Shown in pieces: positions 1 through 64,000 of a DNA stretch of 64,000 nt. Position numbers and translations under genes: made by a program. The stretch covers positions 37,392,401 to 37,456,400 of the forward strand of contig CM120641.1 in the NCBI GenBank assembly GCA_051362555.1. Reading direction: 5' to 3'. How positions within the stretch are numbered: the stretch's first letter is position 1; each line of letters opens with the position of its first letter. The DNA is from Lingula anatina (lineage: Eukaryota > Animalia > Brachiopoda). The notes beneath the pieces were generated by a model. The model was given only the letters and a program-made list of their open reading frames with translations. It did not search any database and was not told the DNA's origin.

Positions 1-600
1 GGTCTCTAGCATTAATGGTTCCCAAATTAGAGACAGTTTTCAGTTTCGGTATCTTATGGTCGCTACTCCCGTGAAAATGCACCGATTGACCCAAAATTCA
101 CGGAGATGAAAGATGACATGAAGGGTAACACTTTCCAATAACATTATTGGTTAAGTCTGTGTGGTGTCTGAATAACAGCGCAAAGAATTTTTTTTTCGTA
201 AAAAATTTCGTTTTTTTGAAAATTTTGGCCCGTTTGACCTTGAAATAAAGGTCAAATCCAAGGGCATATTTGAAATCTACACATATGACTTTTGGAAAGC
301 CGTCTGTAGAAATTTTTCCCATAATTCCTTCCATAGGGTAGATAATTAGCATTTAATTTTGCCATTTTTGGACAAGGGTGCATTGCAATGAGTGCCACAC
401 CTAGACCCCAAAACCGACAAAGCCCAAATTTTACGTGGAACGAGTTGAGATTATAGGTGACCTAAATCCAAGAGATGGGTACGGAGGCCCTTACCGTCTA
501 GGAAGAGAAGCGGTAACGTAACATGCTGGCAGAGCCGGCGGAATGATCCAGACGGGACTAAAACCATGTGTACCGCCAGCGCCTACGCTGGTGGTACAAT
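1..600. mobile_element. Dispersed non-autonomous repeat (TGACCTTGA-rich family), copy 1
   Basis: Shares ggtctctagc, gattgacccaaaat, ttgaccttgaaat..aggtcaaa and catgagtgccaca-type blocks with the copies at 1257-1600 and 6460-7030. Confidence 0.75.
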
Positions 601-779
601 TATTACAGAGTATAGCTATCTATGGAGGTCACGTGGTATGATGACGGGCACAGATTTTGGAATAATTGCTATTACTGCTGTTTTTGTGGCAAAATAGAAT
701 ATATTATATTGCTACGAGTTGTTTACAATCCATTTATTGTGAAATATAGATTTCATACGAAGAGTTGTTATCCCTTTAA
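600..779. mobile_element. Partial Kolobok-type MITE
   Basis: Closely similar to 26153-26336 (ttacagagtatagc.atctatggaggtca.gtggt ... tatccctttaa). Confidence 0.75.
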
Positions 780-1256
780 GGTCATTCAAGTTAAATGGAA
801 GCTATGAATGTATCTGTTTTAGTTGTGGGGAAATGGGGGCTAGAAAATGTTAAGTGCATTTTTTTAAAGTCAAATTTAAGGTCACATAAAATGCCCAATG
901 TATGATGTCCTATTCAAGTTTAGTATTAACTATAGGTGTAACTCTGTTTTGTAGACAGAAGGGCTAGAAAAATTTGCAAACTGCATTTCATGAAAAGAGT
1001 AGGTCAAATTCTAGAACTGATATTTAGTTGTCCAATGTATAAATAAAGTGAAATATTCCAAAAACTAGCAGAGATACAACCGTAGTTTCTATAATTAAAC
1101 TTAAATAGGAAAATGGCACAAATAAATTCTTCCAAAGAAAATTAAAATTTTTATTTTGAAAATTTCTCACAATGGAGCCTGGCAACAAAAAATAATGCAA
1201 CTTTTATACTGTATGAGAAAAAAAAACTGTTGCAATTGACAAACTGAGAAACAAAC

Positions 1257-1600
1257 AAGAGGTCTCTAGCTTTTACAGTTCCAGAATTTTCAGTTTTTAT
1301 TTAGATACCTAATGGCTTCCTTTTCCATGAGAACGCACCAATTGACCCCAAAATCAGGATGATGAAAGGAAACCCCAACTGTAACTTCTCACCAAAATAT
1401 TAAAGCTTATGGGCACAAACAAATTTTTCCACAAAGAAATTAAGTTTTTACAAATTTTTGGTCCATTGACCTTGAAATATAGGTTAAATCCAAGGTCATA
1501 TTCAAAATCTCTACATAGAACTTTCAGTCCAACTCCTAGAGTAACATTTCCCATAATTCCCTTAGTTTGGGAGATATTTAGCATTTAATTCTTAAAATGT
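1257..1600. mobile_element. Dispersed non-autonomous repeat, copy 2
   Basis: Colinear similarity to 1-360 (ggtctctagc ... attgacccc aaaatc ... ttgaccttgaaatataggt ... ttagcatttaatt). Confidence 0.75.
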
Positions 1601-1635
1601 GCAGGAAAAAAACCAGCATAACTTACACCCCATTT

Positions 1636-2182
1636 CCATAGATTTTTAGATCGATCTATCCCTGTGGGGAGTCTCACTAGATTACTGTCAGCTTGGCCAG
1701 CTTAAGCGTCTGTCCCGCCTACTAAAAGCTGTAAGGGGGTAATTAACTGTGGTGCCTGTTGGGCTGACTGCAATTTAGCGTCAACCCCCAGGGAATTAGG
1801 TCGATCTAAAACTTAAAGGGATAATAACTCTTCGTATGAGATCTATTTTTCACAATAAAAACATTGTGAATAACTCATAGAAATATAATATATTCTGTTT
1901 TACCACAAAAACGGCAGTTATAGCTATTATTCTGATATCTGAGCTTGTCTTTAGACCACGTGACCTCCATTGATGGCTATACTTTGTTAAAATCTCTTAA
2001 GAGATTTTAACAAAAAACCAAACTTTTTAGAAAAAAAACAGGGACTAACTTTGAATGTAAAAATGGATTCATTAACCCTTGGTAAGTATGGGAAAATTGT
2101 TGTTTACTCCAGGAAAATTCATTTTTTGGCCGAAACGAAGAGTTATTATCACTTTAATCTTTAGATCGATCTAAATCTCTGG
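1636..2182. mobile_element. Small TIR element hosting a nested Kolobok-type MITE
   Basis: Termini ccatagatttttagatcgatcta / tagatcgatctaaatctctgg are inverted repeats; interrupted at a TTAA by the element at 1813-2157. Confidence 0.65.
1813..2157. mobile_element. Kolobok-type MITE (TTAA TSD)
   Basis: TTAA-agggataataactc ... gagttattatcact-TTAA; reverse-complement copy at 25977-26336. Confidence 0.8.
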
Positions 2183-2465
2183 GAAAGCACCCTTACTCAA
2201 CCTCTATTTTGTCAATATTCATCAGTTCTGCAAGTTTGAAAACAAAAAGTCAACTAGTTTTTCACTAATTTGTATATTTATGACTTATTTACATGAGTCA
2301 TCACTTTAAATAACCTATTTTTTTGTCTGTACATAAATACAATTTGCACAACAAAAGCTTTAAAGCCACTGTTTACTTGACGTCTTTCACCAATTTACAT
2401 TTCGCATCTATGGACAATAAGAGGGATCCAACACACCAGTAACTTTATGTCCAGTGAATCAACAA

Positions 2466-5400
2466 TTAATATTTGACATATTCGTCATCATCACTGCCAA
2501 ATCCACCTCTTCTGTCAAAACTGTCAGAATCGACTTCATCAAAAAAGTTATCATCATGCCTTCTCCCGCCTCTCTGTCTGCCATAACTGCGAGAATCTAC
2601 ATCATCATCATACCTGCTCCCGCCTCTCTGTCTGCCAAAACTGCGAGAATCGACATCATCATCATCATCATACTTTCTCCCGCCTCTCTGTCTGCCAAAA
2701 CTGCGAGAACCGCCTTGATCAAAATAGTCATCACCAGACCTTCTGAATCCTCCCTCTCTGTTGCCGCCATAGGGTCTGTTATATCCACCCCTGCTCTCTC
2801 CTCTGAAGGAATCCCCCAAGCCTCCACGACTTTGGCCCACACTTCTGTAGCTCCAGCTTCCAAACCTATTCCTTTTCCGTGAGCCTCCTGCAGGGATGAT
2901 TGGTGGGCCTCTGGAAAAACAAGGTATCTTTCAAGTAAACTTTACTTCACTTATTGAGCAACTCAGAATACTTTTATTCTGATCATTTTAAGAGGAAAAG
3001 GTGGGGGGGGGGGGACGACATTCAGATTGGTTGTCCTACTTAATGACCATTATTTTTTTTTTTTTTGTACAGAAGACCTGGGAGTAAATATTTTATCAAT
3101 GTGTAATAGCTGCATCCTCTACTACTTATGCTAGAAATCCACTTAAATATCTAGATTTCTATAAAACTGACCATACTCAACTACTACTATTTCTCAATTT
3201 AACCCAAGTTTTTGTTGTACAGTTTCCTATATAGTATTATATGTATGCATGAGTACCTGAGGACAGCTTCCGACCTTAGCTTCAAATCACTGTCAGTGAT
3301 TTCTGGACACTCTATTTGCCTAATATCAACTTGTTGCCTTATCTGGAATCAAGGAGAAAGAAAAAAAAGTAGGCAATGACCTATAGGCTGTTTCATACAA
3401 AATGTTTTTGAAAAGCCCATGTCAAAAAATAAAAAAACAATTCAATAATTTCAGGTATATGAGCCAATAACAACTTTATGCTTTCAATCAAAGATTTTTG
3501 TCAAATCTACAACAAAGGGGGAAAAATAAAACTATTTCAAAAACTACTTTTTGAACAAATTACATTTTTACTGAATTGAGCAAGTAAGTAATAAGATTTT
3601 CCTCACCTCTCTGATTACATTACTTAGACTATTACTAAGACCTTCTCCAGGATGGATCAATATAGAGTAGCCTTGTCGCCCAGCGCGTCCCGTTCTACCA
3701 GATCTATGAATGTAGTAGTCCAATCCATTTGTTGGGGGGTCAACTAAACAATAATGATACAAATATATAATTACTTTTTTATACAAAGATGCATTTAAGA
3801 TGTTACTTGATGAGCCTTACTACAATTTCACTTGAAAACATACAAATACACAGATATGAAATGCATGCGAAGCAAGAATTGAAAGTTCAAAACCAATATG
3901 CTGAAGTAGTGAAGAGATACTCTAGCAGTGGGCTTGTATTTTCAAAGCCTAGATGCAAAGATGCAATATCAGAAATCTAGGACCATATCTGAAGACAGTA
4001 TTTAAAGATCTAATTTTCTCTTACCCTGAATCACCAAGTCCACCTCTGGAACATCCAAGCCTCTAGCTGCAACATCTGTTGCCTGGAATTTTGGAGAAAG
4101 AATTTGAAGGCAAGTGTGAACATGTCATTGGTAAGCATATAAGTTTCAGTTTGTAGCAGCCACTTCTTTTACCACATTCTTTTACCATGAAAATAACAAA
4201 CTGATAGACCTCAAATTTATACATTATAGTAAACAGAATCCGATTTTAAAAAGCCATTTTTAGAGAGCCCATGCTATCAAATTCTAATATCTGTTCAAAA
4301 GTTTCACTTTTGCAAGAAAAGAATGTTTATAATTCTCTAATAATCTAATTTGAAGTCAATTTAAAAATTTAATATGGCGGGGGGGGGGGGGGGGGGGGGG
4401 TCCAGGGGGCGCTAGATGGCTTGCTTGCTAAACCCTTTTTTTCTGCAGTCAATAAAGAGGACAATGTCATGCTAAATTAAAGATCATTTAAAGTGAAAAG
4501 GAGCCTGATGACAAATTAAATATCTCCAAATATGCCTTTAACAAGTTTTGGCAGTTTGAAACTTTGAAAAAAATTTCAAGCCTGTCTACCTACCACTAAG
4601 CTTTTTATTTTTCCCATCCTGAAACCCTTTAAAATTTGTTCTCTTGAATTTTGACTCAGATTGGAGTTTATGGCTTTGGCAGAATGTCCACCTCTGGAGA
4701 GAGCCATGGCAACCTCTTTGGTCTGCACTGTAATAGTGAATTCCAGATGTTAACAATAAAATTTATTAATAATAAAAAATTTAAAAAACTCACAGCTTAA
4801 AGTTACATATAAAGCAAGTGTGGATTCCCAGTAAAAATATATTAACCACTTGTACTGGTTTCTTATATGGCTAAAATAAAGTCCACGTACCGAATCATAT
4901 ACCAAATTAGTCTCATGTTCTGCCAAAAATGATACAGCTTAGGGATATTTATAGCACAGAAAGAAAGCAGAAAACATCCATTCATATATCACTTTTCTGG
5001 AAATATGAAACTATGCCCATTGGTATTTCTCTAAATTATAATATCTGAAACTAGATGGTGGCATTTGGCCAGGTTTTGTGGCAAAATTTTGACAATAAAT
5101 ACATCTTTAACATTTCAATAATTTATCTAAAATGAATTGTGTTGGGGCTTTATCAGTAAGGTGAATTGCACAAAAAAAAAAAAAATAATAATAATAATCG
5201 CTCCTCAAAGCATTGTGAGCACTACAGTGTGCCAAATGAGAGCAAGTCCAGAGAACAAGAGAGTCAAAGTCATTTCCTAGTAAGGATTTATTCAACAAGT
5301 AATGAACACACTCCAAAATGAACTTGGAACACTGACAAATGTACTCTGACTGAGAGGACAAAATGTAAGCAAATGAAGCATGTGCAGTGCAGCATTTTAC

Positions 5401-8400
5401 TAAAGATGTAGGTGATGGCTTTATGTACAGAATATTTCTATTCAGATACACTAATAAAGCACCTTTATCTCTTCAAAAGTGTCTTCACATACACACACAC
5501 ACTCTACTCATCCAGCAAAGGCACATAATATTTAAGAAGTGTTGCAGATGAGGATATCTACATACCTTTGGTTGCTAAAAAGACAATACACCTATTGTGG
5601 CAATATTCTCTGATACAAGCACTCACTGCTGCAAGCATTTTCTCTCTCGGCATGAGTAATTCCTAAATTTTTAAGATGTCAAATATATAGATCAAAGGAT
5701 GTGCTTAGTTAAAATAACAAACAAAATACACATTTTACTTATTATTCATTATAAACATGTTATAACTACTGCATATATGTACATAACAACAATAACTGAA
5801 AGTGTTATTCATATTTAACAACAGTCCATTTTTTACAGTGGAGAAAGGAATTCCTCAATTTAGCAAAGGTCTATTGATGCATCACTCACATACTTACACA
5901 ATGCTGGACATGCTTCATGTTTTTCTCCTGTGCATCTGCAATGTCCACATACTCAACATCTGTTATATATCTATAAAAGAAAATGAACATAAAAAATTCA
6001 CCTGTCCATCACACAAACTACACATTTCAACTAGAGGTTCAGAGAGACAATTATTGAAGGTCTGGAAGTTCTGCAAAGTGTATCACCTGGTGAAAGGGTC
6101 AAATTCAAGGTCATGTCTCGCTATGCACGATTTCCTGTTCAAAGTCTGGATGTATCTCTTCTTGTTTCAGAGCCATAAGGGCTATAGATTTTGCAAAGTA
6201 CATTTCATGATGGAGAGTGGACCGATGGTCAATTTAAGGTCACATTAAAATCCCAATAGATATTTTCCAATTCAAGTTTAACATAAACTATCTCTGCAAG
6301 ATTTGGAGATACTTCACATTTGATTTTGAAAATTATTCATCATTATGCATTTTGACATGGTACTTGTTGAAATAACGCAATTCCTTGATCTTATATAAAA
6401 CAAGTAAAAAAGGAGACCATCTCTAGGATTGCACTTGCTGAACTCTTCACAATGCAACAAACAGGGGGTCTCAGCTTTTAAGGTGCAAGAATAAGTTTTC
6501 AGTTTTAGCATCTAATGATTGCTATTTCTGTGTAAATTCACAGATTGACCCCAAAATCACAAAGCTGAAAAGAGCCCCAAGTTTAAGTTCTCACCACGAT
6601 GTAAAAGCACAGATCAATGAAGTTTCTGAAAATCAACAAAAATTAATTTTTCTTTTCAAAAAATTTAGTTTTTCACAAAATTTTGCTCCATTTGACCTTG
6701 AAATATAGGTCAAAACTCAAATATAAGGTCAGTTTTGAAGAAACCACAAATGACTTTCTTTGAAGCTTATGCAGTTATTTCCCCCATATTTTCTTGTTTG
6801 GAAAATATTTTACATATTCAAATTTTTTAACAGGGCACATTGCCATGAGTGCCACAGCTATGCAAATGGACTGACAGAGCCAAAATTCTTGGGGATTCAA
6901 GTAGATATAATTTCCTCAGGATGAGGGCACATATCCTAGTAGTCTGAGATGTGGTAACAGTGACTACTATCCACCAAAATGCAGCAAAGCTGGCTGAGTG
7001 TCAAACGAGACAGGACAGGAGAAAAGAGAAAATATTCTAAGCGATCACAATGGTCATACATATATTACATACTCAACAAATAAATTAGAATATTTCTGAA
7101 TAAAAAGAGAAAAAAAATCTCCCCCCAAAAAATAGAGAACTTTTTCACTACTCACTCATTAGCTACTTGTCTCACAGACCGTGGCATGGTGGCACTAAAG
7201 ACCAATGATTGACTTTGTTTCTTGGCAAGTTGCAAGACACTCTCTATGTCATCCTGCAACATGAAAGAAAAATGTTACATTCAAATATCTATAGTGTGTG
7301 GCAAGGAACTGAAAATATGATAAATAGAAATGCCATAAAAAACTGCACATCATTAGGGATGTCAGAAAAGAGAATTCCTCTTCCCTGGTCTTGCAAGGTA
7401 AAAAGTACCCCCCCCCCTTCTGAAAGATGAGCTAAGGGTAAGGGTTATTCTGTAAATTGACAATAAACATTTACTTTGATCTAAAAAAATCTCACTTGTC
7501 TTTTTGAATAAATAAATAAATAACACTGTAAACGTCAATTTGAACAGTAATGTGCAAAAAAAAATATAGAAATATACCGACTCTCAGAATATAGCACTGC
7601 TGTGGTGATAAAGTAAAAAAAAAACATACAATACAAACAGAATAATTTGATTATATAATATAAACTACTGTTTGTACCATTTACATGAAATACACGGAGT
7701 CATACAAATATCATTACCCTAAATTGTGGATTCAACAAATGGTCACCTTCATCCAGACATAAAAGCTTCATTTCTGACAAATTCTGAAAATAAGGAACCA
7801 TATTGTTTGACACTTTTCAAATACCAGACAAACTTTATTGGCATCATTCAAATGAATTACTATATCCGCAACCTTTATATTTAAATGAATAATCAATTGA
7901 ATTCAACCTTGCAAGATACAGTGGTGAATACTTCATATTTAACCAAATTCACTGCCTTTTGAGAAGACATTGGTACAAAAGCATACACCAGGTGTGGATT
8001 GAAATAAACAGATATAAATGTACTAAAATTTTCTCTCTCTTAAATTTTTCTTTAATTGTTTTCAAGGATGCACTTGATCTTTGCTTCATAAAATTAACAG
8101 ATACTTGCACTTGTCTGAATGTAATAATCAATTTTGCTTTTTATAAATCATGCTTGGCAGGTTACATAAGGCCTCTTGGGGGACATTTTCCCCTACGTTA
8201 TATAATAATGAACTCTTAAATATCCTTATGTCAGACACAACAGACAATTTTGAAGTCTGAAACTATAAACAATATTTAACTCTGTACAGGTCCCTGAAAA
8301 AGCTAAAACAAAGAGAGGATGAGACTTACGCAATTACTACGATTTATGAGGTCCATGAGTCTACCTGGGGTTGCTAAGACAACATCTACCCCTGCTCTGA

Positions 8401-11400
8401 GTTTATCCATCTGTACAGAAATACTATTTCCACCATACACAGGCACACAGCGCACCTTTGGATTTAACTCCATGATACACCTTGGAAAAGACAATTATGA
8501 AACAAGAATTAATGCAATACACATTACTCTGAAATGAACTTTGAAGGATGAACAAGTTTAACCTCAGTACTATTTAGATATCCAAACTGACGTGATACCC
8601 CCCCAAAAAAAATAAAAATATGTCAATCAGATATGCGAGCACTTAAAATCAGCATCATAAGATCTGGAGAGTTAAATGTATTTCATCAAGTTCTAGTAAA
8701 AAAATTCTTTTCAAACATGACCCAATAGTCTACAACCAGAAATTTGATTGGTGTTCCTCTTCATACCTGTAGTTTTGTAGACACAATTCTCTTGTTGGGG
8801 CAATCACAACTGCCAATGGGTGACATGGTTTCCTCCTGAATCCTCTTTCCAGCCTTCCACTATGTAAACAGCAGATAAACGTATTAAATTCAACAAAAAT
8901 AATAAAATGAACCATTGTTACCAATCCCCATGATTATCAAATTACAAAAACCTACAAAGCTTATCTTAAACTGAAGTACTTAAAGCCAGTTACAGCATAT
9001 ATTACTACAGGAAAAATACACATACACATCTCATTTACTTTCAAAGGGCACCTTTTCCCATCTTTTCCTTAAATGACAACTAATAACTAATAACAGCTAC
9101 AAATTGTATTACCTTCTCATTATCAGCTCTATAATTGGTATGCCAAATGCCAAGGTTTTCCCACTGCCTGTGGCTGCTTTGCCAATTACATTTCTTCAAG
9201 AACAAACGTGCATACTTAGTATCATATGAATGTGATTTTGACTATCATATCTTGTGAAAGCATCATCTTTGAAGGGGTTGAGATTGCAAAAAAAATTTTC
9301 TTCCAGGAATTGCAATCAAGTTGTGTAACCAGGGCTTTGGCACATCATATGAGTGAAGCCCCATCTCAATGTCACATCAAAACCATTAAAACTTTGATAA
9401 AAGATCTCAAAAAATGGAAAATAGTACTTATTATGCTTTATTAGGTTAGATGAAAGCTTAGTTCATATTAAATAAGCTCAATTTTTTCAACTTAATAGAC
9501 AATCTACAGTTTCATCATGTGTGGTTTTTCTCTTTTACAGTTTTGTTTTCACAAAACAAATGTAATTTTCATGGCAAACATGCATTTCATCTTTCTTTTT
9601 ATGAATGATTTCACAAACATGGGAAGAAATTTCACCCAACTTACTTTCCTTCTAAGAGGGGTTTCAAAGTCTTGGACTGAATTTCAAATGGTGCAGAATA
9701 GCCAAGGTCTTCCAAAGTTTCAATCAGTTCTTCATCTATGTCATAATTTGACCATTTATCATGTCTGAAAGGAAACATGGAAATTGCATTTTTAATTAAT
9801 CCTATCAATTATGATGATGTCGGTGATTATTATTATCATGTATCTTTTTTTTTTTTTTTTTTTTTTTTTTTTGGGGGGGGGGGCACATTTTGACTTAAAC
9901 TGACAAAGACTATTTAGCAGTATCTTACTGGTCTTCTTCCTTATATGCTCTCTGGTCTCGCCTGAGTTTATCAACTTCAGTTTCATCAATGTCAGCAAAC
10001 TCTTCCCCATCTTCATCCAGATATGGCCTGCCCTGCCCATAGACACTCAGTACACTTGACCTGCTTATTAAACGCCTCTGTATGGATGTGACAAGAAGCT
10101 CTGAAACACAAATATTGTATTATTGGAGTTTCAAAAATATTTTGCACAGGCTGCAGGATGATCTTTTAGATATTCTATTTTTTATCAAAATACTCAAAAT
10201 GCTGGAAATCAGAGATCACATTTTTTTTCAAGGCTCATGTCAGCATAGTATATTTTTGACAAAGGTTTTAAGATAAATTTCTTTGGCAAGATTAATCTGA
10301 ATATATCTGCAGACTATTTGGGAGACAAGATAATCAGTGGGAGAGTACAAGAATGTTGGATAGCCGATCAGGTGGTGCTCAATTTTAAGCTGAATCTTCT
10401 ACACTGGGTCTTACAACTATTTCCTTTTTTCAATGGCTTTCTGCCTGCCATTATTTTGTGACAAAATGTCTGGGCTTTTCAACAGTGTGGGCCTTATAAA
10501 AGTAATTACGGGAAAAAATTGACAATTGCTGAATCAAAGGCCAAAGGTGCAATTTAACATCATAGGGTGGACTGCTATTTTGTTATATTCTACTTCTGTA
10601 AGATTTACCCCATTCCTTTGCAGACAAACAAATCTGTTGTAAAACATAACCCATAGCCATTATTATGAAAATCTTTCAACAACTGGCCTATAATTTTTTA
10701 TCAAAACCTGCCCCCCACCCCCATACCTAACCTCTTTAGCTAGACACCTTAAAAATAAAATCAATGGCCCGTATTCCAAGATGTTCCTTTAGATAGTCCT
10801 AAGGTCAACTTTTAGGCTTCCTTTGATGAGGTGTTCCTTGGTAAAGGAAGGCCTAACGAAATGGTATTCTAAGACCACACTTTAGCCTCTCCTTTGATAA
10901 GGAATTACTTTGACAAAAGTCAGCCTTTAGGCAAGGGACACTGACATAAAGGAGCTCCTCAGTGGTTAGAGTAGGCCTTTAAGACACCCTCCTTGTTAAA
11001 AATGCCTCAGTAATGTTGTATAATATTGGGGTCAACTGATCAATTTCAGTCATGCAACAGCACATATGGACATTATCACTGCATGTGGATGTTTTGATCC
11101 AAGCCAAATTTTGTGAATAGAGTTTTCCGGGACTTTACCGAAACGTGAAGAGAGTAGCGCATTACTGGATACATTTGCACATACGTAACAATCTAGCCAT
11201 CGTATCCCAACTGCACTGGAAACTCTCTAAAGCAAGTATGCCAAGAAGAGAAAAGAATGGTTTGGAAGATGAGAAAACCAAAATCGTAGACCTTTTTCTG
11301 ATAACGAAAAGCAGCTACTGATGCAATCAGTCAACAGAGAAAAGCCTATCCTTGATCAAATGTATTACTTCCGCCAAGGAGGTTGTTTTCACCCCTGTTT

Positions 11401-12723
11401 GTTTGTCTGTCTTTTTGTTACCTCCACCAAGGAGGTTATGTTTTCATCCCTGTTTGTTTGTCTGTCTGTCTGTCTGTTTGTTTATCATCAACATAACTCA
11501 AAAAGTTATGGGCAGATTTTTATGAAATTTACAGGGTAGGTAAGAAACAGGTTACCTTAGAAGTGGTTAGTTTTTGGTGGTGAGCAAGATCAATGATCAA
11601 TCAATAATCAAAAATAACTCAAAAAGTTATGGGCCAATTGTGATGAAATTTTCAGGAACTGTCACAAGTGGGCCAAGGAACAGATTATAAGTTTTTGGTG
11701 GTGATCCAGATCAATAATCAATCAAAAAACTAATCATTATAGAATGAAAATTGGGTGGAGACTTTGCTGCCTTGGTGGAGTGCTTTTCTACTTAAATCTA
11801 ATGATTTTGAATTTAGATAGGCATGTTGGTTTACATAGTCCTCCATGGAGCTGATTTTCACAAGCGAACTATACATGATGGCTGCTTAAGGAAGACTAAA
11901 AGTTACTCAAGACCAACTTTACATTGTAATGAATCCTCAGCCAAAAATAAAGGAAATTTTTAAGCAAAGGCAGATTCTAGAAATGACCGATCCCTTTGTT
12001 AAGGATGATTGTTAAGTGATTCCTTTCAAGTAAGGTAAAGAAAGGTCTTGGAATACAAATTTCGTATAAGGTCGACTTTTAAGTCTCCCTTAACGCTAAA
12101 GGGAGATTCTGGATACGGGCCAATGTCTGCTTGTAAGACCAGACTTCACGAATGGAGATTTCATTGTTTCATTATATACATATATTTAACTGCATGGAAT
12201 TCTACCTGGGACTACAAAAGGTTGAAGGGTGAAACTGTCTCATGCAAGATATACTGATATTTGGTGAGGGGTCATTTGGACGTTGGTGGAGTAAGTGTTC
12301 TTGCTTCCGAAGCCCAATATAGATCATAAGTGTATGGCGACAATAAAAATCCCCCCTTTGTTCATACTTTTGCGCCACAATTAACTAGGGTCCAAAATAT
12401 AGTTGATGTGGTTTATAGAAAAATCAACTGGTTAAGGTGACAGGCGAGCAAAACTGGGTCCACTTACCACTTACATTGGCGAGACCTTTCACTAAAACAA
12501 ACGTGGGTCTTCATAGGCGCACGTGCTCATTTACTAACGGGGCGCACGCACATTTATACTACGGAGGTGACTGAATAATAAGGTATTTGATGCTCGGAAA
12601 CTTAAAAAACTTACTTGTATTTTGTTGTAAGAGACGCGGCACATGCCTCTGTGGCACAGTAACACATACTGACAAAAAACCACGAGCTTGACTTATGAAA
12701 CGTGCTCTCAGCGTGGCCGACAT
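2466..12723 (-). CDS. DEAD-box RNA helicase, DDX21/DDX50-like, with predicted mitochondrial presequence (15 coding exons)
   Basis: GT-AG exons with consistent phases: 12615-12723, 9929-10100, 9645-9764 (Q motif GYSAPFEIQ), 9113-9193 (motif I AATGSGKT), 8767-8859 (Ia PTRELC), 8330-8480 (YGG, ATPGRL), 7718-7783 (II DEGD), 7156-7253 (III SAT), 5898-5970, 5566-5662 (IV CIVF), 4594-4727, 4025-4082 ([20 protein letters not shown]), 3607-3743 ([13 protein letters not shown]), 3257-3342, 2466-2910 (RGG/acidic tail, stop). Confidence 0.93.
2525..2715 (-). repeat. Coding tandem repeat (~54-60 nt x3) in helicase C-tail, encoding SRS(F/Y)GRQRGG units with Asp-rich spacers
   Basis: cccgcctctctgtctgcca(a/t)aactgcgagaa occurs three times, separated by (cat)n-type runs. 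Confidence 0.9.
6049..7030. mobile_element. Dispersed non-autonomous repeat, copy 3, in a helicase intron
   Basis: Same blocks (gggtctcagc, agattgaccccaaaatcac, tttgaccttgaaatataggtcaaa, catgagtgccaca) as 1-600. Confidence 0.7.
10766..12121. mobile_element. Non-autonomous Harbinger/PIF element with Myb/SANT remnant, in helicase intron 1
   Basis: TIRs ggcccgtattccaaga / ttctggatacgggcc with AAT on both flanks (3-bp TSD); internal + strand remnant [23 protein letters not shown] (~11285-11353) resembles the Myb-like protein carried by Harbingers. Confidence 0.75.
11363..11792 (+). mobile_element. Helentron-associated (HINE/DINE-1-like) element nested in the Harbinger
   Basis: 5' tattac.tccgccaaggagg (duplicated at ~11415), (gtct/gttt)n microsatellite, repeated ataactcaaaaagttatggg, 3' ccttggtggag complementary to the 5' subterminal repeat. 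Confidence 0.75.
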
Positions 12724-13294
12724 CTTGTTTTTCCATGAAGAGGGACACGTTCTAGAAGTTTGTATTTGACATACGGATTAATTGCGGTGGTTATGGGAAA
12801 GAAAATTTGAAACATCGTACACATCTTGGTGTGTTCAAAGATGATGACAATGACAGACAAGAAAATAACTCCATAAATTATATGAAATTTCCCTGTCAAT
12901 TTTTAAAATAAAGGGATATACGTAATGTAAGTGGTTCGTCATGCATTTTGACCTTGACCTCTTGCATCGCCTGTGTCAGTGTCCGCCTGTGTCCCTCCTG
13001 AAACAAAGGATGAATGAGACAGAGTGTGTGTAAGTATGCATTGGATATTGTACACAGATATCATTTGGGAAGGGGCCTTAAAGATCAAACTTAAATGGTT
13101 TTAATTATATACTTTTCAGCTATAAAATTCTACAGAGATTATATTTTTATGTACAGTACAGACATCGTGTAGTTTCTGTTTTCGACCCGAGTGTAGTGTT
13201 ACATTGTGTGACACTCAAATTACACTAGATGATTTAATAGTATTATTTCATAATCTGGGTGTTTAAGTTATGTGAAAATATTGTTGAATTTCAG

Positions 13295-15480
13295 ATTACC
13301 AAAGATAACCCATGAAGACATCAACATCCTCAAAAATCTGAAAGGGACCCCATTGGCCTATATTGCTTCAGTGGATGTTCCAAAAGTAGATACACCATTA
13401 GGAGAAGTGCAACTTGGCTCATATCTATCTTATCAGGTAAAAATCTGCGTGATATCACATTACATTTCGACAACAAGTTCTCATCAGCTTTTGGCCAAAA
13501 AGTGGCAAAATTGGGGTAAAAATCACTGTATACAATAAAAGCATTTTCACTTCTATTTATACACATTTTCATTTAAATAAGTACCATTAAAAGTTATTTC
13601 TACAATTATACTTTATTTTTTAATCATCACTCATCTTCATTTGAGCTTTTATCAGTGACAAAAGTATCTTGACATAAAGTTAAAAAGCAACATATTGTCC
13701 ATATCTTATTAACACTCTGAAATAAGTTAGTTGGTACACATGTATGACATTTGAAAGAATTTGGTAACTTTTAACTTTTGCAATTAGTTTTTCAATATGA
13801 ACCCTGTGTTTAGCTATTTTTTGAGTTTGGTATGTTTGTGCTGCTGTCATTTGGGCTCCACTAGATGAAAATGGAGGAATGTTCAGTCTGAGCCCTAATG
13901 TTTTTAATTCTTTTTTTTAATTGTAAATCCTTTGTCAGTCATGACAGAAGCCCTTCAGCAATATAACCTTGTTGCTTAAGTTTATTTAGAAGTTCATAAA
14001 ATCCACTCTGTTCAGTAATGCATTTATCAGATATAGACCCAGTAAATAGTTCTGAAATGAAAATAACCGATCCACTGGGATCACAGCCAATAAGACCCTT
14101 CAGCGTTGTATTGGACTTATAATCACTATACATCTGACTTTGTAAACCAAGAGCAGATGGAGTTTGTGTTTTGAACTCGGTTCCATCAATAATAACCAAA
14201 GTATTTTGAAAGTCAGCTTTAAACTCTTTTGGCATATTCTCAATAATGATATTTCTATGCGCCCATATTGACATTTGTCCAAACTTAAGATATATGTGGA
14301 CTATCCATGTATTAAAAACACTTCCAGCAGACTGAACAGATAAACCAAACTTAATGGCAATATCCTGTAAGCCAAAATTGTGACGTAACCGTGTCAACAC
14401 TGAAAATAAGCAGTCCTCTTGTGTCAAAAGTTTAATATCATTCTGACCTTTTCCATGCTGTAGTATATAGTTGTCTGGTATCAAAAATTTGAACAGACTT
14501 TTAAACAGCTCATGAGTAATTCCTGTGTAGTACTTAAAGAGTCCCTTTATCTTCTGTTCTTTGTCGAAAACGCTTTCTATTCCAAATTTCATTTGATCAA
14601 CAATTTTTTTCCTTTAGCTGTTTATTTTCATCTTTCATTAATTAATGATCATTGACTCCAACAGCTTGATTTTATTTTTTTAGTCTAATTCACCATGCAA
14701 TATGTGTAAATCTCTGGATATAGCTAACATGTCCATTGGAGAAACCCCTGCAATATAAAAAAATATATTTACAAATATACTAAATGTATATGCTGACATG
14801 AGTTCTCATTAAATTATACAGTTAGTTTTCAATTATGACTGGTTTATTTCAGACAAGAAACATGAAAAGGAAGGAGGATCCAGTCCACAGAATTGGTTGT
14901 GCTGACAACTCTGTTTTCAAACCATCGCCAGTGATTTTACCCCAGGAATAGGTTATTTTGAACAATGAATATAATAACACAGATTTTGTTAAGCTGGAAC
15001 TTACAACCAAAGAACAATCTTTGTCAAAAGATTGGTTTGAGGCACGCAAGACCTGACTAACTGCCTGACACAGAAATACCCATTTTCATGAGTGTGGGTT
15101 AGTTATTAACAAGGACTACGCATTCCTGGGGCCAATTCCAGATGGAAAGTTGTGTGACAATGGACAAACTGGAATTGTAGAAATTAAATGTCCTTTCGCA
15201 GCAGGAAACATGAAAATTTTGACAACATGTGAAGACATTGCCAATTTTTGTCTGGAAAACAATAATGGGGAAATAAGATTAAATACAATCCATGACTATT
15301 ACGCCCAAATTCAAGGACAGCTCATGATAACAGGATGCGACTTCTGTAAATTTTTTTTATTTACACAATGTGATATGCACATTTAGAGGATTATGCCAGA
15401 TCAAGCTAACATGACAGAACTTCTTCAAAAACTATCCAGATTTTTCGAAGACTTTGCAAAACCATTTTTGTCTAATACTT
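13295..15480 (+). pseudogene. YqaJ-like (lambda exonuclease family) gene remnant of the same transposon, exons 13295-13436 and 14853-~15480
   Basis: TKEQSLSKDWFEARK, ECGLVI..FLGPIPDG, VEIKCPF, YYAQIQGQLMITG motifs with stops and frameshifts; upstream exon ending GSYLSYQ|gtaaaa joins tttcag|ACA in phase 0. Confidence 0.82.
13650..14748 (-). pseudogene. ISL2EU/Harbinger-like DDE (DDE_Tnp_4-type) transposase remnant
   Basis: ORF 13939-14592 has an HTH-like region (LTRLRHNFGLQDIAIKFGLS), IIDGTE and YSDYKSNTTLKGLIG..GSISD; after two frameshifts it continues VMTDKGF..LNIPPF..IAKHRVHIE (third catalytic residue). Confidence 0.88.
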
Positions 15481-16298
15481 TAAACTTGAAATAAACTTAC
15501 ACTGTTCTTCTGTCTGAGTGCCTGTACTTCTGTCTGAGTGCCTGTACCAGTTTCTGTTTCAACAGTTGAGTCAGATGCATGTGAATTATCCTCATCACGC
15601 ACGGACGCCAGGCGTTGCGGTTTGCAACAGTCGTATCTGAGCAAATTGACGCCCCGTTGGTGCAACCAGGCCCTAGTACATGGGAAGGTTTTAGCCCTTT
15701 TAGTGATGAAAATTTATAAAAGAACAACCTTTTTGTATAATGTTTGCAAGTTATTAATAAATACAGACAAATACACAAATAAGACTGTGCTTAAGGAATA
15801 CGTATTATTAGATGCACGTTTATTTCACTAATACAACTTGTCCTCGATTACATTTTTTCACAATTCCTGGTAATGATGGTTTTGCAAATTTACATTCTAA
15901 GAGCATGCAGTTTTGTTGTGTTTCCTATGGAACATTTAAATGTGCCCTGTTACATGTACCATATTGTACTTGTTATCATGACTGTAACTGAAATGAATAT
16001 TTTATTAATGACTTAAATATTACAAAACATCAAACAACTACTGTAAAAATGATGACCTGCGCCAAAGACGTGAGGAAGATTTTTTTTTTATTCTTTTTTA
16101 TTATTATTATTATTATTTGCAATTTTTAAAACCCCGCGACTCTGCAAAATTGTTTATTGAGTTTTTTTAAAATAAACATTCTAGACATACTCATTTTAGT
16201 AAAAATAAACTAGAGAATGTGATATGGTGCTGCAAGGGACAGTAGTGAAGGTTTAAAATTAAGTTCATTTATTACTATTATTATTATTATTTATCCAT

Positions 16299-16337
<39 letters not shown>

Positions 16338-18042
16338 TTTTGAGTGAGAACAAATGTAATTTTTAAATTTTCAGTTGCTAGACTGATGTAAGTAAAGTTC
16401 CACTTGGACAAACAATTCTTCCGCAACTTTTAGCGTATGTATATAAAGGCATCACCACTGGATTTATTGAACATGCGTGAATAGTTTCAGAAACAACCTC
16501 TCGCCTGAAACAAGCCACGGGAAGATAGATCACACTACGATGCACAATATCGACTCTTTGGTGGCAACCTAAGTTTGTTTGAAATCGTTTAGCGATGCAC
16601 TTTTTTAGCTCTAATTAAACATGTGCACCCCTTGACACTTCATTAATTTCAATAGTCAAATTTTATCAACAATACCAACGTCTCTTTTTACAACAATTGC
16701 ATAAGTTTTAAAAGGAATTTGAAGACATTTTCATTTAAATGATCCTGTGGTTAATTCTGTCTCTTTTAGGGTCCATTTCCTTTTATTGATTTTTTTCTTT
16801 TAAAAATCAATATTTGTAAATTTTTATCATTTAAGATTTTATATATAATGTTAATAGCAGTGCTGAAACCTTTGTGTAGCGCTGTTTTGAAAAGTAAATT
16901 ATTATCACTGTTGTTATTATTGTACTGGCAAAAGGTTGTATACTATCACAGCTAAAACAGTTCATTTTTGTGTCAGATGAGACTTGGGTAATCTGGTTTT
17001 GCCTAAAACTGACAATTTCTCAAAGGTCTTTATATAATACAATTAACACATGTACATGCATATTTTGAATGCTCATTACACGATGATTCAACGGATCTGT
17101 GATATTACCTGCATTATGCGTGTGTCAAAAGCCTGTCTGTGAAGTCTAAAGCTGTAAACATATTTTTTTCTTTTCAGAAGCTCAACACACCCAGGAACCC
17201 CTAGCTCATTCATGCATCTTTTGTATGAAAAATGAATAAAAACTTTTCTCATTCTGCTTTTTTTCAATTTGTTATGTACATATGATGATAAAGATAGTTG
17301 GAATGATGAGGGGAAATGAGTATTTGAGGACATTCAAATTCAATCTACTAGATCTGAACTGTAAATTATGACTAAATTTATTGCGTGATCGTTGCAAAGG
17401 TAATAACAAATATACCCAGTATTTTGTAAATAATGAAATTTAAGTTGTTTTAATACTCTAAAAGAAAATGCCTAAATCAGGTTCCAACCCACAATTTGTA
17501 GAAATTTACAATCCTGCTTTTCAAATTTTTACAATATAATATTGTTCTGTAGCAAAAAAGAACTGATTGGCTTGTCCCCTTGGACATAATTTACCTGTAT
17601 TTCTTAATATAGGACGGGTCCAATTTTGACAGGGTTAGTTTCTGTAAAATGATTTATTTATATTTGGTGGTCTGTTCTATATATGAATACTTCAATTTGA
17701 AATTTGAACAGGAAAACCAAAAAGTGTAAAGATGCTGATGTAACTTTAAACCAGTTTTTTTAAGTTTTATTTTATTTATTTATTTATTTTAATTTATTTA
17801 TTTATTTATTTTTTTGGCAACAGTTGAAATTTGTCCAAAATCTTTATTCTGAGGATACAACAGAGAACTCGTTTTCAGTTCCTTTTCTCTTAACTAAATT
17901 GAGATCAAGAAATAATTTTTCAAATATCTGATTCATCTTTCTATGTATTATGTGATAAATTTCAAATTTCCCATTTTTAATATACAATTTGTAATGTTCA
18001 TGTTTATTAAATAGTGGAATACCGAAATTTGAGACCAACCAG

Positions 18043-18280
18043 TGTAATGGACTCACCCTACCCATCACTCCTAAAGTGGAATGGACTCACCCCATCTGAC
18101 ACCCCCCTCCTGTGGAATGGACTCGACCCACCTGTTACCCCTCAACTGGTATGGACTTGCCCCACCTGACACCCTTTAAATGGAATGGACATGCCCCACC
18201 CGGCACCCCTCCTATGGCGTGGACTCGGCCCACCTGACACACCCCCCCCACCCCCCATGATAGAATGGACTCGGCCCCCA
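18043..18280. repeat. Minisatellite, ~40-bp unit x ~6
   Basis: Recurrent (g/a)tggaatggactc.cccacctgacacccc units. Confidence 0.85.
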
Positions 18281-18639
18281 GTACAAAGTATTATCTTCCA
18301 TACATAACACGTGAACTATGCAAATCGTTCAATTTCTGGATTTAATTACCTGAAACACACACTGCTTTTCATAAAACAACAATCCGGTAATCTGAGCGTG
18401 TAATCACAGATGTTATGACCCAATCCTGTTTCTTTTCTTTCATACTCGCACGACGGCGAAACCACAGCTAGCGTGTAGTTTCGTTTCCCCATTCAGATTC
18501 GGCCCAGGGACTAAGCGTCAATAGTGGAGATTGCAATTGAGGACGTAATGACCCGGTCACATGAATAGTAAATGAGATTAATAGAATTAGCTATATTCGG
18601 TACCCACTTTTTACGGTGTGTAATTCACGAAAAACGATT

Positions 18640-18992
18640 TCATGTCATCACTGTTTAACCGCCGATTCAGGATCGCAGCTTACTTTCCCAACTCTGTGAA
18701 GTTAAGTGTACTTTTCCCTGATAATTTTTAAGTGTTGAATGTTACACTTGCCAAAATTTATGAATATCAAGCAAAATACGATGCATATTCCAAGCGGAAA
18801 GCGTGTGCACGAGAGATGATCTCATGTCATCACTGTTTAACCGCCGATTCAGGATCTCAGCGTGCTTTCCCAACTCTGTGAATTTAAGTGTACTCTTCCC
18901 TGATAATTTTTGTATGTGTTAAGTGTTACACTTTCCAAAATTTATGATACAAAACAAAATACAATGCATATTATAAGTGGAAAGCGTGCTCA
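18640..18992. repeat. Direct tandem duplication, 182-bp period x2
   Basis: tcatgtcatcactgtttaaccgccgattcaggatc... starts at 18640 and again at 18822. Confidence 0.9.
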
Positions 18993-19508
18993 CAGTCACA
19001 ATATCGGCGCCAATGTTGTTACCCAGTAACTTTAGAACTCGGTTAGCTGGGGTAAGCTAATGGGTTTTCATAAGGATACAAACAAAAGACCGTTAGAAAA
19101 GTATTAAATAACGTAGATCAAGGTATTCCACTGCTGTTTTTATTCATTCCGGCGTTAGCTGACCTTGCGAGCGAGTTTATTAGAATGAATTTCTTAAAAT
19201 CAAGTTTAAAAATTCACTAGTACATCACAAAAAAAAAAAAAAAAGCTTTCAAGATTACTTTTTAACACCTGTCAATCATTTTGATTTTTAATCCTTCCAT
19301 ATAAGTAATGAACACTACAACATGGTGGTTTATTGAGTATAACAGTTTATTTTAACTTTTTTTAAACTATGGTTATTTTAGGTACGTACCGCCATACCAA
19401 AGGTTTAAAAATTCTCACCGCTCTAGTTGCCGACTAACTCCAACCCCAATTTGTAATTAGCCGCTAAGGTGTAGTTCAAACAGCGAAAGACAGGCTTGCG
19501 TAGGCAGC

Positions 19509-19712
19509 GACCACTGCTTTCTATCTACACACACTGGACAAAACAAGTGTCACCCCTACTTTGGGGGAGATAAATGACCACTGCTTTCTATCTACACACA
19601 CTGGACAAAACAAGTGTCACCCCTACTTTGGGGGAGATAAATGACCACTGCTTTCTATCTACACACACTGGACAAAACAAGTGTCACCCCTACTTTGGGG
19701 GAGATAAATGAC
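19509..19712. repeat. Perfect 67-bp tandem repeat x3
   Basis: gaccactgctttctatctacacacactggacaaaacaagtgtcacccctactttgggggagataaat at 19509, 19576 and 19643. Confidence 0.95.
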
Positions 19713-21302
19713 TGTGAAATGATATGCTCCTGGTATCATTTCATTAACATCAAATTTCACAAAAAGACCAACAATACAGTTCCATGGTACAGCGGTTTTA
19801 TACTCATTAGTCACATTATAAGTAGACCAGGCATTATAACTATTCAATATCTACCTACTTTGATTACTCTGATTCAGGGGGTGACACTTCTATTGTCCAT
19901 TATGTGCAGGTAAATATATGCTACACGTAAAATGATATCATTATATTTCGAAAGCATTGTGGGAACATTTTTAACACGTTTAGATGTGACCATGATAATT
20001 GTGCAAATTACAGTGATACAAATATGAAATCCTTTTTGCATGTTTATTTTTTAAATGTATAATAAGTAAATATAAATACGTTGATAATAACAGCGGCAGT
20101 GTAAAACGTTAGAATAACGTTTTCCTAGCGTTTGTTGACGGTCTAACCAATATATAACCCGGTAACGTTACAAAGCGTTCTGTGATAGCGGGGACTGGAT
20201 CAAATTAACAAAAATTCTTTTGCTAACAAAAATTAAATTTTGGCTTTTTCTTCTGACCTCTTCTTTATTAACTTTGAAATGAATAAATATATTTTTTAAA
20301 ATTAATACATACAACCGAACATCCTGTTGTTATACTAGTACAGTTTTCTTTAAGTTGAATATGTGTAAGCAGTGCAAAATACAATGTCATGCAATACAAA
20401 AAATTTTAAAAACATTTAAAGACCCATTGCATTATTTACCGATACCAAAACCCTTTACTTAGTGCTATCGGTATACAGGTGCAATTGAGAAAATTGTTTT
20501 ATAAATAGGAATTTTAATTAATGATCATATTATAACATCTTATGAACAGAAACACGATGAACCCGAGCAGAAAAGCTTAAATCTTATAATTAATGCTAAA
20601 TAAAGTCAGGTAACAAAAAATTGGTATTATACTAAAGATGAAAATATCAATATATATTGGTTAAATCTTTTCAAATTATTATGTAAGCTATGTACATGTA
20701 AACTACGTAATCTATACTCACTACATGCGATCACGCGGCACTCACTATTCTGTTAGCCAGACTTGCCAATCACACCAAAAAAGCATTTCTGCCCGAGCAT
20801 ACTTATAGACTCATCGTTGAACAACGGTTGGTATTTTCATCAATTCAAGCTTTCGAAATACTACATAATCAAATACAATTCTACACGCATAACTTTTAGT
20901 TAAGGCCTAGATGCAGCTGCACAGCCATGCTTTTCATATGCCCCGCATTTTTTTCATCCCCACATTAATTTGTAAGTTCACAGAATTGAACAACGTTGCT
21001 GCTTTTTTAGGACTTTTCATTTTTGTTCAATCTTGAAAACGTTGAAAAAACAAAATATTTGCATACCACAATGCAATTTTCCAATTATCGTTATGGTAAG
21101 TTATTCTTTTCTAAAGCCGATTTTAATTATTTTTGAATGCGTAGTTTACCGCCAACTTTAGATGTTGTTTGACCCAATTCTTCACACAAGCAAACCTTTC
21201 TTTTAAGATATTAAAATGTCAGTTATTTAACGAAAACAAACAAACACATTGCATGTTCCTGCTGCCATGAAAACAACACTCTTCCTTCGCTTTCCATGTA
21301 AA

Positions 21303-23434
21303 CTAGCCCGATCCTCCGGCGCCTTCCCCTGCATCAGCGTCATCATCATCATCATCATCATCGGACTTGCTGGCGAAGCAGGCGACAATCCCACTGCAGC
21401 AAGGACACATCTCAAGGAATGCATCCCGAAACTGTTGGTTCAGGCCAACATAGATGATAGGATTCATCACCGCGGCGCATTTAGCAAACATAGAGGGAAT
21501 GTGAACCAAGAGCAGTGGCATTGAGTAAGGGTCCCCAAAAGTTGCGATGCAGGAGACCAAAGCATAAGGGGTCCAGCATAACAGAAAATTACCTGAATAG
21601 GAAAACATTTCTTGAAACTGGAGCATTAATAGGCTTGAATTCAGAATAAAGTGTAATTTACATGTCCACACCACTCTTTGCTAATTTTTATAACCTAAAC
21701 AAAGTGGAATTTCACCATTTTACACTTTCGATGTGCACTACATTTTACACTTTCGGTATTGTTTTATTATACGTAAGATCTATCAACATTTTCATTCATT
21801 TTCTTGTTTAAAATAAAATAGCAACGTTGGGGTTTATCGATTTATGTAATTACGTTCTTTTAGTATAGGCCCTTAATTTTTCAATATCAAAATTGATTTT
21901 ATAAAACCTGAACATGTTAGAAATTAAGTACGGATCTTTGTAATTTTTTAACAATATTTTTTATAAATTAAGTTAAAGACTTGAATAAATGCACAAACAC
22001 CTCACAAGTTTGTGTATGAATAACATTAATGCACTTAGATTTGTCGTCCGTCACACTGAAACTAGACCGAAAAATTAAAAAATAGAGAGATGAAAAGAGA
22101 AGGCTCGGTCGGCACAACCAAAATTCAAATTTTATTTGGCATAAAATGGTTTTTATTGTTAGAAAACATGGAGTTAAATTTTTTTTTTTTTTTTTTTTTT
22201 TTGAAGTGTCTTAACGCACTTTCAACCCATTTTAATAAAATATATTCAGACAAAATAAAAAATTGAAAAAGACAGCCCACGTACCGAGCATAGCCACTGT
22301 CATGAGCGCCATCTTTCGTTCAAGTCTAGCGTTGCGTTTTGCTATGCTGCTCTGTTTGTCCCATGTTCCGCTTCTTGTTGATGAAAGAACCTGCAATATG
22401 CCAAAAATCGTGATACTGAAAAGTGCAAACTGAATGAACAATACAAAATGGAAGAATGACGGACTTCGTCAAACATAGACTTTTATACATACCTAGAAAG
22501 CTTAATTGATATAGAACAAGGAAAAGACAAGAATTTTTTGTGCAAATTCTAGAAATCGGGTAAAAATCGGCATCTTAATGTAACGAGAACTATAAACAAT
22601 GCAGCAATAACGGCACCACTCTTGAAAGACGCAAAAGATATATAGAGGACTGTGGTTACGTTTACATGACCTGATTAATGTTTTTACCCCAAGAACATGA
22701 TTGCCTTTTTGATAACGACTTTAAATTAGCTGCCGCGACGAAATAACTTTAAATCCTACCGTTAGGTAAATGTTAAGGTAGCAGAAGAGCATTATCCCAA
22801 CTGGAGTTAAGTAGCAGGCGATTAATATGGTTATAGCGAAAGATACGTCTTGTGGTCTTTTTGTTATCCAGTCGATTCCGCATGTAGTTCCTGCCCCTTC
22901 GTAGGTGTATTTGCTCCAGCCAAATAAGGGTGCCATTGCAAACATAAGACCACCAACATAGCAAGCGACTATTGCTATCAAAGCCTTTGTTTGCGTAATG
23001 GCCGGTGCCAGTAGTGGTTTAGCAATGACTATGTACCTGTCAATCGCAATTGCAGTGAGACAGTACATCTCGCTTAATCCTGCGAAATACATCATGAATC
23101 CATGAAGTACGCAGCCGACATCTCCAAACACCCACTTCAGCGCAAAACTTGAGATTCCTGACATGGGGCAACCGAAGACAGCTAGCATTAGATCAGAGAC
23201 GTTTAAGGACATAATAAACAGATTTGTAGTAGAGCGTAGATTTTTGAATTTTAAGAACATCAGCAAAATTGACGTGTTTCCGAAGATTCCCAAAATAGTA
23301 CCGAGTGTCATTGCTATGCCGCAGGCATAGTGTATCGCTGGTGATAAGTACCTGTCAATTACTATAACATCACTTCCATTACTGACTGGCAAGGACGTGG
23401 TCGCATTGGAGCCAACGGCAAAAGTCGTATCCAT
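21303..23434 (-). CDS. Opsin, most likely xenopsin (356 aa, 3 exons)
   Basis: Exons 22760-23434, 22285-22390, 21303-21592 join in frame. 7TM with GN, LNVSD, DRY, E181-equivalent (YEGAGTTC), CWTPY, retinal-binding Lys (FAKCAAVMNPIIY), NxQ motif NQQFR, CPCC. ICL3 WDKQSSIAKRNARLERKM and the intron positions fit xenopsins; the subclass needs a phylogeny. Confidence 0.92.
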
Positions 23435-25154
23435 TGCGTGTTTCTCTTTGACTTCACGGTTCTCTTTTTTGGCAGTGAATGGGCATTATGGCTTTATCAT
23501 GTAGTTTTTGTGATTCCTCCATAAGCATGGTCGCGTCATCCAAAAATTCCCAAGATTTTGACAGTAATCCCTAGATGCAATAAGGTTGAGAGGGAATACA
23601 GCAAGTAGCCATTTGTTCCAGTGAGCAATAACTTAATCATCCACATTTTTTTAAGCTTCAAATGATTTATTAAGTGACTACTTCTATGGAGATTACGTCT
23701 CAAATGAAAACAAAGAAGTGCCGACAAACAGGAAGGTTGAACTTTTTTGCTGAGTATAAGTTACTCGAACATCTCATAAAAGGCTTCTTCTTTTGTTTTT
23801 TTACTCGGTAATGCAACACAGTACAGTTATAGCATGGACATTGGTAGCATGAAGGAATGAATTGCCTTGTTTATTAATCACTGGTTCGATTTTGAGCACC
23901 GTTTTGAAATCGTTCGCAAAAGTGAGTTGATTTTTTGAGAACTTAAATCATAAAACAAAAAACTAAAATATAGAAAATATATTCCATAGCCGCGCCTTAA
24001 AGACACAGAGGGGCTAATTGTTTGCATAAGATAATCCATTAAACGGATTTTAACTACCTTTTTAATGTCTACCTCTAGGTATTCAACGCCTATTTCACCA
24101 TCGGCTTTCATTTTACTTAGAGTTTTCAGGACATTTATTTAAATATCGTTTATCCTGAAAGGAAGTCAGTGCCGTCTTCTGTCTTTACGAACCTTCGTAC
24201 TTATTTGTTTGATAGCGGATTGCGACGTTTTTACAGCTAACCATACAAATTCTTTTAAGCATTGTGTATTATGTCCGTGTTGATATCTTGTGTTTTCGCG
24301 AAAACATCCATACGAGTTTCTTGTTATGAAGTGATGTTCCTGCCAACAATATCGCACTGCATCAAACCCAAAACTTGGACGGTTTTCACAATTACATTTT
24401 TACCTCCACGTCATAGAAACATTATTTTTAAAAGATTTTAGACGTTCGTTTAAAAAACGTTTGCAGCTAACGCAACTCAATTTAATTCTCGCGACTTCCA
24501 CAAGACAATCAGATGGCATGAAACTGCCTTGGTACTTCAAAAAGGTACTTTATTCGAGAACGTTGTAGAAATGAGCTGTTGGTAGCAGGGTTGACACAAA
24601 CGGACAGAGTGAATAACTGAAGACAAAGTATATAGCCAAGTTCCTGGAATGCTACAGATGGCCATAACTAATATATAACATTGGGGAAACGCCATGTGTT
24701 AGCTGGGGAATTAATGCATGCCCTCGAGCGTAACTGACCGACAAATTCGAGTGCCTCGGCCCAACAGAGGTCTTAATTGCCCACGAGGGATGAATAGAAT
24801 TAATCAACGCATCTTTTGAAAAATCTTGATTCTAGCTAGGGGAAGTCCCTCGGTGGCTGAGTACATGTTAACGCAAGTTACAGCAATCCAGACGGTGATT
24901 TAGTGGTAAAGCAGTGGAATGAAAAGGAGGATACTCTCCGCCAAATCTTTTTATCAAGCACTATTTATTGAGAAGTAAAGTAGATCTGTCCAGTAAAAAG
25001 GATTTGAATAAAAAAACTAACGTTAAATCCGAAAGCTTTAGTTGTAGGCCTATTTACGTCAGACTAAACCTGTATAAGTACACCAGTAGCATTTTAATTT
25101 AAATATTGACATAAAAGTCACTATTGGTCATTTGCTATTCAATTTATTTATCTT

Positions 25155-25439
25155 AGAGGGCATTCACAACAGATGATCCTCGTATCTAGTGATCCGCGGA
25201 TCAAATATAATGGACACTACATGAAAGAAGAACAAACTAATGGTCTCCCCGCCTCAACACGTACCATTAAACGGATTAAATCACGGCTCTGAGGTTTAAT
25301 TGCTAGACCCCTGCAAGGACGGGGCGTGTGGAGGCGGGGACACCATCAGCGGATTAATCGGCTCTTCTTTCATGTAGGGTCGGCCATATTTTATCTGTGG
25401 ATCAGTAGATCCTCGGATTTTCTGTTCTGAGTGGCCTCT
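25155..25439. mobile_element. Foldback MITE upstream of the opsin
   Basis: Nested inverted arms: agagggcattcacaacaga/tctgttctgagtggcctct, ctacatgaaagaaga/tcttctttcatgtag, tccccgcctc.acacg/cgtgtggaggcgggga. Confidence 0.75.
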
Positions 25440-25976
25440 TATTTATAAAACGGACTAATCTTCAAGGTGATGGGCTAATACTGATTTATCTTGGGTCAAA
25501 GTAGGTTTTTCAGTTTTTAAACCAAGACCAACTTTCGATGTAAACCTTTAAAGTACCCTATACTATGTGTAACTGGCCGCAGTGTTCTTTCCCACTAAGA
25601 TCCGGCAGACCCTGTTGAATCCATCGCCCCAGTTTTCTTTCCCACAGTTATCCGGTGTAACGTGATAGAGAGTTCCCCACAACAGAGAGTCCGCGTCCCA
25701 TTTATTTGTACAGGCGAGCCTTGCCCTAGATTTTTACCCACTTAATATGTCAGACTAACCCTAATCATATATGTAGGGCGGACATTCTTTTACACGGACC
25801 TTCAGTTTCGTTACACCGATAGACCACCTTTGAATCTGTCGTGCGTGTACTAATACCAGCAACGCTCATTCTTATTTTGCCAGACCACGCACGATTCTGT
25901 GTTCCCTGTTCATTTTTTTTTTCTTATTTCAACAAGAGGATTGTGCAGTTGTACTGGTATCTCTAGGTTAATTAAG

Positions 25977-26336
25977 TTAAAGGGGCAATAACTGTGTTCG
26001 ATTTGGCCAAAAAATGATTTTTTCTGGAGTAAACAGCAATTTTCCCATACTTACCAATGGTTAATGAATCCATTTCTACATTCAAAGTTAGTCCCTGTTT
26101 TTTTTTTTCTTTTCTAAAAAGTTTGCTTTTTTTTGTAATAATCTCTTAAGACATTATTACAGAGTATAGCCATCTATGGAGGTCAGGTGGTCCGATGACA
26201 AGCTCAGATATCAGAACAATAGATATAACTGTCGTTTTTGTGGTAAAACAGAATATATTATATTCCTATGATTTGTTTACAATGTTTTTATTGTGAAATA
26301 TAGATCTATAGACACGGAGAGTTACTATCCCTTTAA
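25977..26336. mobile_element. Kolobok-type MITE (TTAA TSD)
   Basis: TTAA-aggggcaataac ... gttactatccct-TTAA; reverse complement of 1813-2157. Confidence 0.8.
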
Positions 26337-26495
26337 GGTGTGTTGATGTTATCTGTGTTAACCTGGTTTTGACTCGCACTACCGATGTGCTGCGCGATGA
26401 AAGTTGAAAATGTTTGAAAATTTTCGTTATAACGTTCATAAAATTTATCATAATCACCGGGTTGATCTTATATAAGAAATGAATAAATTAGATTT

Positions 26496-26577
26496 AAAAC
26501 GCATCTATTCAGATCAACTATGATTGGTAAAAAAGAGCTAACCACACCAATCATAGTTGGTCCTAATAGACGTTTTC
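26496..26577. repeat. Inverted repeat/hairpin, probable MITE remnant
   Basis: tctattcagatcaactatgattggt pairs with accaatcatagttggtcctaataga. Confidence 0.7.
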
Positions 26578-29316
26578 AGTCTTATCTATTTACGTCCATA
26601 AAAGAACAATAACTTGAGAACGTGGACAAATAATTCGAGTCATAAAGATAGATTGATATTAATTTCATATATAGACTTAAACAATATCACATTTTTTAGT
26701 TTGTCATGTATAAACTATGCAAACTTATCGATAGCACAAAAGATTAAACACAACGCAGCTTAGTTTGTTTATGGGATTTTTTTTCTAACAGCTAGAAAGG
26801 CTTCCGCATAAGAAATTAAAATGATGTTTGGAGCGGAATAATGTGATCACATATGCCCAAAAATTACACGTGCTATACACTGCATTGAATGTACGTGCAA
26901 TCAACATAATATTTTAACTATGATAATGAATGTCCAAGTTAATACAAATTTCATAACTACTTTACATGTTTCTACCCGTTAAATGCTATATTTTCAAACG
27001 AAGACTTTATAAGTGTTACAACTAATTCGACATTGGCAGGACATTTGGTGTATTGGTTCCATATAATGGCTTTTTAAAATCACCTAAATGTAAAAATCTA
27101 ACTTCTGATAAAACTAAAGATATAACTGAAATTAACAGCATGAATTAAACTTTTTTATCACCACCATCATCACTATAATATTAATATAATGCCTATAATT
27201 ATCATTATCATTATTAATACCATAGGAGAGAGGTGCATATCCTACATTTTAACAAGCAATGGTTTCAACCGTCATCGACCACGATATCAAACAAATTATC
27301 TATGGAACGGGAAGAAAATGTACCGAAGACATACTCTTTATGCAAAACTTGCTAGCTGTAACGGTTTTCCAGTAGGTTAAGATACTTAATTCTTGTAATT
27401 TCTCGATAATGATATTTTTTTCTGATCAATTTTCATGGTTTGTTTACTTTGTGGAAGACAGTAGTTTTACAAGGTTCAGTCACATCCTTCTAAGTGTTGC
27501 CAAAAAGCACCCACAATGCTGGAAGGGTTCGTAAATATTATAATCCACACGCCCCAGGAAAACCAACCAGCCCGCATGAAAAAAAAACCTGCTCTTAACT
27601 CAATGCAACCTATATTTACATTATAGAATATTGAGACAATTTAACAGTATTTGTACTTCTGCACCGATTTAAGCGATTATGTGACACAGATATACATCTC
27701 CATTGAATGTATGCAGAGTCGGCAAAATTGGCAGTCGTGAAATGGTTCTATCATTCTGTTGATAAAAGTGCTGGTGGGGTTGCTTTTGACACACCTATTA
27801 TGTACGCCTATGATAATTTACCAAATAAATCATTGCTAACGATATCGCAAATAGGCCATGTAGTACGTGAATTTGTGACCGACTTGAAACAGTGATATAC
27901 CTATATATGTTTATATTAAAAATTGAACGGGGAATGTGAAAAAGTGAATGTCCAAACATTTCTGCTCTAGAACTATGTATACAATGGCTGTATATATTAA
28001 TTTTGTACTGCACTATTATCCATTTGTAGGTGTTAACGTCTGTCATATTAAAACTGCCCTTCTTGTGACGTGGCGTTTCTTTTTAGGACGCCGATGCAGG
28101 CACAGATCGTGTTCCTCCTCTCTTTGCATTATCAGTAGTTCTTACTATGCCAATTGAGTTACTTGATATCCCGCAGGGCTGCATTGTTTCTCTTCTCCTT
28201 ATTATGATACATGGTATAATTCGACATCATACATGGTATAATTCGACATCGGAAGGCTTTAACAAAACTATCTGAGAGAACACACCAATTTGCAGTCAAC
28301 TGATGGAGGTATAAACGGTGTTTGTGCAAGTCACTCTGTCGAAGTCTGTATTCTGAGTACAAAGTCATGAGTTTATAGAAAAAAAATCTAATTACTGAAA
28401 TGAACATTGATTCTGTGGTCCCTGTACTAGACTTTCCTAAAAACCATCCCTGGCTCCTAAATACAGCAACTTGTTTGATTTTTTAGGTCAACTTCAACGT
28501 TTCCAATTTCATCAGATATAGATCCGTAAATAACGTAGGTGAATGTGCAAGTGGTATATAGTGGCTCTACATGTACATCATAATGTACAGACTGATCCAG
28601 GAATTTGGTCAAGAGGGAGGTTCAAAGATCAGTATACCTGCACGCGAAAATATAATTAAAATAATAATAAAAATAATAATAATAATAATAACAATTATTA
28701 TTATTATAAATTATTAAACTTTCGAAGAAAGAAGTGATAGGGTCGAGATTGGTTTGGATATTGTAGACTGGTTAAAAGGATCACGTTCACAGCTGATGTT
28801 GTATTTGATATTGAAAGTTGTTTAGTAAACATCCTACCCAAATTGTTGTTAATGGAAAAGGGATGGAACAAAAGAAGTGCAAATTGTTAAGGCGTTACGA
28901 ACGTGTGGACACAAAACGTAAGCAACAATTACAAATGCGTCTTCTATCTGGACCCAAAAGCAAAAGTGTGTATTGGTTTTGACTATCATGGTAAATGCTA
29001 CGTATTTTACAGCGAGAAAATCCCTGTGCATTGTACACCAAAACGTTTGGCATCATGTAACTAATAATTTTTTACAGATTCTTTTCTTTTCTCTTTTTTA
29101 TGTCAAAACTTATCCATGTGACGAAATATGCAAGCTGCGCCACTGTTAATGTGTATCCACACGAGAGACCACTGAATATCTCTTTATAATTCAATTTATA
29201 ATAATATTAAAGGCTATAGTTACGGTGTGCAAAATAGTGCATATAAGTATATAAACATTTTTGTATAAACAAATATAAGATGCATGAGCATGGTGCTGCA
29301 CCAGTAAATCAATCAA

Positions 29317-32300
29317 CTATTCATGTGATCGGGGGAATATTGCGCAAATAGACACAACAATGGCAATAAGATACATATAGAAGAACAATCGGTCTAACAC
29401 CAACGCTATCACTCGCCATTCCTCGCACTTTTTTGTATTTGCGTCCTTTTCCGCTATTCTGTTCATAAAAGATCGCGCACACCTTCGAATGTCCCGGATC
29501 TCACTTTCCAGCGCAGTGATATTGACTGGCGATTTATCCGGCGGATTGCTCCAGTCTCCAGTATTGTTAGAGCTGGAATTATTTTGCATGCTTACGCCGC
29601 ACTCGCACATTTGATATTTGTTGTATTTTAGTTCTGGTACTTTGTTTTTCTTTTTCTCTTTGTTATTGATCAGTTTTACGCCCTCCATTTTGGGAGCGCC
29701 TCTCTGGTCGACATGGTACGTTTCGTCTGTCATGCACATAATTTTCGCAAATCCGTCCAGCATCACCTGAAACAGATTTAAGAGTCTTATTTGTTTGAGG
29801 CCTTGAAACTGAACAACAGTTTTAAAATGATTGTATCTAATGACACATACATACAATAGTAACATACATATATATATACACACACATACATACATACATA
29901 CACATACATACATACATACATACATACATAGTGTGAGTTCAAACAGACCTTCGAAATGCATTCAAAACATGCAATATATACACACATGAATAATTATCGT
30001 AACTTACGCACCAACATGCACAGGCAAAACGTACCCCTGTACAATTATCTCATAATCCAATTCTTAAAAGTGGGAACTGAAATATTTTGTGCTATTTGGT
30101 TTTAAATCAAATTCAGAAACATTTCATTTTCCAGTGCCCCCACAGACGATATGACCTTACCCGCTTCAGCCAGTTGGGCGCTTTTCGCCTCTTTGCACCT
30201 CTGAAGTAGAGGTTAATTACAATTGTGGACAGAAATGTGGATAAAGTGATGAGAATCATATTCAAGCAAAAATAGGCACCTGAAACAGAAATAACGATAT
30301 CATCAAAAGGTTTATCGTTAGTGATATTTTGATTTTGGTTAACAAAATACAAATAAAATTAAGAAGGTTCATCAAAATTTACCGTTTTTAAATTTAATTA
30401 TAAAATGACCTTTGCCAAATATTGGTATGAAACATTAGAGGTCACAATGATCGATATTCAACGTACCACTAAAAGGCTTGTGCTACTTTTTATGAAAGTC
30501 CGCAAATTAAATCGTGTCAGCGAATGTACCAGTAAAACGACCACGTTAAACATAAAACTATACCAATAAACCATTAAATCATCTCAAAATTAAATATAAA
30601 GTAAACAATTCTGATTTATCTCGCATAAAAAGCTAAAGTTACAAAACAAACTAATAATATTCATCACTACGCAATTTTGCAATGAAAACAGAAACAAAAT
30701 GGGTCCTAAGGCACCTTTTTGCACCTGATGTATCCGCAAAACGCATTCTGTGGCCTTTTCTGTTTAATTATGGACGCCAGGACGGCTACTTGTGTTCACC
30801 AAATACACACTGTGTTAATATATTATACGGACTACGTACACAAGACATGAGGATACAGCCACGGACACCAAAATATCCAACTTGAGAGATGAAAAAAGAG
30901 AGGTTGGTTATAGGAAATGGACTGCTGAGTTGTAAAGTGAGTGACCCCTAGGTCAGAAGTTTATTTTAGTTTATCTACGTTATATCTATAAGATGATTCG
31001 TGCTAAAAGGGTTTTAAATTGACATATTTTCTTATATATCAAAAACACAAAAAAGGCAAAAAACATGCGTAAATATAAATCGATACAATGATATGTAAAT
31101 ACGAGAAAAAGTTTTACCTTATAGTAATTTCAACATCTCTTTCTGTTCAGTGGCCTTTGTATTTTGAAAGCGTTTCACCATCAAACAATTCAAAGTAAGG
31201 TTAAAATAAACGTCTAAACAACATTAAAGAGACAACCAGATGTAATTCAGCGAATGGACAATTTAAGCTAGAGTTTATATACTTAGCATGGGCTTATTCG
31301 GTACTCTCCAAAAGGATCATCAGGTGCTCAAATTGTAATACGAATTAAATAGGCGTCCTGACGTCATATGTGCCCAAATTTCGTACCTATAAGTGGAATA
31401 GAGGAAGCGGCTGGGGGCGTGCTCTCCGCTAGTAGTAGCAACAAGACGAAAAATGCCACAAAAATATTCATTCCTGGAAAAGAGCAGTGGTTGGCATTGT
31501 TATAAAAACAATAATTATAAGGTGATGAAAATAGTGGACCCGGGCAGAAAACCGGCGGTACCATGTAAAGCAGTGGCTCTGAGGAAGGTTAAAGACGTAC
31601 AATCATTTGTGCAGTGCGCATGCAAATAACTATTTCAAATAATTGATTCCCATTTTGGATAGTGTGGAATTGCACATTAACCTTTGTATGGCGATCATGC
31701 TAGAGGACAATGTGTCAATATTTTTGACCATGTTCATAGTCAGTTACATGCTCGTTGGAGGGCGGTGATACAAGGACAAAAGCAGTCAAATGCATGCTCG
31801 TCGGATTGTATTTTGTGGTTGATTTGGTTTAAATGAAGGGTTCAAAAAATTTGAAGCGTGAATTTGGTTAAGTGCTTAAAATTTACTCTTATAAAAAAAT
31901 TCCCCCGACGAAGAATGCAGTTGACAAGAAGAATCGGGTGACAAGCTCTTCCATGGCGTCTGTAACGCTATGTTAGTTGACACGCTTACCTGACGCTATG
32001 CAGACCTACATTTGCTTAACCGTGTTGGAGGCGTCAGGCTTTGGCGTAGAGATTGCCATGGATGAGCTGTCGTGAACACAGGTTAACACATTCAATACAG
32101 GTACACCAAAAGCAATATCTGAGCGTGCCAGTCAACTGCCCTACCAACACCAGCAATATTACCTATCAATGGCACTTTGGCGGACGGTGGTGTTAGGTCC
32201 TTAAGAAGTAGTAAAAGCAGAAAGAACGCCACAAAGATATTCATGCCTGAAATGGACATAAGGAAAAACAAAAGGATATCAAATACAGCAGACAGCATCT

Positions 32301-35300
32301 ATACGCTTGGTTTTTGTTTTCATCAAGGTCGAAAGCTGGAATACCAATTGCAGCAACTATCATATCTGGAGAACAGACATAATACTACTTACTAATAGAA
32401 AGCAGTGGCGACAAGTTTCTCTCAATAATGTTTTTTTTTTCAAAGTCGGTGCGGCAAGAAGTTGATATTAGCAAGGTATTTTACATAATATACATTCAAT
32501 ATTGAAAACACACTCCCGTGAAGTGCAGTCTCGGCGAGATAGCAAAGTGCTTAATTCTTGGCATGTTGTCAACACTCACATCAATTTTTTTTTTTTTTTT
32601 GGCTTTTTTGCTTTTTTTGTACAAAATCTATCGGTGATTTACGTTGAAAAGCAGTGTACGAAATACTACAAAACACGAGTCATCATGACTAACTACAAAA
32701 TGCCCAATACTAAATAGATACTGAACGTTGCCAAACTTATACGTTAACGATCCATCCATAGATTTACACATGCGTATCAGTACAACCGATCATGCATTAA
32801 CAGGTACACAATTTCACATTGCCTTTTGGATGTGTACACGGTGTAAGAATACATGGATTGTGGTGAATCTCAGTCCACTGCTTCAATTAGGCAGTGCGCA
32901 TAAACATTCATTTAGAGAATAATTGACGAAAGGACGTTTCATTCGAAAAGTGCCCACCCCCTTGGCACGGGATGGTGGTTGTGCATGAACACTGCATCTT
33001 TAACATTTATGGGTGGTCTTTCGATGGAATTATGCGAACAAAAATTAAACAAAAGGGATGGGTATTTCTTTTGAAATAAACGTGGCTGCAAGGCCATTAT
33101 AAATATTTTGGGATGTAGTCGAAAAAAGTATATTATTAACAGTTCTTTGTATCTTAAACATATACTATTAAATTCAGATTTTATATTCAATCTATTGCAA
33201 TGTTTTAAAATAAGAAATCACTGTATACGGTTTGTTTAAAGTGCTTTATCTTATATGTTTCTTTATCTTACGGTAAACAAGGAGACAGGGACAACTTTGC
33301 ATGTGTTTACTTACCTAACTGCATTTTTGCTGGAGATTCAGGTGGCATCCAGAACAACGCTAAAGTCAAAGTCGATAACAAAACACAAGGTAGCACCAAA
33401 ATGTAATTATAAAATGCTACTTTTCTTCGAAATCTTATCGTAAACGTTAGATCGGGAAACGGCTCTGGGCAGCAAGGGTACGTTTTCACGTTCTTTTTAG
33501 CGGGGCTGTCCATCACCACCCACTCATTGGACTCGACGTAATCCTTCAGGTCGACCTTCTCCCCATCATAGAAAAACACATCCAGCTGGAAGCCATCATA
33601 TGTCCATGATCCAAACTTCATGTTGCACTCTTGGATATCGAAAGGGAAGTACGTAATGTCTATGTTACAGGAACTCTTAAAGATCGCCTGTGGAATCCAC
33701 ATGACTTGGCCGTCATTCGATACAACAGCCAAGGCCTCTCTTCGCTCCTTCAGACGAGTGTCGGCACTGAAAACGACAGATGTAATAATGATTGCTTTGA
33801 AAAGCACTGCGGTTATGAAAAGGATCCGTGTACGTATCAGTAAAAAGTCTTTGCTTTTCAAAAAATTAATTAACAATGCAGAGAGTAATACACTACCACT
33901 CATTATTGCATTATTATTATGATAACGTTTGTAAACGTTTTACTGGTCGTAACGTCCAAACATGCTACCGTTGTGGAAAAAGTTACCTTTTTTAACCAGA
34001 AAAACGTACAAACTTTTGACAACTTACTAGTTGTAAAGAACAATATCCGGCTTCCATATTTGGTCTGTGGGCACTCGGATCGTTTTGACATCACTGTAGT
34101 TCTTTGGATTCCATGCTAAAAGTTTGTCTTTCCACGCCTACAGAACATGAAATACAAAATGTAACGTGATTATGAGGGCAAGTACACTGCCTGGGATTAT
34201 TATTGTTAAGTTGCATCGGATTGTACCAGTCCCTTACAGTGCAGTGTAGAGATTGTGTTAGTTGCGAAAAGACGCATTCCTGTCTGTGCGCTAAATCTAA
34301 TTGTTCAGGTTCGGACAGTTGCAGAAGCATCTTAAATTTTGTTTATCAGTTGTGGATTAAAGGGGGGGGGGGGGTCAGGAAGGGTCTTTGTCCTGATCTT
34401 GTCCTGATCCTGATGAGAGGGTCTGAGAAAAAAATCACACTAACGTTCTCCTCCTGAAATTAGAATTTTGACCAGCTGATTTATAGTACTAAACCGTACC
34501 AAATGGCACCGTTCGCCCTCTAAAATACCAAAAATTTTCGGGGCCCTTCAGTGGGCCTCGAGCCCCACGCCAACCGGCGCCATCCGCGAACCCCACGCCA
34601 TCCGCGGCCCCCCTTCAAATAATCCTGTTTGTACATTCCAGGAAGATGAAGAGGCCAGTCAGGCTCTAAAAATCATTTTCAAGAAAGCTGTTGTAAATCA
34701 AGAAGAGGATCCAATGACCTCCAACTGAAGGCTGGCTTTCATACCAGTAGATTTTTGTTCTGACTGCATTGTCATAATAGTAAAGTTTAAACGTGTTTTT
34801 TTTATATGTACATTTTATGTATATTGTTTGGTAACGTTTCAATTTTTTACATAAAATTAAACAATATGGAAAAGTACATGATGATCACTACTGCTTAAAT
34901 AAATGTAAAGATATAAAAATCCAGTACTTTGCAAACTGCATTTTTATTTCTAAACGGATACAGCGATTGTCTATGTTTGAAACTATCTTAACATGATGGC
35001 ATCACATGAGGCTATCAGATCTAAGCTCCCTAAACCACACGCCGTATAACGGATCTGTTCGACTGCAATCAGTGGAATTCAGAATTAATTTGACGGTGAG
35101 ACAAATTTTTCAATATCCCAAGACGGATTTGCCATTTCCATATCATCAAATTAGAAAGTTTCGATGATCTTTAGAGATAAAGATATTTCAGCGAAGCAAG
35201 AGATACTCCCTAAATCAATAGACTATTAGACAAACATTCAAATTAAGGTTGATGGATTACAATCGATACAAGGAGAGCGAGCACAGACTTAGACCCTCAT

Positions 35301-38300
35301 TTCAATACCGGGTCGATTTTTGGAATGAATATTTGGATGTTTTCCACCTTATCTTCATTTCTATAGTAAAATGACCCGCTTTGAAAAAAATGTCCACAGT
35401 TACATGAACCGGTGTTAAAACCTGAGCGTCGTTTAATAGATAGTCCGTCCTCCATTAAATTCATACCGGTTCGGGTCAGTGCGACCTAAGTGGGTCAAAA
35501 TCTAGGACGGGGCGTACCTGTAGAAATCAATAGGGACGGTACCCTGAATTGCTTGGGACCCTCATGCACATATGGCACCGGTTTTTATATCTAAGCCTGC
35601 TTCTTATATAATGTACAGATTAATATGTATAAATATCGAAACATATCAATACATCTCAATTCAATGTATTTCTCCACTGATGCATGCATTTTATGACCTT
35701 GTACACCTAGTATACAATGTGAATGATACACATTATGTTGCACAAATTACAGTTGCTGCAGTCATATCATAAATGTAAAATACTAGAAGATAGCAATTAT
35801 ATAGTAGCACGGCGTTAATGTGGTGAACGTTTAAAAGTGTCCCTGCACCAAACTCATACCAATCGTAATGATTAGTCCACTTAACGACCATTGATTAATT
35901 AATGAATTCATTTCAATGCTGACCAATGCAGGTCATGAACTTCAGTTAAGGTCCAATATCAATCATACGTATGGGTAGAAATTCACGTAGAATGCTTCTC
36001 CATTCGCTCCTTATATTAACGAATAAAAAACTACAGACAGGCATTTTAAAACTGTCAAGAGACGCATTTCTGAAGGTATTCCCTCGACCGCTGTCGTGAT
36101 CCGCCCTCTGCAACTACGAAGCATTTCTCCCAAATTGAACCCTTTGATATAAAATATATATTACAATAATGGCAGTGCTGGGAGGCTAAATAGCACTTGA
36201 ACCAAGAAACTGCCGGGTCTGACCATAAACAAAAACATTCATTACATACTATGTCCCTATCTAGACCCACACTCGATGGATAAAACAGTTCAATGTGCAT
36301 TAAAAACATATCATTCACCATCTATAAGAAGGATGGCCATTTTTTCTTCGAGGTCACCTTAATCAAGTCTAGGAATCAGACCAAGTTCATTAGGGTACAT
36401 ATCAGTTTTTATGCCCTGTCATATTTCTGTCCGCTGTCTTCTGCTGCACGAGTCGTTAACTTTGATATATTTGTTAGATAAAAAAGAAATATGTGCCATG
36501 ACAGCTATATTTTACGTACATATGGGCGAATTTACGTCTAGGGTTGCGGTAACCTACTGTCACCAGATAAAGGAAGAGATGTATGAAGTCTTATGACAAA
36601 GCAAGTACACAAAATTAGACATCAAACGTGTTAATTGTGCTGTGAATTTATGGAAGAACATGCACTAGTAAAATTACAGATTAAAACAATTTACAGTTAA
36701 GGCGTATGAGCTGAGCGTTATTTAGACAACGAATAAATCCATCTCCATTCGGGAAAGTTATTTGTAGCTCAACTCTGTAACTCGAAGCTAAGGTGTTGAT
36801 ACGGAAAAACACGAGGTTGGGCGAACTGATCCATCACCTGACAGATTTCAATTGGTAAACCACTTCTCTTAATTATGATTCATCTCTTATAATGTATTCT
36901 ATTTGTATGCTTTGGTATTCTGATAGGTGAAATTACAATAACTGCGTTGTCATTGTACAGTAATCTATCAGGACAATAAAGTTCATCGTCGAAAATTTGA
37001 CAAGAACAGAAGTCATCCTAATTGTTTGCCTTACTCTGTGCTGGTCTTCTCGTTAAATCTCTTAGAGCTCTTTAGGTATTCTGTCTTCTGCATCTAACTG
37101 GCTGAATTATTTTCCATGTATTTTTCAAAATGTCAAAATGATGTTTTTATTTGAAAGGAAGACCAGTACTACCAAAGATTTGCATTATACTACTTGAATA
37201 AGCCATGTTTTTTAAAAAGCTTAAATATATTACTAGATTTTAATAAATCAAATTTGAGGTCAGACACAGCACGGGTCATGGAAACGTAGTGAAATTTTGG
37301 TGAAATTCCACTTCAATTTTACCCTCTACCAGGGTGGCAGATTATAAAGGGAAAAATGGGAACTTCCACAGATAGTAAAATGACCGTCTATTTATCTAAA
37401 GACATATCTGTGAATATCCTGTGAAAAGTCAATCTGTGGCCCTGGTAGAGGGTACTTCAATTTAGCATTTCACACACCGAAAAGTCGCCCACGAAACCTT
37501 TACTATTCCCAACTACACGTGATGTAAGGTCAATGGCTTACGCTTTTATTTACATTTTATTTGCAATAAGAAAGGACGTAAGCCATACACTTAAAACCCA
37601 TGGTGTTGTTTTCTTAATAGCGTTATCTTTAAATGCATTATGCGCATTCAAACCGCATGTAAAAATTCTTCGGCACCTGTGGTTTCCATACACCACAAGG
37701 AAAGTCAACGACCGATTGGCTGTCCTGTGGTGGTCCACAGTTTGCCAACGATTGGTTTTTTCACTTAACTTTGCTGTTAATTTATTGTGCCATATAAAAA
37801 CGATGAAGCTAAGTCTATTAACAATCAGTTCGTCTCTCTACGGAAAGCTTAATTTAAGCCTAGTTGGTCGATGAGCACTTCGGATTTGGGTTTGCCATTG
37901 TAACCATAGCGTTAATCCACTTTGTGCGTACTGTTTGTTTGAAGATTACTTTATAATTCATCCTTCCTACTTTATTCTGCACTTTACTTGAGCGTTATCT
38001 ATCAATGTCGTCGGACGCTTCCTTGTGGTGGATGAGCAAAGAAACGTGTTCTTTATGTTGAGAATGAATGGCGGTGCACTCGAGTGGAATACGCTATATG
38101 GTAGGTCCATCCTAACCATATGGGACTGCTCAGCTGTAGAATTCCACGCGGTTTTAATTCACTGAAAGGGATTCCCACACTTAGCCATCACATTTGAAAT
38201 GCTAGTTCTGGTGGTTGGTCTGTCTCAGAGGCTTAGAGGACAATTTTTTCCCTTTTTTGTTGTATGGAAATTAAGCAATTTTTAATTGATTATCATGAAT

Positions 38301-41300
38301 TGTGTTAGATGTACCATGTTAAAACATTTATTATTTAAGTATATGTACGAATATCTAAACGAAAGAATATATCTATGTCCTTTGCTTACTGGTTTGTTTT
38401 TTTTATTGACATTGTCTGTTGTCCAATGAAATGTCTGTCTGCGATGGAAACTCTATTTATCCCGATGAAATTTTTTCAAGAGTCTTTTTTAACGTGCCCT
38501 TATTACTCTGTGATTGTCTTGAAAGTCACTGAACCTAATCAAGGTTGTGTTTGCTGATTAATCTTTGTTCCCTAGTTAATCAATAGGGGACTGTTCTCTT
38601 TCTCCTGGGAACCAGAAGTCGATTGTTTGAAAACACCCAGTATTCTTACAATGGGGTTTGTGACTAATGGACTGACTTCTAGACCCATATAAAGCAGCTA
38701 TCAGGGAACCATCTCACTTAAACTTGCCTACTTCCTGTTCGCTCTATATATCTGTACAGCCCTCGCGTTCTTTGGTGTTTGCCTTTTGTGAGTATGCAAA
38801 CGTATTGTATTGTATAGTATAGACCTCAAAGAACCCTAGGAGACTCCATGTTGGAACTTGCCCCCTTTTTTATCCTGTAAGTATTACATAATTTAAAAAC
38901 TAAATTCATTTGACTACATAGTTTTGACCACATCCTTCAATCATTTCCCTTTGAATAATTTACACTTCTACAGCATAGAGTATCATTTGCCTTTGATTTG
39001 AAAAGCTACGCTTTTAGATTGATGCGCGTGTAAATGCCTTAGGCAGGATTAATTTTGCTCGGTGCTATCTGGAACTCATTTTTCATGTTCTAAATGTCGT
39101 TAACAAATAATAAAATGTGACAAATCGCTATGGGTTCTTCTTTCACACACCCAACTGTCACTTTGGGATCAATGATTACCAGATACAACAAATATTGACT
39201 AATGTATCTCGTAAAGCAAATGGTTGTCAAATCGCAGGTCTCGTTACCATGACGTCCCTTACCAAAATCTATGATAAACAAGATATTTATTACTAAAATT
39301 GACTTGAATTCCCATTTCCCAGAATATTTCTATGAGCACCAGGTTCCAATTTCTGAATCTACTTAATGGATATGTGACAAGCTATCACTTTCAATGAGAA
39401 ACTATTTCTATATTAAGACTCTGCCACCCTTAACATCGCTCTTAGTTCAATGAAAAATATATAATTATTTTAAAAGATGGACGTGCTAATACGTCTGACC
39501 TGTTCGAGTCTGAATCGTCTTTGATTTTCATTTTTTTTTCTTTGGAGGGGTGGGATTGTATCGAAATATTAACTTAGATCTACGTAAGTGACCCAGCACA
39601 TTTTAAAATTTGAATTATGATTCATCCAGTTGTAATGTTCCCTCTGCGTCTCTGCTTAACATTTAGCAGATCTAAGTGTCCAGTATGAAAATTAATATTT
39701 TTGCCTTTTGATCCAGCATATTGTTATCAAACCTTGCTTCTTTACGTCCACTCCCCAAATCTGTTTAAGGTTGGTCAATGCAAAAGTCATGGCAAGTGGT
39801 ACAATTGTGATTACGAACTGAAAGAAAAGTGACTTACGTATCTGCTCCAGCAATTGGTCGTCAGAACTTGGTTCTTTTCGTCCAAATCTAAAATCTGTAT
39901 GAGGGCTATACCAAAGCTGACTCGAATGGTGTCGTTAAAGTTTTCGACCGGTCGACCGACCACACCAACATCGTTGTACTGTTTTAGTAGGTGGCTGATA
40001 AGGCGTTTTTCGTCCGAAACTGCTATACTTCCTGAAAGCAAAATGGCCGTGTAAACGTTAATTATATTCTTCATTAATGCATTATCTGGCATACACTTAA
40101 AAAGTTTGAGTTTAGGTAACGAAAACATTAGAGCAACCAAGAAATTTTACATACCTAACGCCTCTAAAAGAAAATTACCATCTTGAAGTGCTGTATTTTA
40201 TTTAATTAATTAATTAATAATGTTATAAGATTATACATAAACATGTCGCTACTTTTCTAAGTAAGTATTTATCAAAGTAGAATTTAATTTGAATGTTTTT
40301 CGCTTGGATAAAAACGTAAAAAGACAGCTGTCAATATGGCATGTTACAAACTATTCACCAATATTGGAACAAAAGCAAATTTCCAACAATTAAACCATTG
40401 AACCAAATGTGCATCCCTTAGATACATTAATAACTGGAAATGGTATGTTTAAGGTGTCTGGCATATGTCACTTGCGTCGCAGACAAATTAAAACAGACCC
40501 CGTGGAGTCAGACGTAAGTTTTAACTTACATTTTGTTATTTTAAAAAACGCCACCATTACACCTGGTTTCAGACACTATCGACCAGTTGCGATGTATGTC
40601 CATTGTATATATCTTAATCGTATACACACTGCAGGTGTAGGCAATGTGAGCAACCATCCAACCATATATCACGTACATTTCATTGTAAAAAAACAACAAA
40701 AATTAACTTATATATGTTTGCATGTACATAATACGAGGTACCGATGACTTTAGAAGCCATATGGAAGAGATGTATGGTGATCATTACACGTGGATGTCGC
40801 CTGCCACCTGTAAGAATATACCTGACCGCTCGCACACCTGAGCATATTTGGGCCTCTAAGCACCTGTGAATTCGGCTATGTACAAGACTGTATAATGCAT
40901 GCACAATATATTTATAATACGCCTAAAATTTCTGACCACCTGGTCATCCAAGGTTACATGCTGTTGTGTACGTAACAGAGAAAAATATGGTGGAGAAATT
41001 GGTAAAGAGTTATAAATCGCAATTCCTGGAATAGGTTTACTGCATGTACCGGGCTTCTGCACGCGTGAACATTCCCGATCACCAATGTAAAAATTGGAGG
41101 ATAAATATTTCCAGGTGTGAAAAAATAAACACTTACCACCTGAAAATACCTTGTTTTTACATTAAAAGATGGATAATCAATTAAAATATATTTACTTAAA
41201 AGGTCAGTCGGTGGGGGTTTTTTTTGGGTCCTAGGTCTTCCTACTTTATTTTAAGATTTTAAAAGGTTTCGTCCCAGATCAAGATTCGCATTTGAAAAGA

Positions 41301-41474
41301 ATGCATGTCATCAGCATGATAATGGATTGTTATTTAAACCGAATGAAGTAAACTGTGGTTTCAAAATATAGTTTTTTTTATAAAATTCTTAAAATTCTAT
41401 TAAGTGATAGTCGGTGTACGCTAAGAAATGCAATACTGTTTGTGTCATTTCTCAACAAAATCCACTTCCCGTTA

Positions 41475-41534
<60 letters not shown>

Positions 41535-44500
41535 GTGTGTGTTTGTGTGTGTGTGTGTGGGAGGGGGTCTGACACTTGTATACACCATTCTCTTCCCCTG
41601 TCTTCACATACATGTACTTTCAGTAATCAAAGATACAAGCAGCTGTAGCTTCCCCATAAAAACAAAATACACAGGTTACTGATTATATCAACACAACTAG
41701 TCACTAACTCGATTACAGTAATGTACCACAGCGGCATTTCCATCAGCGTTCCACTTACTTAGAAGGTTACCACTAAATACGTCATGTTAACTCGATTTTA
41801 GTATTGAGCTGTTTCAACACAGTTAAAGATGTCATAAGCTAGATCTCTGTATTATAGTGCATTTACTAGATATATTTATTTTCACATTGGTTACCAGTTT
41901 CAAAGTACATGTAGCTTGAATGCTAAGAACACCATATAGTATTGCTTAAACTACCACAAACAGTCACAGTTAGGGTTTCCCTCATACTGCTTTAGAGCAC
42001 AGCTAGACTACAACATTTAATTGATCACATGTGGGAAATACACATTACGATATGGATTTTCATATTTGTAGATGCCGATTAATTAACCGTCATGGTGAGT
42101 GACCAAGGAAAACCCCCATGGTAGTATCTTTAATAAATAGAGCATAGAACATACCTGTCCGCGGTTAATCAATGAATTATGTAAAACATCATTCTGGGCA
42201 TGACTTTTATATAAAGCCAGGGCAGTTGTTCGCGTATGTTTGGCTGTCGTTTTATCAAAAGAACTCACGAATGTGTAGTAATATTTCCAGTCAAGGACCT
42301 ACCTGAAAGAAATGTAAGGCAAAAAAGTGGCAACCATGCAGCTGCAAATCGCTGACAAACTCCAACACAAAACGTTTCCGGTGTGCATTACTCGGCTTTG
42401 AGCCATCCCAGACTTTGTGGTAACAGATCCCAGATGCAAAAAAAGAAATCAAAATGTAACAGATATCGTTATTTATTTTTAGTAGGAAGAGAAGCAGTTT
42501 GTTTGACGTCAAAAATCGATCTTTAGCGGGATTCGAAGTGACACACATCAATCACTCGATTTAGTAAATTGTTGGGGTTGTTGTATTACATTACTTTCCC
42601 TATTGTGTGTACGTGTAAGAGAGCTGGATTGGACAACGTGCTCTTGGAAGAATGGGCGTAGAATGTCCAGCTTGATGTGCTAACCATATAAATATTGGTG
42701 ACTTAATAGACCTCTTTTCACAACAAAGGCGCATGCTTCCTGTCAAAGCATTGTCTGGCTATTCTCGTCGTAGGCGATTGATTTCTGTACTTACGTTCAC
42801 ACCAGGTTAAAAGGTGTATAACAAAGATGGCTCAAAATTTGTATGCCTGGCATTGACACGAAAGGAAATTAAGAGGCAACACGTTTTCTGCTTTAATTTT
42901 ACAAGTTGGAATTTCTGTCAGAATGTTGCTATTTCTTCCAGCTCATTGTAGAATAAAACCACGTTCTTATGCAGCAACAGGCATTCACTCTACGTAGCAA
43001 TTAACATCTGTGCGAACGTAGTTCAATTAAATGGCTGAAAGTCTGCAGTCTCAGGTTCAACAATCAAAATCGATAGGATTTAATTAAGATTGCAAATAAA
43101 GGTGTTCGTTGCCTGAGTGGCACGTTGCTTCAGAATCTTCAAATGTTGCGTAACCGTATGCAGTGAACGAAGTTCGACACACCTAAGAAAAGGAGTTGAT
43201 GCCCGGTATGCAGGAGATAACAGGTGTACATCAAACAAAATAAACTTTAATCTATTATTACAGATCGTATCCCAACTGACGCCCAAAACAAGTTTGAACG
43301 CCGTTTATGTGAATAAACAACTCGCTGTGAACGAAAGGTCGAAAAGAGGCCCAATATAAACAGTAACCTTCTTACCACTATGGGAATTTATTTGTTCCTT
43401 GAGCAATGGCTGAATCCCCTAGCATCACCGATAATTTGTAAGTCAATTGATCTGCACATTTTATATGCAGTGCGATAACACAGAATAAAACCTGGAACCT
43501 TCGTTGTTGAGGGTTCACCTCAATAATCTTAGATGCACTTTTTCTTCTAATTTCGCTCACTTCAATTAATACAAAGATGCATTTTGCATGATCTGTACCC
43601 CCCAGTGGATTTGTTTTTTCGCATCAGTCAGCGCAGAAAAGTTCATTGCTTTAAAGCAAGAGGCGTTCTCTAGGGATGAACAATTCCGCTGCACCCCTAG
43701 GCACATAATAGTAATCAACCTTTAAATCAGCTAACACAAGTGTCGTCAACGCTGAGACACGCAATATGCGTTTCCGGGGAAAGAAGCGGGCGGCAGTGTC
43801 AGGAATTCATCCCGCCAACGCAGTATTTATTCCATAAATGTTCGTTTTCTTCCGACACGTAATAAAAATGTTTTGCTCTTTTTTCTTTTGGCACGCTGTC
43901 AGGTCTTTAAAATGACTAAATATGAGGTCACACATGTAGCAGTGAATTTCGGAAATTTCATCACAATGTAAGATGAGATGGTGATGAAGTTTGGTTAAAA
44001 TGTTTACATGTAAGAAGTAGAAAAAGTGTGGTTAGCAGGAAAAACGGATTATGGGTGCCGAATTTATATGGGCTCTGTTATCTTTTTGCATCTTTACAAT
44101 TATTATTGCAAATTAATACATTCATCCATTTATCTTCTTGTTATATTTTTGTGTATGTCTTGGTTGATGTGCTCTTACGCAATACTTCCTCATCTCTTAT
44201 TTCGCATATCCCGATACGTATCTTGATTTTCACCATTGTTTGTATGCAGTGCGACTGCAGCTGTCATATTTAGACACCTTCTGGGCTAAGTATTTGTCAC
44301 GAAATGGTTTTATCAAGGCTTATGTTGTGTAATAGCTGCATGCGTCTCATTTCAACAGATACAACGGTTTCTCTCTTTTCTTAACATGTAGCCACAAGTG
44401 TACCTCTATATTTAATCAAAGTCTTAAATGTTAAGAGTGTGACACAGGAGGTACGCGAAGTGCCGTGTGTGGCATCTTGTAGCAATCAAACTAGAAAATG

Positions 44501-45007
44501 TACACTCATCACCTATATCGACCGTCCTTTACCACATAATAATAGACTAATTGCAGCATCTCTTGTTGAATGAAGTACGACCAATGAAATGCTAATGACA
44601 GAAAGTTTCTCGGATGTCACAACGCCGTGGGTCGATGAGGACGCTACCTTTCTGTATATCCCATCACTTTCAGCAAATAAGGAGTTAGGTAGACAATTCT
44701 GTATCGATTTTCAATCAATCCTCTATGAAAACCCTGCCCAACACAAATGCCGATTTCACGTGTAAAAAAAAAATTAAATGCGAAACCGATAGAAAGTAAT
44801 GACCGATAGAAATGAAGATTTTAATTGTAGTTTCTTTCGTTATGCAGTTGTCCGTATCCATATCTGAATAGCTCATAACAAGTTCCAAATCGATGTCATT
44901 GTTTACTAATAACGTAAAACTTAGTAGAAAAAACGCGTATTACTATACTTACCAATTAAAAGCCATGGTAAAATCATTTTAAGCATGGACTTTCCCCAGT
45001 GAACCAT
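29317..45007 (-). CDS. Nicotinic acetylcholine receptor alpha subunit, anion-selective (PAK) type
   Basis: Exons: 44953-45007 ([18 protein letters not shown], tentative), 42303-42341 (tentative), 39838-40031 ([17 protein letters not shown]), 34028-34137 (WKPDIVLYN), 33315-33766 (Cys-loop [21 protein letters not shown], vicinal YPCC, M1, ESPAKMQL), 32163-32246 or 31387-31473 (M2), 30161-30279 (M3), 29317-29766 (MA, M4, stop). All GT-AG and phase-consistent. Confidence 0.93.
29845..29930. repeat. (TACA)n/(CA)n microsatellite in nAChR intron
   Basis: Direct reading. Confidence 0.9.
31387..31473 (-). CDS. nAChR alternative M2 exon B (87 nt): [29 protein letters not shown]
   Basis: ttttccag|GA ATG ... 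ATA G|gtacga, phase 1-1, intact. Confidence 0.9.
31902..31922 (-). promoter_or_regulatory. Putative editing-site complementary sequence (ECS) for the S-P-A-K-M-Q-L codons
   Basis: Pre-mRNA AACUGCAUUCUUCGUCGGGGG pairs with exonic UCUCCAGCAAAAAUGCAGUU (33336-33317); all non-Watson-Crick positions are G:U, A:C or one bulged C. Confidence 0.55.
31940..32071 (-). other. Long intronic hairpin between the two M2 exons
   Basis: gacaagctcttccatggc (31940-31957) pairs with gccatggatgagctgtc (32055-32071); continues through 31958-31970/32042-32053 and cctgacgc/gcgtcagg. Confidence 0.7.
32163..32246 (-). CDS. nAChR alternative M2 exon A (84 nt): [28 protein letters not shown]
   Basis: tttcag|GC ATG ... 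ATA G|gtaata, phase 1-1, intact. Confidence 0.88.
32869..32890 (-). promoter_or_regulatory. Putative docking site for mutually exclusive splicing of the M2 exons
   Basis: Pre-mRNA CUAAUUGAAGCAGUGGACUGAG is complementary to 32392-32408 (upstream of exon A) and to 31568-31583 (upstream of exon B) over a shared 9-nt core. Confidence 0.55.
34347..34627. mobile_element. Degenerate copy of the MITE family at 60962-61202
   Basis: Shared cagt.g.ggatt.a.agggggg.gtcagg, gaaattagaattttg, aaac.gtaccaaa.ggcac, cccccttcaaataatcctg. Confidence 0.7.
37320..37454. mobile_element. Short MITE
   Basis: TIRs taccctctaccaggg / ccctggtagagggta. Confidence 0.7.
41477..41558. repeat. (TA)n followed by (TG)n microsatellite
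   Basis: Direct reading. Confidence 0.95.
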
Positions 45008-48000
45008 TTTCCCGCGAGAAATAGTCTCCTACTCTCTGAAACCATGTCCGAGCCACAAGTAACGCCCTTTCGGAGTCAATTTTGCATCCCCGTAGAGTAA
45101 AGCCGTACTATGCCCCTTCCGAGCTGTTAACGGTGAATCCTAATGCGCTGGGATTGGAATCGTGCACATGACGTAAAAAGGCTAAGTCGGAGGCTATACT
45201 GCGATTTCTACGTCACAGCCGCCAGTGCTTCTTCAGGTGGAAAACACCCGCTCGATTTTAATCTGGTTAAAACAATCATTAACAATATTGGCTGAATGGT
45301 TTATATTTAGAATAAATATGTGGAGGGCCTCAGTCTGTTTTATCATCAAATAACCCAGGATTGTTTCGATATTTTGAAATGGATGTCATTAATCCGTCGT
45401 AATTTCTGTTGCAAACAGACACGAGCACGTTTGGCACTGGCAATGTGCAGATTATATTGCTATTTTGTATTAATCATAATTTTGCATGCACTGACACTAC
45501 CGAACTTATAATCAAGTATGATTGAGTTTGCAATAAAGCGACTATTGCCCGGAAATAGAGTTGAGATCAAAGCTTTGTCTAAGTAGAAAGCTTAGGGAAA
45601 ATAAAAAAAAGAGCTTGACAATTAAAGCATATTATGTTAAAGAACAAGACTTGAAGTCTAAGACTAGTCGTTACAAAGTCTAGATTTCCCGACGAATGGG
45701 CAATTTGTATACGAACTTCGCGCGATTAATACAGTGGAAAAAGCCCATTAATTTTCTATACACATTAGATGCTAGTTTCTTACTTATTCTATATGAACTG
45801 ACATTCTACGCGAAAGTTTAAATTTCGCCGTTTTTGTAAACCTTCGAGTTTTGAGCCGGCCTTGTATGTCAGCCACAAATTTACATTTTATAAGTATTTA
45901 TATCCTGATATAAGTAAGTATATATATATATATATATCCTTATATCCTGATATGTCTTCTTCCAATAACTTGTTGGGAACTGGAGACAAAACACACTACT
46001 TGTCTAAAATATATATCACCAACGTTTTCAAAATATGGTTATAAGTCATTAGGCAATTAGGATCTTGTTACATGATTATTTGGAAAAGATACTCAATCCG
46101 TTATTTGTTATATTTTCAAACAAGAGTTCGTCTGATTTAGCCAGTTTCCTTTAAATATCTATGCATACATATACATGTATAAAACATAAATATTGAAAAC
46201 CGCTCTTATTTTGTTTGTGTTCCTTAAACGCTCTTGTTGCGTAATCTGCTTGAGTCGAAACTTAACTGATCACTGTCTTTTGTACCTAATTGCATTCCAC
46301 TTTTGTTTAAGTAGGAAAAAAATACGAATGGCCATGGCCGAGGAGGCATTTTTTTCCGTTTACACAGAAGAGTAAATAATTATGCTATTTATAGCAAAAC
46401 ACACATTGCATTTTTTTTTTTTTTTTTGCATTCAATTCTCTTGGTAGTTAAGTAGGATAAAGAGAGGTTTCTGCAAAACATAAGAGCCTTAAAGGTACTT
46501 TGTTAGGAATAGTGCATACGTCAAGTGATGCCCCGCAGGGTTTAACATGAAAATAATCATTTAAGTTTATCAATTGATAACGGAGCAGGAATTGTTGGCC
46601 GGATTGAATCATATCGAACTATTCAAATAAAATACTTAAATTTAAAATGTATAACAACGACCAAGGGCTAGAGATGGAAATATTCATCACACCCATTCCT
46701 TAGGATTGACTTTGGGATAGAAATCTGAATAATTAATCCTCCTTTTCTCTGTCTGCCAAGTTTTAACCTAATCCTAGGTAAGTATGCCCTGAGATTTTTA
46801 GATAAAGTAAGCGATTTATTGTGTCTAAAGATAAAAAAAGTTACAAGTGCTTAGCACATTTTAACTTGAAGATGTACTGTTCAAAACATAAAAAAGGTGT
46901 AAGATTTAACACACACCGGTCTACGAACTCGTACAGATAGACGCCTCGGTACTCAAAGATGGTCACAGATTTAAGTCAAGCCGTCTAAAATTTAAAAAAA
47001 ATCGCTGATGGTTTTGAAATGAATTGTTTTAAATTATTCACTTTTGAACCAATAATCTTGGTCTCTATTAGTGGTAGTAGTATTGTGCAAGGTTTGAAAC
47101 CAATTATGAATCTCTGTTTCGAGCCTGAAATAAGTATGGCAGAATACCATAAAGTAAAATGTACACATATCAGACGTATAAGTCATTCAAATAGGTTTTC
47201 CAGACAAAGAAACCCAAGAATATTAGCAGTGTAATTGACTTTGCAATCAAAATACCACATGTTGTGTATCACGCTATGTTTAAGTTCTCGTAACTCAAAA
47301 TGTGTATGAATTAGAATCATATAGACCCTACTATATTGGCCGCCAATCGGATGCCTTTGGTATAATGGCGCAAATGCAATAAATCGTGACAGCAATGTGG
47401 TAAAGTAAAATAATTAAAAATGAAAGTTAATGAGAAACCAATTGTCGTTTGTTAAACAGTTCTTCAAAGAAACCACGCCGTTAAGTGATACACGTTTGCT
47501 GCAAAATCATACTCGCCGTTCAAGCAAAATGGAATCTTCCTAAAATGAGGCCTACGACACTACGTGACGTCATACAAGACTAGAAAACGTGTAAGAATCA
47601 GCGTGAGGTGGGGTTAACTTTTTGGCGCTAATGATGGAACTCAGTGTGCCTGGAATGTCTTCTTAGCAACCAGTACAAAGGTGACAGTACCGAGAGTTCG
47701 AGCTCTCGGGTGATTTTTTGTCACACACCCACTGTACCAACAATTGCTTCTTATCACAGCTCATAAATCATCATGCAATTCCGTTTTGGTACATTCAACT
47801 CGTAATATCGAAAAAAATATGACAAACTAAATTTACCTCTGGGTGCACATGGGTGATTACTTCGGAGTTTAATAAGCCGTGCAATCGTCAAATTATCATT
47901 TTGTTCACGATTAAAAAACTCACACAAGATGCAGTAATTGTGCTAATGTTTACTGTTGTCTAAATCATTGGACACATTTGTTTAGGAATATTGTGTATGA

Positions 48001-51000
48001 ACCACTGCTCTTCAAAGCATATTGTTTTAAGACTACTCGTTACTCTGTAATAAAGCATATACAAGTTTTGATGAACAGAACTAGGAAAGGGATTCACGTT
48101 AGAAATGACGTCATCATCTTTTTACAACCATTATTTGTATTGCTTGTCTTAAGATCATTGATGTTTCTTATCTTGTTTTCCTCCCCCTGTCAAAAACCGT
48201 ACTCCACTACTACAGAATTGATCGGGGTCTAGAGCATCATGATCAAATGATTGATTAGAATCTATGCTTTTTTTCTCAGCTTCTTCAGCAGTCAGCGACT
48301 ATTAGGAAACGACACATAAGGACAGGCAGATAAGGACAGACAATATGGTTATGTTGGTCAACGAGCGCGACCGACTCTTATTTTGAAGAAATCTGTTTGT
48401 TAAGCACTTATTTTTTTCAAATGGATACTTTGCATCGGGCATTAGTTTGATCAATCCTTAAATTTTACTGCTATGCCCAATAAACATCATATGTTTAAAG
48501 ATTAAAATAAAGTTCGTCTACCGACCCTGTTTACAGAGGCTCGCCGGTCGTCAACTAACTTAATTATTTTGGTTTGGCTTAAAGTTGTGATATATAAAAC
48601 ATTGCACGTACAAATAAAAGCAAAACCATGGAAAGGTTAGTATCTCTGGATTAACATTGCGCTTCAATGAATACCAAGTGAGTAAAATGCTGTGAGTGAC
48701 CGGTGGCAAAACTGGAAAGCTGCATGCTTTCGAATGCATCTTCACACAACCCTCTGGTATCACAATGGCCTCCAGAAAAGTTACCAAAATTAAAGACACC
48801 AGCCTGAAGATAAAATAATCTGTAAAAGACTACTAGCGGCCCCTGGTGTCACAGAGTATCTTAACACTTTTTCCGTTGTGTCTGTACAGTATGTCATGTG
48901 ACCATACTAGTATGATGACGTGACAAGTTGTACGGCGGGTGCTCATGAAATATGATTGCTTATCATAAACGTCAAACCTGTTGCATATTCTTTACCAGAA
49001 ACCAACCTTACCACCAAACCCTAAGAGCTCCCAAGATAAAACACATGAACAGGTTGCAGACATCCAAACTGCAGATCAGTTTAATGCTTGCCTATCATTA
49101 AAATGTTACCATTGGTTTGCCTTTGGCAATCAAATCTTCACTTAGTTGTTCAAAAACAAAGTATGTATTCGCGTCACATTCCACCCAGGCACCACATAAT
49201 AAAATACGCTTTGCCAGACATGACGCTCTTTTACTTGGACGTTAAGTTAAACTACTTCGGAGCATCTGTCCCGATTCTGAGGCAAAGCTACCCGAGGATG
49301 ACAAAATGGCTGGATCTATTACTCACGTTTGCCAATCTCAAAATAGACATTTTTTTTTCAGGCGTTTGATGAATTTCGTTATTTATGACCGCATTAATCA
49401 TTCACTGGAACATATCCATGCAGGATCAATATGTGCCCGAAACGGCAGATAAACACGGTGATAATTCATTGCATGGTGGAATTCATTTAGAACTGTCTTT
49501 TCTTCCTGTCTCTGCGAAGATTTAATAGGCAACCAAGTTGCACAGTCATATCATAAGTTAAGAAGCAATTATTATTTTTCACATACCTAAGTTGATATCT
49601 TTCGACAATTGTAAATGTTTTTCGCAAGCAAATTATAATAAGACCGACTAGTGTCTCGCAATTTGATCTGTAATCGCTATAGAAAAATATGCTTCCCGCA
49701 AGAGAGTTGCCTCTAATTTTCTTGATGATAGATCTATGTCAAAACAATTGCACAAAAAGAACTTTTCTTCTCTACATTCACCGCAAGCGATGTTAATATG
49801 TTCCCATGTGAACATATATTTCACCAATACCTTCGCAAATCTTTTAAAATTGCTACGTAGGACGTCTAACTGTAAAGTACTGAGCGGACTTTGTGTCCTA
49901 TTTGCATTCACGTACAGTTGTTTAAAACAGTAAACTTGGATGAAAACAAATTAAGTTAGGCCTACACACATGGTTTATTATCTGATGGTGGCTGTTTCTT
50001 TTTCTTGCAGGTCTTTTTTTTTTTCGTAACTTCACAAAAACGGTTCTGAATGCCAATAGATTCGACCACCGCAGTTAAATTACCCTGTGACTCAGAAGGC
50101 GGACAACGAATCTTCCTTTGTGCATGTACCTTTACTATTCTCGCCCTAGTGATACAGATAAAGATGCATCATTGGGTTCCCATACTCAGCACCGAAGACT
50201 TACGGCGTCGAGTCCATGATAACACCAAAACTTCGTTATTAACCTATGTGGAAAAGGTTACGTTAAGTGAAACTGATGATCACAATGTATTAAAGGTCTC
50301 GAGATAAAATATAGGAATTCTAGAACCATGGCCATTAGTGCAGATTGGACTTTTGAAAAAGATCAAACCTGATCAAACCCATGATTAAATTTCTTGAAAG
50401 ACCCCAATACATCAAAGACGAAGGGTCTTAATGTAACGTTTAATGCTTCCTCGGTCACTTTTTGGAGGACAGAGGCATGATAGATGGACATAAAGAGTGC
50501 TTCGGTAGCGAGATATCCCACCTCTAAATTGTATAGAAAACGAAGTGATTGATGCCCACTATAAGCAATATATCATCTGATGTTGGTCGTGATAAATGCT
50601 CAAATATGAAGAGTACAGAACAATGGGTACCAAAATGAACATTTGGCATCAGAACGTTGATTAGAATACACGATGTATGGATCGTCAACTTCGAAAGCCC
50701 CCCCCTCTCAATGGCGAGAAAGTGAGCGTCGTTGACAGAACGAAGTGATGAGTCCAGTAAAAATCTCATGCCATGCAAATATAACCAAGAATGCCTAAAG
50801 TTACGATTTGATATCACATATATATACACATAGTGCAGTTCTTAAGCCAATAAATGTATTTTCGAGTGGTCATTGCATAGTATTTTGTTCATAAAATTGA
50901 ATGCTACCGATTACGAGTCCACCCTTGGGCTACATGAACATGTTATTCATTCCTTGGGCTTATATATTATTTCAGAAGCTGCAAAACTTCAGCTGTGCAA

Positions 51001-54000
51001 ATTCATGTAACCATATAAAAATGAAAATTATATTGAGCCAAAAGGCAGCCTGATAATGTGTATCCAACGGTAATCTATATATATATTATCTAAGAATACA
51101 CGGAAAATAGTAATACTAAGTAGTGGCATTTCCAGATATGTAATATCAAAACGCTAATGATGAAAAATTATATATAAATAAATAAAAAGTCTGTTCACAA
51201 TTTAATAACCCTCTGCGGGAAATATTTACAATTTGGCGGGATACAGTAGGATTGAAAGGTTATGATTTATACAACTAGGTAAAGGCTGACTGGTCCAGCC
51301 CTGCTTGCTGCTTACGTACACTGCCATTTTTAGATTAAGGCAACATAATTTGATTAATAAAGCACTCATTATATAGAATAATCACAAGTTAATTAAGATC
51401 CATAATGATATCGGCTTCTGAGTCCATTCAAGGTATGCGTTAACGTACTGTAAATACAGATTGCTCATCCTCAACTGACGCTTTATATCTAAGGCTATTT
51501 CGTATATTATACATATCACACAGGCAAATTCAACAACATATTTGTACTATATAATTCTAATTCATATGCTATAAGCCAAAAAGGAGGAGAAGTTGCGTTT
51601 CATTGCTTATTCTATTCTGCCATTAATAAATAATAAACGCCGATCTTATTTTCAAAGAGATTGTTCAGATCAATACATCAACACTCACTGCCTATTATGA
51701 TAGGGTATGAAACTTTTTTGATTGATAACTAGGACCCAAAAATAACGATCTCTTTCAAAGTTCAGAATTTCGGTGTGTCTTATGTCATCAGTTGCTTCAT
51801 ATCCGTTAGGGAATGGTATATTTAATTAAGAAATTGTCCGGATGCTTGTGATCAAATTTGAAAACCCTGATCTATACCCAGCATATATTAAATCGTGGAC
51901 CTACGCAGAAAGTTAATCAATGAACCACAAACATGAAAATTTTGTTTACAGTATTTTTGTCACTACTTACTTTCCTGCAATTTTCATAATTGATCTACAC
52001 AGCAAATCTCCTTTGAGGGAGTAGTGCAGAGTAAACAATGCCAGCCAGCATACATAACCCAGCACAAAAGCTTCATTTTGCCAAACTTGAACCCTTCATT
52101 GAGGAAATGAATTGGAAAGTAATGGTCGATCACCACAAAAACACGCAGATCACAACCCAGATCCGACAGAACACTAGTCCTTACGTTTGATTCAACATAA
52201 ATCAATTAAGAAGCATGACTCGTGTACCCTGAAGTTGAACCACCAATGTGCTATGATTCTGCTATGCTGTTGGAAGTACTACTCTTACGGACTGAGATAA
52301 GATGAAATCCCTTTAGTGTTTTTGTTATTTGTTGAATGCCATGAGTTGAATAAGATAGAGGAATTCCGGTAGAAGTTCGCAGTGCAATGCAATTTGCTGG
52401 CGCTAACCGTTTTCACCAATGCCAATGTTAAAAAACATAAAAACTAAATATCTAGAAAGAGATTTTAATCACGTATTTGGTATTTTTTAAACGTTGTCAT
52501 GCAACACAGACTCATATGTTCCTGGCATGGTGGACACCACGTTTTAAAACTGTATGAAGACGCACCTGGCACTGGTAGTTAATACAGATAGAAGCGTGCT
52601 GGGACCTTTAACTAAAAGACCTCCAGATCCCCAATTTCTGAAATACAGGGTCCCAGTCTCTGTTATTATCTGTTATTATCTCTCTCTCTGTCCTAGAGAT
52701 GCGTCAAACGAGAGTGAAAAATAACAAATGGTTTTCTGATGAGAGAAAGGAAGTTTCCCTATGAAGTCTCATATGTCCATAAGCTAAAACGCCAAATCTT
52801 ATCGAACCTAGCCCACAGAGTTTTTTTCACTACATCAGTGTGGTAATATTAGAGAGTATGCAAACTTTCAGGACAATGAGGCCCATTAAAAGCGTGTCAG
52901 ATCAAAATTCCAATAATCTTTCTTTCTGATGTTGCAGTTTTTCTCTCTAGGCTCCTTGTGGGCCTTTTGGCAATAAGTCGTCTACTCCGAAAATGAGCAT
53001 ATTAAAAATGTTAACATAACAGTGGGTGGGGGATGATAAATTTATACACTGTTTACCAAGCTATTGCCAAAAAAATAACATAAAAAGACAATGAGTGGGA
53101 AACACATGTACGTAATAAGTCTGAACATTGTGTTCAGAATGCAATACAGACAATGAAATGGCAATTTGCAGGTCTGAGATTGAAAGGAAGGAGCGAGAGA
53201 GAGAGAAACAGAGAGAAACAGAGAACCAAGACAGACGCAAATGCTTGAGTCGGGTATTTTGGTTTCCTTTATGTATTCACCAAACAGCATCTGATAACCA
53301 AACGATATATCAAAACCATTACAGTGTAGTTCATGTTATTTTCAACGTTTTTTGTCTGGTGATCAATACACAAACTAGCCCTCATATATAATTACTGTAT
53401 AACTCATCAATTTATGGGCAATAAAAGCGCTCGGTTAAGATCATCCTCCATAACTCGCAATTGCCAAAAAAAAAAATCTTCGAACCATTTTGCTTTGTCC
53501 TCGTGGGAAACATGATAACCGTTATAATGAGGCTATAATTTAGATTATTGACTGCTAGAACCAAGATGCGAGAAATGTAAAGCTAGATCATAGTAATCAA
53601 TTATACCTGATGCGGTTTTGAAAAGCGATTAGTGCGCGGATACTCCACCACACTGACTTGCAACGCTCTCCACGGTTAATTAAATATGAGGCCGACACGA
53701 CAAGCTAGTAATTAAACTAAATCCAAATGCCTCGTCGAAGTAATTAACATGATGCTTGTCTGGCTTTAGGAACGAGTTTAAATCCCGACTTTTGTACATA
53801 TAAACGTTTTTTTTTCTCCATTTTGATAAACTTAACCCATGGCCTTTTTTTAAAGTATGCCCGTTAAAATAATTTTTCTATGAAATCTTCAAGCCCCTTA
53901 ATACAAATGACGTTTCGTTTTTCTACGGTAAACGCAACATGGAAGAAATGTGTATGCTTAGAAGCTTTGTCAACTCAATTCAACATAAGTAAGCACGCCA

Positions 54001-55088
54001 AGAGCATATTCCACATGAATGGATTAACGCGTAAAGATAACACAAGTCCAGGAAGACTATCTTGTCACAGAGTGTACCTTGACACTTAACATCAATCTTC
54101 CATTGTAGACAAGAGACAAGACAATGCACTCTCCACGCTTAAGTATTTGCTTTAGTTAACACATACGCAGGTTTGAGTAATTGATTGCAGGTAACATGGA
54201 CGTATATAGTTGCAACTTGCAGCCTACCTGTACGTAATACCAGCCAGGAGAGAATGAAGCTTGTTTGAAGCCACATTTTCATAGCAGGAGTAAACGCGAC
54301 GACAGGATACTAATGTCCGCTGGCAAATTATGTCCACTTGTCCATAGTATGCAATAACTGCATCGTGTGCGGTTCTCTGTTTGAAAATGATGGCGTGTTT
54401 CTAAGTCAAAGTCACTTGCTCCTTGCCTTAAAAGCAAATTCAAACACTTCGATCGGGAACCGGAACGCTACGTCATAGAATTATATCGATGTTGCGCGAC
54501 CTGCCTTCTCATAGCGCGGCTCGGAATATACATGGGTAGGGCACCTCTTCTTGTGTTTACAGTTTTTATTCAGATAAATATAATTTTCTTATTATGATGA
54601 TTTTGATAGCGTGTGATCACCTTCACCTACAGCGGACCGATTCCATCCGACAGACAACGCACGTATGTAATCTGCGCCTCTCTTGAAATATTCATAGTGA
54701 TCCTAATTGCTTTTTCCTTGGTGAATTGAATACATGCATTGCATGTTGAGCACTGCCAAGCGGAGCTCCCCTTGGGCTAAATTCCTTATTCGTACTCTTA
54801 CAATAAAGAAATGAATTTTGTGGCTTTTTAGTCAGGGTTTTGGTTGGTAAAGCGGATAGAGACTTTTTTGTTTGCAACCAACTTAAATCACTTATATAAA
54901 TACCGCCGGTTAGCAACAATTTTTACAGACAAACGGTTAATTTCCCTAGACGGATCAAAACATGTTTGTACGCTACCCAAGGGCTAAAACCGTGTTCCTT
55001 TTCTCATTTCTTCATTGAAACGCAGATCAGGAGAGTGGTGGGGTCATTAGGCCCTGTAATGCGTTCTCACCAGGATGTAAGATTCCAG

Positions 55089-55239
55089 GGCCCCCGTATC
55101 TCGAAGGCATCGCGCATTGCGACCGAGCGCAAGCGTCTCGATTCCATAACTCGCCATGCATACTCGCCCCATATGGGGGTTATGGAATCGAGACTCTTGC
55201 GCTCGGTCGCAATGCGCGATACGTTCGAGTTACGAGGCC
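55089..55239. mobile_element. Tourist/Harbinger-like foldback MITE (CAG TSD)
   Basis: Near-perfect ~65-bp arms (atcgcgcattgcgaccgagcgcaag.gtctcgattccataac and its reverse complement); cag on both flanks; GGCC termini. Confidence 0.85.
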
Positions 55240-55305
55240 CAGATAGTAGTGCGCGTGTGAAAGGGTGATTACATACAGATAATACCAACGATTAAAACAA
55301 TTTTA

Positions 55306-55539
55306 GACCGCATTCAGATTCACACATCGTACTAGCTGGGTCGGTCCAACTGTGCCGGAGATTCTCGCTGAAGTGCAATCAGGGTAATCAACTTCTTCGA
55401 GCAACACGCTTCCTCGAGCAGTAAGGGGTAATTAACTATAGTGTGCTGATTAAGCTAATTCCACTGATTGCACTTAAGCGAGAATCCCTGCAGAATTGGA
55501 CCGACCCAGCTAGTACGATGTGTGAATCTGAATGGGCCC
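55306..55539. mobile_element. Tourist/Harbinger-like foldback MITE (TTA TSD)
   Basis: Arms cattcagattcacacatcgtactagctgggtcggtccaa / ttggaccgacccagctagtacgatgtgtgaatctgaatg extending to ~90 bp; tta on both flanks. Confidence 0.85.
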
Positions 55540-58500
55540 TTAGTTTACGTTTTCCACGGGTTAATACTAAAGTGATACCATAGTAACACACAGTGGTAGT
55601 CGGAGTCCCATTGTGGACAAAAATAAGAGTACACACTCAAACTTAATTATCAATGTTTTGCCAAAATAGAGCATCTTGAGCCATTCGACCCTGAAGCAAT
55701 TTTTTTGAAAACAATTATTCTTCGTGAACGTATTGAAGCAACGGTAAAATGGACCCGATAGACTGCTTTGTGGCTGAAGCACTGCCAAAATTCTTGTTAA
55801 ATTGTTTTTGGCTCATCTGTCTTTTAAAGCCAAGTGGGACCTAAAGATTTAATTAGCCAGAATAGTGTTCGGGTTTTTCAAAAGATTACGAGAACACACT
55901 TTATTTATATCAAATTATATGGCTTCAGTGACTTATCTATCACTGCTAAAGAATGGATACGCCTCAAGACAAACATATCAATCAAAAACACAAGACACGC
56001 TTTTAAACAAAATCAATTCGAATGCACAGACATCAATTAACCTTTTCTAGTGACCCAGTAAATTTAGTGCAGTGCTACTCAATCGGAATCAGCCCTTTAT
56101 CCCCGTCCGACAAAACCAACCCGAAGAAGGAATCATCATTCACTTCTGAAAAATGCCTCAGAACTCGTAAGTACCATGATGACCTCGATTTCTAACAACA
56201 ATCCCTTGAAACTTAATACAGTGCAAGCAGTTCAAATGGCACATTCATTAAATGTTACATAGAAAGTCAAACGGTGTTATACAAATTTTATTCTCTTTGA
56301 TGACGATTTTTTATGGTTTTTAAGTGCACCACCAACTACATGTATACTTCTGTGGGTGTAAGGAGATTACTCGCATCACAATTTGACCTCTCGATAACCT
56401 TGACCCGTTGTCGTGAGTTTTGATTTTCAGTTGCGAATGGATATTTTAATGAATAGTAAACAGTTCTCTATATGCGGAAAACACAGTTCATATGATCTGT
56501 CTAATAATAAGTGGTAACGTTTACATGTTGTTATGGATTTCAGTCTGGCTTATCCGAATAACACCTTGAAAAAAATCATTTACAGGAAGTCTATATCCGT
56601 TGAGTTTTAAGCATTGTTAGAGCTCTTTCTTTATTCCATTGACTTTACTGTGAAAGGGAAATAAGAAAATCAAGTAAATTAAAAGCCCTTTCTATGTCGA
56701 ATTGAATGTAATTTTAAAGACATACCTATTGACTTCAGGTACGTAATATAAGCCGTTATCATGGTTTTACATCCGAAAACGGTAGTATACAACGCTAAAC
56801 AACCAAGAGAAAAATATCTGAAATGTCATGCATCTGTCATGTGAATTGATAGTCAAACCTACCAAATTATTGTCGTGTGTGCCGTGATAAGGCATTTATC
56901 CGACATGAAATGTTAGGCCTGATTGCGAGTGCCTAACATTGGCTGTCAAACGACTAGAAGTAAAAGATTAACTTTTGTATGATTAAACGCCTGATTTGAA
57001 TATATACATATAATAGAACATCTCATATATGAGGTATATGTCTGAAATATAATCCAGAGAGGAAAGGGAGGGGGACAGGAAAATATAAACGTTTGGAAGA
57101 TTATATACTATCAATGTTAAGAATAACTACATGGATTGATTTCACCTCAACTGAAAACAGCTTTTTCCAGAAGACTAGGTCAGATTATCAACTGTTGGTA
57201 GCAGGTGTCTCGTTTCAATATAAACTGTTTGTAGAATAAAGGTGTAGCCAAATGCCATGCTGTTTAAAGGCACAATAATGGGGCTCAAAGACAGCAGATA
57301 GATAAAAATTCCCATTTATAAAACATTTATCACCAAAAACAATCTATCGCTCTCCGGTATTGACGACTATCGGTTGGGTCATTCACATGTGAACAGTAGA
57401 CGGCGGCCGGATCATGCAGTTTGAGCATGGCTTCATATTTCAAACAATCACTTCAATATTCAAGAACACAACTAATTTTAAAATCCAGCGTAAAGAAATT
57501 TAAGCACGTGTAATGTCCATATCAAATTCCCATAACTATGTGTCTACATAGCTAGCTAGATATGGAAATGTGTAAGTTTGCTTTATTGAAATGAAAATTC
57601 CCCCACTGGGATGTCACGTGCGACCGGAAGGCAGACAGACGGCGGCGTGAGCATGATTTCGTGACGTTACCACCTTTCGGTCCCGCCAGTAATGCAGTTC
57701 GTATGTTCATGTTAAAGACAAACAACCGTTTCATTTGTTATGGTAACAAATATGTCCTTTGTATACGGTTACAATGCTTCAAACAGACAATCAGACAGAC
57801 AGGCGACCAACCATGAGCAGATTGAAAGGCACGGAGGGAGAAGGCAACTGTCTGTGCCTCACAGAAACCTTCCCTGCAATATGCATTTGGTTTTAACCTG
57901 AACACACACACACACACACACATACACACACACAACTTTTAACATGTTTAAGACTTGTAATGAATAAGATTATATGAACCGATAAGCACTTTTTACACAA
58001 AATTCCCAAAGGCAATTACAACATAAATGGAACAACCTTATGGCGCCATGCATTAGTAGATTGTAGGCCACTTTTTCACTTCCCAAGGGCAGTAAGCCGT
58101 TACATTAATGCTTGTATAACATTTCCCATCAGAAATGATTTTAGGAAGAGGGAATAGCGCGGTACCTTGCCAAACCTCACTGACTGGCACAATAATACTT
58201 ATCTTTCACAGCAAAACAAAAGCCGTTATCTTGCCATACATACAAGCGTTCTAAAAAGACATCTTTTACAGTTTAATAAGATACCACTTCAATTAAAAAC
58301 TTTTGCTGTTTTTTTCTTGGCGTGGGGGGAGAACGGTGTTTGTTAAGAAATATATTTTATGCGTGTTATTTACTTCTTGATTTCTGGAGTTCAAGCTTCA
58401 GAAAGCCATTTGCATGTCAAGTAGTGCTCTCAAAGGACTGCGAAGGCAAGGTGCACACGCTAGTATCGTATCTTGAACGCACGTTGCTATGATAACGCCT

Positions 58501-60961
58501 CACCTGAACTAAACCTGTTTTGCAGAAATTGCCCCACATTTAAATATTGGCATATCGAAACGATCATTTACTGTAGCCATCTGCAGCATGTAAATAAATT
58601 CAACTGCAACTAAAATACGCAATAAAGCAATCATGTGATGTGTATAATGCCAGTGGGACTGATCCGACAGATAATTGAGCACATTAATAAACATTAATAC
58701 ACTCATTTGATGTAAGATTTGCAAATATGTCCCATTTCTCTGTTGTAATTGACTGCAAAACTTGTAGGAAATGTTACCCATTAATTACAGAAGAAAGCGG
58801 AAATTATGCGGTCACTTAAAGTATCACACAAATATGGACCCTTAACGATATGGAAGCATAATTCCATTAGCCACCGCTAGTCGTAATCATTGCACGATTA
58901 TTACTGCATAATGCACATCATGTAAATAAAAGATGCGTTCCGATTGAAACCAGTTTAGTCTTCTTAAATATATAAAGTCATCTGCACATGAAGAATTCGA
59001 TTTTCATCAAGTAAAGTAATTTTAAAACAACCCTATACATATACCCAAAACAGGTGTTTCAATTTTGAAGCACTGTAGTTTGAGGCTTAGGATTATACCA
59101 TATATATATATGGAGGCCAACAAAAAAGGAAAAATACAATTTTTCAGTTTGGTATCTTTGCATGATCATAATCTGGTTAAAATTAACCAATTAAACATCG
59201 TTCTGCATCCCACCATGATGACAGAACACTGGCGTCTTTAAGAGTACGTTGCTAATATAAGTTTGCTCTGCTCTGTCGACTCTCCGCAGTGTTATGTCTT
59301 TATAGGTATAGATTTCCCATAAACAGACGAAAAGAAACATGTATGTTTTTTACACATTGCATGGACCCATGAGTTATTGTTGAGCATTTAGAATAAGAGA
59401 GAGAGAGAGTGTGTGTGAGAGAGTGAGAATGAATTGTTGGGGCTATCATGAATGCGTTCAAGCTTTTCCTCTCTTCTTGGGAAGATTGCTTAATGGCTCA
59501 TAACTCCCTCGATCACGACATAGCATTATGAACGTAAGATGTAAGATAGAGATCGATAGGTGATTAATATCGACCGACCGTACTCGTTTGGATTTTTGGA
59601 GCCTGGGAATACGATGTTACTAGTGGGTCAAATGAAGGTCAAATTACTTGTTTTAGTTTTTTCAATCTTTCCTAAACAATTAGAAAATCACAACCATTAG
59701 CGATTGGATCAAAGCAAGTGTCTAAGTTCAAGTTTGTTAAAAGGCAGACATTTATTGTATCATAAAAGAATGAAAATTTCACATTTATAAAGTTTTCAAT
59801 CATGTTACACAAAAGTCGTACGAAACACTATACTATTCACATAGATCGACAAATGACTGAAGCCAAGAGTGAAGTAGCGAGATAATTATTGTATGTAACG
59901 AGGTATTTAATACAATACTCAATCCGATCAATGGAATAAAAATATTTGTGAATAAGAATGAAATAAAAGAGATTTAACTCTTCAACGACTTTGTTATTTT
60001 TGTAGGCAATTATTGACAAAATGTTTTAACTTAAAACACAAATGGTGGATAATTGGCCACTGGGTAATTCTATCATAAAGAGATTTTTATTATTTTTGCA
60101 AGCAATCAATTGGTACCATAAACGTTAACATTTGGATCGAATTTAACCTCATTCAGTGCAACCTTCTAAGCTATTACCCAGATTTGTGTAATGCTTTGAC
60201 AACACGGCCATATTTTGATTAATAACTATGATTATGAGTCACGAAACAAGAACTATGGCTGGGTCTGAAGTCAGCATAGCTTTGCGTTTAAACCCAATAC
60301 TGCGATGTGTTCCTTTGTGTATTGTGACAAAGATAAAGAGGGGTCACGCCCTATAGCTAAATAAAGCCTCAGACTGGGTTATTAAAACCAAGATAGAGTA
60401 CAGAATAGAGGTGTTTGATGAGTAACCCTACATATTATTTGAATAAATTTTAATGAAAACTTACACCAATGTATCGACTTCCATTGTAGCTATAGCCCTA
60501 TGCGAGTACCATCAATCTGGATGGAGATGCAAGAAGGGTCATTACCAGCAGGGTGCTAAAAACTCGAGACTTCATATATGTGTCGAGCGTATAAGCTTTT
60601 GTGTCGCCCGTGGTACACCTTCTAATGCTCGATGTTTTTCTGTATTGCCTTCTTTCAAGGGACCAGGAGAGAATGCCACGGTTATTGTGGGTTATTAACG
60701 TGTAATAACGCCTACACGCAACCCCTCTTTATCATCAATGCCCTGGAAACTTTTTCGTACTCATGTTTGATATATTTTCAACAAAAAATAGAATCAACTT
60801 GAAGCAAATCATTTATAATTACATTCTATGAGACGAACCACACTGACTAATAGTAACAGCTGCACGCAAGGGCCAAAGGTACCTTGAAACCACAGAGTAA
60901 GGTTAATAACCACAAATGAACAAGGGCAAGCGGCAGTGATAGTGATGGTCGGTGGTAGAAG

Positions 60962-61202
60962 CAGTGGCGGATTTAGAGGGGGGTCAGGGGGGGTCTCGAC
61001 CCCTCCCCCCCACCTTCAATTTCTAAAAAATATATCACACCAATATTCCTGTCTTGAAATTAGAATTTTGGATGGCTAAATCATTGTTCTAAACTGTACC
61101 AAAGGGCACTATTTGCTCTCCAAAACACCACAAAAAAAGTCGGGGCCGCATCCCAGGCCTGTCGTTCCGGACCCCCTTCAAATAATCCTGGATCCGCCCC
61201 TG
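60962..61202. mobile_element. MITE with CAG...CTG termini and 5-bp TSD AGAAG
   Basis: cagtggcggatttag / ctggatccgcccctg TIRs, agaag on both flanks; related copy at 34347. Confidence 0.8.
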
Positions 61203-64000
61203 AGAAGTAAGAAAATTCAGAGTGGGTTGAGCTATCTCTCACTAACATCCATTTACACCGGGTTTGAAGCCGCTTGGAGAACAAATTTGACATACTCTCG
61301 CCGTTGGTTGCGGGTAATCGCCATAGGGTTGCAATGTGGCGGCCGAAGTGATCCGCTATTACTTGTAGTAGTCTGCCTGCCCTTCTCTCTCGGAGTCCCC
61401 ATTATACTGCGTGGATCGCCTCGTACATTTTCAAGTTTATGAAACAGTTCAAAACACTAACCATAGTCTTGCAACTATTGGCTCACAGCAAAGAAAGCCG
61501 ACTTTAAACCCTAAGTTTTTGCAATTAAAAACATACATAGTCTTAAAAGACTCGGTTAAATTTAACATGTGTATAGGGAAAAAATCCGGTTTCAATCACT
61601 AGCATTCTAATACATAATATATTCTATACATAATACCCTTATTAGATAGCAATATACGTCCGTAATTTGAGAAATATAAGAGAAGTCTATCTATTCAAGG
61701 TCATATTTGCTAGCCTTCTTTCTTTTTCTGAAACTCTCTCACACGTACTCACACAGCCACGCAAGAACGTGTAAGATAGGGTTGTCTGAACCGATGCCCT
61801 CATTGCATTATTGTGTGCGCGATTGGAAAAGGCGCCAATATCTAATTTGGGCTATTTCGATCGACTACTTTCCCACATGTATTCTTAGGTTAAAGAGCAC
61901 GCCATTGTCGGCCAACACGTCTCAAGGGCGCTATGTTTAACAATCGGATAAATTAAACAGGTTGAGTTAAAAGATCGCAAAAGCACTTAACATATAGTTG
62001 TAATGGCGGAGAGCCGCTGTTCTTCCCTGCTTAGTATTGTCTTTATGCTCGATTTTTGTGTGTAAACATTCGCTCCATTCTCAAAATGAATTTTTATCGG
62101 TAAATGATAGTATAATACTGGCTAAACTAATCACACTAAGATATTTAGATGTCGCATCTTCAACAAATGAATGTATTAAGCAAATCTGTGTGCATTTCTT
62201 TGATTTGGCTGATAAGAACAGTAAATCAAATTACAGCAAATGTAACATATTCATTATTTTTTTCGCTGATGAGCTAAATGAATGATGAAAAAGGCAAACT
62301 GTCCTGACTGTTGTTTGAAATAAAGTACTAATAAAGTACTAATGGTCTTCGGAAATGAAAGTGTTGTAAAATTGAACTAATAAATTTATCTAACATTCCT
62401 TAATACGAAATTTAACTGCAGTTTTAGGTTTGTAATGCGCACTGGAATTATATAAGATGCAGAAATTAAGTAATGTCTAAAACCGAAATCAGTTTGGAAT
62501 GTGTCCGATATATACATCAAAGTTATGTTGCTTTATATATTTATAACATTTTGAAAAAGAAAAGTTGGGTTTCAAAATAAGTCAATATCGGTAAGCTGAT
62601 AATATTTTTGGACAACTGATTCTGTTGTAAAATGACGGACACGGGCTCTTAAAGCTCTCAAATGGTACCGCAACGGCAAAACGACGTTAAAGCTTGATGT
62701 TGAAATATATGAATTTATTATTTTTATTTCAAAACAACAAGGAACTGGAACACGTACATATATACATGTAACAGATATGTCGTTTTGTGAATAGGTTCCG
62801 GCAAATGACTGAGAAAATAAAATCATGTAAAATTATCCTAAAAGAAATCATAAAGTAAGCCAATTTTCAGACCCTCTAAGTCGTCAATATCTAAATGTGA
62901 ATAGCATCGGGTAATGAAAACAGAACAATTAACAAGGATTTTCTAAAAGAGAATTGTCAAATGACTTGGATTAATTTTCATTTGGCTAACATGCCGCTTA
63001 AACAAAGTATGACAACGCAGTAAAATCGAATGCTGTCATATTTAATCCCAACACTTGACGTCAGTAAGAATTGACATTTTGGAAATATTCAAAGCAACGG
63101 CCTCCCAAGTTTTACAAAGTTAAGTAGGTAAAAACCAGTTTCACTAATTCGTGTATCAATAAGAAGTCCAAAAGAGATTCAACCGTGAATATTTACTTAA
63201 TAAATATACCAAGAAATAAAAATATTTAAAATCTATTTGGGCTCAAATAGGGCACAAAGCCATGTGTAATTTAAACTAACATAACTAATCTTTGTAGATT
63301 CCTGTAAATCTATACCCACTAGTAAGTAATGGTAGTCAGGCAACAAAACTGCCAGGATAGTGCATTTTCTGAATCTAGACACGGCGTGGACCAAATGAAA
63401 TAAAAATAGCGAATTGTCCTCAGAAAGATGTTCCCCCATGTACTACTTATTGTCAAAAAGGACCATTAAAATGTTCGCAGATCATAAAACATTGTCCAGG
63501 TGTGTTATCTTTCGAACACGATGTTCTGGTTGTCATCACATCTGGCTATCATTATGCACATCAATATAAATAAAACGTTAAAATTGATAAGTATACATAT
63601 CTGCTTTGTGTAATTTTTCTACGTATTCCAATTTTTTGTAATTGGCCTTTCAGATGAGATATGTGACTGGATATTTTAACCTTTAAAATAAATATAAGTG
63701 TTCTTTTAGCCAAAAAATGGAAGGTTTGTTTGATTGTTCAGTGACCTGTGTGGCATGTTTTCCTGCTAGTAATCTTTAGAAATGCGGAAAACTAAAATTA
63801 GTTCGATCAAAAAGCTTTAGAAAATTTCCAGTTGACTGTCTATAAACCTAACAGTTCACAAGGACCTTTTGTGAGAAAATGGAAATAAAAACCCAAGCAT
63901 ACACCCGTCAAGTTAAATGGAATGTGTAAGTAGATATTAGATTTATAGCACGGATATTGTAATATAATTCCAAACTAGCCCAGTGCGCCATATCAGTCTT

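What the first reader, a model, noticed from the sequence alone, without database searches (positions are those of the whole stretch)
31387..32246. Tandemly duplicated, mutually exclusive M2 (pore-lining) exons in an anion-type nAChR
Seen: two intact paralogous phase 1-1 exons (84 and 87 nt) with identical 4'-12' residues but different codons, differing at 13' (L/V), 19'-21' (KDL versus AES) and in the M2-M3 loop (PPSAKVPL versus PPAASSIPL, one residue longer). Known: 19'/20' form the outer charged ring and the M2-M3 loop couples binding to gating; insect alpha6 uses alternative exon 8a/8b for TM2. Inference: one gene makes two chloride-channel isoforms with different outer-ring charge (K+D versus E). 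Both lengths are multiples of 3 and the exons are 689 nt apart, so neither NMD nor a short intron enforces exclusivity; an active mechanism is needed.
Basis: partly seen in the sequence, partly recalled or inferred. Interest (0 to 1): 0.8.

Follow-up and report, generated by a model that had tools for sequence, protein, structure and literature searches.

The report
Switchable pore exon, brachiopod chloride receptor
A lamp-shell gene for a predicted chloride-passing acetylcholine receptor carries two intact, long-diverged copies of the exon that builds its pore lining and likely uses one or the other, a switch known from an insect receptor that also turns up in related genes of octopus, oysters, scallops and an annelid.

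Summary
Real. Two intact phase 1-1 M2 exons (84 and 87 nt, 689 nt apart) lie in a Pro-Ala (anion-type) nAChR gene whose exon 3 is identical to a Lingula anatina RefSeq protein; RefSeq already lists isoforms with either exon. Exon B is the clade's standard pore. Exon A is under purifying selection (19 base changes, 4 residue changes) and has a lysine at 19' seen in 1 of 83 M2 peptides. Reads join exon 3 to A in 2 of 8 runs, but where reads pass A's donor it is unspliced; 40 reads cannot test exclusivity. Either-or M2 isoforms occur in 10 other species; the genes are not one clade. Both-included and M2-less models exist in relatives, so exclusivity is probably leaky. A related locus has crossing inverted repeats around its exons; the window has none. 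Closest known: insect alpha6 exons 8a/b/c. No paper found in 10 searches; this scan noted the octopus case before. Channel function is untested.

The parts
39838..40031 (-). shared coding exon (start of mature protein)
   Evidence: matches RefSeq isoform residues 25-89; AG/GT read
34028..34137 (-). exon 2, ligand-binding domain
33315..33766 (-). exon 3: Cys-loop, loop C (YPCC), M1, M1-M2 linker PESPAK (Pro-Ala at -2'/-1'), M2 0'-3'; donor GTAAGT
   Evidence: 100% to XP_013418084
32163..32246 (-). M2 exon A (84 nt): L13', K19', D20', shorter M2-M3 loop; RefSeq isoform X2
   Evidence: exon3-A joint in runs X7 and X8
31474..32162 (-). intron between A and B, 689 nt; four GCATG; no AG in the 105 nt before B; in-frame stop 23 codons after A if retained
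31387..31473 (-). M2 exon B (87 nt): V13', A19', E20'; conserved form; RefSeq isoforms X1, X3, X4
   Evidence: 92 read letters confined to its bin in run X6
30161..30279 (-). exon 5: M3
29317..29766 (-). last coding exon: intracellular loop, M4, stop
44953..45007 (-). alternative first coding exon (signal peptide of isoform X3)
54228..54282 (-). alternative first coding exon (signal peptide of isoform X4)

Best explanation
The gene encodes a predicted chloride-selective nicotinic receptor subunit and holds two intact copies of its pore (M2) exon, which are likely spliced as alternatives to give two subunits that would differ in gating or conductance rather than in ion sign. Shown: both exons, open frames, purifying selection on A, use of A's acceptor. 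Inferred: B gives the standard pore (V13', E20'); A gives a bulkier 13', adds K19' (net charge at 19'-20' 0 instead of -1 per subunit) and shortens the coupling loop. The Pro-Ala filter lies in shared exon 3, so both forms should stay anionic. Choice is most likely made by splicing factors acting on two weak donors (Rbfox-type GCAUG sites are candidates), with A's donor slow to splice; it is probably leaky, and A+B or skipped products would be lost at the protein level. The exon has most likely been duplicated several times in this receptor clade.
For: Anatomy. Selection. RefSeq isoforms with A or B and none with both among the 4 cluster members. Exon3-A joints, 3 reads from 2 starts in each of X7 and X8. 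92 letters on B's bin with none in either neighbour bin in X6. 11 isoform pairs, identical for 200 residues before M2 and all the way after it, in Lingula, 2 octopuses, 4 oysters, 4 scallops; two M2 exons with AG/GT in locus L001. Genes with pairs need at least 5 changes on the tree and are rejected as one clade, p-AU 5e-6. Donors of A and B match 6 of 9 consensus letters, exon 3 8 of 9. Four GCATG in the A-B intron, 29 of 2000 shuffles.
Against: Only 40 reads in 8 runs; no A-exon5, exon3-B or B-exon5 joint reached the listing threshold. In X7 all three exon3-A reads continue about 37-39 nt into the intron, and a further pair in X7 and one in X6 also lie past A's donor (depth arithmetic). Both-included models exist in 4 oysters and 1 scallop. 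GCATG enrichment is post hoc and 2 of 92 tiles of the window reach 4. No current was measured; the roles of 13', 19' and 20' are recalled from other Cys-loop receptors.
Confidence: 0.72

Rival explanations
1. Exon A is mainly a regulatory or dead-end exon: it is joined to exon 3 but its downstream intron is retained, giving a stop 23 codons later and a truncated or degraded transcript that turns the receptor down.
For: Every read or pair that can be seen to pass A's donor is unspliced there (X7, an oligo-dT library, and X6); read-through meets a stop; weak donor.
Against: The reads are a handful of fragments, perhaps 1-3 molecules per run; X6 also has pairs in the B-exon5 intron, so it holds pre-mRNA; RefSeq X2 joins A to exon 5; A keeps its residues and an in-register donor under selection; no AATAAA or ATTAAA in the A-B intron.
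Confidence: 0.12
2. One ancient exon pair (L13'/D20' and V13'/E20') existed in the ancestral spiralian gene; Lingula keeps both, and gene duplicates elsewhere kept one each. This concerns origin only and is compatible with functional either-or splicing.
For: A's nearest peptide is the second Dimorphilus exon (23 of 25); L13'+D20' occurs in 9 and V13'+E20' in 17 distinct peptides; Owenia and Dimorphilus have one paralogue of each type; the Lingula and octopus short exons are both L13', 28 residues, ending VPLIG.
Against: Bivalve pairs share gene-specific residues and are nearest to each other; exon order differs (L first in the window, V first in L001); 5 of 6 intron-bearing loci spanning exon 3 to M3 have one exon; many losses would be needed. 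28-residue peptides carry little signal.
Confidence: 0.25
3. Exon A is a decaying pseudo-exon or an assembly artefact (two haplotypes joined).
For: K19' is unique among 83 peptides and the loop has lost a residue.
Against: Strong purifying selection; unrelated flanking introns; junction reads in two runs carrying other alleles; same layout in L001.
Confidence: 0.04

Closest known systems
Insect nAChR alpha6 mutually exclusive exons 8a/8b/8c (PMC1919356, PMC8505678, PMC6393475; passages read)
   Same: Tandem copies of the exon for TM2 and the TM2-TM3 loop, one conserved and one more variable; used as alternatives. PMC6393475 says that the functional effect remains unknown there too.
   Different: alpha6 is an alpha7-like cation subunit (recalled); this gene has the Pro-Ala linker and both exons carry clade-specific residues, so the duplication is separate. 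Here the swap changes charge at 19'-20' and loop length.
Lophotrochozoan anion-selective nAChRs: Lymnaea LnAChR B/F/I/K (van Nierop 2005, not read, cited through PMC4055736) and Schistosoma SmACC-1/-2 (PMC4055736, passages)
   Same: nAChR fold with Pro-Ala at the M2 start; exon B peptide is identical in 52 of 268 single-M2 proteins of the clade fetched here.
   Different: No alternative M2 exon is mentioned in the passages seen ('splic' 0 times in PMC4055736; once, in a reference, in PMC6896357; 0 in PMC13174522).
RefSeq models XP_013418082-7 (Lingula anatina, isoforms X1-X4)
   Same: Both exons are already annotated automatically.
   Different: Named 'alpha-5', with no recognition of anion type or of the pore switch.

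Membership tests
nAChR alpha subunit | Cys-loop ligand-binding domain plus four-helix membrane domain | tested here: met
   Pfam PF02931 and PF02932 above cut-off for both isoforms; best solved relatives are alpha4 and alpha7; model with four helices
nAChR alpha subunit | vicinal cysteines in loop C (YxCC) | tested here: met
   YPCC in exon 3
Lophotrochozoan anion-selective nAChR (LnAChR B/F/I/K, SmACC) | Pro-Ala in place of the Glu ring before M2 | tested here: met
   PESPAK aligns with alpha4 SECGEK; feature as defined in PMC4055736
Lophotrochozoan anion-selective nAChR (LnAChR B/F/I/K, SmACC) | groups with named type-B and ACC-1 subunits, apart from cation subunits | tested here: met
   100/100 branch against two fish outgroup rows; outgroup thin, position inside the clade unresolved
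Lophotrochozoan anion-selective nAChR (LnAChR B/F/I/K, SmACC) | acetylcholine-gated chloride current | not testable with these tools
   needs expression and recording
Mutually exclusive tandem-duplicated exons | homologous neighbouring exons, same phase, intact splice sites | tested here: met
Mutually exclusive tandem-duplicated exons | each exon included alone in mature mRNA | tested here: inconclusive
   RefSeq has both forms; reads show exon3-A only, B by depth only
Mutually exclusive tandem-duplicated exons | rarely both, rarely neither | tested here: inconclusive
   0 of 4 Lingula models have both or neither; 40 reads are too few; relatives have such models
Insect alpha6 exon 8 system (as an orthologue) | alpha6/alpha7-type gene with Glu at -1' | tested here: not met
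   Ala at -1'
Insect alpha6 exon 8 system (as an orthologue) | same exon boundaries | not tested
   no insect sequence was fetched; region is the same by PMC8505678, 87-nt length recalled

The most novel reading that the evidence does not exclude
The pore exon of spiralian inhibitory acetylcholine receptors is a hot spot that was duplicated four or five times, converging on the same changes (13' side chain, loss of negative charge at 19'-20', a one-residue shorter loop) but with different exclusion devices (competing RNA stems in L001, protein factors in Lingula). Lingula's exon A rebuilds a glycine-receptor-like basic 19' position and gives a channel with clearly different conductance, rectification or gating from one gene.
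Probability: 0.3. Interest if true: 0.72.

Novelty: new variant of a known kind. Interest (0 to 1): 0.5.

Why it matters
Natural isoform pairs that differ only in the outer half of M2 and the M2-M3 loop are ready-made experiments on how an nAChR-derived chloride channel with an acidic 20' ring sets conductance and gating. Repeated duplication of one exon across phyla, with and without RNA stems, makes the origin of mutually exclusive splicing directly comparable. It also means that gene counts understate inhibitory cholinergic diversity in molluscs, annelids and brachiopods. The principle itself is known from insect alpha6, and both isoforms are already in automated annotation.

Tried and rejected
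No whole genome is held. No RNA holder listed by index; nine raw-read runs were offered by species label; 8 of 9 were laid, 3 gave no read. RNA pairing as the exclusion device in the window: best intron-intron stems no better than shuffles (291 and 247 of 300); donor-proximal duplexes not significant; A-B intron fold z about -2.3 to -2.5, but 2 of 9 other intron tiles reach -2.1 and -2.6; a predicted exon A-exon B helix follows from codon make-up and was not pursued. No conserved intron motif between the window and L001. Intronic polyadenylation signal absent in the A-B intron. The first tree had L001 exon 5 in a wrong frame; corrected, where 22 of 72 rows were left out (long, partial or redundant). 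Donor scores for exons 2 and 5 were mis-indexed and are not used. Single-sequence fold was useless (pLDDT 39.6); the alignment fold (72.1) is a monomer and cannot show the pore. The second PDB search added nothing. van Nierop 2005 could not be read. A search for papers on the 19' ring found none, so that role is recalled.

Full report
Observation. On the minus strand the gene runs exon 3 (33766-33315), exon A (32246-32163, 84 nt), exon B (31473-31387, 87 nt), exon 5 (30279-30161) and the last exon (from 29766). A and B have AG/GT sites, phase 1-1, and lie 689 nt apart; A alone, B alone, both and neither all keep the frame. They differ at 13' (L/V), 19'-21' (KDL/AES) and in the loop; the numbering agrees with the alignment to human alpha4, where B's loop length is the normal one. 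A profile of 74 M2 peptides finds these two copies and no third in the window. Over codons 5'-23', 19 of 57 bases but 4 of 19 residues differ; random placement gives 10.9 on average and never 4 or fewer in 20000 draws. The three introns show no mutual similarity. The pair is old and A is kept by selection.

Identity. Exon 3 is 100% identical to Lingula anatina XP_013418084. Its cluster has four RefSeq isoforms: X2 with A; X1, X3, X4 with B; none with both or neither. Both forms pass the Pfam cut-offs for the nAChR domains. The linker PESPAK has Pro-Ala where alpha4 has Gly-Glu, the mark of nAChR-derived chloride channels of Lymnaea and Schistosoma (PMC4055736, passages). It lies in exon 3, so both isoforms share it. 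B is the standard pore: its exact peptide is in 52 of 268 single-M2 proteins fetched. A is the odd one: K or R at 19' occurs in 1 of 83 distinct M2 peptides, A itself. In the alignment-based model M2 runs to residue 294 (21'), so 19'-21' is the last turn and the missing residue falls in the loop.

Transcripts. Nine raw-read RNA runs were offered by species label; 8 were laid, 6-30% of each read. They gave 17 reads and 23 reads; X2, X3 and X4 gave none. The only joint listed (threshold 3 reads, 2 starts) is exon 3 to A with GT-AG ends: 3 reads in X7, 3 in X8. From binned depth (my inference): the X7 joint reads have at most 29 letters on exon 3 and run about 37-39 nt past A's donor, a further X7 pair lies in the A-B intron, and one X6 pair crosses A's donor; the X8 reads end at A's end and say nothing; X6 has 92 letters on B's bin and none in the bins beside it, as spliced inclusion of B would give, but also two pairs in the B-exon5 intron. 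So A's acceptor is used; A-exon5 rests on RefSeq X2 alone; exclusivity is untested. Retention after A meets a stop 23 codons on. Three read alleles in exon 3 are synonymous.

Relatives. I looked up 30 clusters chosen by hand from the 120 hits listed in each of two searches, so the counts are no census. Isoform pairs identical for 200 residues before M2 and throughout after it occur in Lingula, 2 Octopus, 4 oysters and 4 scallops; a Dimorphilus model has two M2 copies in a row. Among stored proteins 6 have two copies and 9 none; two of the latter (Aplysia, Haliotis) belong to genes where no second exon was seen. Of 80 metagenome loci, 30 have the anion-type linker, 7 reach M3, 1 of these has no introns, and 1 of the other 6 (L001) has two M2 exons with AG/GT. 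On a tree without the M2 exon (50 rows) the genes with pairs fall in separate groups, needing at least 5 changes, and one clade is rejected (p-AU 5e-6); 'single' there mostly means no second isoform seen, and the tree cannot tell gains from losses. Of six lineage-level pairs (Lingula, octopus, oyster, scallop, Dimorphilus, L001), 13' differs in 5, charge at 19'-20' in 3, loop length in 3.

Mechanism. Frame and intron length cannot enforce the choice. In L001 two crossing inverted repeats flank one exon each (16 nt perfect, 2 of 300 shuffles; 21 nt at 90%, 1 of 300); five single-exon loci show nothing alike (17 to 120 of 150). This suggests competing stems there; it was noticed after the fact. 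The window has no such stems (291 and 247 of 300). It has weak donors at A and B (6 of 9 consensus letters, exon 3 8 of 9), a 105-nt AG-free zone before B and four GCATG in the A-B intron (P 0.015, post hoc); that GCAUG is the Rbfox site is recalled. I therefore take protein-factor control with leak as most likely. From recalled work on Cys-loop receptors, 13' lines the gate, 20' is the outer ring of nAChRs, 19' is the basic ring of glycine receptors, and the M2-M3 loop couples binding to gating; A would then conduct chloride differently and gate differently, with unchanged ion sign. None of this was measured.

Known systems and novelty. Insect alpha6 has mutually exclusive exons 8a/b/c for TM2 and its loop, older than 300 million years, of unknown functional effect (passages of PMC1919356, PMC8505678, PMC6393475). 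This gene works like that but is not an alpha6 orthologue. Ten searches of the open library (listings seen) and passages of PMC6896357, PMC13174522, PMC4055736 and bioRxiv 2021.05.17.444496 gave no description of alternative M2 exons in anion-type nAChRs; subscription papers, van Nierop 2005 and 2006 among them, and all supplements were not seen. Earlier notes of this scan report the octopus pair, with a 40-nt spacing that I did not check. Verdict: real, functional in all likelihood, a new variant of a known kind; interest 0.5.

Noticed in passing
L001:11306-11321 with 11705-11720; 11622-11642 with 12102-12122: Two crossing inverted repeats, each flanking one of two M2 exons; beyond shuffles. 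A 14-15 bp hairpin at 11586-11621 lies beside them. Candidate competing-stem switch.
   Followed up: partly
L001:11467-11553: First M2 exon has a polar Asn at 15' and a basic loop (PRAMKV), unusual for the clade.
   Followed up: no
proteins P0106, P0113, P0329, P0331: The oysters' second exon has Q19' R20' (net +1), S16' and a shorter loop, the same peptide in four species.
   Followed up: partly
proteins P0326, P0237: M2-less RefSeq isoforms in Aplysia and Haliotis genes with no second exon seen; the exon seems prone to skipping in this clade.
   Followed up: no
window 54282 and 45007 (-): Alternative first exons with different signal peptides; the first exon of isoforms X1/X2 was not found in the window.
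   Followed up: partly
window 23485-21306 (-): Opsin-like 7TM gene (Pfam 7tm_1; Lys in the seventh helix, Asp-rich tail), two pieces, just downstream.
   Followed up: no
window 14613-13942 (-) and 15069-15383 (+): DDE_Tnp_4 transposase piece next to a YqaJ-like domain: probable transposon.
   Followed up: no
window 2930-2469 (-): Open frame with Gly/Arg/Asp repeats ([10 protein letters not shown]...DDDD); not examined.
   Followed up: no
L002, L006, L008, L011, L014 exon 3: Anion-type subunits whose loop C lacks the vicinal cysteines (YxGL).
   Followed up: no

What the first reader, a model, noticed from the sequence alone, without database searches (positions are those of the whole stretch)
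31568..32890. Dscam-like docking site with two competing selector sequences controlling M2 exon choice
Seen: docking 32890-32869 (CUAAUUGAAGCAGUGGACUGAG), ~425 nt after the constitutive donor, pairs with selector A 32408-32392 (CCACUGCUUUCUAUUAG, 15 bp, ~145 nt before exon A) and selector B 31583-31568 (CUCAGAGCCACUGCUU, 14 bp, ~95 nt before exon B). Both use the AAGCAGUGG core but extend in opposite directions, so only one can pair at a time. Weaker core copies lie at 31483-31490 (exon B polypyrimidine tract), ~32650, and immediately beside the docking site (32891-32896, a local hairpin). Known: competing docking/selector pairing enforces mutual exclusion in the Dscam exon 6 cluster. Inference: the same logic operates here.
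Basis: partly seen in the sequence, partly recalled or inferred. Interest (0 to 1): 0.78.

Follow-up and report, generated by a model that had tools for sequence, protein, structure and literature searches.

The report
RNA switch for receptor pore exons
A lamp-shell (Lingula) acetylcholine-receptor gene carries two alternative exons for its pore-lining helix, and one intron stretch can base-pair with a partner in front of either exon but not both at once, which likely helps the cell pick one exon, as in the fly Dscam gene.

Summary
The window is a Lingula anatina nicotinic receptor gene of the Pro-Ala (predicted chloride) type. It has two tandem M2 exons of 84 and 87 nt, each used alone in database gene models; one RNA run shows the junction into exon A. 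Frame-shift decay and a short intron cannot explain exclusivity. The docking site pairs with selector A (-20.1 kcal/mol) and selector B (-24.5) through one shared core, at the stated coordinates. A triple this good arose in 13 of 1348 shuffles, and in 1 of 1348 with selectors held near the acceptors; in real control stretches 7 and 1 of 128. Against it: equilibrium folding puts the docking site in a local hairpin (0.95); no helix skips exon B; conservation could not be tested; RNA depth was 13 reads. Duplicated M2 exons recur in octopus, oyster, scallop and annelid paralogues, and one unnamed homologue has srp-like crossing helices instead. Exon A adds a lysine at M2 19'. Verdict: probable new member of a known kind; odds about 0.5.

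The parts
33315..33766 (-). Constitutive exon: end of the ligand-binding domain, M1 and the M1-M2 linker with Pro(-2')-Ala(-1')-Lys(0'); donor GTAAGT at 33314
   Evidence: 100% identical to the Lingula anatina protein P0001
32983..32997 (-).
   Evidence: predicted probability 0.016 or less
32891..32901 (-). Local hairpin arm that covers the docking core; the 11-mer is repeated at 31621-31611
   Evidence: p about 0.95; -8.1
32869..32890 (-). Candidate docking site
32648..32656 (-). Weak core copy (9 bp with the dock, -11.6; -16.7 extended)
32463..32476 (-). Upstream arm of a 14-bp helix with 32152-32139 that would loop out exon A; nests inside dock:selector B, crosses dock:selector A; strength not above chance
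   Evidence: 267 of 743 shuffles as good
32392..32408 (-). Selector A
32163..32246 (-). Exon A (84 nt; M2 4' to the M2-M3 loop; L13', K19', D20'); derived form
   Evidence: model X2; junction reads 33314/32245 in run X18
32139..32152 (-). Intronic arm behind the exon A donor; pairs with 32476-32463, or with the end of exon A (32196-32188), which would enclose the donor
31611..31625 (-). Copy of the hairpin-arm 11-mer upstream of selector B, containing UGCAUG
31566..31583 (-). Selector B; shares an 11-mer with selector A
   Evidence: no listed substitution in run X9, chance of that 0.5
31483..31490 (-). Core copy at the pyrimidine tract of exon B (8 bp with the dock, -12.7)
31387..31473 (-). 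Exon B (87 nt; V13', A19', E20'); ancestral form
   Evidence: models X1, X3, X4; identical peptide in 55 of 301 proteins held
30161..30279 (-). Downstream constitutive exon (M3)
29317..29766 (-). Last coding exon (cytoplasmic loop, M4, stop)

Best explanation
Two tandem pore-helix exons of a Lingula acetylcholine-receptor gene are each preceded by a short sequence complementary to one shared intronic docking site, and competition between these two pairings likely biases which exon is spliced in. Shown: the exons, their frames, the complementarity, the shared core, and splicing into exon A. Inferred steps: (1) the dock first folds into a 6-bp local hairpin, which a selector must displace (net about -5 kcal/mol for A and -10 for B after local opening costs, loop closure not counted); (2) dock:selector A, available first during transcription, loops out 461 nt and favours exon A; (3) dock:selector B, later but stronger, loops out 1286 nt including exon A, so exon B is used; (4) skipping of B after A is not explained by pairing and would need a protein repressor or splice-site strength, the same gap as in the Dscam exon 6 model. 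Likely origin: duplication of the M2 exon together with one arm of an older intronic stem. Likely outcome: both isoforms keep the anion-type Pro-Ala filter, and isoform A changes the outer pore mouth and the gating loop.
For: Exact geometry and energies. Best triple of the locus, 13 of 1348 shuffles, 1 of 1348 with the position limit. The introns ahead of A and B give only a gappy alignment, yet their two longest shared strings are 11-mers that both carry the core. Both exons are multiples of 3 and A+B or neither stays in frame, the intron between them is 689 nt, and all sites are GT-AG, so the three other mechanisms listed in PMC6071210 do not apply. The 4 Lingula protein models hold A only (1) or B only (3). 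The stronger distal selector fits the proximal-to-distal strength gradient described for Dscam (PMC8791459 passages). The states forced to A or B lie 5.1 and 3.6 kcal/mol above the minimum of a 2-kb fold. Homologue L022 has two M2 exons with two long crossing helices.
Against: The global ensemble gives the hairpin 0.95, dock:selector B 0.045 and dock:selector A 0.005; neither helix is in the minimum-energy fold. Real control stretches match the unrestricted score in 7-8 of 128. No compensatory change was seen: the one divergent haplotype is too close (about 4% intronic change) and its table stops at 32023, before selector A and the dock. No helix around exon B (best -12.7, matched by 709 of 743 shuffles). 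The elements are absent from L022. Exclusivity itself rests on predicted gene models: only 13 RNA reads were laid and no exon B junction was seen. Oyster, scallop and octopus paralogues have models with both or neither exon, so such clusters can be leaky. One shared 11-mer between introns of this size is not rare by itself (my estimate about 0.3 expected).
Confidence: 0.5

Rival explanations
1. Exon choice is set by splicing proteins and splice-site strength; the repeated CACUGCUU-type words are protein binding sites (YGCY, Muscleblind-like; GCAUG, Rbfox-like; both motif assignments recalled), and the complementarity to the dock is a by-product.
For: YGCY 15 against 6.2 expected and GCAUG 4 against 0.6 in the intron between the exons; GCAUG 6 against 1.6 over both introns, P 0.006. 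Two GCAUG lie in a 22-nt tandem repeat inside a 147-nt block with no listed substitution in X9 (P 0.002, chosen after the fact), a stronger constraint signal than any seen at selector B. The dock is predicted closed.
Against: Protein motifs do not call for a 15-16 bp complement upstream, nor for extensions that fit each selector separately. It can act together with pairing.
Confidence: 0.25
2. The pairings are chance matches in about 1.8 kb of intron and have no role.
For: 7-8 of 128 real control stretches reach the unrestricted score; the scan read many loci; equilibrium probabilities are low; the 6-mer excess would not survive correction over all 6-mers.
Against: 1 of 128 and 1-2 of 1348 once selector position is required. 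The arrangement is the one expected beforehand for duplicated exons that lack another exclusion mechanism.
Confidence: 0.15
3. Pairing matters, but as one-way silencing: exon A is repressed by default (dock:selector B plus the helices over its donor) and included only when these are opened; dock:selector A plays little part.
For: B is the stronger and more accessible partner. The exon A donor lies in a predicted hairpin (-19.5) and a 14-bp helix brackets the exon. B is ancestral and in 3 of 4 models.
Against: Selector A has its own 5-bp extension. The bracketing helix is no stronger than shuffles (267 of 743). The only junction seen is into exon A.
Confidence: 0.1

Closest known systems
Dscam1 exon 6 cluster: upstream docking site and selector sequences (described in PMC6071210 and PMC8791459; Graveley 2005 itself not held)
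   Same: One dock in the intron after the constitutive exon, a complementary selector before each duplicated exon, one shared pairing surface; downstream skipping not explained by the pairing.
   Different: 2 exons, not 48; duplexes of 15-16 bp; dock covered by a predicted local hairpin; brachiopod ion-channel gene; no conservation or mutation evidence yet; no sequence relation tested or implied.
srp exon 4 bidirectional pairing (PMC4691838; summary in PMC6071210)
   Same: Two-exon cluster under long-range pairing. The homologue L022 has the srp layout: two crossing helices, each around one exon.
   Different: In Lingula no helix around exon B was found, so the window is not of this type.
Insect nAChR alpha6 exons 8a/8b/8c (PMC8505678 table; PMC1919356)
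   Same: Mutually exclusive exons for TM2 and the TM2-TM3 loop of a nicotinic subunit, with one highly conserved form.
   Different: Lingula subunit is of the Pro-Ala type and has two exons; 'docking' does not occur in PMC1919356. That alpha6 is cation-type and an independent duplication is recalled or inferred, not tested.
Lymnaea-type and schistosome acetylcholine-gated chloride channels (PMC4055736)
   Same: Pro-Ala in the M1-M2 linker; exon B differs from the Biomphalaria 'type B' subunit P0033 at 1 of 28 residues.
   Different: No alternative M2 exon among the listed members of the gastropod type-B-like clusters examined; ion selectivity of the Lingula protein is unmeasured.

Membership tests
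Upstream docking site / selector control (Dscam exon 6 type) | Tandem homologous exons | tested here: met
   55 of 87 aligned nt identical, same phase and position
Upstream docking site / selector control (Dscam exon 6 type) | Exactly one exon per mRNA | tested here: inconclusive
   4 of 4 models carry one exon; only 13 RNA reads and one junction type
Upstream docking site / selector control (Dscam exon 6 type) | One upstream site complementary to a selector before each exon | tested here: met
Upstream docking site / selector control (Dscam exon 6 type) | Pairings exclude each other | tested here: met
   both use dock positions 32884-32875
Upstream docking site / selector control (Dscam exon 6 type) | Elements conserved, with compensatory changes | tested here: inconclusive
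   Selector B unchanged in X9 but P 0.5; dock and selector A rows not shown; no other brachiopod DNA obtained
Upstream docking site / selector control (Dscam exon 6 type) | Helices form in the pre-mRNA | tested here: inconclusive
   Computed only: low at equilibrium, net favourable after local opening
Upstream docking site / selector control (Dscam exon 6 type) | Disruptive mutations shift exon use and compensatory ones rescue | not testable with these tools
   needs a minigene
Upstream docking site / selector control (Dscam exon 6 type) | Frame-shift decay, short intron and mixed spliceosome excluded | tested here: met
   (minor-spliceosome donor consensus recalled)
Bidirectional pairing (srp type) | A helix around each alternative exon | tested here: not met
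   Lingula: best stem around exon B -12.7, 709 of 743 shuffles as good. Met at sequence level in L022.
Acetylcholine-gated chloride-type nAChR alpha subunit | Pro-Ala in place of Glu in the M1-M2 linker; vicinal cysteines | tested here: met
   PESPAK and YPCC in the constitutive exon; alignment to alpha4; criterion from PMC4055736
Acetylcholine-gated chloride-type nAChR alpha subunit | Chloride current on acetylcholine | not testable with these tools
   needs electrophysiology

The most novel reading that the evidence does not exclude
Lophotrochozoan chloride-type nicotinic receptors have duplicated their pore-helix exon several times independently, and different lineages recruited different competing RNA structures to choose between the copies: a hairpin-gated Dscam-type dock in Lingula and srp-type crossing helices in the L022 animal. 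In Lingula the switch puts a glycine-receptor-like positive charge at M2 19', so RNA folding would tune inhibitory cholinergic conductance and gating.
Probability: 0.25. Interest if true: 0.68.

Novelty: new member of a known kind. Interest (0 to 1): 0.47.

Why it matters
The docking/selector mechanism is established mainly in arthropod genes. A two-exon case in a brachiopod ion channel would be a small, easily mutated model of the open question in the Dscam model: how the downstream exon is skipped. Repeated M2-exon duplications in one receptor family give a natural test of the idea that exon duplication itself creates competing structures (PMC6071210). The isoforms differ at 13', 19', 20' and in the M2-M3 loop; in glycine receptors the charge at 19' sets conductance and rectification (PMC2233819, abstract). 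My searches found no paper on these exons or structures, but the mechanism is known and the isoforms already sit in public gene models.

Tried and rejected
No whole genome is held for this window. RNA: no RNA holder listed; four raw-read runs gave 2, 0, 9 and 2 reads, too few for ratios; absence of exon B junctions is no evidence. DNA contigs: X7 and X11 laid only 37-53 nt pieces; the 37-nt match at 31484-31520 to another contig in X1, X7 and X9 is AT-rich with 5 mismatches and was treated as chance. Metagenome scan (80 of 432 confirmed loci kept): none above 69% identity, so no Lingula-close locus; 13 loci with an intron-flanked M2 exon were analysed, 1 of them with two copies. A downstream dock for Lingula was sought and not found. 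An E0:31625 plus dock:selector B cooperative stem was rejected because the helices cross and E0:31625 costs 9.9 kcal/mol in the global fold. Rfam: only two microsatellite-driven miRNA matches below threshold, outside the elements. The careful tree did not finish; only the quick tree was read and no one-clade test was run. No second protein with the exon A peptide among 301 held. Our earlier findings: nothing. Three papers were not held. Structure prediction, complex prediction and the representative-protein search were not run; they would not bear on the RNA claim.
Full report
What the locus is. The minus strand holds a nicotinic acetylcholine receptor gene (Pfam Neur_chan_LBD and Neur_chan_memb). 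The exon 33766-33315 is 100% identical to a Lingula anatina protein that NCBI names 'alpha-5 isoform X2'. Its cluster has 4 proteins: X2 carries exon A; X1, X3 and X4 carry exon B; none carries both or neither. These are predicted models and I could not see their read support. The M1-M2 linker reads PESPAK, the Pro-Ala motif that marks anion-selective nicotinic subunits (PMC4055736 passages). It lies in the constitutive exon, so exon choice does not change the selectivity filter.

The two exons. Exon A is 32246-32163 (84 nt) and exon B 31473-31387 (87 nt); A-only, B-only, A+B and neither all stay in frame to the normal stop. The intron between them is 689 nt and all donors are GT. So decay of frame-shifted forms, steric crowding and mixed spliceosomes, the alternatives listed in PMC6071210, do not enforce exclusivity. 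Exon B is the ancestral form: its peptide is identical in 55 of the 301 proteins held, and the exon A peptide occurs only in P0001. They differ at 13' (L/V), 19' (K/A), 20' (D/E), 21' (L/S) and in the M2-M3 loop (prime numbering counted from Lys 0', consistent with the alpha4 alignment). Lys at 19' occurs in 3 of 258 M2 segments seen. In glycine receptors the 19' arginine ring sets conductance and rectification (PMC2233819, abstract); a like effect here is inferred. RNA: 13 reads from 4 runs; one joint, 33314 to 32245, in 3 reads with 2 starts in X18, which is the splice into exon A; a few reads also cover the intron behind exon A.

The observation. All coordinates, lengths and distances are right. 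Duplex A is -20.1 and duplex B -24.5 kcal/mol; both use dock positions 32884-32875. I scored the best site in intron 1 that pairs, through overlapping bases, with one partner in intron 1 and one in intron 2. Shuffles (n = 1348) matched it 21 times on perfect stems, 13 on extended duplexes and 4 on both; with selectors within 200 nt of an acceptor, 2, 1 and 0. Real stretches of the window with the same geometry (n = 128): 8, 7 and 3; then 1, 1 and 1. The 200-nt limit was set after seeing the data. The upstream introns of A and B give only a gappy alignment, but their two longest shared strings are 11-mers: the selector core (32409/31577) and the hairpin-arm word (32901/31621).

Evidence against. 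In a partition function over 33330-31300 the dock core is in the local 6-bp hairpin with probability about 0.95, with selector B 0.045 and selector A 0.005; forcing A or B costs 5.1 and 3.6 kcal/mol. Such 2-kb equilibrium folds are rough and ignore co-transcriptional order (general knowledge). With local opening costs the net energies stay favourable: A -20.1+8.7+6.1 = -5.3 and B -24.5+9.7+4.4 = -10.4, loop closure not counted. No helix brackets exon B (best -12.7, matched by 709 of 743 shuffles) and the 14-bp helix around exon A is ordinary (267 of 743). As for Dscam exon 6, downstream skipping needs something else (PMC6071210).

Conservation. Run X9 is a divergent haplotype with 106 other letters in two pieces; the table showed 40 of 107 rows and ended at 32023, so dock and selector A are unread; 12 of 15 indel rows were shown, none in the three elements. 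Selector B has none of the 38 listed substitutions (of 41 in that piece), which at 4.2% has a chance of 0.5. The test is inconclusive. Longer unchanged blocks are 31722-31868 (one 1-nt indel) and 31342-31535; the first holds a 22-nt tandem repeat with GCAUG, which supports the protein-factor rival.

Relatives. Alternative or tandem M2 exons appear in Octopus (P0191/P0192, P0199/P0200), Crassostrea virginica (P0102/P0103), Ostrea (P0110/P0209), scallops (P0096/P0236 and others) and Dimorphilus (both in model P0012). Models with both exons (P0208, P0210, P0229) or neither (P0109, P0068, P0073, P0195, P0197) exist there. In a quick tree of 44 ligand-domain-to-M1 stretches these genes fall in four places: Lingula in an unresolved base, an octopus clade (99), a bivalve clade (95) and a weak group with Dimorphilus and L022 (85). 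This suggests but does not show independent duplications. Of 13 metagenome loci analysed with an intron-flanked M2 exon, L022 has two copies. It lacks the Lingula words but has a perfect 16-bp helix around exon 1 (-21.7; 19 of 1703 shuffles) and a 21-bp helix around exon 2 (-34.0; 0 of 1703) that cross each other, the layout described for srp. In the 12 single-exon loci the best exon-spanning stems (up to 1000 nt each side) were -9.0 to -19.5. However, stems of -26 to -96 occur within single introns of four of them, and L077 also has microsatellite stems of about -43 across its exon, so inverted repeats alone can reach such strengths.

Mechanism. I commit to competing pairing that biases exon choice (0.5): the hairpin closes the dock; the early, weaker selector A or the late, stronger selector B opens it; B pairing loops out exon A; skipping of B after A needs an unknown repressor. 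Rivals: protein motifs (0.25), chance (0.15), one-way silencing of A (0.1). It works like Dscam exon 6; membership is not established, because conservation and mutation tests are open, but no defining feature failed.

Literature. Nine searches listed no paper on these exons or structures; (nicotinic receptor + mutually exclusive + docking site + selector sequence) returned 0. The lophotrochozoan nAChR survey PMC6896357 has no occurrence of 'splicing', 'isoform' or 'Lingula' (term search). Seen: PMC6071210 first fifth of the text and passages; PMC4691838, PMC8791459, PMC1919356, PMC4055736, PMC8505678 and PMC8373072 passages; PMC2233819 abstract. Not held: Graveley 2005, van Nierop 2005, and the 2017 MRP paper; that the last reports competing pairings in an annelid and in amphioxus is recalled, and it would mean this is not the first case outside arthropods. 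No supplements were read; genome-wide exon lists in supplements or subscription papers may include this gene.

Verdict. Real feature, above chance, probable new member of a known kind of splicing control; function unproven. Interest 0.47.

Noticed in passing
L022 11306-11321/11705-11720 and 11622-11642/12102-12122: Homologous receptor gene with two tandem M2 exons (11466-11552, 11909-11995) and two crossing long helices, each looping out one exon (srp-like layout).
   Followed up: partly
proteins P0012, P0096/P0236, P0102/P0103, P0110/P0209, P0191/P0192: Duplicated M2 exons in several paralogous Pro-Ala nicotinic subunits of an annelid, scallops, oysters and octopus; some models include both or neither exon.
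   Followed up: partly
window 31738-31759 and 31784-31805: 22-nt tandem repeat, each copy with GCAUG, in a 147-nt block with no listed substitution in X9; either copy can pair with 31925-31903 (-25.5, -22.6).
   Followed up: partly
window 31984-31992 (minus): Consensus-like cryptic donor CAG/GUAAGC (GT at 31989) in the intron between the exons, covered by a predicted hairpin 32039-32031:31996-31988; a few X18 reads cover this intron.
   Followed up: no
window 31365-31354 with 30784-30773 (minus): Strongest perfect long-range stem of the region (12 bp, -21.4; -27.1 extended), inside the intron after exon B, starting 21 nt behind its donor; a second stem 31327-31318:30730-30721 crosses it.
   Followed up: no
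window 39814-40146 (minus) and proteins P0121-P0123: The gene models also have three different N-termini (alternative first exons or promoters) ahead of the shared ligand-binding exon.
   Followed up: no
window 21306-23485 (minus): Rhodopsin-family GPCR gene (7tm_1, E 5.8e-39) downstream of the receptor gene; opsin-like by appearance, not tested.
   Followed up: no
window 13942-14613 (minus) and 15069-15383 (plus): Open frames that look like a DDE-transposase-type fragment and a YqaJ-like nuclease fragment (labels recalled, not searched); probably mobile-element remains.
   Followed up: no
window 2469-2930 (minus): Gly/Arg/Asp-rich low-complexity open frame with RGG-like repeats.
   Followed up: no
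proteins P0289 and P0297: Two other subunits (a monogenean flatworm and an unnamed record) also have Lys-Asp at 19'-20', as in Lingula exon A.
   Followed up: no
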